Origin: Gammaproteobacteria bacterium | Lineage (GTDB): Bacteria; Pseudomonadota; Gammaproteobacteria; QQUJ01 | NCBI GenBank assembly: GCA_050287605.1 | Contig: JBNKCG010000119.1 | Coordinates: forward strand, 15,095 to 79,094 | DNA: 64,000 nt | Direction of reading: 5' to 3' | Part shown: positions 1-64,000 of the stretch, piece by piece | How the letters are laid out: every line of letters starts with the position of its first letter | Numbering within the stretch: position 1 is the first letter of the stretch | Notes under the pieces: generated by a model | Seen by the model: the letters and a program-made list of their open reading frames with translations, nothing else | Databases searched by the model: none | Told to the model about the DNA's origin: nothing | Made by a program: the position numbers and the translations under genes

Positions 1-521
1 CCGGGCATGATTACCTTGCCGCGCGCTGCCCGGGTATATCCGGTACTGCCCTGAGGGGTCGAAACCACGATACCGTCGGCGAAAATCAGCTGTGGCACTT
101 CGCGCGCGTCGATGCTCAAGCGGATTTTGAGTACCCGCTCGGTGCTGCGCTCGATCCAGATGTCGTTGAAGCCGTAGATCTTCTGAATGCCTTCGTCGGT
201 GACAATTTCGCCTTCCACCATCCACAGTCCATCGAAATAGTACGCGTCGGCTTCAACCACCGCCTCGGTGGATTCGTTCATCAGAAATCCTACTGTCCCG
301 CCGTGGATACCGACGAAGTGGTTGTTCTGATGCCGGTATTCGCGAATGGCGCGCAGCATGGTGCCGTCGCCGCCATATACGACCACTAGGTCTGCGATCT
401 CCGGCGTCTCCACCAGCTTGAACCGCTGTGCCAACCGTCGGTCCACGTCGCCGGAGCGCTGGACATACGGTGTGGGCGCCAGGAATACGGTCTCGATCCT
501 GTTCTTGTTGATCGATTTCAC
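1..521 (-). CDS. nadK: NAD(+) kinase, partial (3' end runs off window; absent from ORF track)
   Basis: Manual translation from GTG at 521: MKSINK...LVVVYGGDGTML...GIHGGTVGFLMN...FNDI...ADGIVVSTPQGSTGY; GGDGT, ND and DGxxxSTPxGSTGY are NAD kinase motifs. Start uncertain. Confidence 0.85.
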   Translation of the reverse strand, partial: MKSINKNRIETVFLAPTPYVQRSGDVDRRLAQRFKLVETPEIADLVVVYGGDGTMLRAIREYRHQNNHFVGIHGGTVGFLMNESTEAVVEADAYYFDGLWMVEGEIVTDEGIQKIYGFNDIWIERSTERVLKIRLSIDAREVPQLIFADGIVVSTPQGSTGYTRAARGKVIMP

Positions 522-631
522 GATGTTGGATGGCCCATGGGTCGAATACTCGACTATTCTCCGCAATATTTCGAATCTGTGACAAACTTATGACTCAGGG
601 ACCGCAGGTATACGGCCGATACGACCAGTAG

Positions 632-1093
632 ATGCCCGTCAGGAGTCGGATCATGAAGCATTCCCTCCCCGCTGCGCTTATCTTAACTGCCACATTGGCT
701 TGTGGGTCAATGGTCGCCTTCGCAGGCGAACCTCTTCCGCGGCATCCGGCTTGCACTGATCCCCAGTTCGACTACTCGCGCCTCGATGCCCAGACGTTGC
801 GCGAAATCGCCTATCGCTGCGACTCGCCGGCCGCCGTGCGGCTCTACCTTAACCGCGCCAACTACCGCGATCTTTGGGACAGTTGGGGATACCTGGTGGA
901 GATCGAGGGAACCGGTGAAGTCAGCCAACAGTTGATGGCTTACCGGGTGTTCGTCATTCTCATCGAGGACTTCGCCCGCCAGATGCCGCATACGTCGCCG
1001 AGCTGGATGGTAACCCTTAACCAGGGTTACGAAAACGGTCCTGGTTTTAGCGATTCCGCTTTACGCGGTTATTCATCCCAGAGTGCACACTGA
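632..1093 (+). CDS. Hypothetical exported protein
   Basis: 153 aa ORF; signal-peptide-like N-terminus (MKHSLPAALILTATLACGSMVAFA, probable start at the second Met); no recognised family. Confidence 0.55.
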   Translation: MPVRSRIMKHSLPAALILTATLACGSMVAFAGEPLPRHPACTDPQFDYSRLDAQTLREIAYRCDSPAAVRLYLNRANYRDLWDSWGYLVEIEGTGEVSQQLMAYRVFVILIEDFARQMPHTSPSWMVTLNQGYENGPGFSDSALRGYSSQSAH

Positions 1094-1133
1094 GTAGTTC
1101 GACCCACGCACGGCCATACAGACCTTGTCTCGG

Positions 1134-4100
1134 TCAGGCGACCCTGTTGCGTAGCAAGTGCGCCTCCAACTCATCGGCAGGTAACGGCGGACCGAAATAG
1201 AATCCTTGATAGAGCGTGCAGCGCTCGCGATGCAGAAACTCGAGCTGTGCGGGGGCTTCGACCCCCTCGGCCAATACCTCCAGCCCTAGATTTCTTCCCA
1301 GAGCAATGATGGTGGCGGCAATTTTGCCATCCATCTCCGATTTTGGCAGGTCGCGAATGAATTCACGATCGATCTTGAGCCGGTCGAGCGGAAACTGTTT
1401 CAGGTAGGCAAGTGAAGAGTAACCGGTACCGAAATCGTCGACGGCGATCGAAACACCGACCTCCTTGAGAGCGAAGAGAATGCTCTGCGCATGCTCGCGC
1501 TGTTCCATAAGGGCGGTCTCGGTGATCTCCAATTCGAGCTGATTGGGTTCGATTCCGGATACCTGCAGCGCTTGTCGTACCTGCGCAGCCAAATCGGGCT
1601 GCGCAAACTGTCGCGGCGACAAATTGATCGCCATGTGGATGTCGCGAATTCCACGCTGTTGCCAACGGCTGGCGGTAGCGCACGCCTCATTCAATACCCA
1701 AGTGCCTAACGGTTCGATCAGGCCGGTTTCCTCGGCCAAGGGGATGAATCTGTCGGGCGAGATCAGACCACGCTCGGGATGGGCCCACCGCACCAGTGCC
1801 TCGACGCCGACGACGTTGCCGCCTTCGACGGTGACTTGCGGCTGAAAATGCAGCACTAGCTCGTTGCGATACAACGCCTGACGTAAACCGTTCTCCATGG
1901 CGAGCTGCTCGTTGATCGCGACGGAAAGTTCACGGGTGTAGAAACGGTACCGATTGCCACCCTCCTCTTTGGCCTTGTACATCGCCGCATCGGCATTCTT
2001 GAGCAACGTCTGGCCGTCGCGTCCGTCGTTAGGATAGAGACAGATACCGACACTGCCGGACAGATAGAGCTCGTGCCCATCGACACGGAAGGGTTGATGC
2101 AGTACTTCCAGCAATTTTTTAGCGACCTTGGCCGAATCCTCCGCCTGACGCAGCTCTTCCAACACCACCACGAACTCGTCACCACCCAAGCGGGCCACCG
2201 TGTCTTCGGCGCGCACCAGACCCAAGAGCCGCCGCGCCACTTCGACGAGCAGTTGGTCGCCCAGCGGATGCCCCAAACTGTCGTTGACCACTTTGAACCG
2301 GTCGAGATCGAGGAACAGCACCCCGACCTGCTGCCCCTCTCGTGCAGCGTGGCGCAGGGACTGCGAAAGAGTGACGTTGAGCAGTAGCCGGTTGGGTAGC
2401 GCGGTCAGCGGATCGTGATGTGCCAGGTGGTCGATCTCGCGTTGCGACTGTTTGAGTTTGGTGATGTCGGCAAACACGGCAACATAGTTGCTCACCTGCC
2501 CCGTATTGTCATGCACGGCGTTGATGGTGAGCCACTCCGGATAGACTTCGCCGTTCTTGCGCCGATTCCAGATCTCTCCCTGCCACTGGCCGGTCTGCTC
2601 CAGTGAATGCCAAAGGGTGGAGTAAAAACGGTCGTCGTGGCGTCCCGATTTGAGTAGGCTGGGGTTGCGTCCCAGCACTTCCGCCTCCGTGTAGCCGGTA
2701 ATCGACGCAAAGGCGCGGTTCACCGACAAAATACCGCCACGCACATCGGTAACCACAACGCCTTCGGTGGTGCTGTCGAAGACCGTCGCCGCCTCACGTA
2801 GACGTTTTTCCATCGTCAATCGATCGCTGAGGTCGATGACGAACGCGATGGCGGCCGTCACTTTGCTGTGTTCATCGCGAACCGTCGTGACGCTGAAGTG
2901 GGCATGCAGCGGCGTGCCATCCTTGCAGCGCAGAACGGTCTCGTAGGAACGGCTGTCGGTGCCCTCGATCCGGGCGCTCTGCAAGTCGAAGAAGCGGCTG
3001 TTCCCGTCATCGGCAAATGTGGTCGGTACGCGTCCCATCATCTCTTCCGGCGCGTAGCCCAGCATGCGACACAACGTCGGATTGACGCTGATCGTACGGC
3101 GCTGGGCATCGATCATCCAAACGCCCTCCGGGGCGTTGTCGACAATGGTGCGAAACTGATGCTCTTGGTCGGCAAGCGCACTCTGCACCCGCTCCATTCG
3201 GATCAGCTGGCGCAGGATCACCGCTCTTCCACCGGCGACCAGAACGCCGAGTAGAGCGACCAGTACGGCAAGGATCGCGGCGCGGTCATTCCAGCGTGCG
3301 AATAGCGCCTGTTCCGAGCGGCCCACTCGAACACTGAGGGGTGTATTGAAGATGGCTTGATACGTAGACAGCCAGCGCTCTCCGTCCAGCGTCACCCATT
3401 GGGTCTCGGTCGATGAGCTGGCGGACGATGACGGGATACCGAGGGACTGCGCCCCAAGCTCGTTGCTGAACACCGGCGCGCCGTCGCGGCTCAGCACTTC
3501 AAAGCGTTCCGCCTCGGTCAGCCTCAACCGCTGGGCATAGATGCGAAACGACTTCGGCTCGACGACGGCGACCACCACGCCGGCAAACCGGCCGGATGCG
3601 TCCTGCCAGCGCCGGCTCATGGGTAGGAACCGCCGCCCAGAATCGCGCCCGGTGAGCGGCGCATCGAAGTAGAGCCCGGGATCGTTTGAACCGCTTTGCG
3701 CTTTAAAATAGGCGCGGTCGGACAGATCCATGGATGGTGGTATGTCGTAATCGGAGTCGTAGATCAGCTGGCCGTTGGCATCGAGAACGATCATCGAGCG
3801 CACGATCTTCAGGTCGTCGATCTGTGCCCGGAGCAGGTCACGGACCGCAGTCGCGTCCAGGTTCCGGGGGGTACCCGCCAACTGTTGCGCGATATAAGAG
3901 AGGGACATATCGACCGCGTGGAATCGGTTGCTCACCTGCTCGGCTGCCGCCACCCCCAATACAAGTAGGGTTTCACGGCCCTGTCGTTCCACTACGACGC
4001 GGTCGTGCCAGAGATAAGCCGAACTGAGCAGCAGCGCCGTAAACACCAATACCACGGCAGCAGCGTTTACGCCGCGTCGCAAAAAGCGGTAGTACAAAAC

Positions 4101-4217
4101 ACCCCTCCTACAGGAGCCAATCAGAGATCCGCCAACTTGTTCCGGCACGGTACCGATATCCCCTGGATCTGCCTGGGATCTGGGGATTTTCTGGTCAACC
4201 GGTACCTGGGGACCCAA
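1134..4217 (-). CDS. Membrane sensor diguanylate cyclase/phosphodiesterase (Cache-PAS-PAS-GGDEF-EAL)
   Basis: Two TM segments flanking a Cache-like region (DLSDRAYF), two PAS domains, RLGGDEF, EALVRW, DDFGTGYSSL; true start may be downstream of 4217. Confidence 0.92.
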   Translation of the reverse strand: MGPQVPVDQKIPRSQADPGDIGTVPEQVGGSLIGSCRRGVLYYRFLRRGVNAAAVVLVFTALLLSSAYLWHDRVVVERQGRETLLVLGVAAAEQVSNRFHAVDMSLSYIAQQLAGTPRNLDATAVRDLLRAQIDDLKIVRSMIVLDANGQLIYDSDYDIPPSMDLSDRAYFKAQSGSNDPGLYFDAPLTGRDSGRRFLPMSRRWQDASGRFAGVVVAVVEPKSFRIYAQRLRLTEAERFEVLSRDGAPVFSNELGAQSLGIPSSSASSSTETQWVTLDGERWLSTYQAIFNTPLSVRVGRSEQALFARWNDRAAILAVLVALLGVLVAGGRAVILRQLIRMERVQSALADQEHQFRTIVDNAPEGVWMIDAQRRTISVNPTLCRMLGYAPEEMMGRVPTTFADDGNSRFFDLQSARIEGTDSRSYETVLRCKDGTPLHAHFSVTTVRDEHSKVTAAIAFVIDLSDRLTMEKRLREAATVFDSTTEGVVVTDVRGGILSVNRAFASITGYTEAEVLGRNPSLLKSGRHDDRFYSTLWHSLEQTGQWQGEIWNRRKNGEVYPEWLTINAVHDNTGQVSNYVAVFADITKLKQSQREIDHLAHHDPLTALPNRLLLNVTLSQSLRHAAREGQQVGVLFLDLDRFKVVNDSLGHPLGDQLLVEVARRLLGLVRAEDTVARLGGDEFVVVLEELRQAEDSAKVAKKLLEVLHQPFRVDGHELYLSGSVGICLYPNDGRDGQTLLKNADAAMYKAKEEGGNRYRFYTRELSVAINEQLAMENGLRQALYRNELVLHFQPQVTVEGGNVVGVEALVRWAHPERGLISPDRFIPLAEETGLIEPLGTWVLNEACATASRWQQRGIRDIHMAINLSPRQFAQPDLAAQVRQALQVSGIEPNQLELEITETALMEQREHAQSILFALKEVGVSIAVDDFGTGYSSLAYLKQFPLDRLKIDREFIRDLPKSEMDGKIAATIIALGRNLGLEVLAEGVEAPAQLEFLHRERCTLYQGFYFGPPLPADELEAHLLRNRVA

Positions 4218-4346
4218 TTCACTGATATTGTGCCACGAATTTATTGATAAATGTCAGGATTATCGCGCCGAGAAAGGGCCTGCATTGGTCCCTGAACCGG
4301 TGCTCCGTCATACTGCTCATCCGACCATTACTCGCTGCACCGCGCC

Positions 4347-5477
4347 ATGCCCGCTAGCACCACTGCCTTCCAACTCGAACCCGGACTCATCTACCTCAAT
4401 CATGCCGCCGTGGCCCCCTGGCCGACCCGTGCCGCAGAAGCGGTGGCGCGCTTTGGGGAGGAGAACGCGCGCTGGGGTTCGTGGCACTACCGACGCTGGG
4501 AAACGGTCGAGCAGCGCCTGCGCGAGCGCCTCCAGAGGCTGATCAACGCCTCGGCGCCCGACGACATCGCACTGGTGAAGAACACCTCCGAAGCGCTCTC
4601 CTTCGTCGCCTACGGCCTGAATTGGAGGGCCGGTGACAACATCGTGAGCTGCGCCGAGGAGTTCCCATCCAACCGCTGGGTGTGGGAATCTCTGCGCAGC
4701 GTGGGGGTGGAGACCCGCTTTGCAGCCGTCACCGCCAGTGCGGACCCGGAAGCGGCCCTGTTCGAGCGCGTCGACGAACACACCCGACTGATCAGCGTCA
4801 GTGCCGTACAGTACGGCGCCGGCCTGCGCATGGATCTGGAACGCATCGGCGCGTTTTGCCGTGCCAGGGGTGTGCTGTTCTGCGTCGACGCCATCCAGCA
4901 CATCGGTGCCCTACCCTTCGACGTCCAGCGCATTCAGGCCGATTTCGTGGCCGCAGACGGGCACAAATGGATGTTGGGTCCCGAGGGAATCGGGTTGTTC
5001 TGGGTCAGACCGGCACTGCGCGAGCAGCTGCGTTTGACGGAAATCGGCTGGCACAGCGCCGAAGCCATCGCCGACTACACCCAGTCGGAGTGGGAACTGG
5101 CTCGCAGCGCCAAACGTTTCGAGTGCGGCAGCCCCAACATGCTGGGCATCCATGCACTGGAGGCGAGCTTGGCACTCATCGAAGACGAAGGCATCGAATC
5201 GATCGGTGATCGGGTGCTGCGCAACAGCGCGCTGATCGCCGAGTTCGTTTCACAGAGCGAGGGGTTTACGCTGTTGACCAACCCGACCCCCGAGCGGCTA
5301 TCCGGCATCGTCACCTTCGCCCACCGCGACCATTCGGCGACGAAGATCAACAGCCATCTCAAGGCCAATGGCGTGCTCGCCGCCGTGCGCGGCGGCGGCG
5401 TGCGCTTCTCGCCGCACTTCTACGTCTCGCCGGAGCAATTGGCCAGGGCTTGGGAGATCGTCCGCTCGATCCGGTGA
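4347..5477 (+). CDS. Class V PLP-dependent aminotransferase (cysteine desulfurase-like)
   Basis: IYLNHAAVAP, VDAIQ, DGHKWMLGPEG (PLP lysine), RFECGS, RFSPHFY. Confidence 0.88.
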   Translation: MPASTTAFQLEPGLIYLNHAAVAPWPTRAAEAVARFGEENARWGSWHYRRWETVEQRLRERLQRLINASAPDDIALVKNTSEALSFVAYGLNWRAGDNIVSCAEEFPSNRWVWESLRSVGVETRFAAVTASADPEAALFERVDEHTRLISVSAVQYGAGLRMDLERIGAFCRARGVLFCVDAIQHIGALPFDVQRIQADFVAADGHKWMLGPEGIGLFWVRPALREQLRLTEIGWHSAEAIADYTQSEWELARSAKRFECGSPNMLGIHALEASLALIEDEGIESIGDRVLRNSALIAEFVSQSEGFTLLTNPTPERLSGIVTFAHRDHSATKINSHLKANGVLAAVRGGGVRFSPHFYVSPEQLARAWEIVRSIR

Positions 5478-5541
5478 ATGCGATGCCCGGCCGTGCTGGC
5501 ACGACGCCGGCCGCCGCGCCGTCGCGCGAATTTCCGCGGCT

Positions 5542-6891
5542 TTACGCTTCGATGGGCACGAAAATCGCCCCGCCTCGCGCCGCGACCTGTCTTACCTGCA
5601 GGTTCCCGTTACGCTGGGTGGCTTCGGCTGCCCCGAGCGCGTCGGCGAACGGGAGATGGTTGCCGCGTAGCGGCAGTGGAAGGGAACAGTCGAGCGCTTG
5701 TTTTCCGCCGTTGATCACGATGACGGCGATATCGCAGCGCGTGCGACGCAGAAACGCGACGGCTTGCCGTTGATCGTCGCTCCATAGGCATCGCCAATCC
5801 CCCGCCTTCAACGCCTCCCGCGATCTGCGCAGTGCACTCAAGCAGCGCATGTGGCTCTGCAGTTCCGTATTCCAGAGCGAGGAATCCCAGATCATCGCGC
5901 GCCGGTTATCGGGATCCTCACCGCCCTCCATCCCCACCTCGTCGCCGTAATAGATGGCCGGTACGCCGGGTATGACAAACTGCAGCAGCGCAAGGAGCTT
6001 GATCGTGTCCACATCTCCACCCGTGGCGTTCCACAACCGCGGCGTATCGTGCGAACCCAGCAGGTTCAACATGCCCAACGTGGTCTGCCACGGAACGCGC
6101 TGCAGCTGCCGTTCGATGCTCCGCGCAAATTGCGATGCGGCGAGCCGGTGGTGCACCACGAATTCGAACAGCACTTCGCGCAGCGGATAGTTAGTGGCGC
6201 CGCTGAAGTCTCCGCGATCAAGCCAAGGTTGCGCATCCTCCCAAATCTCAGCCAACAGATAGGCATCCGGTCGCACCCGGCGCACTGCATCGCGCAGGGC
6301 ACGCCAGAAAGGACGATGGCGCACGTGGCGTACGGCATCGAGTCGCCAGCCGTCCACGCCCCACCGGGTCCAGTACGTCGCCACGTCGAGAAAGTATCGT
6401 TGCGTCTGCGGGTGGGCGAGACGCAGCTCCGGCAGATCGGCCACGTCCTGCCACGCGGCGTAGCGGTGTTTGCCGCCGATGAACAACGGAAATCCGTCGA
6501 CGTAGAACCAATCCCTGTAGACGGAGCCCTCGCTCTTTTGCACCACATCGGTAAACGGGAAGAAATCACGCCCGCAATGATTGAAGGTGCCATCCAGAAT
6601 CACGCGTATTCCCCGCCGGTGCGCTTCGCTCAACAGTCTTCTGAACGTCCCCAGATCGCCCGCCCGGGGATCAATGCTGTAGTAGTCGCGAGTGTTGTAG
6701 CGGTGATTGGAACGGGAGAGAAAAATCGGCGTCAGGCACACCACGTTGGCACCCAGCCAACGGATGTAGTCCAGCTTTTGGATGATGCCGGCGAGATCAC
6801 CGCCCATGAAGTGATCGCGCGTGGGCGGCGTTCCCCAGGGAACCAGGCCCGGATATGAGCGATGCGAAATCCCCCGGGCGAACCGATCCAC
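5542..6891 (-). CDS. GH13 neopullulanase/cyclomaltodextrinase-like alpha-glucanase; last gene of the 14-gene operon
   Basis: GGDLAGIIQKLDYI, SNHRY, DGTFNH, DGWRLDA (nucleophile), AEIW (acid/base), GSHD, YYGDEVG, DPDNRR. The conserved WxxxxIVYQIFVDRF motif extends upstream of the GTG at 6891 (see findings). Confidence 0.88.
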   Translation of the reverse strand: MDRFARGISHRSYPGLVPWGTPPTRDHFMGGDLAGIIQKLDYIRWLGANVVCLTPIFLSRSNHRYNTRDYYSIDPRAGDLGTFRRLLSEAHRRGIRVILDGTFNHCGRDFFPFTDVVQKSEGSVYRDWFYVDGFPLFIGGKHRYAAWQDVADLPELRLAHPQTQRYFLDVATYWTRWGVDGWRLDAVRHVRHRPFWRALRDAVRRVRPDAYLLAEIWEDAQPWLDRGDFSGATNYPLREVLFEFVVHHRLAASQFARSIERQLQRVPWQTTLGMLNLLGSHDTPRLWNATGGDVDTIKLLALLQFVIPGVPAIYYGDEVGMEGGEDPDNRRAMIWDSSLWNTELQSHMRCLSALRRSREALKAGDWRCLWSDDQRQAVAFLRRTRCDIAVIVINGGKQALDCSLPLPLRGNHLPFADALGAAEATQRNGNLQVRQVAARGGAIFVPIEA

Positions 6892-6977
6892 GAATATCTG
6901 ATAGACGATCGCCTCGCGATGCCACTCATCCGCAACCGTCGCAGCTTCGGGCGCCGGTACAACGCCCTGTCGCCCGC

Positions 6978-7547
6978 TTAGCAGCAGCAGTTACCGACGC
7001 TGGGCTGACAGCCGCACGCTGCGTGGTGGGTATGGCAGCAGTCGCAACAGTCATGAACGTGGCATTGGCCATGTGCCGCCTCTGCGCACGGATAGTCCGC
7101 ATAGGGAGCGTCCCAACCACCCGATGGGTAAGCCGCGGACGACAGGCCGCTCAGAAATCGCAGCCCTCCGGCCAAACCAGCGTTCAACACCTCGATGCCC
7201 TGCCGCAAAGTGGAGCCCAACCGGTCCCCCAGCGGGCCAGTCGTGACTCCCGCGCCCACGGGAATTCCCGGTAACGGTACCCCCGTGCCCGGTGTTACCG
7301 GCAGCGGCGCCATGGAAGGTGGAAGCCCCCAACGCACTGGACCGTAGTAAGGCCCGCCCTGCGGGACGTACGCGTAGGCGGCCGCGAACGGCGGCGGCAT
7401 CGCCGAACCCTGTCCCGGCGCGTCACCGCGTTCGGCCTGGGCGGCTTCGTATTTCGCCTTGTGGCGATCGAATTCCAGCTGGGCCTTGGTGGGGGATGCG
7501 CTTTTCTTGACCGTTGCGCCTTTCGGGCGACTCTTCTTAACTGCCAT
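6978..7547 (-). CDS. Hypothetical protein (189 aa): Lys-rich N-terminus, Pro/Gly/Tyr-rich middle, amphipathic helix, Cys/His-rich C-terminus ending CCC
   Basis: Start reassigned to ATG 7547 (MAVKKSRPK) after strong RBS AAGGAG; the longer ORF-track version overlaps the upstream gene. Confidence 0.8.
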   Translation of the reverse strand: MAVKKSRPKGATVKKSASPTKAQLEFDRHKAKYEAAQAERGDAPGQGSAMPPPFAAAYAYVPQGGPYYGPVRWGLPPSMAPLPVTPGTGVPLPGIPVGAGVTTGPLGDRLGSTLRQGIEVLNAGLAGGLRFLSGLSSAAYPSGGWDAPYADYPCAEAAHGQCHVHDCCDCCHTHHAACGCQPSVGNCCC

Positions 7548-7570
7548 GCGATTTCTCCTTGGCACAGTCC

Positions 7571-8257
7571 TCAGCAGCTGAACACTTCGCACCAGCGAAT
7601 ACGTGCCGTCATGTTGACCACGACCACTGCCAGGTTGGCACCGGGTTTGGTGGTGAGAATGCCTTCGCAGATCTGGTAGCCGCTGCCCTGCTCCACCCGT
7701 TTCCCCCAGACCAATGCAGTGCCCTCGCTGTCGGTGACCAGAACGCCGACCAAGGAGACGGCCGTCGCCGCCACGGGCACGTATTCGATGGAGAGATGCA
7801 CGCAGCACCCACCACCGATAAACGCTCTGCCCAATCCGAACCTGTTGGTCGCCCGGGAGCCGATGGCGATCGCTTCCACCCTGACGCTGCTCAGATTGAT
7901 CTCGGAGAACGCTTCGGCACTCTTCGCTTCGTCAGCGCTCGTCTTCGCTTCGACTCCGCTTTCCGCCGCAGTGGTGGCAACCACTTTGGCGACCGCATCC
8001 ATGACGCGGAAATCGGCAGCCAATTGCGGGTTCTCCTTCAAGTCGTTGGCGCTCAGCGTCGACTCGACCAACAGCTCCTTGGACTCTTTGCGGCACTCCC
8101 GCGTATGACAGCAACATTGCGACGCCGGGTGGCAGCAACTGTGGCAAAAACCGCCGTGTCCGTGGTGCGGATGCGGATGCGGATGGTGAGCATGTGCATC
8201 CCAGTGTCCATAGGGATGTCCGGTATATCGTGGTGTTACGCCGTGTCCTCGGTGCAT
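7571..8257 (-). CDS. Hypothetical His/Cys-rich protein with C-terminal 'ARIRWCE' beta-domain (paralog of 8287..8733)
   Basis: RBS GAGGAGGGAGG; N-terminal HAHHPHPHPHHGH and CHSCCH..CCCH; C-terminal domain aligns with neighbouring gene. Confidence 0.82.
   Translation of the reverse strand: MHRGHGVTPRYTGHPYGHWDAHAHHPHPHPHHGHGGFCHSCCHPASQCCCHTRECRKESKELLVESTLSANDLKENPQLAADFRVMDAVAKVVATTAAESGVEAKTSADEAKSAEAFSEINLSSVRVEAIAIGSRATNRFGLGRAFIGGGCCVHLSIEYVPVAATAVSLVGVLVTDSEGTALVWGKRVEQGSGYQICEGILTTKPGANLAVVVVNMTARIRWCEVFSC
8166..8185. repeat. Tandem hexamer (TGCGGA)x3 encoding His-Pro repeats
   Basis: tgcggatgcggatgcggatg read directly; encodes part of HPHPHPH on the minus strand. Confidence 0.7.
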
Positions 8258-8286
8258 ATCGCTAACCCTCCCTCCTCAATCGTCAA

Positions 8287-8733
8287 TCAGCGGCAAACGG
8301 TTTCGCACCAGCGCAACCGCGCGATGGCGTCGACCACCTCCAGCGTGACCTTGGCGCCGGGATCCAGCGCCAGGAACTCCTCGTCCATTTGGTATCCCTC
8401 CGGCAGCCCGCCGCTGGTCGTGGTGGTGGAGGTACCGTCCTTGACGACGGTTACCTTCACTTCGGGCGCCGCCGCTCCCGCCTCGACGTACGTCTCAAGC
8501 GTGAGCCGCACCCCGGAGAATCCACCGACGATCGTCTCGCCTGGTGCCGCGGGATCCGCCGTCAACTCCTGCGGCATCACTTGCGGGACGTGGCAGCCAG
8601 GGGCTGCGGGCATGGCCGGGTACGGCACCGGCACGTAATAGAGATAAACCCCGGCGCAACCCGGCGGTTGGCCCCAGTGGTGATCTCCGTAACCGTGACC
8701 CGGGGAACAACAGTGTGAGTGATAGTGAGACAT
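8287..8733 (-). CDS. Hypothetical His/Cys-rich protein with C-terminal 'ARLRWCE' beta-domain
   Basis: RBS AAAGGAG; N-terminal MSHYHSHCC; clear paralogy with 7571..8257. Confidence 0.82.
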   Translation of the reverse strand: MSHYHSHCCSPGHGYGDHHWGQPPGCAGVYLYYVPVPYPAMPAAPGCHVPQVMPQELTADPAAPGETIVGGFSGVRLTLETYVEAGAAAPEVKVTVVKDGTSTTTTSGGLPEGYQMDEEFLALDPGAKVTLEVVDAIARLRWCETVCR

Positions 8734-8745
8734 GATCGTTCTCCT

Positions 8746-8940
8746 TTACGACTCGTCGGCCTCCGTCTCTTCGGGTGCCGTCAGATCCCTGACCGCTTTC
8801 AATACGTCGCCCGCCACTTCGAAACCGACCTTGACCACCGTAGTGGCCGCATCCGACAGTTTGTCCGTCACCTGACTGTCGATTAAGCCGGCGGATACGT
8901 CGTGTACGATTCGGTTGACCGAGCCCAATATGGAAGCCAT
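8746..8940 (-). CDS. Small (64 aa) amphipathic helical protein MASILGSVNRIVHDV...RDLTAPEETEADES
   Basis: ATG at 8940 after RBS GAAGGAG; the ORF track's 8746..9237 extension overlaps the reductase gene and is spurious upstream of this ATG. Confidence 0.8.
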   Translation of the reverse strand: MASILGSVNRIVHDVSAGLIDSQVTDKLSDAATTVVKVGFEVAGDVLKAVRDLTAPEETEADES

Positions 8941-8999
8941 AGCCGTCTCCTTCGATATAGCCCAACAGCGCCGATCGCCGACGCCCGATTGTTTGCCGC

Positions 9000-10412
9000 T
9001 TATGCCGTCAAACGCCGCTCCACCAGCTTCACGGCGTTGGTCGCCACCTCCAGCCCCCAGTCTAGATGATCCAGCGGACGGCGGCTCATGGAGCGCCCTA
9101 CGCTGGCCATGCTGGCGTAGGTGTCCACCGCCAGGCGCAGGGCCCCGACCCCCTTGCCGCGGGAGTGCTCCAGCAGGCTCAGCCAGCTTCCCGCCCGCTT
9201 GGGAAACGCGTCGTACAATGCCCGCGGCGACAGGCACGCACTTTGCGACACGACACCACTGAACACCCCGCTGCAGAAATCCTGGAACGCAGGATCTCCC
9301 TCACCCAGGCGACCGATCTGCGTCAGCAAAAACAGGCAGAAGTCCTTCATCGCCGGGTTTTTCGCGATGGTGAGAAAGAGCTCTGCCGTACGCCAATCCA
9401 GCTCGACATGCTCGCGCAGTAGCTGCTCGTATCGCACTAGTGTCTGCCGCGAAAAATCTCCCACCGATAAGGCGTGGCGCACGGCCTCGGCCGCGTAATA
9501 GGCTCCCTCCATAGCCTTGTGTATACCGCCCCCGTTGAGCGGATCGATCTGGTTGGCCGCGTCACCCACCAGCAGCACCCGGTCGGCGACGATGCGCAGT
9601 GGTTTGTAGAACGCTGCCGATCCGCCGCCCAATGGTCCGCACTGTTTGGCATTTGCCAGCGGGACAGCCAACGAGGTGGCGAGAAATCGTTTGAACGTGT
9701 CGCGCAGTCCGTCAAGAATGGGAAACGTGGGATCGAACGCGTAGCCCATACCGATGTTGGCGAATCCGGCATCGTCCACGAACAGCCAGCCGTAGCCCGG
9801 GAAGTAGCTGCGGTCGAAGTAGACCTTCACCTGCGCACCTTCCACCGCGACGTTTTCGAAGTAGGCGCGAATGGAAACCGCCTCGGCGCCGTCGTGCAGC
9901 GTGTTGCCGATGCAGCGCGACACGACCGACGCCACGCCATCGGCACCGATCACCACCCTGCCCCGGTACTTGACGAGGTTCTTGCCGGATTGTGCCTGCA
10001 CCTCGACGGCATCGCGCTGTGCTGTGACCGACTTGACCTGCGCCCGTTCGAAGCGGGCGCCACAAGCCACCGCATGCTCCATCACCGTGGCGTCGAAGCG
10101 GCGGCGATCGAGCAGCGTGGCAAACGCGGGATAACGGCTGTTTTCCGGAAATCTGCCACGCAGCACATGTCGGTCGTTGATATAGAGATCGCACTCCTTG
10201 AAGCAGGCTTCGGTCTGCGCGAGCACCGCGTCGATGCAACCCAACTGGTCCAGCCAGTAAAGGGCCTGCGGGGTCAGTCCGTCCCCGCACACCTTGTCGC
10301 GCGGAAACGCCGCCTTGTCCAGAAGCAGAACCGACACGCCGTGACGGGCCAGAAAGCCGGCCGCACTGCTTCCGCCGGGTCCTGCGCCGACGATGATGGC
10401 GTCGTAGATCAC
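9000..10412 (-). CDS. Geranylgeranyl reductase family FAD-dependent oxidoreductase with C-terminal helical extension
   Basis: DAIIVGAGPGG, FPRDKVCGDGL, RRRFD, GADG, PGYGWLF, LVGDAA..DPLNGGGI. Confidence 0.88.
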   Translation of the reverse strand: MIYDAIIVGAGPGGSSAAGFLARHGVSVLLLDKAAFPRDKVCGDGLTPQALYWLDQLGCIDAVLAQTEACFKECDLYINDRHVLRGRFPENSRYPAFATLLDRRRFDATVMEHAVACGARFERAQVKSVTAQRDAVEVQAQSGKNLVKYRGRVVIGADGVASVVSRCIGNTLHDGAEAVSIRAYFENVAVEGAQVKVYFDRSYFPGYGWLFVDDAGFANIGMGYAFDPTFPILDGLRDTFKRFLATSLAVPLANAKQCGPLGGGSAAFYKPLRIVADRVLLVGDAANQIDPLNGGGIHKAMEGAYYAAEAVRHALSVGDFSRQTLVRYEQLLREHVELDWRTAELFLTIAKNPAMKDFCLFLLTQIGRLGEGDPAFQDFCSGVFSGVVSQSACLSPRALYDAFPKRAGSWLSLLEHSRGKGVGALRLAVDTYASMASVGRSMSRRPLDHLDWGLEVATNAVKLVERRLTA

Positions 10413-10433
10413 GGGTGCGAGCTTCCCGTCCGT

Positions 10434-11108
10434 CTAGGGTGCAACCACGATGCGCACCGGTATCCGAAACGACTCATCGGAACTGACCACCACCGAACCG
10501 AGGTAGATGTCCGGTGGGGTCTCCGGTACCAGTGCGCCCTGCAGCACGAACTTTTCGAAATCCATGGGGGCAATGCTCTTCTTGGGCGGTTTCACGGTGA
10601 ACGCATCGGGAGGAACCGGATGGCCGGTGGACTCGCCCACCATGCCTTCGAAGGCGACGGTTACCCGCTTGGTTTCGGTCAGCGAATCGTTGTTGATGGA
10701 AAACGAGACTTTGACCACGCCCCCCGGCGCCAACGGCAGCCGATTGGTGATGCAGTACACCGGCATCTCCGGTTCGGGCGCCGGCGGCGGCTCGGTCGGG
10801 GCCGCGTCGGGCGCGGCGCCATCCTGCGCTGTCGGGGGCGGGGAGGCCCCGCCGATGGATATCCCGTCAAAGAGCTTCTGCTGTGCGACGCTGCCGACCC
10901 GGTCGATGACCGTCAATCCCAGGCTAAGTCCCGCCTCGGCCAGTTCCAGCCCTTTGGAAAAGAGCGACCCGATCTGATCGGCCTTGCCCGAAAACGAAGC
11001 CGCCACTCCGGGGCCGCGCCCCCCGTCCCCGCTCGCGCGCCCCGTCTGGGAGCGGGTGCCGCCCGCCGTCCCCGTCTCACCGCCGTTCGCCCGTTTCGAC
11101 TCCGCCAT
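10434..11108 (-). CDS. Hypothetical protein (224 aa): amphipathic helix, Pro-rich linker, C-terminal Ig-like beta-sandwich
   Basis: Start reassigned to ATG 11108 (MAESKR) after GGGAGAG; alternating beta-strand pattern at C-terminus (VKVSFSINN, YLGSVVV, IPVRIVV). Confidence 0.78.
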   Translation of the reverse strand: MAESKRANGGETGTAGGTRSQTGRASGDGGRGPGVAASFSGKADQIGSLFSKGLELAEAGLSLGLTVIDRVGSVAQQKLFDGISIGGASPPPTAQDGAAPDAAPTEPPPAPEPEMPVYCITNRLPLAPGGVVKVSFSINNDSLTETKRVTVAFEGMVGESTGHPVPPDAFTVKPPKKSIAPMDFEKFVLQGALVPETPPDIYLGSVVVSSDESFRIPVRIVVAP

Positions 11109-11128
11109 AGCGCTCTCCCGATCCCGAG

Positions 11129-11389
11129 TTACCTGCAACCGCACGTATCGCAATGACACTCCGGTACGTGGTGGTACCGGTAGTGATGATGAACCTCGCA
11201 ACATCCATGAGCAGCGTGATGCACGTTGACAGCGGACAGACCGCCCCAGGCCAACCCCTCCACGGTGTTGCGTGCGGCAACAACCCCGAACCGCAGTGCG
11301 CCGAACGCAAGGCCCAGCGCGCCTCCCACCAGCTCACCGAGGGCTGCGCCGCTCTGGTGCGCGAGACACTCCTGACGCGTGTGATTCAT
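11129..11389 (-). CDS. Small hypothetical protein (86 aa): Gly/Ala helix plus His/Cys-rich C-terminus
   Basis: ATG 11389 (MNHTRQECL) after RBS GGGGAGG; ends HHAAHGCCEVHHHYRYHHVPECHCDTCGCR. Confidence 0.78.
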   Translation of the reverse strand: MNHTRQECLAHQSGAALGELVGGALGLAFGALRFGVVAARNTVEGLAWGGLSAVNVHHAAHGCCEVHHHYRYHHVPECHCDTCGCR

Positions 11390-11394
11390 TCGTT

Positions 11395-12090
11395 TCACCT
11401 CCCCTGTCCGATGCCGCTGACGGCCGGTTGCACCGAGGCAGCGACGGGTTCGTGGGGTCGGTTGTCGCCGACCGCGAAGTGGCTGGGTGCCCCGCCGACC
11501 CGCAGTCCCCAACAGCCGTTCCGATCGTGCACCGCGACGCTGTCTGCGTGCGGTGAGGGGGCGTCGACAACGCGCGTCCTGGTTTCCACACAGCGCTCGG
11601 TGCGGATGACCGGAATCGCTGGATTGCCCACGGCGGCGATCTCCGCGTAACTGCGCTCATGGGTTTTGACCTGCTCGCGACGGATCCGGTCACGCGGCTT
11701 CAACCAGCTCTGTCCGTGAATGTTGAGGCGCAGGATCTCGATACCGAGGAAACGCGCATGCACGGTGTACTCCGACGGCAGCTGAAAATCCTGATTCAGG
11801 CCGATGGCCAGTGGCGGCATACGCCGCAGGTTGACGTCCATGGCCGGCATGCGACTCATGGCCAGGTTCACCGTCGGCACATGCGTGACGTTGAGCCGCT
11901 CCACGTGCACTGGATCGAGATTGCGCACATGGTCGATGCGCAGCGATTCCACCGAAATGGGATCGATGTGGTTGAGCTCTTTGACGTGAATCGCCGCCGG
12001 TGCGATCTTTTCAATCTTCTCGATTTTTCGGATCGTGTCGATGGTGACATCGGCGATGTCTTTGACGTGAGTGACGTTGACGTTGCCCAT
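11395..12090 (-). CDS. Hypothetical beta-repeat protein
   Basis: RBS GAGGGAG; internal repeats KIEKIEKI, VKELNHIDPISVESL/IDHVRNLDPVHVERL, NVTHVPTVNL/AMSRMPAMDV/NLRRMPPLAI. Confidence 0.8.
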   Translation of the reverse strand: MGNVNVTHVKDIADVTIDTIRKIEKIEKIAPAAIHVKELNHIDPISVESLRIDHVRNLDPVHVERLNVTHVPTVNLAMSRMPAMDVNLRRMPPLAIGLNQDFQLPSEYTVHARFLGIEILRLNIHGQSWLKPRDRIRREQVKTHERSYAEIAAVGNPAIPVIRTERCVETRTRVVDAPSPHADSVAVHDRNGCWGLRVGGAPSHFAVGDNRPHEPVAASVQPAVSGIGQGR

Positions 12091-12118
12091 ACGCTTCTCC
12101 CTCGGCGGCGCCGGCGGA

Positions 12119-12835
12119 TCAGATTCCCGGCCAGTTGTAGTTGATGACCAGGATCTTTGCCTCTTCGTAAACCGACGTCTGATGTTTGCTGCGTGCGCGG
12201 ATCACCACCGTTTTGGTGCTGCCCGACCCCGCCACTTCATAGCGGAACTGATGAAACGGTTCGTTGTTGAATTGCAGTACCCCGTTCACCAGCCATTCGA
12301 TCTCACGGGTCGTACTGTTCCACAGCGCAGCGTGAAAAAGCTGCTGGGTGTTGCTTTTGTCGATGTAGGCGTTGTGCTGGCCCTGCGGGTAATAGAGTGT
12401 TGCGTGTTTCGGCCACAGCTGGAGAGTGGTTTCAGCAACGGGTTCGGGCCCGACGCCGACCAGCGTCACCCACGCGTAGGCTTTGCGTAGCGGGTCTTCG
12501 CGCGAACTCACGACCACGATGTCGGTCGCACCATTGCTCAATGCGCCCTTGACGGGGGCGCGGTAGACGCCGCCTGCATCGATGCTGCCGGCGCCGGGGT
12601 TGCCGGAGAGATCCAGTACCTCCCAGCGCACACCCCGGTTTGAGTTGGTGACGGCCGCTTCGAAGCGTACTTGCGTGGTGGCGGGATTGGCGAACCGCTC
12701 GTCACGGAAATTCACCTCGGCGCGCGGCGGCCAGATCTCCACTTCAACCCGATGACGGCATTCGATGTGGTGGTACACATCGATCACCCGATGTGGACGA
12801 CCCCGTTGGGGCGGACCGTGGGGAAACGAACTCAT
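12119..12835 (-). CDS. Hypothetical protein with two tandem bacterial Ig-like domains
   Basis: Repeat pattern (I/L)WP..A....QxxFxA......IxW.V seen twice; GSIDAGGVYRAP is typical of Big_2-like domains; no signal peptide. Confidence 0.72.
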   Translation of the reverse strand: MSSFPHGPPQRGRPHRVIDVYHHIECRHRVEVEIWPPRAEVNFRDERFANPATTQVRFEAAVTNSNRGVRWEVLDLSGNPGAGSIDAGGVYRAPVKGALSNGATDIVVVSSREDPLRKAYAWVTLVGVGPEPVAETTLQLWPKHATLYYPQGQHNAYIDKSNTQQLFHAALWNSTTREIEWLVNGVLQFNNEPFHQFRYEVAGSGSTKTVVIRARSKHQTSVYEEAKILVINYNWPGI

Positions 12836-12846
12836 GCGCGCCTTTC

Positions 12847-13272
12847 TCAGTCGTCCAGGCAGTCGACGTCGTCGCCCGCGGCCAGTTCGATCGCCGCCTT
12901 GGTGACGCGACCGGGCATCTTGGCGTCGAAATCGACGGCCATTTTGCAGGCGACCGTCCCGTCGAGCCGGCAGTTCATTCCCTCTTTACCCAGCACGCCG
13001 CCCAATTTCACGCCAAAGGCCTGTACCTCGGCCTCAATGGGATCGAGGCGAATCCCGAAGGGGCTGATGGACGCGACGGTGACCACTCCGCAGTGGCGGC
13101 GCAGAAACGGTATCGTCAAGCGGATGGGGATGGCGCTGACCTGAGCGGTGATGGGCTGGCTTTTGAAGCGGAAGCCCGCCTCCCCCTGGACGTCGAACGC
13201 CAGCGGATCCGAGTGCATGTTGATTTTGAATTCCGGGCACCCCTCGACGACCGCCCGCGATTGAAATTTCAT
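12847..13272 (-). CDS. Hypothetical beta-strand-rich protein (141 aa)
   Basis: RBS GGAGGAG; ATGA overlap with upstream stop; long alternating hydrophobic/polar pattern. Confidence 0.78.
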   Translation of the reverse strand: MKFQSRAVVEGCPEFKINMHSDPLAFDVQGEAGFRFKSQPITAQVSAIPIRLTIPFLRRHCGVVTVASISPFGIRLDPIEAEVQAFGVKLGGVLGKEGMNCRLDGTVACKMAVDFDAKMPGRVTKAAIELAAGDDVDCLDD

Positions 13273-13490
13273 CGTTTCTCCTCCGGCTCACTCACCCCGC
13301 CTTCTTGCCCCTCCGACATCGCGCTCGCCTGCGGATAGACGCGTTCGGCCAGGTCGCTGCACATGGCATCCACCATCCGGTTGAGATCGTCGAACCCCTT
13401 GAGGGCCTCTGCGATCTCCGTGCAGTTCTCCCCCTCCACCTCGAATGAGACCAAAGGTCCCAGACGTATCTTCAATGTCATATTTGGCAT
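13269..13490 (-). CDS. Small hypothetical protein (73 aa)
   Basis: Purine-rich RBS; fills the operon gap exactly and is translationally coupled to the next gene. Confidence 0.72.
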   Translation of the reverse strand: MPNMTLKIRLGPLVSFEVEGENCTEIAEALKGFDDLNRMVDAMCSDLAERVYPQASAMSEGQEGGVSEPEEKR

Positions 13491-13523
13491 CGTGCCCTCT
13501 TCCCCAAACGGGTTGGTCGTGAT

Positions 13524-14126
13524 CTATCTCTCCGTCGGCGGATCCCTGCCGTCTTGCGTTTGATCCGCTTCGCCACCTTCGCTGATCTGATCGTCCAGTC
13601 GACGCACCGCGCCGATGATGCCGTCCAGCGACGAGATGACGACATCGACGATCTGCCGTTCCTGATGATCCAGCTCGCGGTAGACGCCCTCCAGACCCGC
13701 GCCCAGATCTCTGCCCTCCTGGCTCTTGCGGTACTCGCGGCCGCGCTCCATCAGAACCCCGCTAAACTGGTCGACGATGGACAGCAGACCATAGAGCAGG
13801 TCGGTGTGATTGCGCTCTTCGCTGGGCGCCGGTTCCCGCGGTGCCGGCTGACAAACGGTGCAGGCGTACTTGTGCTCCTGCTCGCCGATCTTCCACAAGC
13901 CATAGAGCGCGCTCTTGGAGCTCTCGGGGATGGCCTTGCATCCTCGCTTGTGTAGTTTCCCAAGTGCGGTATCAAATTGGTACGGCGCTTGCGCCGCCTC
14001 TTCCCGGTTGTCGATCTTCAACAACGGTTGATTGCCGCGCAGTCGGTTTGCCCGCTGCAGCTCCTGCAGCTTGAGCGCGAACGCGTCGCCCAACGATGCC
14101 GCACCGGTGGGTGTTTCCCTACTCAT
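13524..14126 (-). CDS. Hypothetical protein with Ada-type metal-binding-like motif and C-terminal amphipathic helices
   Basis: Start ATG 14126 overlaps upstream stop (ATGAGTAG); motif KLHKRGC...YACTVCQP. Confidence 0.75.
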   Translation of the reverse strand: MSRETPTGAASLGDAFALKLQELQRANRLRGNQPLLKIDNREEAAQAPYQFDTALGKLHKRGCKAIPESSKSALYGLWKIGEQEHKYACTVCQPAPREPAPSEERNHTDLLYGLLSIVDQFSGVLMERGREYRKSQEGRDLGAGLEGVYRELDHQERQIVDVVISSLDGIIGAVRRLDDQISEGGEADQTQDGRDPPTER

Positions 14127-15045
14127 AGACCGCCCATGCCGTCGCACCGTAACGCTTTTGGCGCGCGTGTTTCTCCAGGCGCGTCAGGTAGTAGCGGGTA
14201 AGAAAGGCGATGAGCAACTCACTGCCCGATCCCTTGGACAACCCGCGCACCAGACGATCGATGGAGGTGGTGAATATTGAACGCAGCGTACGTACCGGGG
14301 CCTTGACCTGGTTCATGTAGGTGATGCGCTTATCGTGCAGATCGGCGTGGCAGTCGCCGTGATCGTCGATGTGCATAATCAACGCGCCAGCGGTGAATAC
14401 CGACGCACAAAACGAGAGGGGCAGATTGGGAACCAGAAATGCCGACAGCACGAGTATGGCGTGTCCGCTGCGATCGCGTGCAAACCGCTTCAACTGCTGA
14501 AGCTGTCGGCGACGCGAAAGTTGATCGAAGTTAGTGCGGTCGAGGCGCAACTCCACGTCACGTTTTTGCGCTTCGTACAGCCGCAGGATCGCCTGCCGCA
14601 AGGTTGGGTCCAAGACGTCGCGTTCGGCAAACAGCCGGGTCAGGATAATGTAGAACAGTTTCTCGCGGGGCGAGTTGATCTCAAACCAGCCCTTGGTCAA
14701 CAGCCGCTCGAACCGCCGCAGGTATTCCCGCGTCGCCTCGACGCCGAAGTCGTCGAGAAAACTGTCCGCCAGAAAACAGCAGCCGCCGAACAGGCTACCG
14801 AGACTTCTGCGCCGTTCATCGTATTCGTAACCGGCGATTTCCGTACAGGCGTGTCCCACCAAGGTCATCTTGGTGCTGAGCTCGATCAGCTTGCGGTATT
14901 CGTTGTTCTGGTTGTTCCGCAACTCCGGGTAGTACTGATCGATCAGGGGATCGAGGGTCGCGGCGGCGGCAGCGCGGTAAACCGGTATCAGCTCGTCAAC
15001 GCGCTGCGAACCGATTTCGTTGCTGAAGTGTCCGTCAGCGCGCAC
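14119..15045 (-). CDS. Class I isoprenoid synthase-fold protein (prenyltransferase/terpene synthase-like); first gene of operon
   Basis: All-alpha pattern with two Asp-rich motifs, ADSFLDD and IDDHGDCHADLHD, plus AQKRD (cf. GQxxD) between them. Confidence 0.68.
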   Translation of the reverse strand: MRADGHFSNEIGSQRVDELIPVYRAAAAATLDPLIDQYYPELRNNQNNEYRKLIELSTKMTLVGHACTEIAGYEYDERRRSLGSLFGGCCFLADSFLDDFGVEATREYLRRFERLLTKGWFEINSPREKLFYIILTRLFAERDVLDPTLRQAILRLYEAQKRDVELRLDRTNFDQLSRRRQLQQLKRFARDRSGHAILVLSAFLVPNLPLSFCASVFTAGALIMHIDDHGDCHADLHDKRITYMNQVKAPVRTLRSIFTTSIDRLVRGLSKGSGSELLIAFLTRYYLTRLEKHARQKRYGATAWAVYE

Positions 15046-15089
15046 GGAAATCTACCCGCCTGTCCGTTGCTGTGTCGGGGGAAAAACAG

Positions 15090-15105
15090 TACAACTGATG
15101 TGCCA
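15090..15105 (-). promoter_or_regulatory. Candidate sigma54 (-24/-12) promoter of the 14-gene operon
   Basis: Minus strand TGGCAC-ATCAG-TTGTA, about 45 nt before the first start codon; the -12 element is GT rather than consensus GC. Confidence 0.45.
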
Positions 15106-15414
15106 TTCGGGCATCCGCTGCCTCCTTATGTTAACCACCTGTTGTTCGCAGCAAGCTAGCATCAATGTCGGCGAGGTTCAAGGAGACGCCCACCCGACAA
15201 CGCACCTGAAAAACACATTGGTTACAACGATATTTCTTGTTCATGAAAACGCGCTTCGGATCTTACCGGCCATGAGGCGCAGGCCGGCCCGACTGCTCTT
15301 GACGCGCTTGCCATCTGTCCCGTTGCATCGATACTGTGATCAGACGGGTAGTTACTCTCGCCGTTGCCAATTCCTCTCGGAGTGGAGACGTTGTATGCAT
15401 AGGAAGCCTGGGCG

Positions 15415-16455
15415 TTGACATCCGATCCCACCAACCACCGCAAGCTCGAACACATCCGCATCCTCGAAGAGGATGCCGGTTCGGATCGCCGCCAGGGACA
15501 CTTCGAGCGCATCAGACTACGCCATCGCGCTCTGCCCGAACTCGCGCTGACCCAGGTGGATCCGCGCTGCGAGTTCATGGGCAAGCCGCTTCGCTTCCCT
15601 CTGCTGATCTCCTCCATGACCGGTGGCGATCACGAGGTGGTCCGCCGCATCAACCGCAACCTGGCAATCGCCGCAGAAGCCGCTGGCGTGGCCATGGCGG
15701 TGGGATCGCAACGCGTCATGTTCAGCACGCCCCAGGCGGCGGAGAGTTTCGATCTGCGGCAATGGGCACCGTCGACCCTGCTGATGGCCAACCTCGGAGC
15801 CGTTCAGCTCAACTGCGGTTTCGGCATCGAGCAGTGCAGTGCAGCAGTGCAGCAACTGCGCGCCGACGCCCTCTACCTGCACCTCAATCCCTTGCAGGAA
15901 GCCGTTCAGCCCGAGGGGGATACGGACTTTTCCGGGCTGGCGGCGCGGATTGGCGAGTTGGCGGAGCAACTGGAGGTGCCGATCATCCTCAAAGAGGTGG
16001 GTGCGGGGTTGTCGAAGGAGGACATCGCGCTGGGACTGGACCACGGGGTGCGCTACTTCGACGTGGCCGGCGCCGGCGGTACCTCCTGGAGTCGCATAGA
16101 ACACCACCGCGCACCGCAATCGTCTCAGACCCGCCTGGGATTGCTGTTTCAGGACTGGGGCATCCCCACGCCATTGGCGCTGCGCGAAGCGAGAGCGTAC
16201 GCGGGCCGGGCGACGCTGATCGCCAGCGGGGGAATCCGTTCTGGCATCGATATGGTCAAGTCGGTGATCCTCGGCGCCTCGCTTTGCGGGCTGGCCGCGC
16301 CGTTTCTGAAGCCGGCCATGGAATCGCCCGAGGCGGTGGTGGCGGTGATCGAACAACTCAGGCGGGAATTCGTGACCGCGATGTTCTTGCTGGGCGCGGC
16401 CAACATCGAAGCTCTCTATCTCAACGATGCGCTGCTATTGGAGGATCTGCCCTAG
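15415..16455 (+). CDS. fni: Type 2 isopentenyl-diphosphate delta-isomerase (FMN-dependent)
   Basis: RKLEHI, ISSMTGG, GSQR, HLNPLQE, KEVGAG, AGAGGTSW, ASGGIR. Confidence 0.93.
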   Translation: MTSDPTNHRKLEHIRILEEDAGSDRRQGHFERIRLRHRALPELALTQVDPRCEFMGKPLRFPLLISSMTGGDHEVVRRINRNLAIAAEAAGVAMAVGSQRVMFSTPQAAESFDLRQWAPSTLLMANLGAVQLNCGFGIEQCSAAVQQLRADALYLHLNPLQEAVQPEGDTDFSGLAARIGELAEQLEVPIILKEVGAGLSKEDIALGLDHGVRYFDVAGAGGTSWSRIEHHRAPQSSQTRLGLLFQDWGIPTPLALREARAYAGRATLIASGGIRSGIDMVKSVILGASLCGLAAPFLKPAMESPEAVVAVIEQLRREFVTAMFLLGAANIEALYLNDALLLEDLP

Positions 16456-16482
16456 AGTGCCTGCGCGACGCGGAACGCGGCG

Positions 16483-16920
16483 TTAGCCGGACGTGTTGTG
16501 TTCCACCCAGCGCTCGCCCTGCTCCAGATACTCCTTCTTCCAGAACGGCGCGCGGGATTTCAGCTCTTCGATGAGGTAGCGGCAGGCCGCGAAGGCTTCG
16601 CCGCGGTGAGCCGACCAGGCAGCCACCAGCACGATGGGATCGTTGGGGTGCAGCTCACCGACGCGATGGATGACCAGGGTGTCGATGATATTCCAGCGCT
16701 CCGACGCCTCGCGCGAGATCTGCTCCAGGTGTTTGCGCGTCATTTCCGGGTAGTGCTCCAGCGTCATGCGCCGTACAGAGTCGCCCTCGTTGAGATCGCG
16801 CATGGTGCCGATGAACAACGCCGCCGCACCGTAACTGCCGCGGGCGGCCATCATCGCCTCCTGATGCTCGCGTACCGCCTGCAGCGGATCAAAGGGGGTA
16901 TCGAAAATTTCAACCTTCAT
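16483..16920 (-). CDS. moaE: Molybdopterin synthase catalytic subunit
   Basis: LEHYPEM, HRVGEL, SAHRGEAF, LKSRAPFWKKE. Confidence 0.95.
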   Translation of the reverse strand: MKVEIFDTPFDPLQAVREHQEAMMAARGSYGAAALFIGTMRDLNEGDSVRRMTLEHYPEMTRKHLEQISREASERWNIIDTLVIHRVGELHPNDPIVLVAAWSAHRGEAFAACRYLIEELKSRAPFWKKEYLEQGERWVEHNTSG

Positions 16921-16932
16921 GAAACCGCCCGC

Positions 16933-17166
16933 TCAGCCGCCGGTGACCGGCGGAAAGAACGCCACTTCGTCGCCGTCTTTGACCGGGTGGTCCAGTTCGG
17001 CGTGCTCCTGGTTGACCGCCGCCAACAGATTACCGGGCATCGCCTGACCCGGCGTGGCACTGTTCCATACGTCCAGCACCGTGCTCACAGTGGCGGCGTC
17101 GACACTGGCTTCGCCGCGTCCCAGACGTTCGCGCAGGCTGGCAAAATATTTGACTCGAATCGGCAT
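16933..17166 (-). CDS. moaD: Molybdopterin synthase sulfur carrier subunit
   Basis: MPIRVKYFASLRE...DEVAFFPPVTGG; start reassigned to 17166. Confidence 0.95.
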   Translation of the reverse strand: MPIRVKYFASLRERLGRGEASVDAATVSTVLDVWNSATPGQAMPGNLLAAVNQEHAELDHPVKDGDEVAFFPPVTGG

Positions 17167-17223
17167 GGGCAACGTTCCGGAACCATCCCCTGATGGACTC
17201 ATAGGTTAGCAACCGCAAACGGC

Positions 17224-17249
17224 GAAGGACAGCCCACGGGCTGTCCTTC
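17224..17249. terminator. Hairpin downstream of the fdh operon (possible terminator or mRNA-stability element)
   Basis: Perfect 12-bp inverted repeat GAAGGACAGCCC-ac-GGGCTGTCCTTC; no clear U-tract. Confidence 0.5.
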
Positions 17250-17281
17250 AAGGGGAATGGCCAAAAACTAACGGCCCAACG

Positions 17282-18334
17282 CTATACCGGGGCCGGCTTC
17301 CCCGATGGCGGGCTGTCAGGACTGCTGTCGCGGCTCGCCGTCTCGCCCTGCGTCAGCTCCTGGTACCACAGGTCGTGGTGTTGCTTGGCCCACTCCACGT
17401 CCACGTGTCCCGTCACCATGCCTTCCATGGCCCCCTCGGTACCCAAGGTCGCGATGTAGACATGGCCCAGAAACACTGCCAACAGCGTCAGCGCGAAGAG
17501 GGCGTGAAGGATATTGGTCAGTTGCATGGTGGCGCGGGTCTGATCGAAATTGGGGAAATCGAGTATCAGCCCGGTGATCACGATCCCCATCCCCACCAAC
17601 ACCACCAGCCAGTACCACAGCTTCTCGCCCGCGTTGAGATACTCCGCAGAGGGATGCGCCTTGGTTAAGATACCGCCGCCCTTGGCCAACCACACGGCGT
17701 CTACCTTGCGAAAGCCGTTGAAGCGCATCCACTTTACGATCATCAGGATCAATCCGGCGGCAAACACCGGACCTCCGTAGTTGTGCAGGGTCTTGGCCAG
17801 CGCACCCCAGGCCGCGAACGCCGCCTTGCCCATCCACGGCAACAGCAGTGCCTTGCCATAGAGCAGAGTCAGCCCGGTCAGCGCCAGAACCACGAACAGG
17901 ATGGCGACAAACCAATGGATGACCCGGTCGGCCGCGGTCCAGCGCTCGACGGTCTTGCCGGAATAGCCGTTGTCCAGGCGGATGCGGCCGCGGGTCAGGA
18001 ACACGATGCCGATGGCTAGCACCGCGGCGCCAAGTACCCAACCGCCGTAGCGGTTGATCGCGCCGTTGCGCGTCTGACGCCACTCTTCGCCACCGTGGTT
18101 GATCAGCATGCCGTGCTCGGCACCCGGGCTGTTGGTGACGCCGGAGTTGCCCTGGCGGACGTCACGCCACAGCGAGGCTCCGGGCACCTGCTCCGAAGAC
18201 TCGGCGCGTTTCTGTACGGCCAGCGCCTCTGTCGCTAGGGAAGCGCCGAATACTGCCAGCAGCAGGACCACCAACAACGGTACACCGGTACGCGCGCCGC
18301 TGTGCCTCAAGGGGATGAATAAACGTCGCAGCAT
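17282..18334 (-). CDS. Formate dehydrogenase gamma (cytochrome b) subunit
   Basis: RVIHW, LHNY, NAGEKLWYW, HVYIATLGTEGA, WAKQHHDLW; start at ATG 18334 after GAGGA. Confidence 0.92.
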   Translation of the reverse strand: MLRRLFIPLRHSGARTGVPLLVVLLLAVFGASLATEALAVQKRAESSEQVPGASLWRDVRQGNSGVTNSPGAEHGMLINHGGEEWRQTRNGAINRYGGWVLGAAVLAIGIVFLTRGRIRLDNGYSGKTVERWTAADRVIHWFVAILFVVLALTGLTLLYGKALLLPWMGKAAFAAWGALAKTLHNYGGPVFAAGLILMIVKWMRFNGFRKVDAVWLAKGGGILTKAHPSAEYLNAGEKLWYWLVVLVGMGIVITGLILDFPNFDQTRATMQLTNILHALFALTLLAVFLGHVYIATLGTEGAMEGMVTGHVDVEWAKQHHDLWYQELTQGETASRDSSPDSPPSGKPAPV

Positions 18335-18414
18335 GGCGGGTTCCTCAGCAGAAGGATGGGTATGAAGAGACCGGCGGCAGTGTCCGTGCCGCCGGCCCCT
18401 GCCGTCGGCGAGGT

Positions 18415-18996
18415 TTACTTGCGCTCCCGCGAGCCGTAAGCGAGATTCGAACCCCACGCGCCGCCCGCGGAGCCGCGGTAGACCACGCGTTCGCGGTAGA
18501 TGTTCGACACCTCGTCAGCGTCGCCGGCCAGCAACGCCTTGGTCGAGCACATCTCCGCGCACAAGGGGAGCTTGCCCTCGGAGAGACGGTCGCGGCCGTA
18601 TTTGCGCTCGTCGTCGGTCGGTCCGCCCGCGCAGAAGGTGCATTTGTCCATCTTGCCGCGCGATCCGAACGCCGACTGCGCCGGGAACTGCGGCGCCCCG
18701 AAGGGACAGGCGAACAGACAGTACCCGCAGCCGATGCAGCGATCCTTGTCGTGCAGCACCACCCCATCCTCGGTCTGGTAGATGACGTCCACCGGACACA
18801 CCGCGATGCAGGGGGCATCCGAACAGTGCATGCAGGCTACCGACACCGAGCGTTCACCCGGTTCGCCGTCGTTGATAGTCACCACCCGGCGCCGGTTAAT
18901 GCCCCACGGGATCGAATGCTCGTTCTTGCAGGCGGTCACACAGCCGTTGCATTCGATGCAGCGCTCTGTATCCATCATGAATTTCATGCGTGCCAT
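18415..18996 (-). CDS. Formate dehydrogenase beta (4Fe-4S) subunit
   Basis: CIECNGC, CMHC..PC..VCP, CIGCGYC..ACP, KCTFC. Confidence 0.93.
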   Translation of the reverse strand: MARMKFMMDTERCIECNGCVTACKNEHSIPWGINRRRVVTINDGEPGERSVSVACMHCSDAPCIAVCPVDVIYQTEDGVVLHDKDRCIGCGYCLFACPFGAPQFPAQSAFGSRGKMDKCTFCAGGPTDDERKYGRDRLSEGKLPLCAEMCSTKALLAGDADEVSNIYRERVVYRGSAGGAWGSNLAYGSRERK

Positions 18997-19012
18997 ATCG
19001 ATGTTCTCCGCT

Positions 19013-21895
19013 TCAGGCCGTCGTGATCCGGCACAGTGAGACCTTGGTCTCCTGCATCTGAGTCACCGAGTCGTAACCGTAGGTAAGCACCGTGTTGGCG
19101 GCCTCGCCCAGGATGTAGGGCTCTGCGCCCGGTGGATACTTGCTGCGCAAATCGTTGCCCTGGAAATGGCCGGCGAAATGGAACGGCAGGAAGACCACGC
19201 CGGGCGCCACGCGCCGGGTGATCATCGCCTTGACCTTTATCTTCGATCCCTCTGGCCCTTCGACCCAGATGTTGGCGCCTTCGCGAATCCCGGCGTTGTT
19301 GGCATCCACCGGATTGACCTCCGCGAACATCTCGCGCTGGAGTTCCGCCAGCCAGGGATTGGAGCGTGATTCGTCGCCGCCGCCCTCGTATTCCACCAGG
19401 CGCCCGCTGGTGAGAATCAGCGGGAAGTCCTTGCTGAAATCCTGATCCTGAATGGATTTGTACAGCGTCGGCAACCGGTAGTGCGACTTGCGATCCTCAT
19501 AGGTGGGATACTTGGCCACCAGATCGCGGCGCGGTGCGTACAGCGGTTCGCGGTGCACCGGCACTGGATCGGGGAAGGTCCACACGATGGCGCGCGCCCG
19601 GGCGTTGCCGAACGGTGCGCAACCGTGCTTGATCGCCACGCGCTGGATTCCGCCCGAGAGATCCGTCTTCCAGTTCCTGCCCTCCGCGGCCGCTTGTTCT
19701 GCGGCGTTCAGATCGTTCCACCAGCCGAGTTTCTTCAGCATGTCGGCGGTGAATTCGGGATGGCCGTCCTTGAGTTCATTGCCTACGGGATAGGAACCGT
19801 CCGCCAGCAGGCTGACGCCGTTGCGTTCCACGCCGAAACGGGCGCGGAAGTTGAGGCCACCCTTGGCGACGGGTTTGCTGGTGTCGTAAAGAATGGGCGT
19901 GCCGGGGTGTTTCATCTCCGCCGTTCCCCAGCATGGCCACGGCATACCGTAGTAGTCGCCGTTGGCAGGACCGCCTTCGGCCAGTAACGTAGTCGAGTTG
20001 AAGGTATGCCAGTTCTTCTGGTGCTCCTTGAGCCGTTCCGGACTCTGGCCGGTGTAGCCGATGGTCCACATCCCTTTGTTGAACTCGCGGGTGATGTCCT
20101 CGATCAGCGGCTCGTCGCCATTCACCGTGATGTGTTTGCACAACTCGCCGGCGAAGCCCAGCTTCTTCGCGAACTTGTACATGATGGTGTGGTCGGGCAA
20201 GGACTCGAACAGGGGATCGATCACCTTGTCGCGCCACTGCAGCGAGCGGTTGGAGGCGGTCACCGAGCCGTAGGTTTCGAACTGCGTCGCCGCCGGCAGC
20301 AGGTAGACGCCGTCCTTGCGGTCGTGCATCACGGCCGATGCGGTGGGATAGGGATCGATGATCACCATCAGATCCAGTTTCTCCATCGCCTTTTTCATGT
20401 CCACGCCGCGGGTCTGCGAGTTGGGTGCATGTCCCCAGAAGACCATGGCGCGTACGTTGTCCTTTTGCCCGATGTTGCCCTTATCCTCCAGCACGCCGTC
20501 GATCCAGCGCGATACCGGGATGCCGGCGGTGTTCATGGGCCGCAGATCCTTGTCGCCCTTCTTTTCGTAGCTACCTTGATCGAAACGCGCCTTCACCCAC
20601 TCGAAGTCGAGATCCCACACCCGGCTCCAGTGTTTCCACGAACCCTCTGCCAGGCCGTAGTACCCGGGCAGCGAATGCGACAGCACGCACATGTCGGTGG
20701 CGCCTTGCACGTTGTCGTGGCCGCGGAAGATGTTCGCCCCGCCGCCTGACACGCCCATGTTGCCCAACGCCAGTTGCAGGATGCAGTAGGCGCGCGTGTT
20801 GTTGTTGCCGATGGTGTGCTGCGTACCGCCCATGCACCACACGATGGTGCCGGGGCGGTTGTCGGCCAGAGTCTTGGCAACCCGCCGCATCTGGTCGGCG
20901 GAAACGCCGGTGACGTTCTCGACCTCTGCCGGCGACCACTTCGCCACCTCGGCTCGGATGTCGTCCAGTCCATAGACCCGTTGGGCAATGAAATTCTTGT
21001 CTTCCCATCCGTTCTCGAAGATGTGCCACAGCAGGCCGTGGATGAACGGCACGTCGGTACCGGGGCGGATGCGCACGAACTCCGTGGCTTTGGCCGCGGT
21101 GCGGCTGAAACGCGGATCGACGCAGATGATAGCCGCGTTGTTGCGCTCCTTGGCGCGCAGAATATGCTGCATGGCGACCGGGTGGGCCTCAGCAGGATTG
21201 GAGCCGATGAGGATGATGGCCTTGGAGTTGTGGATGTCGTTGAACGAGTTGGTCATCGCCCCGTAACCCCAGGTGTTCGCCACGCCGGCCACCGTGGTTG
21301 AGTGGCAGATGCGCGCCTGGTGGTCAACGTTGTTGGTGCCCCACAGGGCGGCGAACTTGCGGAACAGGTAGGCCTGCTCGTTGTTGTACTTGGCCGATCC
21401 CAGCCAGTACACCGAGTCGGGGCCGGATTGCTCGCGTATTTTGAGCATCTGGTCGCCGATGTCGTTGACGGCCTCTTCCCAGCCCACCTTCTGCCACTTG
21501 CCGCCCACCAGCTTCATGGGGTACTTCAGGCGCCGCTCGCCCATGCCGTGCTCGCGTACCGACGCGCCTTTGGCGCAGTGCCCGCCCAGGTTGAAGGGGT
21601 GGTCGAACGCCGGTTCTTGCCCAATCCAGACGCCGTTTTCCACCTCGGCGTAGATTCCGCAACCCACGGAACAGTGGGTGCAGACGGTCCGTACCACCTC
21701 GCTCTTGCCGCTGCTGGCGGCCGTGGCCGCCTCTGCCTTGCGCATCAGGTGGGGAGAAAACAGTCCTGCGGCGACTCCACCGCCCGCCACGGCGCCGGAG
21801 GCGCGCAGGAAATTGCGTCGCGTCATACCCGTGCCCTGACGAGGCTGCGCCGCTGCCTGGCGGGAGGCCTCGTGGTGTTTTTTAACCAGCTTCAT
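19013..21895 (-). CDS. Formate dehydrogenase alpha subunit (Tat-exported, Cys ligand)
   Basis: TRRNFL Tat motif, CTHCSVGC, DHQARICHSTT, RGHDNVQG. Confidence 0.95.
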   Translation of the reverse strand: MKLVKKHHEASRQAAAQPRQGTGMTRRNFLRASGAVAGGGVAAGLFSPHLMRKAEAATAASSGKSEVVRTVCTHCSVGCGIYAEVENGVWIGQEPAFDHPFNLGGHCAKGASVREHGMGERRLKYPMKLVGGKWQKVGWEEAVNDIGDQMLKIREQSGPDSVYWLGSAKYNNEQAYLFRKFAALWGTNNVDHQARICHSTTVAGVANTWGYGAMTNSFNDIHNSKAIILIGSNPAEAHPVAMQHILRAKERNNAAIICVDPRFSRTAAKATEFVRIRPGTDVPFIHGLLWHIFENGWEDKNFIAQRVYGLDDIRAEVAKWSPAEVENVTGVSADQMRRVAKTLADNRPGTIVWCMGGTQHTIGNNNTRAYCILQLALGNMGVSGGGANIFRGHDNVQGATDMCVLSHSLPGYYGLAEGSWKHWSRVWDLDFEWVKARFDQGSYEKKGDKDLRPMNTAGIPVSRWIDGVLEDKGNIGQKDNVRAMVFWGHAPNSQTRGVDMKKAMEKLDLMVIIDPYPTASAVMHDRKDGVYLLPAATQFETYGSVTASNRSLQWRDKVIDPLFESLPDHTIMYKFAKKLGFAGELCKHITVNGDEPLIEDITREFNKGMWTIGYTGQSPERLKEHQKNWHTFNSTTLLAEGGPANGDYYGMPWPCWGTAEMKHPGTPILYDTSKPVAKGGLNFRARFGVERNGVSLLADGSYPVGNELKDGHPEFTADMLKKLGWWNDLNAAEQAAAEGRNWKTDLSGGIQRVAIKHGCAPFGNARARAIVWTFPDPVPVHREPLYAPRRDLVAKYPTYEDRKSHYRLPTLYKSIQDQDFSKDFPLILTSGRLVEYEGGGDESRSNPWLAELQREMFAEVNPVDANNAGIREGANIWVEGPEGSKIKVKAMITRRVAPGVVFLPFHFAGHFQGNDLRSKYPPGAEPYILGEAANTVLTYGYDSVTQMQETKVSLCRITTA

Positions 21896-21950
21896 CGTGT
21901 GATCCTCGTGATTGCGTTATCGAACGCGGCTCTGACCTTTGGGGTCTGCC

Positions 21951-22151
21951 TCAGGCACGCGCCGACCGGTAGTAGGCCTTGATATGCTCCGTGGTCCTGT
22001 AGCCCTTGCCCTTCTCCACCACCTTTTCCGTGGCCGGGGCCGCAGTGGCCTCGCCGCCGACGGAAACGACCGCCGCCGCTGCGGCGCCTGCCGCCGCCGT
22101 TCCCCGCAGGAACGCTCGACGGGTCATGCCTTCACGCTGTTTCTGGCTCAT
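21951..22151 (-). CDS. Small Tat-signal protein of fdh loci
   Basis: TRRAFLR and C-terminal KGYRTTEHIKAYY. Confidence 0.85.
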   Translation of the reverse strand: MSQKQREGMTRRAFLRGTAAAGAAAAAVVSVGGEATAAPATEKVVEKGKGYRTTEHIKAYYRSARA

Positions 22152-22179
22152 CTGTCTCTCCCTTCTCCGCTAAATGACT

Positions 22180-22788
22180 TTAAATAACAGCTTCAAGATA
22201 TTGTTTTTCTGAAGTTATCAACTGCTCACCCAGTCGACCGACAAGGCAGTAAAAGGCATCGGCCGATTGGGCGTTCTGCACATCCTGAAAGAAGCGTGCT
22301 GCCCACGGCAGCAGGTGTTGGTTGAAGAAATCGCGCTGCAACTCCAGCCCTTCCCTGCCCGCATCGGTGACCAGATGGGCCATCACTTCGCACAGCGCAG
22401 CGATATGGTCTTCAGGCTCGTGCACACCCTCCTCCCGCTCGAACCCCAGGGTTGCCAGGGTCGTGCGCAACCGCGCCAGCGGTGTATCCAGGACGAATCC
22501 GCCCGCATACCAGGAGGCGAACGGCACCACCTCGCCGCGCCCCACGCCGATAAACAGCGCCGTGTAGGTACTTCTCAGTTCGTCGGGATCAGCGTCGCGG
22601 GCGACAGCGACGAGCTCCGCCACCGTCCGCTCGATCGGGTTGTCGCCACCATCGACGGACAAGCCGCACAGCGCCGCCAGCAGTGCGCCCTCCGGCGGGC
22701 GCCCCAGCAGCGTGCCCAACAGACCGTAGAGATCGGCGCGCAACTGGGGGATTTCGTGATCGGTATGGTCTTCGGCTAATGCAGGCAT
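22180..22788 (-). CDS. TorD/DmsD family molybdoenzyme chaperone
   Basis: LFIGVGRGEVVPFASWY, EPEDHIAALCE. Confidence 0.9.
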   Translation of the reverse strand: MPALAEDHTDHEIPQLRADLYGLLGTLLGRPPEGALLAALCGLSVDGGDNPIERTVAELVAVARDADPDELRSTYTALFIGVGRGEVVPFASWYAGGFVLDTPLARLRTTLATLGFEREEGVHEPEDHIAALCEVMAHLVTDAGREGLELQRDFFNQHLLPWAARFFQDVQNAQSADAFYCLVGRLGEQLITSEKQYLEAVI

Positions 22789-22806
22789 GGATTGGACTCC
22801 CCGGAT

Positions 22807-24435
22807 TCACCCCTGGCCGGTGGCGCGCAGGATGTCTTTCACACGACAGGCGTCGCACAGTTCAAAACGTCGCGCCGCGGCGCCGGCGAACATGCGGTGT
22901 CCCGCCAATTGCTGCTGCAGCTTGGCAATGGAGGCCCGCGGTGCGAAGGGTTTGCCGCAATCGAGGCAGCAAACCGCTTCGTCTTCGCACAGGGTGCGCG
23001 CGGTACGGCGCAGTTCACCGTCAAAGAGGTAGCGCGGTTGCAGCGTAACCACCTTTTCCGGACACGCCTTGACGCACAATCCACATTGCACGCAGTTATG
23101 CTCCAGGAACTTGAGCTGCGGGCTCTCGGTGCCGCCCTGCAGCGCCCCGGGCGGACAGACGGAGACGCAGGCCATGCACAGGGTGCACCCCGCCGCGACG
23201 GACACGGCGCCAAACGCGGCCCCCTGCGGCAGGCTGGCGGCCCCAGGGCGAGGGGTATGCGGTTGGGAGAGGTGATCGAGCGCCATGTGTATGGCCTCGC
23301 GCTTGTCCTCCAACGGTGCGTAGCGCGCTACCGGACAGCGTGCCGCCGCAGTCGAAGCGGGTAGCCTGGCCAGCGCCTCCCAGCCCACGCGGCGTACGCT
23401 GCGTGCATCACTCATACCCGCCAGCAAGCCCCGGACCACATCGATTTCCCCGTCCAACACCCGCAACACGCTCGGCGGTGTCCGGTCACCGACCAGCAGC
23501 AGCACTTCGATGGCACCGTACGCCAGAGCACTGAGCCACAGTTCCATTCCGGCGGCACCGATCTCCTCCATCTGCAGCGGCAGAACACGCCCCGGCAACG
23601 TCTCCAGCGATTCGTTAACCCGTTGCGCATCCGTGCTGTCGTGGACGAGCAGCGCCGCACCCTCCCCACCCGCGGCGTGAAACGCCTGCAGCAGAGTACG
23701 GACGCGATCCAGCAGCATGCGGCGGTCGGGAAGGTTGTAGGAGATGGCCCCGGTGGGACACGCGCTGGCGCAGCTTCCGACACCGTGGCAGAGGTGAACG
23801 TCCACGCCGACCTTTTCCCCCTGCGGATGGATGGCCCAAGCGGGACAGACGTCCAGGCATCGCGTACACCCCAGCAGCCCACTGGCGCTGTGCGCGCACA
23901 GATCGCTGTTGACGCGGACGTAACGCGGTTTTTCGAAAACGCCCACCAGATCGCGCGCCTGTTCAAGTGCCGCATCAAGCCCATCCGCATCGCTTGGCGC
24001 CAGATAGCCCGGCGGTGGCAAATCGGCGGGAAGAGTGGGCTTCGCTCCCAGATCGAGCACCACGTCAAAATGGGCGCATCCCACCAAGGGGGCCAGTTCG
24101 ATTTCAGCACCGCTCTCACTGTCCAGCACGTAGGCGCTGAATCGACCGAGGTAACCCTCCAAGCGGGTCAGTGTATGCGCGAGTCGTTGGACGTGGGATG
24201 GCCACGAAACATCCGCAGCGCCGTCCGACACCAGCACCGTGCACCGTCGTTGCTTATCCATGCGCGGCACCACGGCAGCGACTCGTGCCGCATCGCCGAC
24301 GATCAGCAGGTGGCCAGAAGACTGGTACTCCACGGCGTCGGAATCCGACGTGGTCAGCCCCCCGATGGCGCTCAACGCCGCGTCGCGGCCGCGTCGATCG
24401 AGTTCCAGACGTTCGTTGGCCAACGTGGCGCTCAC
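22807..24435 (-). CDS. Multi-4Fe-4S protein of fdh maturation cluster
   Basis: CTRCLDVCP, CHGVGSCASACP, CTLCMACVSVCP, CVQCGLCVKACP. Confidence 0.88.
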   Translation of the reverse strand: MSATLANERLELDRRGRDAALSAIGGLTTSDSDAVEYQSSGHLLIVGDAARVAAVVPRMDKQRRCTVLVSDGAADVSWPSHVQRLAHTLTRLEGYLGRFSAYVLDSESGAEIELAPLVGCAHFDVVLDLGAKPTLPADLPPPGYLAPSDADGLDAALEQARDLVGVFEKPRYVRVNSDLCAHSASGLLGCTRCLDVCPAWAIHPQGEKVGVDVHLCHGVGSCASACPTGAISYNLPDRRMLLDRVRTLLQAFHAAGGEGAALLVHDSTDAQRVNESLETLPGRVLPLQMEEIGAAGMELWLSALAYGAIEVLLLVGDRTPPSVLRVLDGEIDVVRGLLAGMSDARSVRRVGWEALARLPASTAAARCPVARYAPLEDKREAIHMALDHLSQPHTPRPGAASLPQGAAFGAVSVAAGCTLCMACVSVCPPGALQGGTESPQLKFLEHNCVQCGLCVKACPEKVVTLQPRYLFDGELRRTARTLCEDEAVCCLDCGKPFAPRASIAKLQQQLAGHRMFAGAAARRFELCDACRVKDILRATGQG

Positions 24436-24917
24436 GACAGATCACCCACAGGATCGGTGGTGGCTGTGGATTCGGGGTGCTCCTCGTCCTCCGTTCCTAC
24501 CACGGTGCGTTGGACCGACGCCTCCAGCGTCTCCTGTCCTTCCTCGGCCTTCGCAGCCAGCCACTGCTTCATGTGGTAGGGAACCGTCTCACCCAGCGGC
24601 TCGAAGAGCGAGTAATCGTCGTCGTAGTCGTTCAAGCCATCGGTAATGTTGAAATCGGCGAGATGGAACAGCTTGCGCAGCGCCGCCCGGCGCAGGGCCT
24701 CGTCCACTTCGGGAGAGAGAAAAGCGCTAAAGTCGGACTCGCCGGTCAACGAGTCGATGGGGGGAAGCTCGGTGGGCGGCTCTGCGGCGGCGGAGTCGGG
24801 AGGCAGCACGGCCTCCTCCGCCACGTGGCGTTTGCGTCTGACCCAGCGCTGCAAGACGCTCTCGGTCGAGCGGGCATCGGGTCGCGTCCCCAACCGATAG
24901 TGTTTGCCCTCAGCCAT
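24432..24917 (-). CDS. DUF3306-like protein
   Basis: LQRWVRRK, DFSAFL..VDEALRRAALRKLF, DGLNDYDDDY; start reassigned to 24917. Confidence 0.82.
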   Translation of the reverse strand: MAEGKHYRLGTRPDARSTESVLQRWVRRKRHVAEEAVLPPDSAAAEPPTELPPIDSLTGESDFSAFLSPEVDEALRRAALRKLFHLADFNITDGLNDYDDDYSLFEPLGETVPYHMKQWLAAKAEEGQETLEASVQRTVVGTEDEEHPESTATTDPVGDLS

Positions 24918-25389
24918 GGTTCGCCCGCTTGCGGCGCGGTTCGCGTTTGATACCCACGCGCTCAATGTAGGCGCTGACCCATTCGCTGATCTCGCGGGGC
25001 AGCGGCAACGCCAGCACCTCGTCGTCGACCTCCATGTGCGAGACGGCTTCGTCTTGGCTGAGGGTGAGCAGCACCGGGCGCATGCCACCGTGCGCTTCAT
25101 CCTGGGCGCAAACGACGAAAAGCACCGGCTGTTGACCGGCCAAGTTGTGCGCATAGTGGGCGGTCTCGTCGGGATAGAGCGCCAGGGTGAGTCCATCCCA
25201 TAGGTGCTCCTCGCCTTCCGCGTTCTCCCAACTCCGAACTCGTTGCGGCGCCTCGCCTTCGGGGAGCGTGCAGGTCCCCAGCGCCACCACGTGCCAGCGC
25301 TCGGAATCCCAGCGCCCCACCCGTACGTTGCGTCGGGTCAGACGCAACGAAACACGGCATTGGTCGGGTGCAGCATTGCGGGTCGGCAT
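24910..25389 (-). CDS. DUF3305-like protein
   Basis: LTLALYPDETAHYAHNL..P.LFVV; position before DUF3306; start reassigned to 25389. Confidence 0.8.
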   Translation of the reverse strand: MPTRNAAPDQCRVSLRLTRRNVRVGRWDSERWHVVALGTCTLPEGEAPQRVRSWENAEGEEHLWDGLTLALYPDETAHYAHNLAGQQPVLFVVCAQDEAHGGMRPVLLTLSQDEAVSHMEVDDEVLALPLPREISEWVSAYIERVGIKREPRRKRANHG

Positions 25390-25426
25390 CTCAACTGCCC
25401 TTCTCGATCGGTGTCCTATGATCATG

Positions 25427-25441
25427 GCAAGTTGCATACCA
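25427..25441 (-). promoter_or_regulatory. Sigma54 promoter of the fdh operon
   Basis: Minus strand TGGTAT-GCAAC-TTGC (GG-N10-GC), about 38 nt upstream of the first start. Confidence 0.65.
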
Positions 25442-25583
25442 ATGGCCGCCATCCTCGTTAACCTTCTGTTTAACGGGAATTTCTCGTCAACACTCAAGGT
25501 TCGTCGAGCGACCTGATGTTCGGCCAATTTGACCCGGTCACCGCCCTGCTGGGTCACTTTGAACCAGCTCAGTTTGACCAACC

Positions 25584-25621
25584 GCGCTGTGAAACCCTTG
25601 TGGCACGGGCTCTCACAGCGC
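25584..25621. repeat. 9-bp inverted repeat in the fdh/moaA divergent region
   Basis: GCGCTGTGA-N20-TCACAGCGC; possible activator site or hairpin. Confidence 0.4.
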
Positions 25622-25737
25622 TGAATTATTTGGGAACGGATCTTGCGAAGAACTTGTCAGCCGTGAGCTCTCGCCTATAGCGGCTACAATAACCGAGTAG
25701 TTCATTCTGTTTTTGTGGTTCTTTGGAGGAGACGGGT

Positions 25738-26742
25738 ATGCCGCAATCTGGTGAGAGCGGGCTAGTCGATCGTTTCGGTCGCCACGTGACCTATCTGCGT
25801 GTCTCGGTGACCGATCGCTGCAACTTTCGCTGCCTCTATTGCATGGCTGAGGAGATGGAGTTTCTGCCGCGAGCACAGCTGTTGACGCTGGAAGAGCTGG
25901 CCGAGATCGGAGCGGCATTCGCCGAACTCGGCGTGACCAAGATCCGCGTAACAGGCGGCGAACCGCTAGTGCGCCACAACATCCTCTGGCTTTTCGAGCA
26001 TCTGGGGGCTCTGCCCGGCCTGCGCGAGCTCACCACCACCACCAACGGCGCGCTGCTGCCCCAGATGGCGCCGGGACTGCGCGCCAGCGGGGTGAAACGC
26101 CTGAATATCAGCCTCGACAGCCTCGATGGCGAGCGTTTTCGGCGCATTACCCGCAACGGCAACCTGAACGAGGTGTTGGCAGGGATCGACGCCGCACAAC
26201 GGGCCGGATTCGATCGCATCAAGCTCAACGTCGTCATCCTCAAAGGCCTCAACGACGACGAGATACTCCCGTTGGTCGAATTCGCCCGCACCCGCGCCCT
26301 GGACATCAGCTTCATCGAAGAGATGCCCCTGGGCGACGTGGAGGGTCACGACCGTCTCGGCGCCTATTACTCCAGCGATGCCGTACGCAGCGATATCGAA
26401 CGGCGCTTCGAGCTGGTACCCACCGCGGAGACCACGGGCGGTCCCGCGCGCTACTTCCGCATCGCCGGCGAGTCCACGCGCATCGGCTTCATCTCGCCGC
26501 ACAGCCACAATTTCTGTGCCGACTGCAACCGCGTACGCCTGACGGCGGAGGGGCGTTTGCTCCTCTGCTTGGGCCAGGAGCACTCGGTGGATCTGCGCCG
26601 CGTCATCCGCGCCAACCCCGGCGACCGCGAGCGATTGAAACAGGCCATCGTCGACGCCATGACCATCAAACCCAAAGGCCACGATTTCGACCTCGCCGAA
26701 CGCCCCGTCATTCTGCGCCACATGAACGTGACCGGCGGGTAG
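25738..26742 (+). CDS. moaA: GTP 3',8-cyclase
   Basis: YLRVSVTDRCNFRCLYCM, FCADCNRVR, C-terminal MNVTGG; ATG 25738 after GGAGGA. Confidence 0.96.
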   Translation: MPQSGESGLVDRFGRHVTYLRVSVTDRCNFRCLYCMAEEMEFLPRAQLLTLEELAEIGAAFAELGVTKIRVTGGEPLVRHNILWLFEHLGALPGLRELTTTTNGALLPQMAPGLRASGVKRLNISLDSLDGERFRRITRNGNLNEVLAGIDAAQRAGFDRIKLNVVILKGLNDDEILPLVEFARTRALDISFIEEMPLGDVEGHDRLGAYYSSDAVRSDIERRFELVPTAETTGGPARYFRIAGESTRIGFISPHSHNFCADCNRVRLTAEGRLLLCLGQEHSVDLRRVIRANPGDRERLKQAIVDAMTIKPKGHDFDLAERPVILRHMNVTGG

Positions 26743-26824
26743 CCCCCACTGCGGGCTGGTGCGGACTTTGCCTCGCGGCTCCTTCCCGCGCCATACTTCA
26801 CCCATTCCCCCCCTGCCGACGGCC

Positions 26825-27670
26825 ATGAGCACACCCTACCGACCCGAGATGACCCACGCCGGCCTCGCGCCTACCCACACCGTGGTGGCCCACGACGAGC
26901 GCGGCGAGCCGCACCAGGTCAACATCGCCGGCGAACGCCCGCTGACCCTGTACGTGGATAAACGCGAAGTGGTGACCTTGATGACCCTCGGCGGCCACCC
27001 GGAAGCGCTGGCCCTGGGTTATCTGCGCAACCAGGGTTTCGTCACCGACATCGAGCAGATCCGCGCCATTCAGGTGGACTGGGAGACCGATTCGGTGGCG
27101 GTAGTCACCCAGCATGGCGTCGACGGCTGGGACGAAAAGCTGGCACGCCGCACCGTCACCACCGGCTGCGGCCAAGGCACCGTGTTCGGCGATTTAATGG
27201 AGAGGTTGGCCGAGATCCGGCTGCCGCGCCCGCGGCTACGCCAGTCGATCGTCTACCACCTGCTGGAGCAGCTCGCCCGGCACAACGACGTCTACCGCGC
27301 CGCCGGGGCGGTGCACGGCTGTGCACTCTGCTCCGCGAGTGAGATCCTCTGTTTCGTGGAAGATGTGGGACGCCACAATGCGGTGGACGCCATCGCCGGC
27401 TGGATGTGGCTGGAGGGCGTGACGGGCGATGACAAACTCTTCTATACGACGGGTCGCCTCACCTCGGAGATGGTGATCAAAGTGGCGCAGATGGGGATTG
27501 CGGTGCTGCTATCCCGCTCAGGTATCACAGAGATGGGGCTCTCGCTGGCGCGCCAATTGGGAGTGACCATGATCGGCCGCGCCAAAGGCGACCATTTCCT
27601 GGTATTTCACGGAGATGAGAACCTGGAGCGGGATGCGTCCCCCCGGCGCATCCGCTCCGCGACTCCCTAG
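26825..27670 (+). CDS. fdhD: Formate dehydrogenase accessory sulfurtransferase
   Basis: TTGCGQG, GAVHGC, EDVGRHNAVD, TGRLTSEMVIK. Confidence 0.93.
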   Translation: MSTPYRPEMTHAGLAPTHTVVAHDERGEPHQVNIAGERPLTLYVDKREVVTLMTLGGHPEALALGYLRNQGFVTDIEQIRAIQVDWETDSVAVVTQHGVDGWDEKLARRTVTTGCGQGTVFGDLMERLAEIRLPRPRLRQSIVYHLLEQLARHNDVYRAAGAVHGCALCSASEILCFVEDVGRHNAVDAIAGWMWLEGVTGDDKLFYTTGRLTSEMVIKVAQMGIAVLLSRSGITEMGLSLARQLGVTMIGRAKGDHFLVFHGDENLERDASPRRIRSATP

Positions 27671-27680
27671 AGGAACGATT

Positions 27681-28199
27681 TCACACGAAGGCGCGGCTGG
27701 CCTCGCGGCGCCGCGGATGGTCGACGATGTCGCCACGACCTTCGTCCACGCACTTGGTCAACACCAACTGAGTTTTACGCAACGTGAATCCGTGGCGGTA
27801 GTAGAATCGATGCGCCCGTTCGCGTTCGACGCGGCTGCGCACCCGCAGGTCCGACATACCGCCATCGCGCGTCCAGCGCTGGGCGGCCTCGATCAACTGC
27901 GAGCCGATGCCCCAACAGCGAAATGCTTCGTCAACGATCAGACCGCCGATCTCCGCGAACGGCGCCATCTCGATCAGGTCCACACGGTAGACGTGCACCC
28001 AACCCACCACACCCGCGGCTGCCGTCTCGGCGACGAAGATTTGGTTGAGCGGATTGGCCAACAGGGTTCGCAGGCGTTCGCGAATCTCACGCTGCGATGA
28101 CGAGTATCCCAGTGCTTCGGATAGTGCTGCGATTTCGATGACGTCGCTAAGCTGTGCTCCCCGGACTACGACCGCTGACTGCCGCTTTGCCATGGCCAT
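27681..28199 (-). CDS. GNAT family N-acetyltransferase
   Basis: LIVDEAFRCWGIGSQL, AHRFYYRHGF. Confidence 0.85.
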   Translation of the reverse strand: MAMAKRQSAVVVRGAQLSDVIEIAALSEALGYSSSQREIRERLRTLLANPLNQIFVAETAAAGVVGWVHVYRVDLIEMAPFAEIGGLIVDEAFRCWGIGSQLIEAAQRWTRDGGMSDLRVRSRVERERAHRFYYRHGFTLRKTQLVLTKCVDEGRGDIVDHPRRREASRAFV

Positions 28200-28365
28200 G
28201 ACGCGTCCTCCTTCGCTATGCCTCGCCCTTATTTCACATCAAACGCGGCAGCTGTAAATTCCCTTTTTATTATGCGGCTATCAGCTTCTGCTGATGAGCG
28301 TGATTGGGAAAGGCTAACTTGTTACTTTAATTGAAATACCTTTTTTATTGATAATTAACGATAAT

Positions 28366-28980
28366 TTACAGTCCGGAATCCCGCTGTTTCGCCAAGCAGC
28401 GATCCACGAAATCGAGCCTATCCTGTCCGAAAAAGATTTCCTCACCCACCGCATACGTGGGCACACCGATGGCTTGGTGGGCGATTGCCTCCTCGGTATG
28501 GGTGTCCAGACGCCGCGCGGCCGCCGGCGATTCGGCCGCCGCGATCAACGCGGTTCCGTCCAGTCCCACCGTGTTGGCGACGGCGATCAATGTGCCGGGG
28601 TCGGCGATGTCACGCTCCTCCACCCAGCAGGCGCGCATCAGAGCACGCGTGAGCGCGATGCCGTCGTCGCCCTGCTCCTGAGCGGCGGCGATGGTCAGAC
28701 AGGCGAGTTTGTCGGGGCGTGGAAAATACTTGGGCTCCAGATTGAACTCGACACCGAGGAACTCGCGCCAGCGACGCAGCTCCTGCATGCGGTTGGCCAG
28801 TAATGCCGGCGGGCGTTGAGCGATAGGCAGATAGCCGACGGTGGCAAAGATGCGCGGCAATTCCACCGGCTTGAAGGAGACTGTCGCACCGTGGCGCTGC
28901 GCGATGGTCAGCAACCGCTCCAGGCCGAGAAAGCTCCATGGCGACATGGGTGTAAAGAAGAAATCGACTCGGGTCGGCAT
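28366..28980 (-). CDS. 2-hydroxychromene-2-carboxylate isomerase family (DsbA-like/GST kappa)
   Basis: VDFFFTPMSPWSFLG, GVPTY..FFGQDRLDF; start at ATG 28980. Confidence 0.88.
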   Translation of the reverse strand: MPTRVDFFFTPMSPWSFLGLERLLTIAQRHGATVSFKPVELPRIFATVGYLPIAQRPPALLANRMQELRRWREFLGVEFNLEPKYFPRPDKLACLTIAAAQEQGDDGIALTRALMRACWVEERDIADPGTLIAVANTVGLDGTALIAAAESPAAARRLDTHTEEAIAHQAIGVPTYAVGEEIFFGQDRLDFVDRCLAKQRDSGL

Positions 28981-29086
28981 CGGTTGCCCTTCCTGATTCG
29001 GGTGGGTATGGTCGGTCAGAATCTTAAAGTATGAACCATAATCGGAGCGCAATGATTTCAGATTCCAACGAAACGGCGATTCGCCC

Positions 29087-30040
29087 ATGAGTCTGCTGCA
29101 GATCGATGCCGACCGACTGCGCCGCGTGCTCCCCTGGGAATCCCTGATCGAGGCCTTGAGAGCGGGTTTCCGCGGTGAGTGCACGGTTCCCCTGCGTCAG
29201 CACCACACGGTACCGATGCCGCAGCAAGCCGATGCCACTCTGCTGCTGATGCCGGCGTGGCAGGCGGGCCGCTACCTGGGCGTCAAGACGGTGGCGGTGT
29301 TTCCCGACAACAGTCAGCGCAACCTGCCGGCCGTACACGCCACCTACCAACTGTACGACGGTAGCAGCGGCGAGCCGCTGGCACTGCTCGAAGGCAGCGA
29401 GCTCACGGCGCGGCGCACGGCGGCGTCATCAGCGCTTGCCGCCGGTTATCTGTCGCGCACGGATGCGACGCGTCTGCTGGTGGTCGGCACCGGGCGTCTG
29501 AGCCTCAACCTGATCGCCGCTCACTGCGCGGTACGGCCCATCCGTGAGGTGATGGTGTGGGGGCGCTCGCCGGCCAAGGCGGCCGAAGTGGCACGCCAGG
29601 CGGCGGCGACGGGGATCGCCGCGAGGGCCGTTGACGATTTGAAGGGTGCATGCGCCAATGCCGATATCATCTCCACCGCCACCCTGGCGGTCGACCCTCT
29701 GGTCAACGGTGACTGGCTGCGCCCCGGTACTCATCTCGACCTAGTGGGGGGCTTCCGGCCCGACATGCGTGAAGCCGACGATCGTTGCATCACGCGCGCG
29801 CAACTGTTCGTCGACACGCGCGACGGCGCTCTCAGCGAAGCGGGCGACCTCAACCAGCCGCTGCGCTCTGGTCTGATCACCGCGGAATCGGTGCAGGCGG
29901 ATCTCTACCAGCTGTGTCGCGGCGAACATCCGGGGCGCAGCGACGCCGACGCTATTACGCTGTTCAAATCGGTGGGTACGGCACTCGAGGATCTGGCGGC
30001 GGCCGTACTGGCCTACGAGACGGTCTCAGGCGACGCGTGA
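29087..30040 (+). CDS. Ornithine cyclodeaminase/mu-crystallin family (possible delta1-pyrroline-2-carboxylate reductase)
   Basis: LLLMPAW, LTARRTAASSALA, LFKSVGTALEDLAAA. Confidence 0.9.
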   Translation: MSLLQIDADRLRRVLPWESLIEALRAGFRGECTVPLRQHHTVPMPQQADATLLLMPAWQAGRYLGVKTVAVFPDNSQRNLPAVHATYQLYDGSSGEPLALLEGSELTARRTAASSALAAGYLSRTDATRLLVVGTGRLSLNLIAAHCAVRPIREVMVWGRSPAKAAEVARQAAATGIAARAVDDLKGACANADIISTATLAVDPLVNGDWLRPGTHLDLVGGFRPDMREADDRCITRAQLFVDTRDGALSEAGDLNQPLRSGLITAESVQADLYQLCRGEHPGRSDADAITLFKSVGTALEDLAAAVLAYETVSGDA

Positions 30041-30136
30041 TTCGCAAGGTTGCCCTTACGGGCCGGGGATCATAGCATCGTCGCTTTTGAAGACTTGGCG
30101 TGCCGCCTTGCGCGGCATGCGCATCCGGGAATCATC

Positions 30137-31402
30137 ATGCACGTTCTTGTCATTGGCAGCGGCCTCGCCGGCGTGGCGAGCGCCTGGTTTCTGCGCCACT
30201 ACGGTGCGCAGGTCACCGTGGTGGATCGCTGCAACGCCGCCGCCATGGAGACCAGCCACGCCAACGCCGGCATGCTCACCCCCAGCATGTCCGATCCGTG
30301 GAATCACCCGGGGTTGCTGCTCAAGCTGATCAAGTGGATCGGACGTGAAGAATCCCCCTTGGTGCTGCGTCCGTCCGCGTTACCGGTGATGGCGGGATGG
30401 GGCGTGCAGTTTCTGCGTCACTCGACGCCGGCGCGCCACCGGGAAAACACCCTTAAGAACCTGCGTCTCGCGCGCTACAGTCTGGAGACCCTGCGCCAGC
30501 TACGCGGTGAACTCAACATCGAATACGACGCTCTTGCCAATGGCACGCTCAAATTCTTTCGCGACCGAGAAACCTATAGCGAGTTTCTCCAGCTCGCGGA
30601 GATGCTGAGCGCCCACGGCGTCCCCTTTCGCGCCTTGGACGGCGGCGAAGTGGTCGCCCTGGAACCCAGCCTGGCGCCCATCCAATCCGAACTGGCAGGC
30701 GGGCTGCACTTTCCCGACGACGAATCCGGCAACGCGCGGCGTTTCTGCGAAAGCCTAGCCGCCCGGGCCCGTGAGCACGGCGTTGAGTTCCGCTACGGCG
30801 AGAACGTGCAGCGTCTCATCGTCGAAAAAGGCCGTTTTCGCGCGCTCGAAACCGACGCCGGACACCTGGACGCCGATGCCTGCGTGGTGGCTGCGGGCAG
30901 CTACGCGCCGCTGCTGCTCAAACCGTTGGGCATCCACCTCCCGGTGCGTCCGGTGAAGGGCTATTCCATCACGCTGCCGTTCGGCGAGTGGCGGCCGCGC
31001 CCACGGATGCCGCTCATCGACGAGACCCTGCACTTGGCGGCCACCCCGCTGGGCGATGCGCTACGTATTGCCGGCACCGCGGAACTCGCCGGCTGGGACA
31101 CCCGGGTTCGCCGCGCACGCATCGACCGCTTGGTGACGTTCGTGCGCCGCATATTTCCCACCTTCCCGATTCCGGCGCCGGACCAGGAGATCGGCGAATG
31201 GAGTGGCCTGCGCCCCATGAGTAGCGACGGTGTCCCCATCCTCGGCCCCTCGCCCATCGCGGGACTGCATCTGGCCACCGGCTACGGACACCTGGGCTGG
31301 ACGCTCTCCTCCGGTGCCGGCAAGTTGGTGGCGGCCGGCGTGGTGGGCCAACCGCTCGATCTCGATCTCGCCCCCTACGCATGGCGGCGACCGCGCCGCT
31401 GA
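30137..31402 (+). CDS. dadA: D-amino acid dehydrogenase (DadA family)
   Basis: VLVIGSGLAG, METSHANAG, PVKGYSIT, WSGLRP, GYGHLGWT; start at ATG 30137. Confidence 0.82.
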   Translation: MHVLVIGSGLAGVASAWFLRHYGAQVTVVDRCNAAAMETSHANAGMLTPSMSDPWNHPGLLLKLIKWIGREESPLVLRPSALPVMAGWGVQFLRHSTPARHRENTLKNLRLARYSLETLRQLRGELNIEYDALANGTLKFFRDRETYSEFLQLAEMLSAHGVPFRALDGGEVVALEPSLAPIQSELAGGLHFPDDESGNARRFCESLAARAREHGVEFRYGENVQRLIVEKGRFRALETDAGHLDADACVVAAGSYAPLLLKPLGIHLPVRPVKGYSITLPFGEWRPRPRMPLIDETLHLAATPLGDALRIAGTAELAGWDTRVRRARIDRLVTFVRRIFPTFPIPAPDQEIGEWSGLRPMSSDGVPILGPSPIAGLHLATGYGHLGWTLSSGAGKLVAAGVVGQPLDLDLAPYAWRRPRR

Positions 31403-31458
31403 TGCACGCTTCGCACTCCCTGGTCCATACTTGATCCACCCCTTCATCGCGCCGGGAG

Positions 31459-32337
31459 GTGCCGATCGTGCGCGCATCATGCCCACAGGCGTACCGCCGG
31501 CTGGTCCCCGTCATCGCGTTAGCGGTGACGCTCGGGGCCTGCAGCGCCACGCGCATCGCCTACCAGAACGCCGACAGCCTGCTCGCGAGATACGCTGAGA
31601 AATATCTCGACCTGAGCGATCCGCAGTCGCAGCAGCTGCGCGCTCAGCTTGCCCGATGGTTGGATTGGCACCGCCGCGTTCAACTGCCCCGCATCCGCGA
31701 GCGCCTGCGCGCCCTGCGCGTGCAGTTCGCCGACGGACTGGATGCCTCAGAGAGCGAGGCGCTGCTTACTGAACTGCGCGACGCCTACCGCTCGGTGATC
31801 GCCGGCCTGATCCCCATCGTGTCCGATCTGCTGACATCGCTTTCTCCAGACCAGCTCCGACAACTGGAAGAGGCGTTCGCCACCAGCAACAACGACTATC
31901 GCAACGAACTGCTCACCGACAGCGTCGAAACGCGGCGCGCCAAGCGGCTGCGCTGGGCCACCAAGGTGGCACAGCGCTGGGTGGGCGATCTGAACGAGCG
32001 GCAGAAGCGGTGGCTGGCGCAGCAACTGCTGCGCTACCCCAGCATGGCGGACGGGTGGTTGGACTACCGCATGGAACAACAGCAGCGGCTGCTGACGATG
32101 CTGCGCCGACAAGAACCACGCGCAAACGTTGAGGTATTTCTCAACGAGTGGATGGTAAAGCGCGAGGGAGTGTCACCCGAGCTCGCCGCCGCCCGCCGCG
32201 CGCTGTTCGGCGCAGCCCCTTCCCTGCTGCTGCAGTTCGACGCCGGTCTGACACCTCAGCAGCGCGCACACGGTCTGCAGCGCGTGGATTCTTTTCTCGA
32301 TCTAGCTGACGAACTGACGCTACCCGCGCCCGGTTGA
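31459..32337 (+). CDS. Putative lipoprotein (DUF6279-like)
   Basis: Lipobox LGAC followed by RIAYQNAD..YLDL..WHRRVQLP. Confidence 0.7.
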   Translation: MPIVRASCPQAYRRLVPVIALAVTLGACSATRIAYQNADSLLARYAEKYLDLSDPQSQQLRAQLARWLDWHRRVQLPRIRERLRALRVQFADGLDASESEALLTELRDAYRSVIAGLIPIVSDLLTSLSPDQLRQLEEAFATSNNDYRNELLTDSVETRRAKRLRWATKVAQRWVGDLNERQKRWLAQQLLRYPSMADGWLDYRMEQQQRLLTMLRRQEPRANVEVFLNEWMVKREGVSPELAAARRALFGAAPSLLLQFDAGLTPQQRAHGLQRVDSFLDLADELTLPAPG

Positions 32338-32352
32338 GCATCGCTGAACCCA

Positions 32353-33228
32353 CTAGCGTTTCTTCAGCGCCGGATTGGCAATGGTCGGCAGTGTCTTGAG
32401 GTAGACCGCGATGGCCTGCCGGTCGGCAGCCGTCAAATGGCTGGTGTCGTTATCGATCACCTCGGCCATCAAACCACCGGCGTAATCACCGCCCGGCGTC
32501 GCGCCGGTTTCCAGGTACCAGACGATGTCCCGCGCGCTCCAGCGCCCCAACCCCGTTGAGCGATCGGGCGTCAGATTGGGAACCGGGTCGCCCTCCGGCC
32601 CTTGGGCATTGCCGGACAGGGCGCGCGTCTCATCCATGCTGCCCCAGGCGTCGCGTGGCGTGTGGCACTCGCCGCAATGACCCAGCGCCGTCACCAGATA
32701 GGCGCCGCGATTCCATTCGTCGGAACGCGTCGGATCGGGCTGAAACGCCCCTTCCTTGAAAAACAGCCACTGCCAAGCACGCACCGCCAGCGGCCGCACT
32801 AGGTACCAGGCCAGATCGTGAGGGCGATTGGGTTGCGCCACAGCGGGTACGGTCTGCAGATAGGCCCAGAGGTCGCTGGCATCGGCACGACTCATGCGCG
32901 TGTAGCTGGTATAGGGGAATACCGGGAAATAGCGGTGCGAGGGCCCCACCCCTTCGCGCAGCGCCGTGATGAATTCGCTCTCCGTCCATTTCCCCAGGCC
33001 ATACTCGCGGTGGGGAGTGATATTGGGGGTGTAGAAGGTGCCGAAGGGTGTGCGTAGCGCACGCCCCCCGGCCAGAAATGCCCCGTCCTTGACGGTGTGA
33101 CACGCGGCGCAGCCCGCCGCCGCCAACACGTAGCGGCCGTGTTCGGCATCGCCGGCCGGCGCCCACAGCGGACACATCAGCGCGAGACAACCGCAAAGCC
33201 GGCGCGCGATCGGCGCAGTCATCGGCAC
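32353..33228 (-). CDS. Diheme cytochrome c
   Basis: Signal peptide; CAACHT and CGECHTPR; TPFGTFYTPNITP. Confidence 0.9.
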   Translation of the reverse strand: MPMTAPIARRLCGCLALMCPLWAPAGDAEHGRYVLAAAGCAACHTVKDGAFLAGGRALRTPFGTFYTPNITPHREYGLGKWTESEFITALREGVGPSHRYFPVFPYTSYTRMSRADASDLWAYLQTVPAVAQPNRPHDLAWYLVRPLAVRAWQWLFFKEGAFQPDPTRSDEWNRGAYLVTALGHCGECHTPRDAWGSMDETRALSGNAQGPEGDPVPNLTPDRSTGLGRWSARDIVWYLETGATPGGDYAGGLMAEVIDNDTSHLTAADRQAIAVYLKTLPTIANPALKKR

Positions 33229-33234
33229 GCGCAG

Positions 33235-33687
33235 CTACTGCTGCTTGCGCCGATAATCCTCATGGCAACCTTTGCAACTCTGCCCCACGGCCTTGTAGGC
33301 CTGACCGATCTTGCCGCGGTCGCCAGAACGGACGGCCGCCACCAAATCGGCGCTCGCTTTCTCGGCCTTCTCCGCCTTGGCTTTGAAATCACTCGGGTTT
33401 TTCCAGATCGCCTCCAGCGCGTTGGTCTCACCGAAATCGCTACCCTGGGGAAACAGCGACGGTACGATGCCTACCAGTGCGTGGAGACCGTTGGCATGGT
33501 CGGCGAGATTGTTCCAGTGATCCACCCGCCCCTGCACCACCATGCCCATGGCGGCCATGTAGCCCGCCTGCGCCTTCATCACACCCTGGCGGTATTTGAT
33601 GGCGCCCTCTTCGTCTGCCGTGGCTGTGCCGATACCGACGGCGATAAGTGCCAGAAACAACCCCTTCTTGCAGATACCTGATCGCAT
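33235..33687 (-). CDS. Cytochrome c' / c556 (class II)
   Basis: Signal peptide, YRQGVMK, C-terminal CKGCH. Confidence 0.92.
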   Translation of the reverse strand: MRSGICKKGLFLALIAVGIGTATADEEGAIKYRQGVMKAQAGYMAAMGMVVQGRVDHWNNLADHANGLHALVGIVPSLFPQGSDFGETNALEAIWKNPSDFKAKAEKAEKASADLVAAVRSGDRGKIGQAYKAVGQSCKGCHEDYRRKQQ

Positions 33688-33779
33688 AGTCGCTCTCCTT
33701 TGACGTGGACACTGCTCTCAACGCCACCGCACGGCAGTTTATTCCCTGGCAGTCGTACATCGCAGCGCTGCGCGGCGGC

Positions 33780-35831
33780 TCAGGCGATATTGGCCAGCAA
33801 CATGTCCTCCTCGTCCTGCATCTCAGCGGTACTCAGCAACCAGACGTAGAAGATCGATCCGCGCCCGGGACGCGATTTCACGGTAATCCGGCCGCCGTAC
33901 CGCCGTATCAGAGCATAGCTGACCGGTAATCCCAGACCGGTACCTTTCTGATGCGTAGTGAAAAAAGGATCGAAAATTCGCTTCAGGTTGTCGCGCTCGA
34001 TACCTCCGCCGGTGTCCTTCACGTAGATCAACACGCCCTGGTCTTTCCAGTTGCAGGTGCCGAGCACGATCTCGCCCCGCTCTTCCATGGCGTTGACGGC
34101 ATTGGTGATGAGGTTGACCAGAACATGCTGCAGATGTTGGGTATTGTTCTGCACCGGGCGCGTGGCGCGGCAGCGCTTGACGACAGTGATCTCTTTCTGG
34201 TCGACGGCATGGCTCACCAGCATGAGCGTGTCGTCGATGACGGCATTGACACTCACCTCTTTGACCAGGCCGATATACTGCGAGGGGCGCGAATACTGAA
34301 GCAGGTTATCGACGATGGCCCGAATGCGTTGGCATTGCTGGACTACCAAATCGATTTCAGCGTCCACCGAACCGCTCGCCGCCCCCAATTGTGCGCGGAT
34401 CAAATCGATATTGCCGAGAATGACCGCGGTGGGATTGTTGAGTTCGTGCGCAATGCCCGCGGTCAGTTCCCCCACCGCTGCCAGCTTCTCCTTGGAGACC
34501 AGTTGCTCCCGCGTATCACGGAGCAGATCGATGGTCTTCTGCAATTCGACGTTCTTCTGCTGCAACTCCGCGGTGCGCTCCTCCACCTTCTCTTCCAGTG
34601 CATCGCTGTATTCCCGAATCTGTCGCGCGTGCTCCTGCAACAGATCCAGCATGTTGTCGAATTGCCGCGCCAGTTCACCGATTTCATCCCGTGACGGGAT
34701 GGTTCCGATACGCAACGCTCTGCCCTGTTGGGTGGCACGCACCACCCGCGTCATGCTCTCGATGGGGCGAAAGATCGAGGTCGCGCCCGCAACGGCGACG
34801 ATGACGGTAACCGCGGCCACGGTGAGAAACAGGATGACCAGCACACCCAGCGCCTCCCAGTTGGCCCGCGCGAAGGGGGCCTCGAGAAAACCCGCGTAGA
34901 GCATACCAACACGTCGACCGTCCACGTCGACGATGGGTTCGTAGGCGGAGATGTACCAATCGTTGACCACGAACGCGCTTTCGATCCACTTCTCGCCGCG
35001 CTCCAACACCTTTTCGCGCACCTCGCGCGAAACGCGCGTGCCCAGCGCCCGTTCACCACGCTTAAGTGGTACGTTGGTGCTGATGCGTACGTCGTCGAGA
35101 AACACCGTCACGGTGCCAACGCTGTCCGTAGGCAGACTGCCTGGTCCGTAGACCAGATCGCGGATGGCGTCGACGAAATCGAAGTTGTAATTGAGCAGCA
35201 GACCGCCATCGAGCACGGCGAGGATCGTTCCGTCGGGGGCGCTGACCGGATACAGCACCCGCAACACCATGGCGCGATCTTCCACGCGGCGCGCCACTGG
35301 AGCGGCGCGCGGCGTCTCCAGCAGCGTCAGGCGCACCCTCGCTGCCGCTTCCGGGCTGACCTGCGCCAGTTCGGCGTTGCTGAAGATTTCGATCCCACCC
35401 GATGGCTGGCCACGCAGCACCTGCGCCAATTGGGAAGAGTCTTTGCCCGGCAACGCGGTGTGTTGCCAATCGCCTTCTGCCGGCGGCGATACTAGATCCA
35501 GGTAGGCGAGATTGGCTTGACGTTGCACGCGCTGCAATTCCTGCGTGACGCCGGCATCGTCACGGGCGTTGAGCAGTGAACGGAAACGGTAGGAGTCGGC
35601 CAACCGGCCCAGAGTGCTGATATAGTCTTCGCGACTCCGTTTGAACACGTCGTGCGAAACTGCAAGATCCGCCGTCACCTTCATGAACAACTGCTGGCGA
35701 CTGAAGGTATCGGACCAGTGGACGGCCAGTCCGAACACCGCCGGCATCACCAGCAGAATCGGCAACAGCGTCAACGCCAGCAGCTTATAGCGTACCGAAC
35801 CCGTGACGGCACGCCAGATCGTGCGGACCAT
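33780..35831 (-). CDS. Cache-HAMP sensor histidine kinase
   Basis: TVTVFLDDVRISTNV..RALGT Cache signature, HAMP, AHELNNP H-box, FDPFFTT, GTGLGL. Confidence 0.92.
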   Translation of the reverse strand: MVRTIWRAVTGSVRYKLLALTLLPILLVMPAVFGLAVHWSDTFSRQQLFMKVTADLAVSHDVFKRSREDYISTLGRLADSYRFRSLLNARDDAGVTQELQRVQRQANLAYLDLVSPPAEGDWQHTALPGKDSSQLAQVLRGQPSGGIEIFSNAELAQVSPEAAARVRLTLLETPRAAPVARRVEDRAMVLRVLYPVSAPDGTILAVLDGGLLLNYNFDFVDAIRDLVYGPGSLPTDSVGTVTVFLDDVRISTNVPLKRGERALGTRVSREVREKVLERGEKWIESAFVVNDWYISAYEPIVDVDGRRVGMLYAGFLEAPFARANWEALGVLVILFLTVAAVTVIVAVAGATSIFRPIESMTRVVRATQQGRALRIGTIPSRDEIGELARQFDNMLDLLQEHARQIREYSDALEEKVEERTAELQQKNVELQKTIDLLRDTREQLVSKEKLAAVGELTAGIAHELNNPTAVILGNIDLIRAQLGAASGSVDAEIDLVVQQCQRIRAIVDNLLQYSRPSQYIGLVKEVSVNAVIDDTLMLVSHAVDQKEITVVKRCRATRPVQNNTQHLQHVLVNLITNAVNAMEERGEIVLGTCNWKDQGVLIYVKDTGGGIERDNLKRIFDPFFTTHQKGTGLGLPVSYALIRRYGGRITVKSRPGRGSIFYVWLLSTAEMQDEEDMLLANIA

Positions 35832-36000
35832 ACACCCTCTCCTCCTCCGCCCATCAGCAACCGCTGGCCGGGCTTATATGCCCGGTCTGTACCAAAATGG
35901 AGCGCACCGTCGATTGGCGGTCGCGTCCCAACTTCAATTCAGCGTATTGCTTTTCGTCGCTAACCCGTACTTGCGGGCTTCGCATCTTGTGATGTTGGAA

Positions 36001-37413
36001 CTACGCTTCATTCCAGAGATGAAGTTTCCGCTCCAGCGTTTTACGCCCGATGCTAAGGCGCCGTGCTGCTTCCGATTTGTTGCCGCCGGCGCTTTCCAAT
36101 ACCTGAAGTATGTGGCGTTTTTCCACTTCGTCCAGGGTCCAATCCGAGGGATAACCGATGCGCCCGGCGGATTGCGCTTTTGTTGCGCCGCGCTCCTGCC
36201 AGCATTCGCGCGGTCGGGCACCCAACAGCAGGCAGCGCTCGATGAGGTTTTTCAACTCCCGCACGTTGCCCGGCCAAGCGTAGGTCTGCAACTGGTGCAG
36301 TTCGTCTTGGTCAAACGCCACCGCTGGCACGCTCAATTCTGCCGCCATGCGTTCCGAAAAGAAGTAGGCCAATTCGGGAATGTCCTCCGCGCGTTCGCGC
36401 AGCGGTGGCATGGTGATGGTCAATACGTTGAGTCGATAAAACAGGTCCTCGCGGAAGCCGCCGCTTTCAACCTCTTTGTCGAGACGTTTATTGGTAGCCG
36501 CGATTACCCGCACTTCGACGGGAGTCTCGCGCTCGCTGCCAACCGGTCGAACCGTGCGCTCCTCCAGAACGCGCAGCAGTTTGGCCTGCATGGGCAGCGG
36601 CATTTCGCCGATTTCGTCGAGAAACAGCGTCCCGCCGTTGGCGTAGGTGAAGAGTCCTTCGCGGGCGGAATGGGCGCCGGTAAAGGCCCCCTTGATGTGG
36701 CCGAACAGCTCGCTTTCCAGCAGCTCGGGCGATATCGCCCCGCAATTGATGGGAACGAACGGTCCGCTGCGTCCGCTGAACTCGTGGATCGAGCGGGCCG
36801 CCAGCTCCTTGCCGGTGCCAGATTCGCCGGCGATGTGCACCGTGGACGGCGTAGGCGCCACCCGTTGGATGATGTCGTAGACGCGACGGATGGCGGGACT
36901 GTGCCCGACCATACCGCCCATGTCGTACATGCTCGCCACTTGGCGGCGCAGCACGAAATTCTCGCGCGCCATGCGCCGCTGATTCAGGCAGCGCTGAACC
37001 GATGCCAACATCTGTTCCAAGCGAAAGGGTTTGACGATGAAGTCAGAGGCGCCGGCCCTCAATGCATCAATGGCCGTCTCCACCTCCGCATAGGCGGTGA
37101 TGAAGATCACGTCGGCGCGGTTGCCTTGCTCGCGTAGGCTGTGCAGCCATTTCAGGCCGTTGCGGCCCGGGAGGCGAATATCTACGATCATGAGATCGAA
37201 CTCGGCCTCGGCGAGCAACATCTCTGCCTCCTCGGCACGCTCCACCGCCTCCACCCGTTCGCAACAGGCAGCCAGGGCGCGCGTCAGCAGATGGCGCATG
37301 CCGGCCTCATCGTCGACGATCAGGACCGACGCCAGCTCGGTCGACTCGTGAGACAGTTCATGCACCGTATCCGGTTCAGCGCTTAGCTGATCGGACGGAA
37401 GTGACATAGCCAT
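36001..37413 (-). CDS. Sigma54-dependent response regulator (REC-AAA+-HTH)
   Basis: [33 protein letters not shown]; start uncertain (37407-37413). Confidence 0.92.
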
Positions 37414-37687
37414 GCTAAACACCCCGACACATGGATCTAAACGACCCGTTTCTTGACCACCAACCTCTGGATAGATTGGTTCAATATAGACCATCAACGA
37501 AATTACTGCGTCATATTGACGTCATTTGCAGGCTTGAACCGTTACCTATCCCCCTACGGAGCGGTCCACGCAGCCACGCCTACGGTTTTGTCTTCCCTAG
37601 CCATATCACTGGAGTTGCAATCGCTGTGCCGGTTTGAGACAACAGCGTTTTCCCGATCCCGATTGGCCATTGCGAAGAGGAACCCAT

Positions 37688-38290
37688 ATGCCGCCCCCCG
37701 CCGCCCACCTCCCCATGACTGCGGTGGCCCTAGCGGGCGGTATGGGACGTCGCATGGGGGGGCAGGACAAGGGTCTGATCGAGCTGGCGGGCCGCCCCAT
37801 GATCGAGTACGTACTGGAGGCGCTGCGTGGCCAGGCGGACGGCATCATCATCAGCGCCAACCGCAATCTTCAACGCTACACGACCTACGGTTGGCCGGTG
37901 GTCACGGATACGATGGCGGACTACTGCGGGCCGCTGGCAGGCATGGCAAGTGCTTTGCGGGCTGCGCCCGACGGTCTGCTGTTGACGGCGCCTTGCGATT
38001 CGCCGCTGATGGCCGGCGACTACGCTGCGCGCATGCGAGAGGCGTTGGAGCAGGCCAATGCCAGGATCGCGGTGGCGCGGGACAATGAGCGACTGCAACC
38101 GGTGTTTGCACTGCTCAGCACCGATCTCCACGCCGATCTGGTCGCCTATCTCGACGCCGGCGAGCGCAAGATCGATCGTTGGTATACCCGCCACCCCATG
38201 GTGGAGGTGGATTTCTCCGATCGCGCGGAGATGTTCCTCAACGTTAACCGCCCCGATGACCGCAATGCGCTGGAAGCGCGAATGCGCTGA
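37688..38290 (+). CDS. mobA: Molybdenum cofactor guanylyltransferase
   Basis: LAGGMGRRMGGQDKGL, GPLAG, PCDSP, FLNVN; ATG after GAGGA. Confidence 0.94.
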   Translation: MPPPAAHLPMTAVALAGGMGRRMGGQDKGLIELAGRPMIEYVLEALRGQADGIIISANRNLQRYTTYGWPVVTDTMADYCGPLAGMASALRAAPDGLLLTAPCDSPLMAGDYAARMREALEQANARIAVARDNERLQPVFALLSTDLHADLVAYLDAGERKIDRWYTRHPMVEVDFSDRAEMFLNVNRPDDRNALEARMR

Positions 38291-38310
38291 CCGCCACGCC
38301 CGTAGAGAGG

Positions 38311-38835
38311 ATGCCCGGCTTGTCCACCAAACCCATACTCGGTTTCGCCGCCTACAGCGGCACCGGCAAAACCACCCTGCTGCGCGCGCTGATTCCCTTG
38401 CTTCGCGAGCGCGGCATCAGGGTCGGGGTTATCAAGCATGCCCACCACAACCTGGAGATCGATACCCCCGGGAAAGACAGCTACGAATTGCGCCAGGCCG
38501 GCGCCGATCAAATGCTGGTTGCCTCCAGGCGTATGTGGGCGTTGCTGGTGGACACGCCCGGTCTGGACGAGCCGCAGATCGACGAACTGGTACGCAAACT
38601 CGATCTCGAACGGATCGATCTGGTTTTGATCGAAGGATTCAAACTGGGGCGGTTCCCCAAAATCGAGCTGCACCGCCCCTCGCTGGGTAAGCCGTTGATC
38701 TTCCCCAACGACGGTACCGTCATTGCGGTAGCCAGCGACGCCCCGGTCACCGTGCCCGATCACTTGCCCCTGCTGGATATCAACGATCTGCCGCAGATTA
38801 CCCAGTTCATCTGCGAATACCTTGCCGGGCGCTGA
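38311..38835 (+). CDS. mobB: Molybdopterin-guanine dinucleotide biosynthesis protein B
   Basis: SGTGKTTL, IKHAHH, DTPGKDS, IEGFK. Confidence 0.94.
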   Translation: MPGLSTKPILGFAAYSGTGKTTLLRALIPLLRERGIRVGVIKHAHHNLEIDTPGKDSYELRQAGADQMLVASRRMWALLVDTPGLDEPQIDELVRKLDLERIDLVLIEGFKLGRFPKIELHRPSLGKPLIFPNDGTVIAVASDAPVTVPDHLPLLDINDLPQITQFICEYLAGR

Positions 38836-38871
38836 CCACGCAGCTACCGCTGTATCGCCGAGCCAGACCTT

Positions 38872-40265
<1,394 letters not shown>

Positions 40266-40266
<1 letters not shown>

Positions 40267-42008
40267 CAGGTCTCTCCCGCGGCCGCCACCAGCCGCATCA
40301 TGAAACAGGCACCGCCCTTGCGCCCGGGGGCGTACTCCAGGCGCCCGCCGTTGGCCTCGACCAGGGTGTTGGCGATGCTCAACCCCAGGCCGCTGCCGTG
40401 GGTTTTGGTGGTATAGAACGGCTCGAACAGACGCGGCACCCGCTCCATGGGAATCCCCGGACCGTTGTCCTCCAGCGCGATATAGACGGCATCCTCCTGT
40501 GCCCATGAACGCAGCGTCAGCACGGCGGGCTTGGAACCGATGGCGTCGAGGGCGTTGCTTATCAGGTTCGCCCATGCCTGCTGCAACAGCTCGGCATCGG
40601 CCATCACCAGGCGCGTGCCGTGATGATAATCGCGCGTGAGGCGCGCGTCAGGCCGGCCTGTCAACGCCAGGCGCAGCGCTCGCTCCAGCGGCGTCACCGG
40701 CTGGATGCGCGAAAACTCAGGTCGGCGGTGGCGCGCGAGCTGCTGAAAATCGCGCAGCAGGCTGTTCAAGCGCGCCGTCTCCTCGCGAATCATGCGTACC
40801 AGCTCGGCCTTGCGCTGCGGATCGTTCGCGGCCTTTTCGAGCATCTGCGCGGCGCTGCTGATCACCCCGATGGGGTTGCGAATCTCGTGGGCCATGGCTA
40901 GCGACATCTCGCCCAGCGCAGTGATCTTGTCGCGGCGAAACTCCTGTTGCTGATCGTCGCGCGCCTCGCGCAAGCGCTCGGCCATGGTATTGAAAGCGCG
41001 CGCCAAGTCGCCTAGTTCGTCACGGGTGCGGACGGGAATGGTGGTACGAAAATCCTGCGCTGCCACGCGTAGCACACCGTCGCGCAACTCCTCCACCGGC
41101 TCCACCACGAAGCGGCTCAGTAGCAGGCCGGTGATTGCCGCCAGCAGCGTGCCGAGCAGGGCGATGGCCAGGGTAAGCGTGACGCGATCAGTGAGGATGG
41201 CATCGCCGCGCTCGCGCGCCAGCCCGCTGAACAGTACCGCTTCGACGACCCCGTCGGAGCCTACCACCGGCGTGTAAAGCCCCCAGAAAGAGCCCTCTTC
41301 GGCGTCGGCGCTGAAATACTCCTCGCGCCGCTGCAGACGCGCGAACGCCTCGCTCGGCAGGCGTAGCCGCAACGGCGCGCTCTCCTCTTCGGCGAAGGCC
41401 TTGGCGAAGTCGTCGCCACGCGGGTAGAACAGCCGCGTTTTGAGTCCACTCATCAATCCCAGACGCTGCAATAGCGTCTTGTCGAACAGCGCGCCGAACA
41501 CCGCGCGGTAGCGCGCCTCACCGCGGCGCGGTACCTCCATAGCCGCCACTGTCGCCAGCAGACGCTCCTCGCCTTGGATCACCCGAACCACCGCCTCCTG
41601 GCGTCCCGGTTCCAGCGGCGTAAGCAGCCGCGTCGGGGCCGACGAATAAATCAGACGGCCTTTCAAATCGTAGAGTTGCACAAAACTGATGCCCAACTCC
41701 CGCGCCAGCGGCTTGAGGCGTTCGGGGATCAGGGGATGGTGCGGGTCCACCTCCCAGCGGTCACGGTTGAACTCCTCCAGGACATCGGCGAACAGCTGTC
41801 CGTTGTGCACCAGGGTATGCAGCCAATCGAGATTTATCTGCGCTGATTCGCGCAGCCAGTTCTCGATTGAGGCATCCACCCGCGCGCTGACCCACGAGGC
41901 GCTGAGACTTCCCGTGACCACCATAGGCACCACGATGATGGCAGTCACTACGGCCAACACCTTGCGTTGCAGCCGATTGACATGCAACCAGCCGAGCATG
42001 CTACGCAT
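40266..42008 (-). CDS. HAMP sensor histidine kinase
   Basis: Two TM segments, HAMP (DELGDLARAFN), AHEIRNP, FEPFYTTK, GSGLGL. Confidence 0.92.
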
Positions 42009-42110
42009 TTTGTTGATCCCTACGCGGAGGGTTGCGCCTACTTTTCAACCGATGCACCGACAAGTCTATAGGTCATTGTTTTTACGACGATTACCGTTTC
42101 ACGAAAAATT

Positions 42111-42125
42111 TGGCAAGGAGATTGC
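42111..42125 (+). promoter_or_regulatory. Sigma54 promoter upstream of the Sel1/DUF599 genes
   Basis: TGGCAA-GGAGA-TTGC, divergent from an NtrC-type regulator pair. Confidence 0.65.
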
Positions 42126-42171
42126 CTTTCTGGAACACACACTTGGATAAACCCACTTAACACGCGCCACT

Positions 42172-42903
42172 ATGCCACTTTGCAGCGAGTTCAATAAGCA
42201 CCACAACCAACGAGGCTTCGTCAACCTTTCCACCCTGGTCCAACTGCGTGGGCCATCCGTCGCAGGACATGCGTTGGGTGCCGCCGCATTCGTGGTCGGC
42301 GGACTGGCGCTGCTGCTTCTGCTCATCGCCAACGCCCCACAAGCCGCTACCGACAACAGCGTCGAGCGCGCCCAGCTGCTTGGCCAGGCCAGTGCAGGCG
42401 AGCCGTCCGCCCAGCGCATGCTCGGTCTCGCCTACCGCGACGGCCGCTACGGCTTGGTGCGCGATCCCTCCGCGGCCCGCGACTGGCTGCACCGAGCCGC
42501 CAAAAACGGCGACCGCTACGCCGCCACGCAATTGGAGCAGATGAACGGCACGATGGCCAACGCATCCCCAGCCGCCGGCGATCCGCCACTGTGGACGTTG
42601 AACGGATTCATCGGCGCAGGCTACCGCCTGTTCCAACGTCTCGATCCCAGCGGTCAATCGATTGCTGCCCTGCGCCGGCGCGCCGAAAGCGGCGACGCCG
42701 TCGCGCAGTTCCAGCTTGCCATACGCTATCGCGACGGTGCCCTGGGGTTGGAGCGCGATCCCCTGCAGGCGCGCCATTGGCTGCAGCGTTCGGCCGCGCA
42801 GGGCAACACGCTGGCGCTACGGACCCTCGCTGCTGCGACACCGCCCAACGGACCGGAGCCCGCCGTCGCCCATTTCGCCATGGCACCGGCCAACCACAAC
42901 TAA
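42172..42903 (+). CDS. Membrane-anchored Sel1-repeat protein
   Basis: TM segment then two repeats AQxxLxxxYRDGxxGLxRDPxxAxxWLxRxAxxG; start uncertain. Confidence 0.82.
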   Translation: MPLCSEFNKHHNQRGFVNLSTLVQLRGPSVAGHALGAAAFVVGGLALLLLLIANAPQAATDNSVERAQLLGQASAGEPSAQRMLGLAYRDGRYGLVRDPSAARDWLHRAAKNGDRYAATQLEQMNGTMANASPAAGDPPLWTLNGFIGAGYRLFQRLDPSGQSIAALRRRAESGDAVAQFQLAIRYRDGALGLERDPLQARHWLQRSAAQGNTLALRTLAAATPPNGPEPAVAHFAMAPANHN

Positions 42904-42940
42904 TCCCACACACACAACGTTGATGCTTAAAGCCCTACTC

Positions 42941-43669
42941 ATGAATCCAGATATCCTTGCTTTCGCCGGCAGCGTGGTGCTGCTGCTTGCCTATCACCTT
43001 CGTCTACGCTTCAAACTGCGCAGTAACCCGCGCTACACCATTCAGGCCATCAACAACGCCGGCCGCACCGCCTGGGTGAAGAACATCATGTCCAATGCCA
43101 ACAAAGACGTGTTGGCGGTGCAGACCCTGCGCAACTCCACCATGGCGGCAACGTTTCTCGCCTCTACCGCCATTTTGCTCATCATCGGCGTCCTCAACCT
43201 GAGCCAGAACGACAGCGTCCCTGCGCAGCTGCTGCACGCTGCGGTGGAGGTTCCTGCGATCGGCTCGCTGATCCACCTGCTGAAGTTAGTCCCCCTTCTG
43301 CTCGATCTGTTCGCCGCATTCTTCTTCTTCTCCCTGGCGATCCGTATCTACAACCATGTGGGCTATCTGATCAACGCGGCCGGCAACCCGGCCTCCCCTG
43401 CCGATCAGCACTACGTGGCGCGTCTGCTCAATCGCGGCGGTGACTACTACAGCCTGGGCATGCGCAGCTACTACCTCTCGGTGCCGTTCGTGTTTTGGCT
43501 CTTCAGTCCCTACTTCATGGCTGCGGCCAGCGTGATTCTGCTCTTCGTGCTCAACCATGTGGATCGTCCGCCCCAGGACAACAAGATCATCACCGGCGAT
43601 GCGGAAGTTGGCGAGAGCAAATTCCAGCTCACCTCACCCAACACTTTTCCCAAAGAAAAAGCGGCCTGA
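42941..43669 (+). CDS. DUF599 family membrane protein
   Basis: LAVQTLRNSTMAATFLAST, GMRSYYLSVP; start at 42923 or 42941. Confidence 0.85.
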   Translation: MNPDILAFAGSVVLLLAYHLRLRFKLRSNPRYTIQAINNAGRTAWVKNIMSNANKDVLAVQTLRNSTMAATFLASTAILLIIGVLNLSQNDSVPAQLLHAAVEVPAIGSLIHLLKLVPLLLDLFAAFFFFSLAIRIYNHVGYLINAAGNPASPADQHYVARLLNRGGDYYSLGMRSYYLSVPFVFWLFSPYFMAAASVILLFVLNHVDRPPQDNKIITGDAEVGESKFQLTSPNTFPKEKAA

Positions 43670-43801
43670 GGCTTCGGGCGCCCAAGGTACGGCCGTCAAC
43701 GGCAGAAGACGCCCGCGTGTGGTCGTCGGGGCCGTCACGCAGCCTCACGGCGCCCATGCGGAACCAGCGGGACAACCCGGAGCCCAATCGGCCATAATGG
43801 C

Positions 43802-44410
43802 GTGCCGATTCGCCGCCGCCTGTGCGTACCGCATCGGCAGCGCGATGTTGAACCGCCACTCAAGGGAGGACACCTCATCACCCGCAAACGCACCCAACGG
43901 GTCTTGACCGTTCTTTGTCTGTCGGTGCTGGTGATGGCCGCCTGGACGACGGCCCCGGCGGCGGGTACCGGTCAGCCGCCAGCTGATATGCAGACGGAGG
44001 GCGAAAACCCCTCGCTTCATCGGTCGTTCGTGCGTACCCGACACCGTCTGCTCGCTTTGGAACAGGCATCCGTGCGGTTCGACCAAATCGCCAAGCTACC
44101 CGCTCCGCAGACACTCCCCGATGGTGAGCGGGCAATGCTTCACCGCTTCGGGCTGTGGGTGGAGAACGCATCCCGCCAGTTGCATGATCAGTTCGACAAG
44201 TGGGACGCCGAGTACGAGCATTTCACCGAAACCGAACCGATGCGCGAGGATCTGGCCGACATCTTTCACCGCATCGACGGCGAGTTTTCGCAGCACTATG
44301 CCGAACTGCGTGATCGACTGCGGGGAGAGCTGGACGCTTACCGCTTCCTGCATCCTGAGCTCGAACAGCGCGTCTCGCAGGTGCGCGAGTCGCTGGATAG
44401 TCTGCGCTAG
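43802..44410 (+). CDS. Hypothetical exported helical protein
   Basis: Hydrophobic signal-like segment then helical region; start uncertain. Confidence 0.5.
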   Translation: MPIRRRLCVPHRQRDVEPPLKGGHLITRKRTQRVLTVLCLSVLVMAAWTTAPAAGTGQPPADMQTEGENPSLHRSFVRTRHRLLALEQASVRFDQIAKLPAPQTLPDGERAMLHRFGLWVENASRQLHDQFDKWDAEYEHFTETEPMREDLADIFHRIDGEFSQHYAELRDRLRGELDAYRFLHPELEQRVSQVRESLDSLR

Positions 44411-47400
44411 TTCCCGTTAGGCAGCGCGCCCTTGCGCAGGATCTGCGTCATGTCGTCCACTCGCAGCGGACGGCTGAAGTAATAGCCCTGGGCGTAGTCG
44501 CAGGACTCCTGTCGCAGGAATTCCAACTGGGAGGCGGACTCCACGCCCTCGGCAACCACTCTCAACCCCAGCCCTTTGGCCATCCGGATCGAGGCTAGCA
44601 CCAGTTCGCGGTCGTGCGGGTCTTCGATGATATCCCGGATGAAACTGCGGTCGATCTTCAGTGAATCAAAGGGGAATTTGCGCAGATAGCTCAGCGACGA
44701 ATAACCGGTACCGAAATCGTCCATGGCAACGCCCATGCCCAATCTGCGTACTTCATCGAGCACTTGCGCGGCGCCGCATTCACCACTCAGCAAGACGCCT
44801 TCGGTAATCTCCAACTCCAGGTTGGTTCCTTGCAGCCCGCTCTCTTCCACACGCCGCTTAAGCAGTTCGACAAAACCCACCTGCCGGAATTGGCGCGGCG
44901 ATACGTTGAGCGCCAGGCGCAGCTGCGAAAAGCCCTCACGACTCCACTCGGCTAGCTGCTGCAGGGCGTTGGTCATCACCCAGTCGCCAATCTCGATGAT
45001 CAACCCGGATTGCTCGGCCACATCGATGAACTCGTCGGGCGATACCTTGCCGAGCTGGCTGTTCTCCCAACGCAACAACACCTCCGCGCCCTCGACCGCA
45101 CCGCTGGCGACAGCGACAATGGGCTGGTAGACGAGAAAAAACTCGTCGCGTTCCAACGCGAAACGCAACTGCTCCTCCAGTTGCAGGCGACGCGCAACGT
45201 TCTTGTTCATCGAGTCGGTAAAGAAGTGATAGGCGTTGCGGCCCATGCTCTTGGAGTGATACATCGCCGTATCGGCATTGCGCAGCAAGAGCAGCGTTTC
45301 TGTGCCATCCTCGGGGTAGATGGCGATGCCGAGACTCGCGGTCAGCATGACGTGGCGTCCCATGACCGGGAACACCTCCTGGAAGGCTTGGACGATTTTT
45401 TCAGCCACCGGGGCGATGTCTTCGGCATCCTCGATCTTGTCGAGCAGCACGATGAACTCGTCGCCTCCCAACCGACCTACGGTGTCTTCGGCGCGCACGG
45501 CGCCCTGCAAGCGGGCCGCCGCGCTGATCAGCACCTGATCCCCCACCTCGTGGCCCAGCGCATCGTTGACTTTTTTAAAATCGTCGAGATCCAGAAACAA
45601 CAGCGCCGTGCGCCAACCGTGGCGGCGAGCGCCTTCGATCTGGCGTTCGAGCCTGTCCAGGGAAAGAAACCGGTTGGGCAGCCCGGTCAGCGGATCATAG
45701 TGGGCCTGGTACAGCAGCTGCTCCTCCTGGCGCTTGCGCTCGGTGATGTCGGTGAACATCCCGAACGAGCCCTGGAAATGCCCATCGTCGTCAAAAACGT
45801 GGGCCAGCGAGGCTAGCGTCCACAGCGTCAGACCGTCACGGCAACGGAAACGTAGCTCCACGCCCTTGAGCTGGCCGGGTCGCTGATTGGCCAGCAGGCG
45901 GTCGAGTTCTGGCAGATCTTCCTCGAACATGAACTCGTGCAGCGGCCGACCGACGATCTCGTCGCCGCGATAACCCAGCATCTCGGCCATGCGCGCGTTG
46001 ACGAAGAGCGTCACGCGTTCCGGGCCCAGCATCCAGATGCCCTCGTTGGCCGTATCGACGATACGGCGATACTTCTCTTCACTGCTGCGCAGCGCGTTTT
46101 CGGCCAGTTTGCGCTGGGTGGAGTCCACCAGCACGGTGATGTTGCCGCTCACCCGGCCTTCGGCGTCGCGCAACGGCGATGCGTAGACGCTGTAATAGAT
46201 GGGGCTGCCGTCGCGTCGCTGACGCAATACTTCCGTGCCGTGGAAACTCTTGCCCTCGCGAATTAGCTCGCGAAGGCGGCCGAACTCGTGATCCTTGTCC
46301 ATGGGCACCGTCGGCGGCTTCTTGCCCATAACCTCGGTTGCCTTCCATCCGAGCATCCGCTCCGCAGCCGAATTCCAGACGGCGTGGACGTTTCCGTCCA
46401 GGTCTAGTCCGAAAATGGCCACCGGCGCCGCTTCTATGATGGCGTTCATCAGCTCGTTGGTGCGCTGAAGATCCTGGCGCGACTGATCGAACTTGATGCG
46501 CGCGCGCAGCACGGAGATGCCAAACGCCAAATCGCCGGCCAGCTCCTCCAGTAGCCGTTTTTCCTGGAGATTGAAGAAGTGTGGCTGTTCGGCATAGATC
46601 ACCAGCACACCAAAGACCTCGTCGATGGGATTCTTGAGCGGCAAAGCAATCACCGAGCGATAACCGCGTTTCAGGGCGCTGTCGCGCCACGGTGCGACCT
46701 CGGGATCGGTGGTGAAATCCTGGGCACAAGCGTACTCGCCGCTGCGTACCGCTTTGCCGGCAGGACCGGCGCCATTCTCCATGTCGCCCCAACTGAAACC
46801 GACCTCCGCCAGGTAGCCATCTTCCGCCCCGGCCCAGGTTACCGGGCGGATGGTTCTAGCGGCATCGTGCTCCGCGTATCCCACCCAGGCCATGCGGTAG
46901 CCCGCCTCCTCACAGACCAGGCGGCAGATCTCGTCCAGCAGCGCATGCTCCTCTTCGGCGCGAATCAAGGCCTGATTGCAGAGGCTGACGGCCCGCAGTT
47001 CGCGATTCACCCGGCGCAGCGTATCTTCGGCCGTTTTGCGTTCAGTGATGTCCTGCACCGTCCCGAACATGCGCGTGGGACGCCCCGCACCGTCGCGCGT
47101 CACTTCGCCCTGCATGTGAATATAGCGCTCCCCGCCACCGAGCCGCCGCAAGCGGTACTCCACATCGAGGCGCAGACCGTCGCTCAGCGCAGCCTTCGCC
47201 GCCTGCCCAATGCGGTCGCTGTCTTCGGGGTGTATCAACCGCTGCCACGGCACGTCGCCTCGGGCCAAAGCCGGGTCGGCGTTGAGCGGCGTCACGCCGA
47301 TGATGTGATAGGTTTCCTCGGAAACGGTGAGCTGATCGGTGCGCAGATCACGGTCCCAGTACCCGATCTGAGCGATGCGTTCCGCCTCCTTGAGCCTTAG

Positions 47401-48720
47401 TTCGTTTTCGCGCAGGCTACGAAACGCTAACAGTCCGGTCAGCGCATCGCTGAGGCGCAGACCGATCTTGTCAAATAATCGTTCCTCTTCCGGCGTCCAC
47501 TGCCGCTGCCTGGAACACTGGTGGATTCCGAACTGCCACGGCTTGCCCAACTTCGGGCGAATCACCATCATCATCGCGCTTTGAATTCCGAATCGCTCGG
47601 CCATCTCGGCGGGAACGGGCTGCGCACTGCCCAATCCCTGCTGAATAGGACCTCCGCTGCTCAACGCAACCTTGATCGTATCCGCAACAGGTTTGGTCAT
47701 AGGGATCTCGCCCAACCCTTGGGCGCCGGGGTACTCCGGTCGCGTCCGCTCCATTGGCACGCTCCAAGAGGTCGCGTTGGAGTCGCAGGGATACATTAGG
47801 TAGGCACGATCACAATTGAACGCGGAAAGGACAATCCCGAGAACATCGCTCATCACTCGTTCAAGATCGTTGCTCCCGGTCATCGCCCGGTTGACGTGAT
47901 CCATGCTTTCGAAATAGTGGAGATTAGCGATGTTCTCGCGCTCGGCGCGTTTGAGTTCGCTGATATCGCGACCTACCGCCAGCACCGTCTCTACCGTTCC
48001 GTCCTTGCTGCTTTCCGGGACGACGAGATATTGCAGGTACAGCGTTTCACCCAAGGCGTTGACCCAGGAGAACTCGATGGTCTGACGAATACCGGTGGCA
48101 AAGGCGCGTTTGAGCGCTGCTACATAGTCGCTCGCCAGCGCCTGGGGCACGTTGGGAATCTCGTCCGCCATGACATTGACCACCTCGTCGGCCGACAGAC
48201 CGCTGCCCCGCTCCCAGGCCGGATTGACGTAGAGACGTCGCAGTGCTCTGTCGTAACGGACGACGAAGTCGGGCAGGTTTTCCACCAGTGTGCGGTACTG
48301 CTGTTCACTGGTCTGCAGCGCTTGGTCCACTCGGCGCCGTTCGGTCACGTCGGTGTAGGTGGTGATGAATCCACCGTCGGGCAGCGGGTTGCCACGTATC
48401 TCCAGCACCGTGCCATCGGCGCGTACGCGTTGGAAACAGTGGGGCTCCAGGCGGCGGGCCAGCGCTAGGCGCTCGCGAACCAGCTCCTCGACGTCGCCCG
48501 GACCGTACTCACCGCGCTGCGCGTTGTAGCGCAAGAAGGACTCCATGGGCGTGCCGGGGACACCCAGCTCGGGGGGGAGGTCCAACAGTGCGAGGAAGCG
48601 CCGATTACAGGCCACCAGGCGCAGGTGGCGGTCAACGATGCTCAGGCCATGGTCCAGATACTCCAGGCCTTCGATGATGGCGTTGAGATTGGTATCCGCG
48701 GCGCCAACTGAATGGGTCAT
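44407..48720 (-). CDS. Cytoplasmic multi-PAS/GAF diguanylate cyclase/phosphodiesterase
   Basis: N-terminal PAS (RGEYGPGD), further PAS and two GAF-like domains, RLGGDEF, EVLLRW, DDFGTGYSSL. Confidence 0.93.
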   Translation of the reverse strand: MTHSVGAADTNLNAIIEGLEYLDHGLSIVDRHLRLVACNRRFLALLDLPPELGVPGTPMESFLRYNAQRGEYGPGDVEELVRERLALARRLEPHCFQRVRADGTVLEIRGNPLPDGGFITTYTDVTERRRVDQALQTSEQQYRTLVENLPDFVVRYDRALRRLYVNPAWERGSGLSADEVVNVMADEIPNVPQALASDYVAALKRAFATGIRQTIEFSWVNALGETLYLQYLVVPESSKDGTVETVLAVGRDISELKRAERENIANLHYFESMDHVNRAMTGSNDLERVMSDVLGIVLSAFNCDRAYLMYPCDSNATSWSVPMERTRPEYPGAQGLGEIPMTKPVADTIKVALSSGGPIQQGLGSAQPVPAEMAERFGIQSAMMMVIRPKLGKPWQFGIHQCSRQRQWTPEEERLFDKIGLRLSDALTGLLAFRSLRENELRLKEAERIAQIGYWDRDLRTDQLTVSEETYHIIGVTPLNADPALARGDVPWQRLIHPEDSDRIGQAAKAALSDGLRLDVEYRLRRLGGGERYIHMQGEVTRDGAGRPTRMFGTVQDITERKTAEDTLRRVNRELRAVSLCNQALIRAEEEHALLDEICRLVCEEAGYRMAWVGYAEHDAARTIRPVTWAGAEDGYLAEVGFSWGDMENGAGPAGKAVRSGEYACAQDFTTDPEVAPWRDSALKRGYRSVIALPLKNPIDEVFGVLVIYAEQPHFFNLQEKRLLEELAGDLAFGISVLRARIKFDQSRQDLQRTNELMNAIIEAAPVAIFGLDLDGNVHAVWNSAAERMLGWKATEVMGKKPPTVPMDKDHEFGRLRELIREGKSFHGTEVLRQRRDGSPIYYSVYASPLRDAEGRVSGNITVLVDSTQRKLAENALRSSEEKYRRIVDTANEGIWMLGPERVTLFVNARMAEMLGYRGDEIVGRPLHEFMFEEDLPELDRLLANQRPGQLKGVELRFRCRDGLTLWTLASLAHVFDDDGHFQGSFGMFTDITERKRQEEQLLYQAHYDPLTGLPNRFLSLDRLERQIEGARRHGWRTALLFLDLDDFKKVNDALGHEVGDQVLISAAARLQGAVRAEDTVGRLGGDEFIVLLDKIEDAEDIAPVAEKIVQAFQEVFPVMGRHVMLTASLGIAIYPEDGTETLLLLRNADTAMYHSKSMGRNAYHFFTDSMNKNVARRLQLEEQLRFALERDEFFLVYQPIVAVASGAVEGAEVLLRWENSQLGKVSPDEFIDVAEQSGLIIEIGDWVMTNALQQLAEWSREGFSQLRLALNVSPRQFRQVGFVELLKRRVEESGLQGTNLELEITEGVLLSGECGAAQVLDEVRRLGMGVAMDDFGTGYSSLSYLRKFPFDSLKIDRSFIRDIIEDPHDRELVLASIRMAKGLGLRVVAEGVESASQLEFLRQESCDYAQGYYFSRPLRVDDMTQILRKGALPNGN

Positions 48721-49065
48721 ACCGAGTCCCCACGGTCGCTATGCACACACCGGTTCGGTATCCTGCCGACCGGGGAGGCTTGCCTATTCGTTGTTGCGGC
48801 ATCGGGCGGCGGCGACTTCACACCGATTTACACACTTGGAATCAGTATAACCCCACCCATGGGCGACGCGACAAACGTCCGCCGGCGACAATTCCCTATC
48901 GATCATTATCTCCCAACCTGCCCCCGAAAAAGGTTGAACACTGAGGATATCCCCCTCTATCCCGAAAGAGATGTCATATCGCAACGCCCATTCAGTCCGA
49001 TTTCAGACCCCGCGCGTAGGATTCTGCTCGTCCCGGAAACATTTCCCTCGCGCCGGAGAAAGAGC

Positions 49066-49212
49066 ATGAACTGTCTGCTACCTCATTCCATCGACCCCCG
49101 CGCCAGACGCATTCGCCGCATCTTGGAGGTACTGATCTGGTGTGGCGCGCTTCTCATACTGGTCGCGGGATCGCTGCATTCGCCACTCATGTGGTTGCTG
49201 GCTTCCACCTGA
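49066..49212 (+). CDS. Putative small membrane protein (48 aa)
   Basis: RBS GGAGA; MNCLLPHSIDPRARRIRR followed by a hydrophobic helix. Confidence 0.4.
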   Translation: MNCLLPHSIDPRARRIRRILEVLIWCGALLILVAGSLHSPLMWLLAST

Positions 49213-49576
49213 CCCCGTATGGATGCCGGCGCCGGCGACCCATCGGGCAAATCCGGCAGGTACCGGGACGGCGGTCGCCGTCGTTTCACGCAAGATCCGC
49301 AGTGACCTCACCTGTGTACACCCGCAGTGCCCACTCAACGCCACTTTTTCGAAGTCGCAGAAAAATCGTGTGGATGCGGAAGGTCGTACGGATTTCGCTC
49401 TAGTCCATACCTTAGAACCTGTCGCAGAAGTCGCTTCACGCATTTCCCTTTAGTTCATACTGAAATAGCCGTCCACCGACCCGCGCCGCCCCCTCGGGGG
49501 TACGGTCTCCGCTCCACGCGGTGAATGCGTTAAGCTATGGCGGCCTGAGTCAGGCCACCGCGAAGCGAGGATCCCC

Positions 49577-50845
49577 ATGAGCCACAAACACGCCCCCTCC
49601 ACCTCTTGTTGCGATGACGTTCCCAGCAGCGGCACGCTGACCGTCGAACAAGCGTTGGAACGCGTGCAACACGCCGTGCCGCAGATTGCCGGCATCGAAC
49701 GCGTCGCCATCCGCGAGGCGTTGGGGCGGGTGTTGGCAGAAGACGTGCACGCGGCGGTGGATGTCCCCTCCCACACCAATTCCGCGATGGACGGCTACGC
49801 AGTCAACTCGGCTGATCTGCCCGACACCGGCGAGGCGAGCTTGCGCGTAGTCGGCACCTCGTGGGCCGGGCGTCCCTTCGAGGGTATCGTGGCGCGCGGA
49901 CAATGTGCCCGCATCTTCACCGGTGCGGCTGTGCCAGACGGCACCGACACGGTGCTGATGCAAGAGGCGGTCAAGCGCGACGGCGACACCATTACGCTGC
50001 AGGCGCGCCACCGGCCCGGCGAAAACGTGCGCTTTGCCGGCGAGGATCTGCCCCAAGGCGGCACCGTGCTGGAGGCCGGCCAATGGCTGCGTCCCGCCGA
50101 CATCGGCCTGCTGGCCTCGGTGGGCGTGCCCGAGGTCAATGTGCGGCGGCGGCTGCGTGTCGTCTTCTTCTCCACCGGCGACGAGCTGCGCTCCATCGGC
50201 GAAACGCTAGCCAAAGGTGAAATCTACGACTCCAACCGCTACACCCTCCACGGCATGCTGAAGCGCCTCGGCGTCGACCTCATCGACATGGGAGTGATCC
50301 GTGACGACCGCGAAGCCACCCGCCAAGCCTTTAGAGACGCCGCCGCCATCGGCGACGTGGTGATCACCTCGGGAGGCGTATCGGTGGGCGAGGCCGACTT
50401 CGTCAAGGAAACGCTGGATGAGCTGGGCAAAGTCGATTTCTGGAAGATCACCATGAAACCCGGACGGCCGTTGGCGTTCGGCTTTGTAGACGGCGCGGTC
50501 TTCTTCGGCCTGCCCGGCAACCCGGTCTCGGTGATGGTGACTTTCTACCAGTTCGCCCTGCCCGCCTTGAAGCGCATGATGGGGTGCCGCGACACCAGCA
50601 CCGCCACTTTCCGCTTGCCCGTGGTCGATGCGCTCAAAAAAGGCAAGGGACGGACCGAATTTCAGCGCGGCATCTTGGAACGCGATGCCAGCGGCCAGCC
50701 GGTGGTGCGCAGTACCGGCGAACAGGGCTCCGGGATTCTGAGTTCCATGAGCCGCGCCAACTGCTTCATCATCCTGCCGCGCGACAGCGAAGGGGCACAG
50801 CCGGGCGACGTCGTCGAGGTGCAGCCGTTCGACGGAATTGTTTAG
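49577..50845 (+). CDS. moeA: Molybdopterin molybdotransferase
   Basis: SAMDGYA, STGDEL, SGGVSVG, MKPGRP, GLPGNPVS. Confidence 0.96.
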   Translation: MSHKHAPSTSCCDDVPSSGTLTVEQALERVQHAVPQIAGIERVAIREALGRVLAEDVHAAVDVPSHTNSAMDGYAVNSADLPDTGEASLRVVGTSWAGRPFEGIVARGQCARIFTGAAVPDGTDTVLMQEAVKRDGDTITLQARHRPGENVRFAGEDLPQGGTVLEAGQWLRPADIGLLASVGVPEVNVRRRLRVVFFSTGDELRSIGETLAKGEIYDSNRYTLHGMLKRLGVDLIDMGVIRDDREATRQAFRDAAAIGDVVITSGGVSVGEADFVKETLDELGKVDFWKITMKPGRPLAFGFVDGAVFFGLPGNPVSVMVTFYQFALPALKRMMGCRDTSTATFRLPVVDALKKGKGRTEFQRGILERDASGQPVVRSTGEQGSGILSSMSRANCFIILPRDSEGAQPGDVVEVQPFDGIV

Positions 50846-50859
50846 ATACATACTTCTGA

Positions 50860-50983
50860 ACCACAAAGTACACGAACCACACAAAGTTACTTCTTCCACA
50901 ACTCCACACCCATCCGAGTGAAACGCTGCGCTTCCTTGCGGCTTTTTTGGGTTTAACTTCGTGAACTTTGTGTACTTTGTGGT
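50860..50983. repeat. REP/MITE-like element, copy 1 (30-bp imperfect terminal inverted repeats with 9-bp periodicity)
   Basis: ACCACAAAGTACACGAACCACACAAAGTTA ... TAACTTCGTGAACTTTGTGTACTTTGTGGT. Confidence 0.8.
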
Positions 50984-51016
50984 AAATCGCTTTTTAGTCT
51001 TTCGCCTTTGAACCCG

Positions 51017-54000
51017 ATGTCCAACTCCGAATACACCTCCGTCTTCGATCCCGAACTTCCCAGCAAGCCCGGCCAGTGCCTGACCTGGGGACGGCTGCCG
51101 GGCGCGGCCCCGGCGCTGGCCATCGCCAACGCGGCGCGCAGATTCCCGGGCCCGGTACTGGCGTTGGTGGACGATGCCGCGGACGTTGACCGCCTGGAGC
51201 GCGAACTGCAGGTCTTCGCCGCCGAACTGCCCATCCTCGCTTTCCCCGACTGGGAGACACTGCCCTACGACGTCTTTTCGCCCCACCCCGACATCGTGTC
51301 GCGCCGCCTGTGGACGCTGAGCCGCCTGCCCGCCCTGGAACGGGGCATCCTGGTGGTCTCCATCAACAATCTGCTGCATCGCCTCGCGCCGCGCAGCTAC
51401 CTGAGCGGCGCCAGCCTGGTGCTGGACGTAGGCGAGCGGCTGGATCTGGATGCCATGCGCGTGCGCCTGGAGGCGGGCGGCTATCACTGCGTGCCGCAGG
51501 TAGCGGAACACGGCGATTTTGCGGTACGCGGCTCGCTGCTCGACCTCTACCCCAGCGGCGCACCGCTGCCCTACCGCATCGATCTGTTCGACGACGAAGT
51601 GGAGTCCATCCGCACCTTCGATCCGGAGACCCAGCGCTCCCTGGACAAGGTAGACAAGGTCGAGCTGCTGCCGGCACGCGAGTTCCCCTTTACCGAAACG
51701 GCCATCCGCCAGTTCCGCCAAGCGTGGCGTAGCGCCTTCGAAGGCGATCCCCAGCGCAGCCAGATCTACCGCGAGGTAAGCAACGGCATCACGCCGGGCG
51801 GACTGGAGTACTACCTGCCGTTGTTCTTCGAAGCGACCGCCAGCCTCTTCGACTACCTGCCCGAGCACACCCTGCTGGTGGGACCGCAGACGCTGTTCGA
51901 TAACGCTGAGGGCTTCTGGAACGAACTGCAGGCGCGCTACGAACAGCGCCGCCACGACATCGAACGCCCGCTGCTGCCGCCGCGGCGTCTGTTCGTCGAA
52001 GTGGACGAGTTGCGCCACCACTGCAAACGCTTCCCACGCATCGCCGAACAGAGCTTTGAGGCCACCGCCGCCGCCGCGGTCAACCACGCCGCCGCCGCGC
52101 CACCCGCCTTGGCCCTTCAGCCGCGCGCCGCGCGCCCCGCCGGGATGCTGCAGGATTTCGTCGCCGGTTTCGACGGGCGCATCCTCTTCGCCGCCGAGTC
52201 GCCCGGACGCCGCGAAGTGCTGCGCGACCTGCTGCGCGACTGGGGCATCGACGCCGCACCGGTCGCAGATTGGCCGGCCTTCGTCGAGAGCTCGGAAGCG
52301 GTGGCGCTCACCGTGGCGCCGCTGGAGCGCGCCCTGCTGCTGGAAGCGCCGCGCCTGGCGGTGGTCACCGAGCCGCAGATCTTCGGCGAGCGCGCCGCGC
52401 AGCCACGGCGTCGGCGCGACAAACAGCGCGACACCGACGCCATCGTGCGCAACCTCACCGAGCTGCAATTGGGCGCACCGGTGGTGCACGAAGAGCACGG
52501 CGTGGGACGTTATCTGGGGCTGGAACGCCTCACGGTAGGCGGCATGGAAGGCGAGTTCCTCAAACTGGAATACGCCGGTGGCGACAAGCTCTACGTGCCG
52601 GTGGCTGCACTACACTTCATCAGCCGCTACACCGGCGCGGCACCGGAGGCCGCGCCGCTGCACAAGCTGGGTGGCGAACAGTGGGCCAAAGCCAAGCGCC
52701 GCGCCGCCGAACGGGTGCGCGACGTGGCGGCGGAACTGCTCGATCTCTACGCTCGCCGCGCCACCAGCAAAGGCCATGCGCTGCAACCGGTGGCAGACGA
52801 GTACGCCCAGTTTTCCGCCGCTTTCCCCTTCGAGGAGACCCCCGACCAGCAGGGCGCCATCGACGCCGTGCTGGAGGATCTGCAGCACGATCTGCCCATG
52901 GACCGGGTGGTGTGCGGCGACGTCGGTTTTGGCAAAACCGAGGTAGCGCTGCGCGCGGCTTTCATGGCCGCCACCGCTGGCAGGCAGGTGGCGGTGCTGG
53001 TGCCCACCACGCTGCTCGCCCAGCAACACTTCAACAACTTCAGCGACCGCTTCGCCGACTGGCCGGTGCGCATCGAGGTGCTGTCGCGCTTCAAGTCCAA
53101 GAAGCAGCAGGATGCCATCATGGCGGAACTGGCCAGCGGCAAGGTGGACATCGTCATCGGTACCCACAAGCTGCTGCAGGGTGGCATGAAGTTCAAAAAC
53201 CTGGGATTGGTGATCATCGACGAGGAGCACCGCTTCGGCGTGCGTCAGAAGGAGGCGTTCAAGAATCTGCGCGCCGACGTGCACGTGTTGACGCTCACCG
53301 CCACCCCCATCCCACGCACCCTCAACATGGCGCTGTCCGGGCTGCGCGACCTGTCGCTGATCAGCACCCCACCGGCGCGGCGTACCGCCATCAAGACCTT
53401 CGTCAGCGAGTGGAACGATGCGCTGCTGCAGGAGGCGTGCCTGCGTGAGATCAAGCGTGGCGGCCAGGTCTACTTTGTGCACAATCGTGTCGAGAGCATC
53501 GACAAAGTCGCCCAGCGCGTTGAGCAGCTGCTGCCCCAGGCCACGTTACGCGTCGCCCACGGCCAGATGCGCGAGAGCGAGCTGGAGCGCATCATGCTCG
53601 ACTTCTACCACCGCCGCTTCAACATCCTGGTCTGCACCACCATCATCGAAAGCGGCATCGACGTCCCCACCGCCAACACCATCGTCATCGACCGCGCCGA
53701 CCACTTGGGGCTGGCCCAGCTGCACCAGCTGCGCGGCCGCGTGGGACGCTCACACCACCGCGCCTACGCCTATCTGATCACGCCGCCGGCGCGCACCATG
53801 ACCGCCGACGCGGTCAAGCGTCTGGAGGCCATCGAATCGCTGGAAGATCTGGGCGCCGGTTTCATGCTCGCCAGCCACGATCTGGAGATCCGCGGCGCCG
53901 GCGAGCTCCTCGGCGAGGAGCAGAGCGGCCAGATGCACGAGATCGGCTTCACCCTCTACATGGAGATGCTGGAGCGCGCCGTTGCAGCGCTCAAGTCGGG

Positions 54001-54481
54001 CCGCCAGCCGGAGCTGGAACAGCCGCTGCACCGCGGCGCCGAGGTGGAGCTGGGAGTGCCGGCACTGATCCCCGAGGACTACCTGCCCGACGTTCACGCC
54101 CGCCTGGTGCTCTACAAACGCATCGCCAGCGCCGCCAACGACGACGAGCTGCGCGACATGCAGGTGGAGATGATCGACCGTTTCGGCCTGCTGCCCGAGC
54201 CGCTGAAACGACTGTTCGAGGTAACCCGGCTCAAGCTCAAGGCGCAGGTCCTGGGGGTCAGCAAAATCGAGGCGGGGGCCGCGGGTGGGCGTTTCAGCTT
54301 TATCGACAAACCGGACATCGACCCGCTGCGTGTGATCCAGCTCATCCAAACCCGGCCCGATGTGTATAAAATGGATGCCCAGCAACGGCTGCGCTTTATC
54401 CAGGATCTGAGCGATCCCACGCTGCGCGTGCAGGTCATCGACGATCTGCTCGACAGCCTGGCGCAACAAGCCGCGGCATAG
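51017..54481 (+). CDS. mfd: Transcription-repair coupling factor
   Basis: WETLPYD, CGDVGFGKTEVA, DEEHRFG, TATPIPRT, QLRGRVGR. Confidence 0.97.
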   Translation: MSNSEYTSVFDPELPSKPGQCLTWGRLPGAAPALAIANAARRFPGPVLALVDDAADVDRLERELQVFAAELPILAFPDWETLPYDVFSPHPDIVSRRLWTLSRLPALERGILVVSINNLLHRLAPRSYLSGASLVLDVGERLDLDAMRVRLEAGGYHCVPQVAEHGDFAVRGSLLDLYPSGAPLPYRIDLFDDEVESIRTFDPETQRSLDKVDKVELLPAREFPFTETAIRQFRQAWRSAFEGDPQRSQIYREVSNGITPGGLEYYLPLFFEATASLFDYLPEHTLLVGPQTLFDNAEGFWNELQARYEQRRHDIERPLLPPRRLFVEVDELRHHCKRFPRIAEQSFEATAAAAVNHAAAAPPALALQPRAARPAGMLQDFVAGFDGRILFAAESPGRREVLRDLLRDWGIDAAPVADWPAFVESSEAVALTVAPLERALLLEAPRLAVVTEPQIFGERAAQPRRRRDKQRDTDAIVRNLTELQLGAPVVHEEHGVGRYLGLERLTVGGMEGEFLKLEYAGGDKLYVPVAALHFISRYTGAAPEAAPLHKLGGEQWAKAKRRAAERVRDVAAELLDLYARRATSKGHALQPVADEYAQFSAAFPFEETPDQQGAIDAVLEDLQHDLPMDRVVCGDVGFGKTEVALRAAFMAATAGRQVAVLVPTTLLAQQHFNNFSDRFADWPVRIEVLSRFKSKKQQDAIMAELASGKVDIVIGTHKLLQGGMKFKNLGLVIIDEEHRFGVRQKEAFKNLRADVHVLTLTATPIPRTLNMALSGLRDLSLISTPPARRTAIKTFVSEWNDALLQEACLREIKRGGQVYFVHNRVESIDKVAQRVEQLLPQATLRVAHGQMRESELERIMLDFYHRRFNILVCTTIIESGIDVPTANTIVIDRADHLGLAQLHQLRGRVGRSHHRAYAYLITPPARTMTADAVKRLEAIESLEDLGAGFMLASHDLEIRGAGELLGEEQSGQMHEIGFTLYMEMLERAVAALKSGRQPELEQPLHRGAEVELGVPALIPEDYLPDVHARLVLYKRIASAANDDELRDMQVEMIDRFGLLPEPLKRLFEVTRLKLKAQVLGVSKIEAGAAGGRFSFIDKPDIDPLRVIQLIQTRPDVYKMDAQQRLRFIQDLSDPTLRVQVIDDLLDSLAQQAAA

Positions 54482-54506
54482 GCCCACTCAAGGAATCCCT
54501 GCCCCC

Positions 54507-55463
54507 ATGATCCAACGCGTTTTGCTGCTACTCATTGCCACGCTGGCGGCGCTCCCCGCGTCGGCGCAGGAATCCGAGCCGCGTTGGTACCAAGTGGAGA
54601 TCGTCGTCTTTCTCAACCAGACCGCCGCCCAGGTGACCCGTGAAGAGTGGTCGCGCGATCCCGGCCGACCGGATCTGCACGATGCGGTGACGCTGCAGCC
54701 CATCCCGGAGGCGGCGGCGGGCCTGGTGCCGTTCCAGTTGCTGCCGCCCGAGGATCTGGAACTCGGTGCACTGGCGGAGAAACTGCAGCGTTCGGGACAC
54801 TACCGCCCGTTGTTGCACACCGGCTGGCGCGAACCGGTGGCGGAGAACCAAAGCGAGTTCCCCCCGGTGCGCATCGAGGTGCCGCTGCAACCGCCTGCAC
54901 CCGACGCGGCAACGCTCGCTGCCGAAGCGCAGCCGACGGCGGACACGCCCGCCACCGCGCCGGGTGAGCCGCCGTCGCTGTCCCCTATTGGCGAGGCCGC
55001 CGCTGCGGAAGCCGCTCCGCTGGTGCCGGGTATCGAGGGCATCATCCGCCTGCGGGTCTCTCGCTACCTGCACCTGGACGTCGACCTGCTGTACAGCAAG
55101 GAGATGGCGCTGCCGCCGGAGATGATGCGCGCGCGCCAAGCGGCGGGTGGCATCGCGCCACTCAGCAGCGAAACCTCACCCGCGGCCCTGCAGGAGCCGT
55201 CGCTGGGATCCAACCTGATGGTCGATTTTCTGGGGATGCCGAGTACCTACCTGCAGTCGTACCGCCTCAACGAGGACCGCCGGCTGCGCCGCGACGAACT
55301 GCACTACTTCGATCACCCCATGTTCGGCGTACTGGCCAAGGTCTCGGCCTACGAACTGCCCGCCGCCGAAGCCGTCCCCGCCGTTGCTCCGGCCCAACCG
55401 GTGCAGCCCCCCGTCCCCGTCACCAACCCCGGCAAGGCGACCGCGCAGCCGTTGCGTCAATAG
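54507..55463 (+). CDS. csiV: CsiV-family peptidoglycan-binding protein
   Basis: Signal peptide, WYQVEIVVF, LLHTGWR, RYLHLDVDL, ELHYFDHPMFGVL; follows mfd. Confidence 0.82.
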   Translation: MIQRVLLLLIATLAALPASAQESEPRWYQVEIVVFLNQTAAQVTREEWSRDPGRPDLHDAVTLQPIPEAAAGLVPFQLLPPEDLELGALAEKLQRSGHYRPLLHTGWREPVAENQSEFPPVRIEVPLQPPAPDAATLAAEAQPTADTPATAPGEPPSLSPIGEAAAAEAAPLVPGIEGIIRLRVSRYLHLDVDLLYSKEMALPPEMMRARQAAGGIAPLSSETSPAALQEPSLGSNLMVDFLGMPSTYLQSYRLNEDRRLRRDELHYFDHPMFGVLAKVSAYELPAAEAVPAVAPAQPVQPPVPVTNPGKATAQPLRQ

Positions 55464-55471
55464 AAAGCTTC

Positions 55472-55609
55472 ACCACGAAGTACACAAAGTTACTGAATAA
55501 AACCCATGAGTGGTTTGCCGTGACGGCCCGTGAAGCCGCCACCGCTTACGTGGCCGCCATCCCCCCAATTTTGGGGTTATTACTTCGTGTACTTTGTGTA
55601 CTTCGTGGT
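55472..55609. repeat. REP/MITE-like element, copy 2 (19-bp perfect terminal inverted repeats)
   Basis: ACCACGAAGTACACAAAGT ... ACTTTGTGTACTTCGTGGT between convergent genes. Confidence 0.8.
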
Positions 55610-55626
55610 AAAAATGTTCTTGCAGC

Positions 55627-56367
55627 TTACAGCGTCGGAATCACTTCCGTCAGCAGCCGCTTCACCTTCTCCATCCCCGATTTCAGGTTGCGATCGATGT
55701 CTTCCATGGTGATGGTGCCCGGCGCACGCCCCGCGGCCCAGTTGGCCACCACGGCACAGGTGGCGTACTCCAGTTCCAACTCGCGGGCCAGCGCCGCTTC
55801 CGGCATGCCGGTCATGCCGACGACGTCGCAGCCGTCGCGCTCCAACCGCCGGATCTCGGCGGCGCTCTCCAGGCGCGGTCCCTGCGTGGCACCGTAGACG
55901 CCGTTCTCAACGGCATCGATGCCGGCCTGACGCGCACCGGTGATCAGCAATTGGCGCAGCGACTCGGTGTAGGGATAGGTGAAGTCGATATGCGTGACTT
56001 CCGAAAGGTCGGTTTCGAAAAACGTGCTTGCCCGCCCCCAGGTGTAGTCGATGATCTGGTCGGGAAAGGCAATCTGTCCGGGCGCCATGTCGGAACGGAT
56101 GCCGCCTACGGCTGCCACGGCGACGACGCGTTTGACGCCGATGTGCTTCAGCGCCCAAAGGTTGGCGCGGAAGTTGACCTTGTGCGGCGGGATGGTGTGG
56201 GCCGAACCGTGGCGCGGCAGAAACACCACTTCGTGGCCCTGCAGCGCGCCGCGGCGCAGCGCCGCCGACGGCGGACCGTAGGGCGTGTTGACTACCTCTT
56301 TGCCGGTCTGCTCAAGATTGCTGAGCGAGTTGAGACCGGTACCGCCGATAATCGCCACTTCCGCCAT
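55627..56367 (-). CDS. S-methyl-5'-thioinosine/thioadenosine phosphorylase
   Basis: AIIGGTG, FLPRHG..HTIPPHKVN, QGPRLES, GMTGMPE, VVANWA; start at ATG 56367. Confidence 0.9.
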   Translation of the reverse strand: MAEVAIIGGTGLNSLSNLEQTGKEVVNTPYGPPSAALRRGALQGHEVVFLPRHGSAHTIPPHKVNFRANLWALKHIGVKRVVAVAAVGGIRSDMAPGQIAFPDQIIDYTWGRASTFFETDLSEVTHIDFTYPYTESLRQLLITGARQAGIDAVENGVYGATQGPRLESAAEIRRLERDGCDVVGMTGMPEAALARELELEYATCAVVANWAAGRAPGTITMEDIDRNLKSGMEKVKRLLTEVIPTL

Positions 56368-56378
56368 TGATCCAATCC

Positions 56379-56939
56379 TCAACTGTCGCGCAAGGCGTAG
56401 ATGCCCGCTGCGCTGCGTAGATAGTCCTTGTAGTCCATGCCGTAGCCGAAGACGTAGCGGTCGGGCACATCGAGTCCCGAGTAATCGACACGAATCTCCG
56501 CCGGGCGCCGGTCGTGCAACTTGGTGACCAGTGCCGCGCTGCGCACCTCGGCCGCGCCTTCCGCGCGTAGATACTCGACGATGGCCTGCAGGGTGAGCCC
56601 CTCGTCGAGGATGTCGTCCACCACCAGGACGCAACGGTCGCGCACCGCGACGCTGGGGCGCGTCAGCCAGTAGAGGCTGCCGCCGCGTACGCCGCCGCGG
56701 TAGCGGGTGGCGTGCAGGTAGTCGTATTGGAAGGGAAACTGCAGCCGCTCCACCAGTTTGGAGGCAGGCAGCATACCGCCCAACATCACGCACAGCAGCA
56801 ACGGATCACGATCCTGGAGATCGCGCGCGATGGCGGCGGCCATGCGATCCAACGCCGCCTCCACCTCATCGCGCGTGAACAGGCACTCGGCCTCTGCGGC
56901 CACTCGACGCACCTCATCCAGTATCGCGCTCATGCGCAT
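56379..56939 (-). CDS. Hypoxanthine-guanine phosphoribosyltransferase
   Basis: VLVVDDILDEGLTL PRPP loop, YVFGYGMD. Confidence 0.9.
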   Translation of the reverse strand: MRMSAILDEVRRVAAEAECLFTRDEVEAALDRMAAAIARDLQDRDPLLLCVMLGGMLPASKLVERLQFPFQYDYLHATRYRGGVRGGSLYWLTRPSVAVRDRCVLVVDDILDEGLTLQAIVEYLRAEGAAEVRSAALVTKLHDRRPAEIRVDYSGLDVPDRYVFGYGMDYKDYLRSAAGIYALRDS

Positions 56940-57038
56940 CTCCGGCTCAACGGCTCAAAGGGGGCGATTATAGAGAGAGGATCGCAGCGAGGCCATACAA
57001 CGGGGACCGCGATCAAGGTGAGCCTATCGACACTCCGG

Positions 57039-57455
57039 TCAAGCGGCACTCAACTGGTACAAATGCGCAGCGCAACCGGCGCGGCAATCGGTGGCCCCGA
57101 AGCCGCGCACCGGCACGCTGACGCCGGTCGTTTCCGCCAGCGTGCGCGACACGGCGCATTCGTTGGACCCGGGCAGCAGCTCCGCATCGGCAATGCGGGC
57201 GTAGCGATGGCTCAGTAGCGCGTCGATATGCCAGTGGCCGCTTCCGGGCTTGTGCTGTGCCGTGCGTAGATGGCGTGCCACGCGCTGGCGCAATCCGCGC
57301 CGTGCGCTGCCCACATAGCAGTAACGCCCCGCCTCCAATCGCACCTTTCCCAACCGACCGGGTACGATGATAGCGGGACGCGTCAGAGTGATCAGTAGAC
57401 AGTAGGCACCGCTGTTGCTGCACTCGTCGCCGACGCTGCCCGGCGGACGCGTCAC
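57039..57455 (-). CDS. GIY-YIG nuclease family protein (DUF123-like)
   Basis: GAYCL, GRYCYVGSA, RVARH, HWHIDAL, GFGATDC..C..HL; GTG start overlapping the PilZ stop. Confidence 0.8.
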   Translation of the reverse strand: MTRPPGSVGDECSNSGAYCLLITLTRPAIIVPGRLGKVRLEAGRYCYVGSARRGLRQRVARHLRTAQHKPGSGHWHIDALLSHRYARIADAELLPGSNECAVSRTLAETTGVSVPVRGFGATDCRAGCAAHLYQLSAA

Positions 57456-57859
57456 GCGGGAAAGTCTTCCGCGTGGCGTTCGATCCACTCCACTGCCGCT
57501 TGCTCTCCGCTCAGGCGCCGCCCCTCCTTGCTCTGCACTTCGTGTTTGTAGTGCTCGATCTGGCACGCCTGCTCAACCATGCGCACGGCGAAATCGGTCT
57601 CCTCGTCGCGGAAACGTACGCCGATTTCGTAATCCCCGTCCGCGGCAACACACCACACCACGACGCCGTCGGCCTCAAAGGGCAGGCCATGCAGCGCGAT
57701 GGTGATGTGCAGGATAGTGCCGACGGCGAGTGCATCGGCGTTGCGAAAACAGAGGCCGCCGTGGCCCACGTTGCGCATCAGTTCGCGGCCGCCCCACGAA
57801 CGGTCGGCGAGGCAGTAGCGCAGCGGTATGTCGGTGGGATGTCTGAGGTAGTGGCGCAT
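57452..57859 (-). CDS. PilZ domain protein
   Basis: RHYLRHP (RxxxR) and NVGHGG (D/NxSxxG variant). Confidence 0.82.
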   Translation of the reverse strand: MRHYLRHPTDIPLRYCLADRSWGGRELMRNVGHGGLCFRNADALAVGTILHITIALHGLPFEADGVVVWCVAADGDYEIGVRFRDEETDFAVRMVEQACQIEHYKHEVQSKEGRRLSGEQAAVEWIERHAEDFPA

Positions 57860-57937
57860 GGGGTGTCGGCACAATCCGTGTCCGCCTCCGTGGGTATTTA
57901 TCCCTAAGACTAGCTCACCGTACCGCCGACGCCTGCG

Positions 57938-59260
57938 TCAGCTCCCCGGCTCTTTGGAGAGCCGCTTGCGCAGCCGCCCCACACCGAAGAACACCGCCGC
58001 CACTACCAAGGGGATGGAAGCGCCGGTCACCAAATCGGTGTCAATAGCCAAACCCGCCGCCTTGAGCGCCTTGGCGAGATACCCCACCAGCCCCACCGAG
58101 TAGTAGCTCAGCACCACCACCGACAGCCCTTCCACGGTCTCCTGCAGACGCAACTGCAGGTGGGCGCGGCGGTCCATGGAGGCCAGCAGATCGCGGTTCT
58201 GTTGCTCCAACGCCACGTTGACCCGGGCTCGCAGCAGGCTGCCGGCCCGCCCCACGCGGTCGGCCAGCCCGGCCAAGCGTTCGCTGACCGACTCGCAGGT
58301 ACGCATCGCCGGCGCCAGACGGCGCTCCATGAACTCGGAAAAGGTCTGGATACCCTGGACGCGCTCTTCGCGCAGTTCGCTGATGCGCCGCGAGGCCAGC
58401 GCGTAGTACGCCCGCGCCGCGCTGAAACGGTAGTCGGTGGCCGAGGCGATGCGCTCCACCTGCGCCGCCAAGCGCGACAGCTCCGCCAACAGCTGCTGCT
58501 CGTCCTCCAGCGCGTGGATCTCGGTGATGCGCTGGGTGAGCGCGACCAACTGCTCGTCGATGCGCGTCACATCGCGGCCGTAGCGCCGCGCCTCGGGAAA
58601 GGCCAACAGCGCCAGGATGCGATAGGCTTCGATCTCCACCAGGCGCTGCACCAGGCGTCCCACCTGCCGCACGCGTAGATCGAGATCCTCCACCAACAGG
58701 CGGCTAAACCCGTCGCTGTGGAGACGAAAATCGGTCCACGCCTTGGCCGCTCCGCCGGCCACCACGCTGCCAGCCACGGTGTTGCCGCTGAACAGCGGGG
58801 CCAGTTCGGCCAGTTCACGCGCCCCGTTGCGGCGATCCTCTACCGCCACGTGGATGGCCACCAGCGCCTCGCCGGGCAGTTTTGCCAGCCAATCGGCGGG
58901 CACCTCGTCGATCACCGGCGCGGCGAAGGGCTGCGCAAACTCGCCCAGTTTGATGAACCCGTAGGAAGAGAACTCCGTATGGCGCTCCCAGCGCAGGCGA
59001 AATACCCCGAGATCGACGCTTACATGCGAGGCCCCTTCAGGCGGGCCAGCAACGCCGTAGCGACGGCACAGCTCGCACACCGCCTCCCACTCGGTGCGCG
59101 CCGCGGCCTCACCCGAATGCAAGGCGACAAACGAGGCGCGCGCCGGTGGGGGCATCATCTCGTAGGGACGCGCGTGCATCTCGTCGGTGAGTGTGCGGCG
59201 TAGCGGGTGTTCGCCGACGCCGGGTAACAGCTCGGCGGCGCAGGGTTCGGTAAAGCTCAT
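57938..59260 (-). CDS. DUF3422 family membrane-anchored protein
   Basis: EMHARP, WERHTEF, RLAPAMRTC, QETVEGLSV. Confidence 0.85.
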   Translation of the reverse strand: MSFTEPCAAELLPGVGEHPLRRTLTDEMHARPYEMMPPPARASFVALHSGEAAARTEWEAVCELCRRYGVAGPPEGASHVSVDLGVFRLRWERHTEFSSYGFIKLGEFAQPFAAPVIDEVPADWLAKLPGEALVAIHVAVEDRRNGARELAELAPLFSGNTVAGSVVAGGAAKAWTDFRLHSDGFSRLLVEDLDLRVRQVGRLVQRLVEIEAYRILALLAFPEARRYGRDVTRIDEQLVALTQRITEIHALEDEQQLLAELSRLAAQVERIASATDYRFSAARAYYALASRRISELREERVQGIQTFSEFMERRLAPAMRTCESVSERLAGLADRVGRAGSLLRARVNVALEQQNRDLLASMDRRAHLQLRLQETVEGLSVVVLSYYSVGLVGYLAKALKAAGLAIDTDLVTGASIPLVVAAVFFGVGRLRKRLSKEPGS

Positions 59261-59356
59261 CGGTCGATCGTTATCCGTCGGTTGCAGGCTGGGGCGATTC
59301 TACCGCGGGTGGGTTACGATAGCCGCCCCCGACCGAGCGGACCGACGACGTTATCC

Positions 59357-60217
59357 ATGAAACCCGCAATGCCCCGCGACATCGAGATCCAGACCCGCTA
59401 CCTGCGCATCGCCGCCAAACAGTGGGGCGATCCCGACGGCATTCCCGTGCTGGCCCTCCACGGCTGGCTGGACAACGCGGCCAGTTTCGACATGCTGGCC
59501 CCGCGGTTGAATGGCATCCACCTGATCGCGGTGGACATGCCCGGTCACGGAATCTCCGAGCCGCGTCCGCCAGGCATCCCTTATCACTTCATCGACTCCA
59601 TCCCCGAGGTGGTGGCCATCGCCGACGCCCTGGGATGGCGGCGGTTTTCGCTGCTGGCGCACTCGCTAGGCGCCGGCATTGCCGCCGTGGCGGCCGGAAC
59701 GGTACCCGAGCGCATCGAACGCCTTGCCCTGATCGAAGGGCTGGGGCCGTGGTCGGGCGAAGCGGAAGATTGTCCCGCACAGTTGGCCGAAGCCACCGGT
59801 CACCTGCTCTACAAAGAGCGCCAGCGCGCACCCCGTTACGCCTCGCTGGAAGAGGCGGCACGGGCGCGCCAGAACGCGGGGGACCTCAGCTTCGAATCGG
59901 CGCTGGCCTTGGCGCGGCGCGGGACGCTTAAGGTGGGCGATCGCTTCACTTGGCGCAGCGATCGACGCCTCACCTACCGCTCGCCCATCTACCTCACCGA
60001 GTCGCAGGTGCGCGCGTTTCTGAAACGCATTGCGGCGCCGACGCTGCTCATCTGGGGAGAAGCGGGGCTCGATTCGCCGCGCCAACATCTGGAGGAGCGC
60101 AAGGCGCTGGTCGCCGATCTCGATTTCCGCCGTCTTCCCGGCGGGCATCACCTGCACATGGACAACCCGGAACCGGTCGCGGAGGCGGTGCAGGCGTTTC
60201 TGGTGCCTCCGGCGTAA
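59357..60217 (+). CDS. Alpha/beta fold hydrolase
   Basis: LHGWLDNAASF, AHSLG, GGHHLHM; start approximate. Confidence 0.9.
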   Translation: MKPAMPRDIEIQTRYLRIAAKQWGDPDGIPVLALHGWLDNAASFDMLAPRLNGIHLIAVDMPGHGISEPRPPGIPYHFIDSIPEVVAIADALGWRRFSLLAHSLGAGIAAVAAGTVPERIERLALIEGLGPWSGEAEDCPAQLAEATGHLLYKERQRAPRYASLEEAARARQNAGDLSFESALALARRGTLKVGDRFTWRSDRRLTYRSPIYLTESQVRAFLKRIAAPTLLIWGEAGLDSPRQHLEERKALVADLDFRRLPGGHHLHMDNPEPVAEAVQAFLVPPA

Positions 60218-60223
60218 ACCCGG

Positions 60224-62623
60224 TCAGATAGAGATGCGCACCCGCGGCGTCGACTCGTCGCCGAGCACCGGCTCGGGATTGCACACGATGAGGCGCTTGG
60301 GCTCCACGTCGCCCTGTTTGACCAGATACGCCTTGACCGCCTGACCGCGGCGCGCGGCCAGTTCCCACAGCGCTTTGGCCTGTTCGTCATTGGGCTCGCG
60401 CGCAGCCGGAGTCGCCTGGGAGGGAGTTGGTGGAATAGCGGGCGCCGCGTTCTCCTCGGCGGCGGCGGGCTGGGCGGCCGGCGCCGGGTTCACGGCCGGC
60501 GGCGCGGGGAAGAGCCGCTCGAAATCGGAGCGCGTCGCCTCGCCGCACAGGACAAGCCGCACCTGGGGACGTTCGCGGAGCAGCTTGGCAAGCTCACCCA
60601 GGGGTTGGTGTGCCGCGGCCGGCAACGCGGCATCGCCTACGGCAAAGGCGACGGGCTCGAAACTCAACCCCGTGGCCAGATCCAGCACCGCACCGACGAG
60701 CTTTAGCAGGCCGAACGGTGAGTAGTAGGCGACGATGGCGCTCTTGATGGCCTTGCCCATCACCTTGCCCAGCACGTTGCGCACCGAGACGTCGGGGCTG
60801 CCCACCTCCCCCGCAATGGGCAGGCTGAGCCGGATGGCATCGTCGCTATCGCGCAGCAGCGAGAGCGCGGCGTTGAGCGGTATCCCCAGCTCCTGCTCCG
60901 CCGAGCCCGCCAGCTCCTTCTCCGACATAGGGCTCAGTTCCAGCTTCTGCAGTTCCAGCTCCACCGTGCTGTCCAGCCGGCCGTCGGCGATGGCGATCTT
61001 CAGCTCGGCGTCGAGGCTGCCCTGGCGAATGTTCTGCTGCAGCGTATCGCGTGCATACGAGGTGGCAGGCGCCAGATCCACGCCACTGAGGGTGCCGCTG
61101 AGTTTGAGATCGAGCCGCGGGGCGAAGGGTTTCACCTCACCGGACAACGCCAGTTTGCCGTATTCGCCGATGCCCGCCTCCACCGTCAGCGGCGAGGCTT
61201 GGTTGGGGGCACTGTTGTCGAGCCGTTCGACGGTCACGCGGATGCCGCCAACGGTTTCGCGATAGGGTGGCGCGACCTTTTGATCATCCAGCGTCACGGC
61301 GCCGCCGCCATCAATGCGCAACTCGCCGACGACCAGTTGCAGGGGATGGCGCGCCTCGTCCTGCGCAGGTACATCCTGAGTGGTCGGCGCGGCCAGCCAA
61401 TCGACCACTTCCCATTGCCCTGCCGCGCTGCGGGCAAACCACAACTTGGGCGTTTCCAGGTGCAGTCGATCGATGCGCAGCTGCGTGGGGTCGGGCATAG
61501 CCAGTCCCGCGACGGAGACGGTTTGCAGCGTAGCGATGCTGGCAGGTGTCCCGTCGGCCGGCGCCTGACGCTGGAGGGCGCTGATGCCGCTGGCCGTCGC
61601 CTGCTGCAGCGTCACGTTGCGCTGACCACCCAGCCCCTCGATGCGTAGCGCCTCCAACGCCAGGGCTTCGATTCCCGCCATGGGTTGTCCCGTGTGCGGT
61701 CCCTGGGTTTGCCGCAACGTCGCATTTTGCGCCCGTACCGCCTGCAGTTGCAGCAATTCGCCCCGCACCACCCCAAATTCCCCCAGCTCCAGTTCGGCGA
61801 GGGTGAACCACTCCGGCAGGTGCGCGCGATGCAGCGGATCGGCCAACCGCAATCCGCGGAGGGTGACGCGCTCGGCACCCACCGAGCCATCCGTCTGCGC
61901 GTGCAGCCCATCGACGGTCAGTCCCTTGAAAGCGGCGCGCGGCTGTTGCGCATCCTGGGCGACCACCTCCACTCCCTGCCAGCGCAACGAGCCGTTCACC
62001 TCCCACGGCAGCTGCCGGTCAGCCTCCGGCGACTGCGGTCCCGCCACCACCTCGCCGCGCCAGGTGAGATCGTCCCAGCGTGCGCACACGTCGGCGAATC
62101 CGCTTTGTAGCGGGTCGTCTTGCGCCGCGGTCGACGGGTCACGGTAGCAGGCCCGTAGATCGGCAATGTGTACCTCACCGAGGCGATAGCGCCAGGGAGA
62201 AGGTTCCGTTGCGGCGCCGGGCGATGGCGCCGCGGTCTGGGCGCCCGCCACGGGAACCGATAACCCCGCCACACGCCAAGCTCCATCCGCCCCTCGGGTG
62301 GCATCGATCTGCAGTCCGTCGATTTCGATGCCGGCAATGCGCAGCTCCCGGTTCCACAAGGGGCTCCAGCGCCAGGTAATGCGCAGCTGCGCCAGCTGGA
62401 ATCCGCCACCGTCGGGTGCCTTGCCGTGCGCACCCTGCACCACAAGCCATCCCTCGCTGAGATCCAGATCGACGCGCTCGATGGCCGCCTCCAGTCCCTG
62501 GTCGCGCAGCCACTTTTCACCCCCCCAGCGCAGGGCGGAGGGCATGGCAAAGATCGCGGCGATGAGCAGCACCAGCACCACCGTCAACACGATAGACAAC
62601 TTGAAAAACAGCGCTTTAATCAT
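60224..62623 (-). CDS. DUF748/AsmA-like protein with C-terminal OmpA-like region
   Basis: N-terminal TM, beta-rich repeats, PLNAALSLLRD..I.LSLPI.G, LAARRGQAVKAYL. Confidence 0.75.
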   Translation of the reverse strand: MIKALFFKLSIVLTVVLVLLIAAIFAMPSALRWGGEKWLRDQGLEAAIERVDLDLSEGWLVVQGAHGKAPDGGGFQLAQLRITWRWSPLWNRELRIAGIEIDGLQIDATRGADGAWRVAGLSVPVAGAQTAAPSPGAATEPSPWRYRLGEVHIADLRACYRDPSTAAQDDPLQSGFADVCARWDDLTWRGEVVAGPQSPEADRQLPWEVNGSLRWQGVEVVAQDAQQPRAAFKGLTVDGLHAQTDGSVGAERVTLRGLRLADPLHRAHLPEWFTLAELELGEFGVVRGELLQLQAVRAQNATLRQTQGPHTGQPMAGIEALALEALRIEGLGGQRNVTLQQATASGISALQRQAPADGTPASIATLQTVSVAGLAMPDPTQLRIDRLHLETPKLWFARSAAGQWEVVDWLAAPTTQDVPAQDEARHPLQLVVGELRIDGGGAVTLDDQKVAPPYRETVGGIRVTVERLDNSAPNQASPLTVEAGIGEYGKLALSGEVKPFAPRLDLKLSGTLSGVDLAPATSYARDTLQQNIRQGSLDAELKIAIADGRLDSTVELELQKLELSPMSEKELAGSAEQELGIPLNAALSLLRDSDDAIRLSLPIAGEVGSPDVSVRNVLGKVMGKAIKSAIVAYYSPFGLLKLVGAVLDLATGLSFEPVAFAVGDAALPAAAHQPLGELAKLLRERPQVRLVLCGEATRSDFERLFPAPPAVNPAPAAQPAAAEENAAPAIPPTPSQATPAAREPNDEQAKALWELAARRGQAVKAYLVKQGDVEPKRLIVCNPEPVLGDESTPRVRISI

Positions 62624-62899
62624 TGATTTTCAACAAATAAAAAGCAGAAACCATCACGACATTCGCGGCCAACTCCGGCCCACACCCAACTCTGTTTGTA
62701 CACGCAAGTGGCCGCCGCGCAACCCCATGTACGGTGACCCAGGCCGCGGCGACTGCAGCAGCGCGCTTCACCAGCGGCAATGCCCCTCACTCCCGCAGAG
62801 ACTCGTGAGCCGGAGCACTGCGACACCCGGCGGGCCATCAGGAATATAGATCACCGGCGGCGTCTCCAGTACCCTGTTCTTAGGAGGAGGTACCGTCGT

Positions 62900-63595
62900 A
62901 TGAACCGTCAAGCACACCAGCCCCTGGAGCCGGTGCACTATCTGCAATCCGGCACCTACGTCGACGCCGATCATCCCGACGTCCAAGATTTCACCCACGC
63001 ACATATCGCACGCGGCGAGTCGCCACGCGAAAACGCCGTGCGTCTCTACTTGGCAGTGCGTGACGACATCGTCTATGACCCCTATTTCGTGGGGCCAGAT
63101 CTTCGCTATTTCCGCGCCAGCGACTGCCTGCAGCGACGCCGGGGCTTCTGCATTCCCAAAGCGGCGCTGCTGGCGGCATGCGCGCGGGTGGCGGGTATCC
63201 CGGCACGGGTCGGCTACGCTGACGTGCGCAATCACCTCTCGACGGAGAAGCTGGACGAACTCGTCGGCGGTAACGTCTACACCTGGCACAGCTACACCGA
63301 CCTGTTCCTGGACGGGCACTGGGTCAAAGCGACCCCCGCTTTCAACAAAGCGTTGTGCGAACGTTTCGGGGTGCACGTACTGGAATTCGATGGCCGTACC
63401 GATTCGCTGTTTCAGCAATTCAATAAAGCCGGCCACCGCCATATGGAGTACGTACGCGAACGCGGCGTGTTCGAGGATGTGCCCTACGAATCGATCCTGG
63501 CGGATTTTGAGCGTCACCACAGCAAGTGGCTGCACCACCGTGCCGATCTCAACGATGCGATGTTCGAGCACCGCGGCCAATCCGCCTCCCCCTGA
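62900..63595 (+). CDS. Transglutaminase-like family protein
   Basis: VRDDIVYDPY, GFCIPKAALL, GIPAR, DVRNHL, WVKATPAFN; RBS AGGAGG. Confidence 0.88.
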   Translation: MNRQAHQPLEPVHYLQSGTYVDADHPDVQDFTHAHIARGESPRENAVRLYLAVRDDIVYDPYFVGPDLRYFRASDCLQRRRGFCIPKAALLAACARVAGIPARVGYADVRNHLSTEKLDELVGGNVYTWHSYTDLFLDGHWVKATPAFNKALCERFGVHVLEFDGRTDSLFQQFNKAGHRHMEYVRERGVFEDVPYESILADFERHHSKWLHHRADLNDAMFEHRGQSASP

Positions 63596-63784
63596 CACGG
63601 TCCTTGGGGTGCTCCCGCGGTGATGCGTTGTATTCGGGTCACTTTTGGTTGATCATTCAAGCTAAAAATAATATTAAACAAATAGTTAACGTGTTTAGTT
63701 AACGTAGGTTAACCGGCGCTTTCCCCACATTCCATCTTTATGCCACCCCCTCCCCCGGGGGTGTGACTTGCCTTTTTATTTTTA

Positions 63785-63818
63785 CTGGTCATAATAACAG
63801 CACTGGCTATTAAAACAG
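63785..63818 (+). promoter_or_regulatory. Two tandem LexA (SOS) boxes overlapping the lexA promoter
   Basis: CTGGTCATAATAACAG (63785-63800) and CTGGCTATTAAAACAG (63803-63818), both CTG-N10-CAG; TTGCCT/CATAAT -35/-10-like hexamers. Confidence 0.85.
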
Positions 63819-63826
63819 GCCCCGCC

Positions 63827-64000
63827 ATGACCGAGAAACTGACGCCGCGCCAGGCTGAGATTCTGGACTTCATCCGTGAGCATATCGAAGCAGAAGGACT
63901 GCCGCCGACCCGCGCCGAGATCGCCGATGCCTTGGGTTTTCGCTCCATCAACGCCGCCGTCGATCATCTCAAGGCGCTGGCCCGCAAGGGGGCCATCGAA
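63827..64000 (+). CDS. lexA: LexA repressor, partial (5' end; absent from ORF track)
   Basis: Manual translation: [58 protein letters not shown]. Confidence 0.95.

Follow-up and report, generated by a model that had tools for sequence, protein, structure and literature searches.

A conserved segment shared by two otherwise unrelated proteins of a 13-gene bacterial operon, a candidate docking helix

In the window, the stretch of 64,000 nucleotides of DNA analysed here, two otherwise unrelated proteins, A and F, have in common a segment, roughly 25-39 residues long, which is conserved across bacterial phyla and confined in most loci to two ORFs. Both belong to a 13-gene operon (gene order L-K-M-J-I-H-G-F-E-D-C-B-A), as judged by close gene spacing in the window and by tight synteny over the 41 loci compared. 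The distribution of this operon is sporadic and includes Proteobacteria, Nitrospirota and Methylomirabilota among other groups, its gene order being kept across several bacterial phyla; within the class of the window's own genome it is patchy, with 2 of 400 genomes carrying it (the window's own counted). We tentatively read the segment, at slightly less than an even chance, as a modular, sequence-specific protein-protein docking or assembly helix. A sequence-only reading of this DNA had proposed such a helix in five operon proteins (A, D, E, F and G). The five peptides that it quoted all exist where it had placed them, on the minus strand, and their likeness goes beyond chance in A and F, is marginal in G and lies at the level of control proteins in D and E.

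6978..7547, minus strand: protein A, 189 aa (ORF and translation; no Pfam or NCBIfam match)
7152..7226, minus strand: shared motif of A, residues 108-132, DRLGSTLRQGIEVLNAGLAGGLRFL (19.9 bits against the F profile)
10434..11108, minus strand: protein F, 224 aa (no Pfam, NCBIfam, PADLOC or PDB match)
10905..10979, minus strand: shared motif of F, residues 44-68, DQIGSLFSKGLELAEAGLSLGLTVI (from the alignment of orthologues)

Protein A is composed of a variable N-terminus, a short conserved helix, a Pro-rich spacer, the shared motif and a Cys-rich C-terminal tail terminating in a conserved C-C-x-P-[SG]-V-G-x-C-C. Its orthologues were found in 28 of the 41 loci by tblastn, to which the motif HMM added L010, L014 and L039. 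F, present in all 41 loci and with 330 homologues at E<=0.001, carries a variable N-terminus, the shared motif, a Pro/Ala-rich linker and a conserved C-terminal domain that, judged by its sequence alone, we read as beta-rich.

A profile of the F motif (25 columns, 42 sequences) was slid over 1976 windows of 11 other family profiles. A reached its 19.9 bits exactly at the site picked out by the sequence-only reading, above the top score of 14.96 bits obtained in 2000 composition-preserving column permutations across all families. In an unbiased all-against-all scan with 20 columns, A-F was the best cross-family match, the Cys/His-rich segments and the B-C paralogy being set aside. Aligned by hhalign as helix segments only, A and F ranked first among 36 pairs (E 6e-4, 36 columns); in another comparison the alignment spans 39 columns. 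A joint A+F motif HMM, run against 42,390 six-frame ORFs of the genome, retrieved A and F only, with 39.1 and 39.0 bits, respectively (next-best ORF 9.3 bits). At a threshold of at least 15 bits, exactly two ORFs carry the motif in 31 of the 41 loci, and the remaining 10 have a single such ORF. With an HMM built from F only, single A sequences did not rise above the background of the genome (best 6.5 bits, background top 9.1), so that the A-F match is seen only at the profile level or with the joint model.

The consensus of the shared motif is D-x-[LIM]-G-x-x-L-x-x-G-[LIV]-D-L-x-x-A-[GA]-L-x-x-G. It is kept in A and F orthologues from Proteobacteria, Nitrospirota, Methylomirabilota and others, and no part of either protein is clearly better conserved. 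In both, the segment stands out as an island against the low-complexity linkers on either side, which are poorly conserved. In F, column identity falls from 0.68 in the motif to 0.19-0.26 in the linkers, the C-terminal domain having 0.55; in A, the mean pairwise column identity is 0.52 in the motif versus 0.29-0.34 in the flanks. Across phyla the motif of F hardly varies: D44, Q45, G47, L54, L56, A57, E58, A59, G60, L63 and G64 are found in 22/22 F sequences, and the core reads GLDLA in 36 of 42. G60 and G64 (motif positions 17 and 21) make up a GxxxG pair, likewise invariant in 22/22, with more glycines at positions 4 and 10, while small residues are less regular in the A motif. In the three most divergent loci (L030, L036 and L037) the A motif is without the acidic residue and the F motif is intact. 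The similarity of A to F within a locus was not significantly higher than across loci (36.4 and 35.2, respectively, p 0.064), and there is thus no sign of co-adaptation. Glycine accounts for four to five of the 25 residues, a content that would be unfavourable to a helix in isolation.

The three other proposed copies lie in the following proteins:

11129..11389, minus strand: protein G, 86 aa (ORF in the gap between H and F)
11273-11347, minus strand: helix of G, residues 15-39 (possible divergent copy of the motif)
8746..8940, minus strand: protein D, 64 aa, strongly amphipathic (present in 37/41 loci)
8782-8847, minus strand: helix of D, residues 32-53 (conserved amphipathic helix)
9000..10412, minus strand: protein E, 470 aa, geranylgeranyl-reductase-family flavoprotein (TIGR02032, FAD_binding_3)
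9009-9074, minus strand: C-terminal helix of E, residues 447-468 (from the C-terminal alignment)

Protein G carries a His-containing N-terminus, a hydrophobic Gly/Ala/Leu-rich helix and a Cys/His-rich tail with a conserved HHY..C.PP.Y.C. H and F are both present in 39 loci, 37 of which have an ORF of at least 35 aa in the gap between them; five of these ORFs, in the wrong frame or unlike the rest, were dropped to leave a set of 32. G scored 11.1 bits against the F motif, with a family-wise p of 0.0008 and a p_global of 0.033 over 10 families. Helix-only hhalign gave E 0.023-0.029, a level that control pairs equal. G is therefore a marginal third case of the motif, possibly a divergent copy.

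The helix of D has a hydrophobic moment of 0.58-0.64, at or above the 99th percentile. It aligns in register with the motif (8.4 bits, family-wise p 0.025), but this likeness is equalled by control proteins (global p 0.47), among them H, which had not been nominated (7.6 bits, p 0.04). E scored over the curated cut-off of TIGR02032 (E 6.2e-55, 187 bits, cut-off 158.8) and matched FAD_binding_3 at 8.4e-26; against the equivalog models (MenJ, BchP/ChlP, archaeal lipid reductases) it remained far under all cut-offs. It has a C-terminal extension of about 130 aa which terminates in a conserved amphipathic helix. In register with the motif this helix scored 6.65 bits, which is not the best window of E, with a family-wise p of 0.26, and control proteins are as alike. 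Neither helix was retained as a copy of the motif. The core G-[LIF]-E-[VL]-[AL] given by the sequence-only reading does occur more often than expected in the 2607 operon residues (4 occurrences, 0.086 expected), but these four are the ones from which the pattern was derived. A looser core, G-hydrophobic-[DE]-hydrophobic-hydrophobic, is found at the aligned place in 38/42 F, 21/29 A and 25/41 E sequences and in 7/37 of D, the acidic residue being kept in as many D orthologues. By these comparisons the helices of D and E appear to be separate amphipathic helices, not copies of the A/F motif, and both may bind a hydrophobic surface.

The remaining proteins of the operon are:

7571..8257, minus strand: protein B, 228 aa, His/Cys-rich N-terminus and conserved C-terminal domain (36/41 loci; no Pfam or PDB match)
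8287..8733, minus strand: protein C, 148 aa, His/Cys-rich N-terminus (paralogue of B)
11395..12090, minus strand: protein H, 231 aa (39/41 loci; no Pfam or PDB match)
12119..12835, minus strand: protein I, 238 aa, conserved (38/41 loci; no PDB match)
12847..13272, minus strand: protein J, 141 aa, conserved (37/41 loci; no PDB match)
13269..13490, minus strand: protein M, 73 aa, conserved small gene (36/41 loci by tblastn, 48-72% identity)
13524..14147, minus strand: protein K, 207 aa, conserved Cys residues and a helical-looking C-terminal half (35/41 loci)
14119..15045, minus strand: protein L, 308 aa, best conserved of all operon proteins (mean column identity 66%)

B and C are paralogues (hhalign 99.8% probability, E 2e-28). 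The N-terminal half of H consists of short Leu/Val/Ile/Pro-rich repeats, and the alignment of I has a mean column identity of 53%. M, a gene not listed by the sequence-only reading, and J share 4 bases, at the stop of M and the start of J; M contains no shared motif (p 0.65) and has no Pfam match. Only E, among the 13 proteins, matched a known Pfam or NCBIfam family, and A, B, C, D, F, G and H matched no Pfam family at E<=0.1. When PDB sequences were searched with seven family profiles (B, F, H, I, J, K and L), nothing was found below E 0.01, K giving weak coiled-coil-like matches only (best E 0.025). No PADLOC model of known anti-phage defence systems matched (0 families) in the 10 proteins other than D, G and M.

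L carries the invariant motifs D-S-F-x-D-D and I-D-D-H-G-D. These Asp-rich motifs presumably resemble those of isoprenoid synthases, and a polyprenyl synthase was accordingly considered for L. The searches did not support this candidate: hhalign against 30 polyprenyl synthases gave 0.4% probability, PF00348 touches 1 of 30 L orthologues (E 0.11), and in the own genome PF00348 finds two other genes, not L. A search of 1.84 billion representatives gave 48 matches at E<=1e-3, with one full-length cluster only; L has no Pfam or PDB match and is a family without detectable relatives in these searches. Concerning protein location, for which N-termini were judged by eye, L is the only one of all families examined with a consistent hydrophobic, transmembrane-like stretch (about 19-35 residues, at least 1.6 in 24/35 orthologues). 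B has it partially, its 19-residue maximum being at least 1.6 in 12/37 orthologues; this value is reached in 0/29 orthologues of A and 9/42 of F.

From these features we infer that the segment of A and F, presumably helical, would serve in binding and assembly, comparable in action to an encapsulation or cargo-loading peptide but with no known shell gene present. It would bring the Cys-rich A and the domain-bearing F either together or to a single shared partner, within a cytoplasmic multi-protein assembly that the 13-gene operon would build, and the small Cys-rich G would perhaps join them via its own helix. The contact could be made by helix-helix packing, through a seam of Leu/Ile spaced by 3-4 residues, one conserved acidic residue and a small-residue face formed by the glycines at motif positions 4, 10, 17 and 21, including the GxxxG pair. 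GxxxG and small-residue motifs take part in helix packing, and F is comparable to them in its invariant G60 and G64 and in the glycines 4 and 10 beside the Leu seam. The motif differs from them in that A is less regular and in that neither A nor F has membrane-spanning hydrophobicity. The common docking helix proposed by the sequence-only reading is consistent with A and F (the same segment, an island of conservation, two ORFs in 31/41 loci); it does not extend to five proteins.

Chance among Gly/Ala/Leu-rich helices of a GC-rich genome would be a most improbable source of all five likenesses. For A-F it is already contradicted by the profile score, above every permutation in all families, by the joint model, which picks out A and F alone in the genome and the 41 loci, and by the conservation of both segments across phyla, even though the pentapeptide statistic is post hoc and the F-only search gives A just 6.5 bits. 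For D and E this explanation stands: they score as low against the motif as H, K and L, none of which had been nominated. Alternatively, the likeness of A to F (and to G) could be a relic of descent, a helix module having been duplicated or shuffled and then kept for separate, protein-internal reasons, which we regard as quite improbable. Duplication inside the operon has occurred, as judged by the B-C paralogy, and the A and F motifs are without co-variation. A and G are also alike in layout, with a helix and then a Cys-rich tail, and their full-length hhalign comparison gives 75-78% probability (E 2e-5). However, this score comes mainly from the Cys-rich tails and falls to the control level with the helices alone. 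The A/F segment, moreover, is isolated between non-conserved linkers as an independent interaction module would be, and identical positions are conserved in both families across phyla, which points to the same constraint on both. Sharing of the motif by descent without a common function is also conceivable.

Binding to lipid, with A, F, G, D and E placed on an isoprenoid-lipid body or on a membrane as lipid-droplet proteins, membrane-targeting sequences or phasins are, is in our opinion unlikely. By the best 18-residue hydrophobic moment, A (0.52), D (0.58) and E (0.53) reach or exceed the 95th percentile of the background, the 18-mers of the genome (0.47). F (0.44) is near the 90th percentile, and the helix of G (0.32) is uniformly hydrophobic, not amphipathic. 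A lipid role would also suit the geranylgeranyl-reductase-family enzyme E, the hydrophobic stretch of L and its Asp-rich motifs. Nevertheless, the F motif shows hardly any variation between phyla and is more conserved than the folded domain of F, and such strong invariance of sequence is unusual in helices that need amphipathicity alone. This near-invariance appears easier to reconcile with a specific contact between proteins than with generic binding to lipid. In addition, D and E are without the motif, which leaves no sequence signal common to all five; no phasin or lipid-body family was found in the Pfam search; and no lipid-synthesis gene was identified, L not being detectably related to polyprenyl synthases or others. 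For the lipid monolayer suggested by the sequence-only reading we found no evidence, the only lipid-related gene being that of E.

Among known systems, the encapsulation peptides of bacterial microcompartments (BMC) are described as amphipathic helices of 15-20 residues with a poorly conserved linker and without sequence conservation (PMC4594438). The A/F segment is comparable insofar as it is short, presumably helical and, with hydrophobic moments above the 95th percentile in A and near the 90th in F, possibly amphipathic, set off by linkers which are rich in small or hydrophilic residues and whose identity is far below that of the motif, and carried by several otherwise unrelated proteins of one locus. 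It differs in the near-invariance of the F motif, in its internal, not terminal, position and in its length (25-39 columns). The BMC shell family PF00936 had no match in the operon proteins and 0 matches in the own genome (98.4% complete), in which the positive controls were matched; the same holds in the genome for the encapsulin shell Linocin_M18 (PF04454, 0 matches). Encapsulin cargo proteins bear a conserved C-terminal cargo-loading signature, a short extended motif and not a helix of about 25 residues. A conserved signature common to different proteins encoded side by side is also found here, but it lies within the chain, at residues 44-68 in F (224 aa) and 108-132 in A (189 aa), not at the C-terminus. 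With the surface helices of inclusions (phasins, lipid-droplet and chlorosome envelope proteins), the operon has in common amphipathic helices, D foremost, and a reductase-family enzyme E that could act on isoprenoid chains; it lacks such a Pfam family and an identified lipid or polymer synthase, and the A/F motif is sequence-specific, not merely amphipathic.

Metal handling is suggested by the Cys/His-rich segments of four operon proteins (A, B, C and G), and isoprenoid chemistry by the reductase-family enzyme. A more far-reaching proposal, which we consider a long shot, is that the operon builds a new body or large assembly in the cytoplasm, with abundant Cys/His metal-thiolate proteins (A, B, C and G) and perhaps isoprenoid-associated, with the A/F(/G) helix as its targeting or assembly peptide. 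Reduced isoprenoid chains would then be made or trimmed by E and L, and conceivably attached to the C-terminal Cys clusters. If true, this would imply a new class of encapsulation signal, and H, I, J, K and M would include a new scaffold that has escaped recognition. Should the helix prove to be a docking signal, it would offer a direct experimental handle on an otherwise uncharacterised operon; a peptide of about 25 residues on a reporter could show the place and contents of the assembly. The idea is testable at the bench because isolates carrying the operon exist, among them, by record title, Paraburkholderia panacisoli DCY113 and Caulobacter sp. BK020; Hypericibacter terrae has an F homologue.

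Directly downstream of A lies one further gene on the same strand:

5542..6891, minus strand: GH13 alpha-amylase-family gene (Pfam Alpha-amylase, 5.3e-62)

Its nearest NCBIfam models are cyclomaltodextrinase and maltodextrin glucosidase, both under their cut-offs. The shared motif was not found at 15 bits or more in this gene or in the flanking genes of the 41 loci. A GH13 homologue is located downstream on the same strand in 10 of the 41 loci; in 9 of these the identity is at least 43%.

Thirteen genes, labelled A to M, lie on the minus strand in the order L-K-M-J-I-H-G-F-E-D-C-B-A. Together with the gene directly downstream of A they form a closely packed row on the minus strand at 5542-15045, in which the intergenic gaps range between -4 and about 86 bases.

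Genes of the row (window coordinates, strand, gene)
14119-15045, minus strand, gene L
13524-14147, minus strand, gene K
13269-13490, minus strand, gene M (73 aa, between K and J, absent from the sequence-only list; its stop and the J start overlap by 4 bases)
12847-13272, minus strand, gene J
12119-12835, minus strand, gene I
11395-12090, minus strand, gene H
11129-11389, minus strand, gene G
10434-11108, minus strand, gene F
9000-10412, minus strand, gene E
8746-8940, minus strand, gene D
8287-8733, minus strand, gene C
7571-8257, minus strand, gene B
6978-7547, minus strand, gene A
5542-6891, minus strand, GH13 alpha-amylase-family gene, directly downstream of A

The sequence-only reading had proposed that an amphipathic helix recurs in A, F, G, D and E. 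Translation of the window genes shows the five quoted peptides letter for letter at their places. Orthologue alignments and weighted profiles were built for all families, and among the five peptides the strongest resemblance was between residues 108–132 of A and 44–68 of F. When the 25-column F profile was slid over 1976 windows of 11 other families, A reached 19.9 bits at exactly the quoted site. The next best window scored 10.3 bits and the all-family maximum of 2000 column permutations, which preserve composition and not helical periodicity, was 14.96. The A-F pair also came top in an unbiased all-versus-all scan of 20 columns, once the B-C paralogy and the Cys/His-rich stretches were set aside. 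An HMM of the F motif alone, used as a detector on family proteins and genome ORFs, was too sharp (A scored just 6.5 bits, within background) and was therefore replaced by profile-profile tests. With hhalign, 39 columns of A and F were aligned with an E-value of 0.0012, and the helix regions alone gave 6e-4, the best of 36 pairs. With a joint A+F HMM the two window proteins scored 39.1 and 39.0 bits, and the next best of 42,390 six-frame ORFs in the genome reached 9.3. A chance origin of the A-F likeness is excluded.

The motif was then located in 41 related loci. At a score of at least 15 bits, exactly two six-frame ORFs carried it in 31 loci and one in the other 10; none of the hits in the 41 loci fell in GH13 or flanking genes. 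The expected conservation in orthologues holds for A and F. The F motif is almost invariant across phyla, with the core GLDLA in 36 of 42 sequences and D44, Q45, G47, L54, L56, A57, E58, A59, G60, L63 and G64 invariant in 22/22 F sequences. Its mean pairwise column identity of 0.68 is the best of the protein, compared to 0.55 for the C-terminal domain and 0.19–0.26 for the flanking low-complexity regions. In A, the motif (0.52) stands out from its flanks (0.29–0.34) and equals the Cys-rich tail (0.53).

The sequences themselves give the consensus D-x-[LIM]-G-x-x-L-x-x-G-[LIV]-D-L-x-x-A-[GA]-L-x-x-G. Hydrophobic residues at motif positions 3, 7, 11, 14, 18, 22 and 25 form a seam with 3-4 spacing, and glycines at positions 4, 10, 17 and 21 lie beside it. 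The segment is presumably helical. Gly 17 and Gly 21 make a GxxxG pair, invariant in F, and position 12 is kept as Asp or Glu in both families. The hydrophobic moment is moderate in both proteins, at 0.52 in A and 0.44 in F (background 95th percentile, 0.47).

The three other proposed copies fared differently against permuted controls, with G marginal and neither D nor E beyond chance. With the joint A+F profile, G scored 11.1 bits, for a family-wise p of 0.0008 and a p over ten families of 0.033 (5000 permutations). Helix-only hhalign gave E-values of 0.023 for A-G and 0.029 for F-G, and control pairs that had not been nominated reached the same level (F-K 0.015, F-L 0.019, K-L 0.023). The full-length A-G match (E-value about 2e-5) was rejected as support for the motif, since most of it comes from the Cys-rich tails. 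In G the helix shows poor conservation (0.24) and has a hydrophobic, not an amphipathic, character. D scored 8.4 bits in register (family-wise p 0.025, global p 0.47), at the level of the un-nominated H (7.6 bits), and just 7 of 37 orthologues retain its acidic core residue. E has a conserved C-terminal helix, with a G-hydrophobic-acid-hydrophobic-hydrophobic core in 25/41 orthologues; in register it scored 6.65 bits, below the best window within E itself. When profiles were scored locally and without gaps (300 permutations), no family was significant and the E and D cores were not rescued. M, found later and used as a negative control, showed no motif (p 0.65). The pentapeptide count of the sequence-only reading, 4 compared to 0.086 expected, came from a pattern that had been derived from the very hits it counts. 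The five-protein claim thus shrinks to A and F, with G as a possible, marginal third carrier, and chance remains the simplest reading of the D and E resemblance. A first hhalign match between C and D (96.6%) proved to be an artefact caused by a single read-through ORF in the related locus L003, and this ORF was removed.

The motif is sequence-specific, is more conserved than the folded domain next to it, lies between variable linkers and occurs in exactly two operon proteins. As this is how an independent interaction module would be laid out, we tentatively favour a docking or assembly helix. Such a helix would join A, with its Cys-rich tail, and F, with its C-terminal domain, either directly or through a common partner, and G could be a degenerate third member. 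The arrangement recalls encapsulation peptides of bacterial microcompartments, described in an excerpt of one article as a helix with a poorly conserved linker (PMC4594438), insofar as a putative helix and such a linker here occur on several proteins of one locus. In contrast to those peptides, for which the same excerpt reports a lack of sequence conservation (PMC4594438), the A/F motif is nearly invariant. For this reason, and because no microcompartment shell or encapsulin gene was found in the operon or in its own genome, the A/F motif falls outside the encapsulation-peptide class.

Attachment to a lipid surface, the other role suggested by the sequence-only reading, seems unlikely. In its favour are the amphipathic helices of D and E, the reductase-family enzyme E itself and the hydrophobic stretch of L (residues 196–214, the only consistent transmembrane-like stretch in the operon proteins). 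Against it, no gene for lipid synthesis was identified, and L is without any detectable relatives in Pfam or PDB. The motif could also be a relic of shared descent with no shared function left. The absence of A-F co-variation agrees with this, A and F being not significantly more similar within a locus than across loci (p 0.064); given the conservation described for both families, we consider such a relic unlikely. A docking or assembly helix remains our preferred, if tentative, reading.

E is the sole operon protein with a family match, to TIGR02032 (geranylgeranyl reductase family; 187 bits for a cut-off of 158.8), and it also matches FAD-binding Pfam domains. At the thresholds used, no Pfam or NCBIfam match was obtained for A, B, C, D, F, G, H, K, L or M, and only sub-threshold noise for I and J. 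When alignments of H, L, I, J, K, B and F were used as profiles against PDB sequences, no match fell below an E-value of 0.01, and PADLOC gave 0 matches for the 10 operon proteins submitted (A, B, C, E, F, H, I, J, K and L). A Protein Atlas query with H retrieved unnamed clusters only, tRNA and Rfam searches of the window were negative, and a full-text literature search of limited coverage found no paper on the operon or the motif. In H (11395-12090, minus strand), short recurring Ile/Val/Leu-x-x-(Ile/Val/Leu)-x-Pro-like units make up the N-terminal half, a possible repeat scaffold.

No protein of the operon is more conserved than L (66% column identity), in which the motifs D-S-F-x-D-D and I-D-D-H-G-D, some 130 residues from each other, are invariant. 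The L family has a single full-length cluster among 1.84 billion representative proteins, and similarity searches gave no support for L being a prenyl synthase. Four proteins, A, B, C and G (6978-8733 and 11129-11389, minus strand), have conserved segments rich in Cys and His, with CC doublets. A ends in C-C-x-P-[SG]-V-G-x-C-C, G carries HHY..C.PP.Y.C, and B and C are paralogues (hhalign 99.8%). No signal-peptide-like N-terminus was seen by eye in the operon proteins; if these are cytoplasmic, the thiol clusters suggest metal binding. With its Cys/His proteins, E, the enzyme-like and isolated L, the repeat protein H and a facultative GH13 enzyme, the operon appears to encode the components of a multi-protein assembly. 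The GH13 gene is closest to cyclomaltodextrinase and maltodextrin glucosidase, below the cut-offs of both. A homologue follows A at the same position and strand in 10/41 loci (Gammaproteobacteria, Nitrospira, Methylomirabilis, Gallionella), which hints at a link to alpha-glucan metabolism.

F has 330 homologues at an E-value of at most 0.001. The 41 loci, which come from a scan of one genome per species and are not phylogenetically independent, carry record titles from Alpha-, Beta- and Gammaproteobacteria, Nitrospira/Nitrospirales, Methylomirabilis, Calditrichaeota, Chitinivibrionales and others. As judged by tblastn with the window proteins, the one-strand gene order is conserved in nearly all of them, many being cut by contig ends: F was found in 41, E in 40, H in 39, I in 38, D and J in 37, B and C in 36, K in 35, L in 34 and A in 28. 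Diverged A genes in three loci (L010, L014 and L039) were picked up later by the motif model. M is conserved in 36 of the 41 (48–72% identity). In the H-F gap sits a small ORF that resembles G and has a Cys-rich tail: both H and F were present in 39 loci, 37 of these had an ORF of at least 35 aa in the gap, and dropping 5 in the wrong frame or unlike the rest left 32. Starts of G and A in other loci were set by a simple rule. A search for longer, fused forms of F was negative, which counts as weak evidence.

L occurs in 2 of 400 genomes of the window's own class, counting the window's own, and is absent from the searched genome of the same genus (98% complete). With this rarity within the class and its presence in several phyla, the operon has a patchy distribution, probably through horizontal spread as an accessory operon; a plasmid collection searched with L gave no match. 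About 46 bases upstream of the L start, TGGCAC-N5-TTGT (15091-15105, minus strand) is a near-consensus sigma-54-type promoter sequence. It was rejected as an operon feature, being absent upstream of L in 31/31 other loci, and is either due to chance or lineage-specific. The L039 locus (Gallionella MAG, about 6300-12030) is a variant: tblastn detected neither K nor L, its sole E-like match lies upstream of J and is oppositely oriented, and D closely follows F, where other loci have E between F and D.
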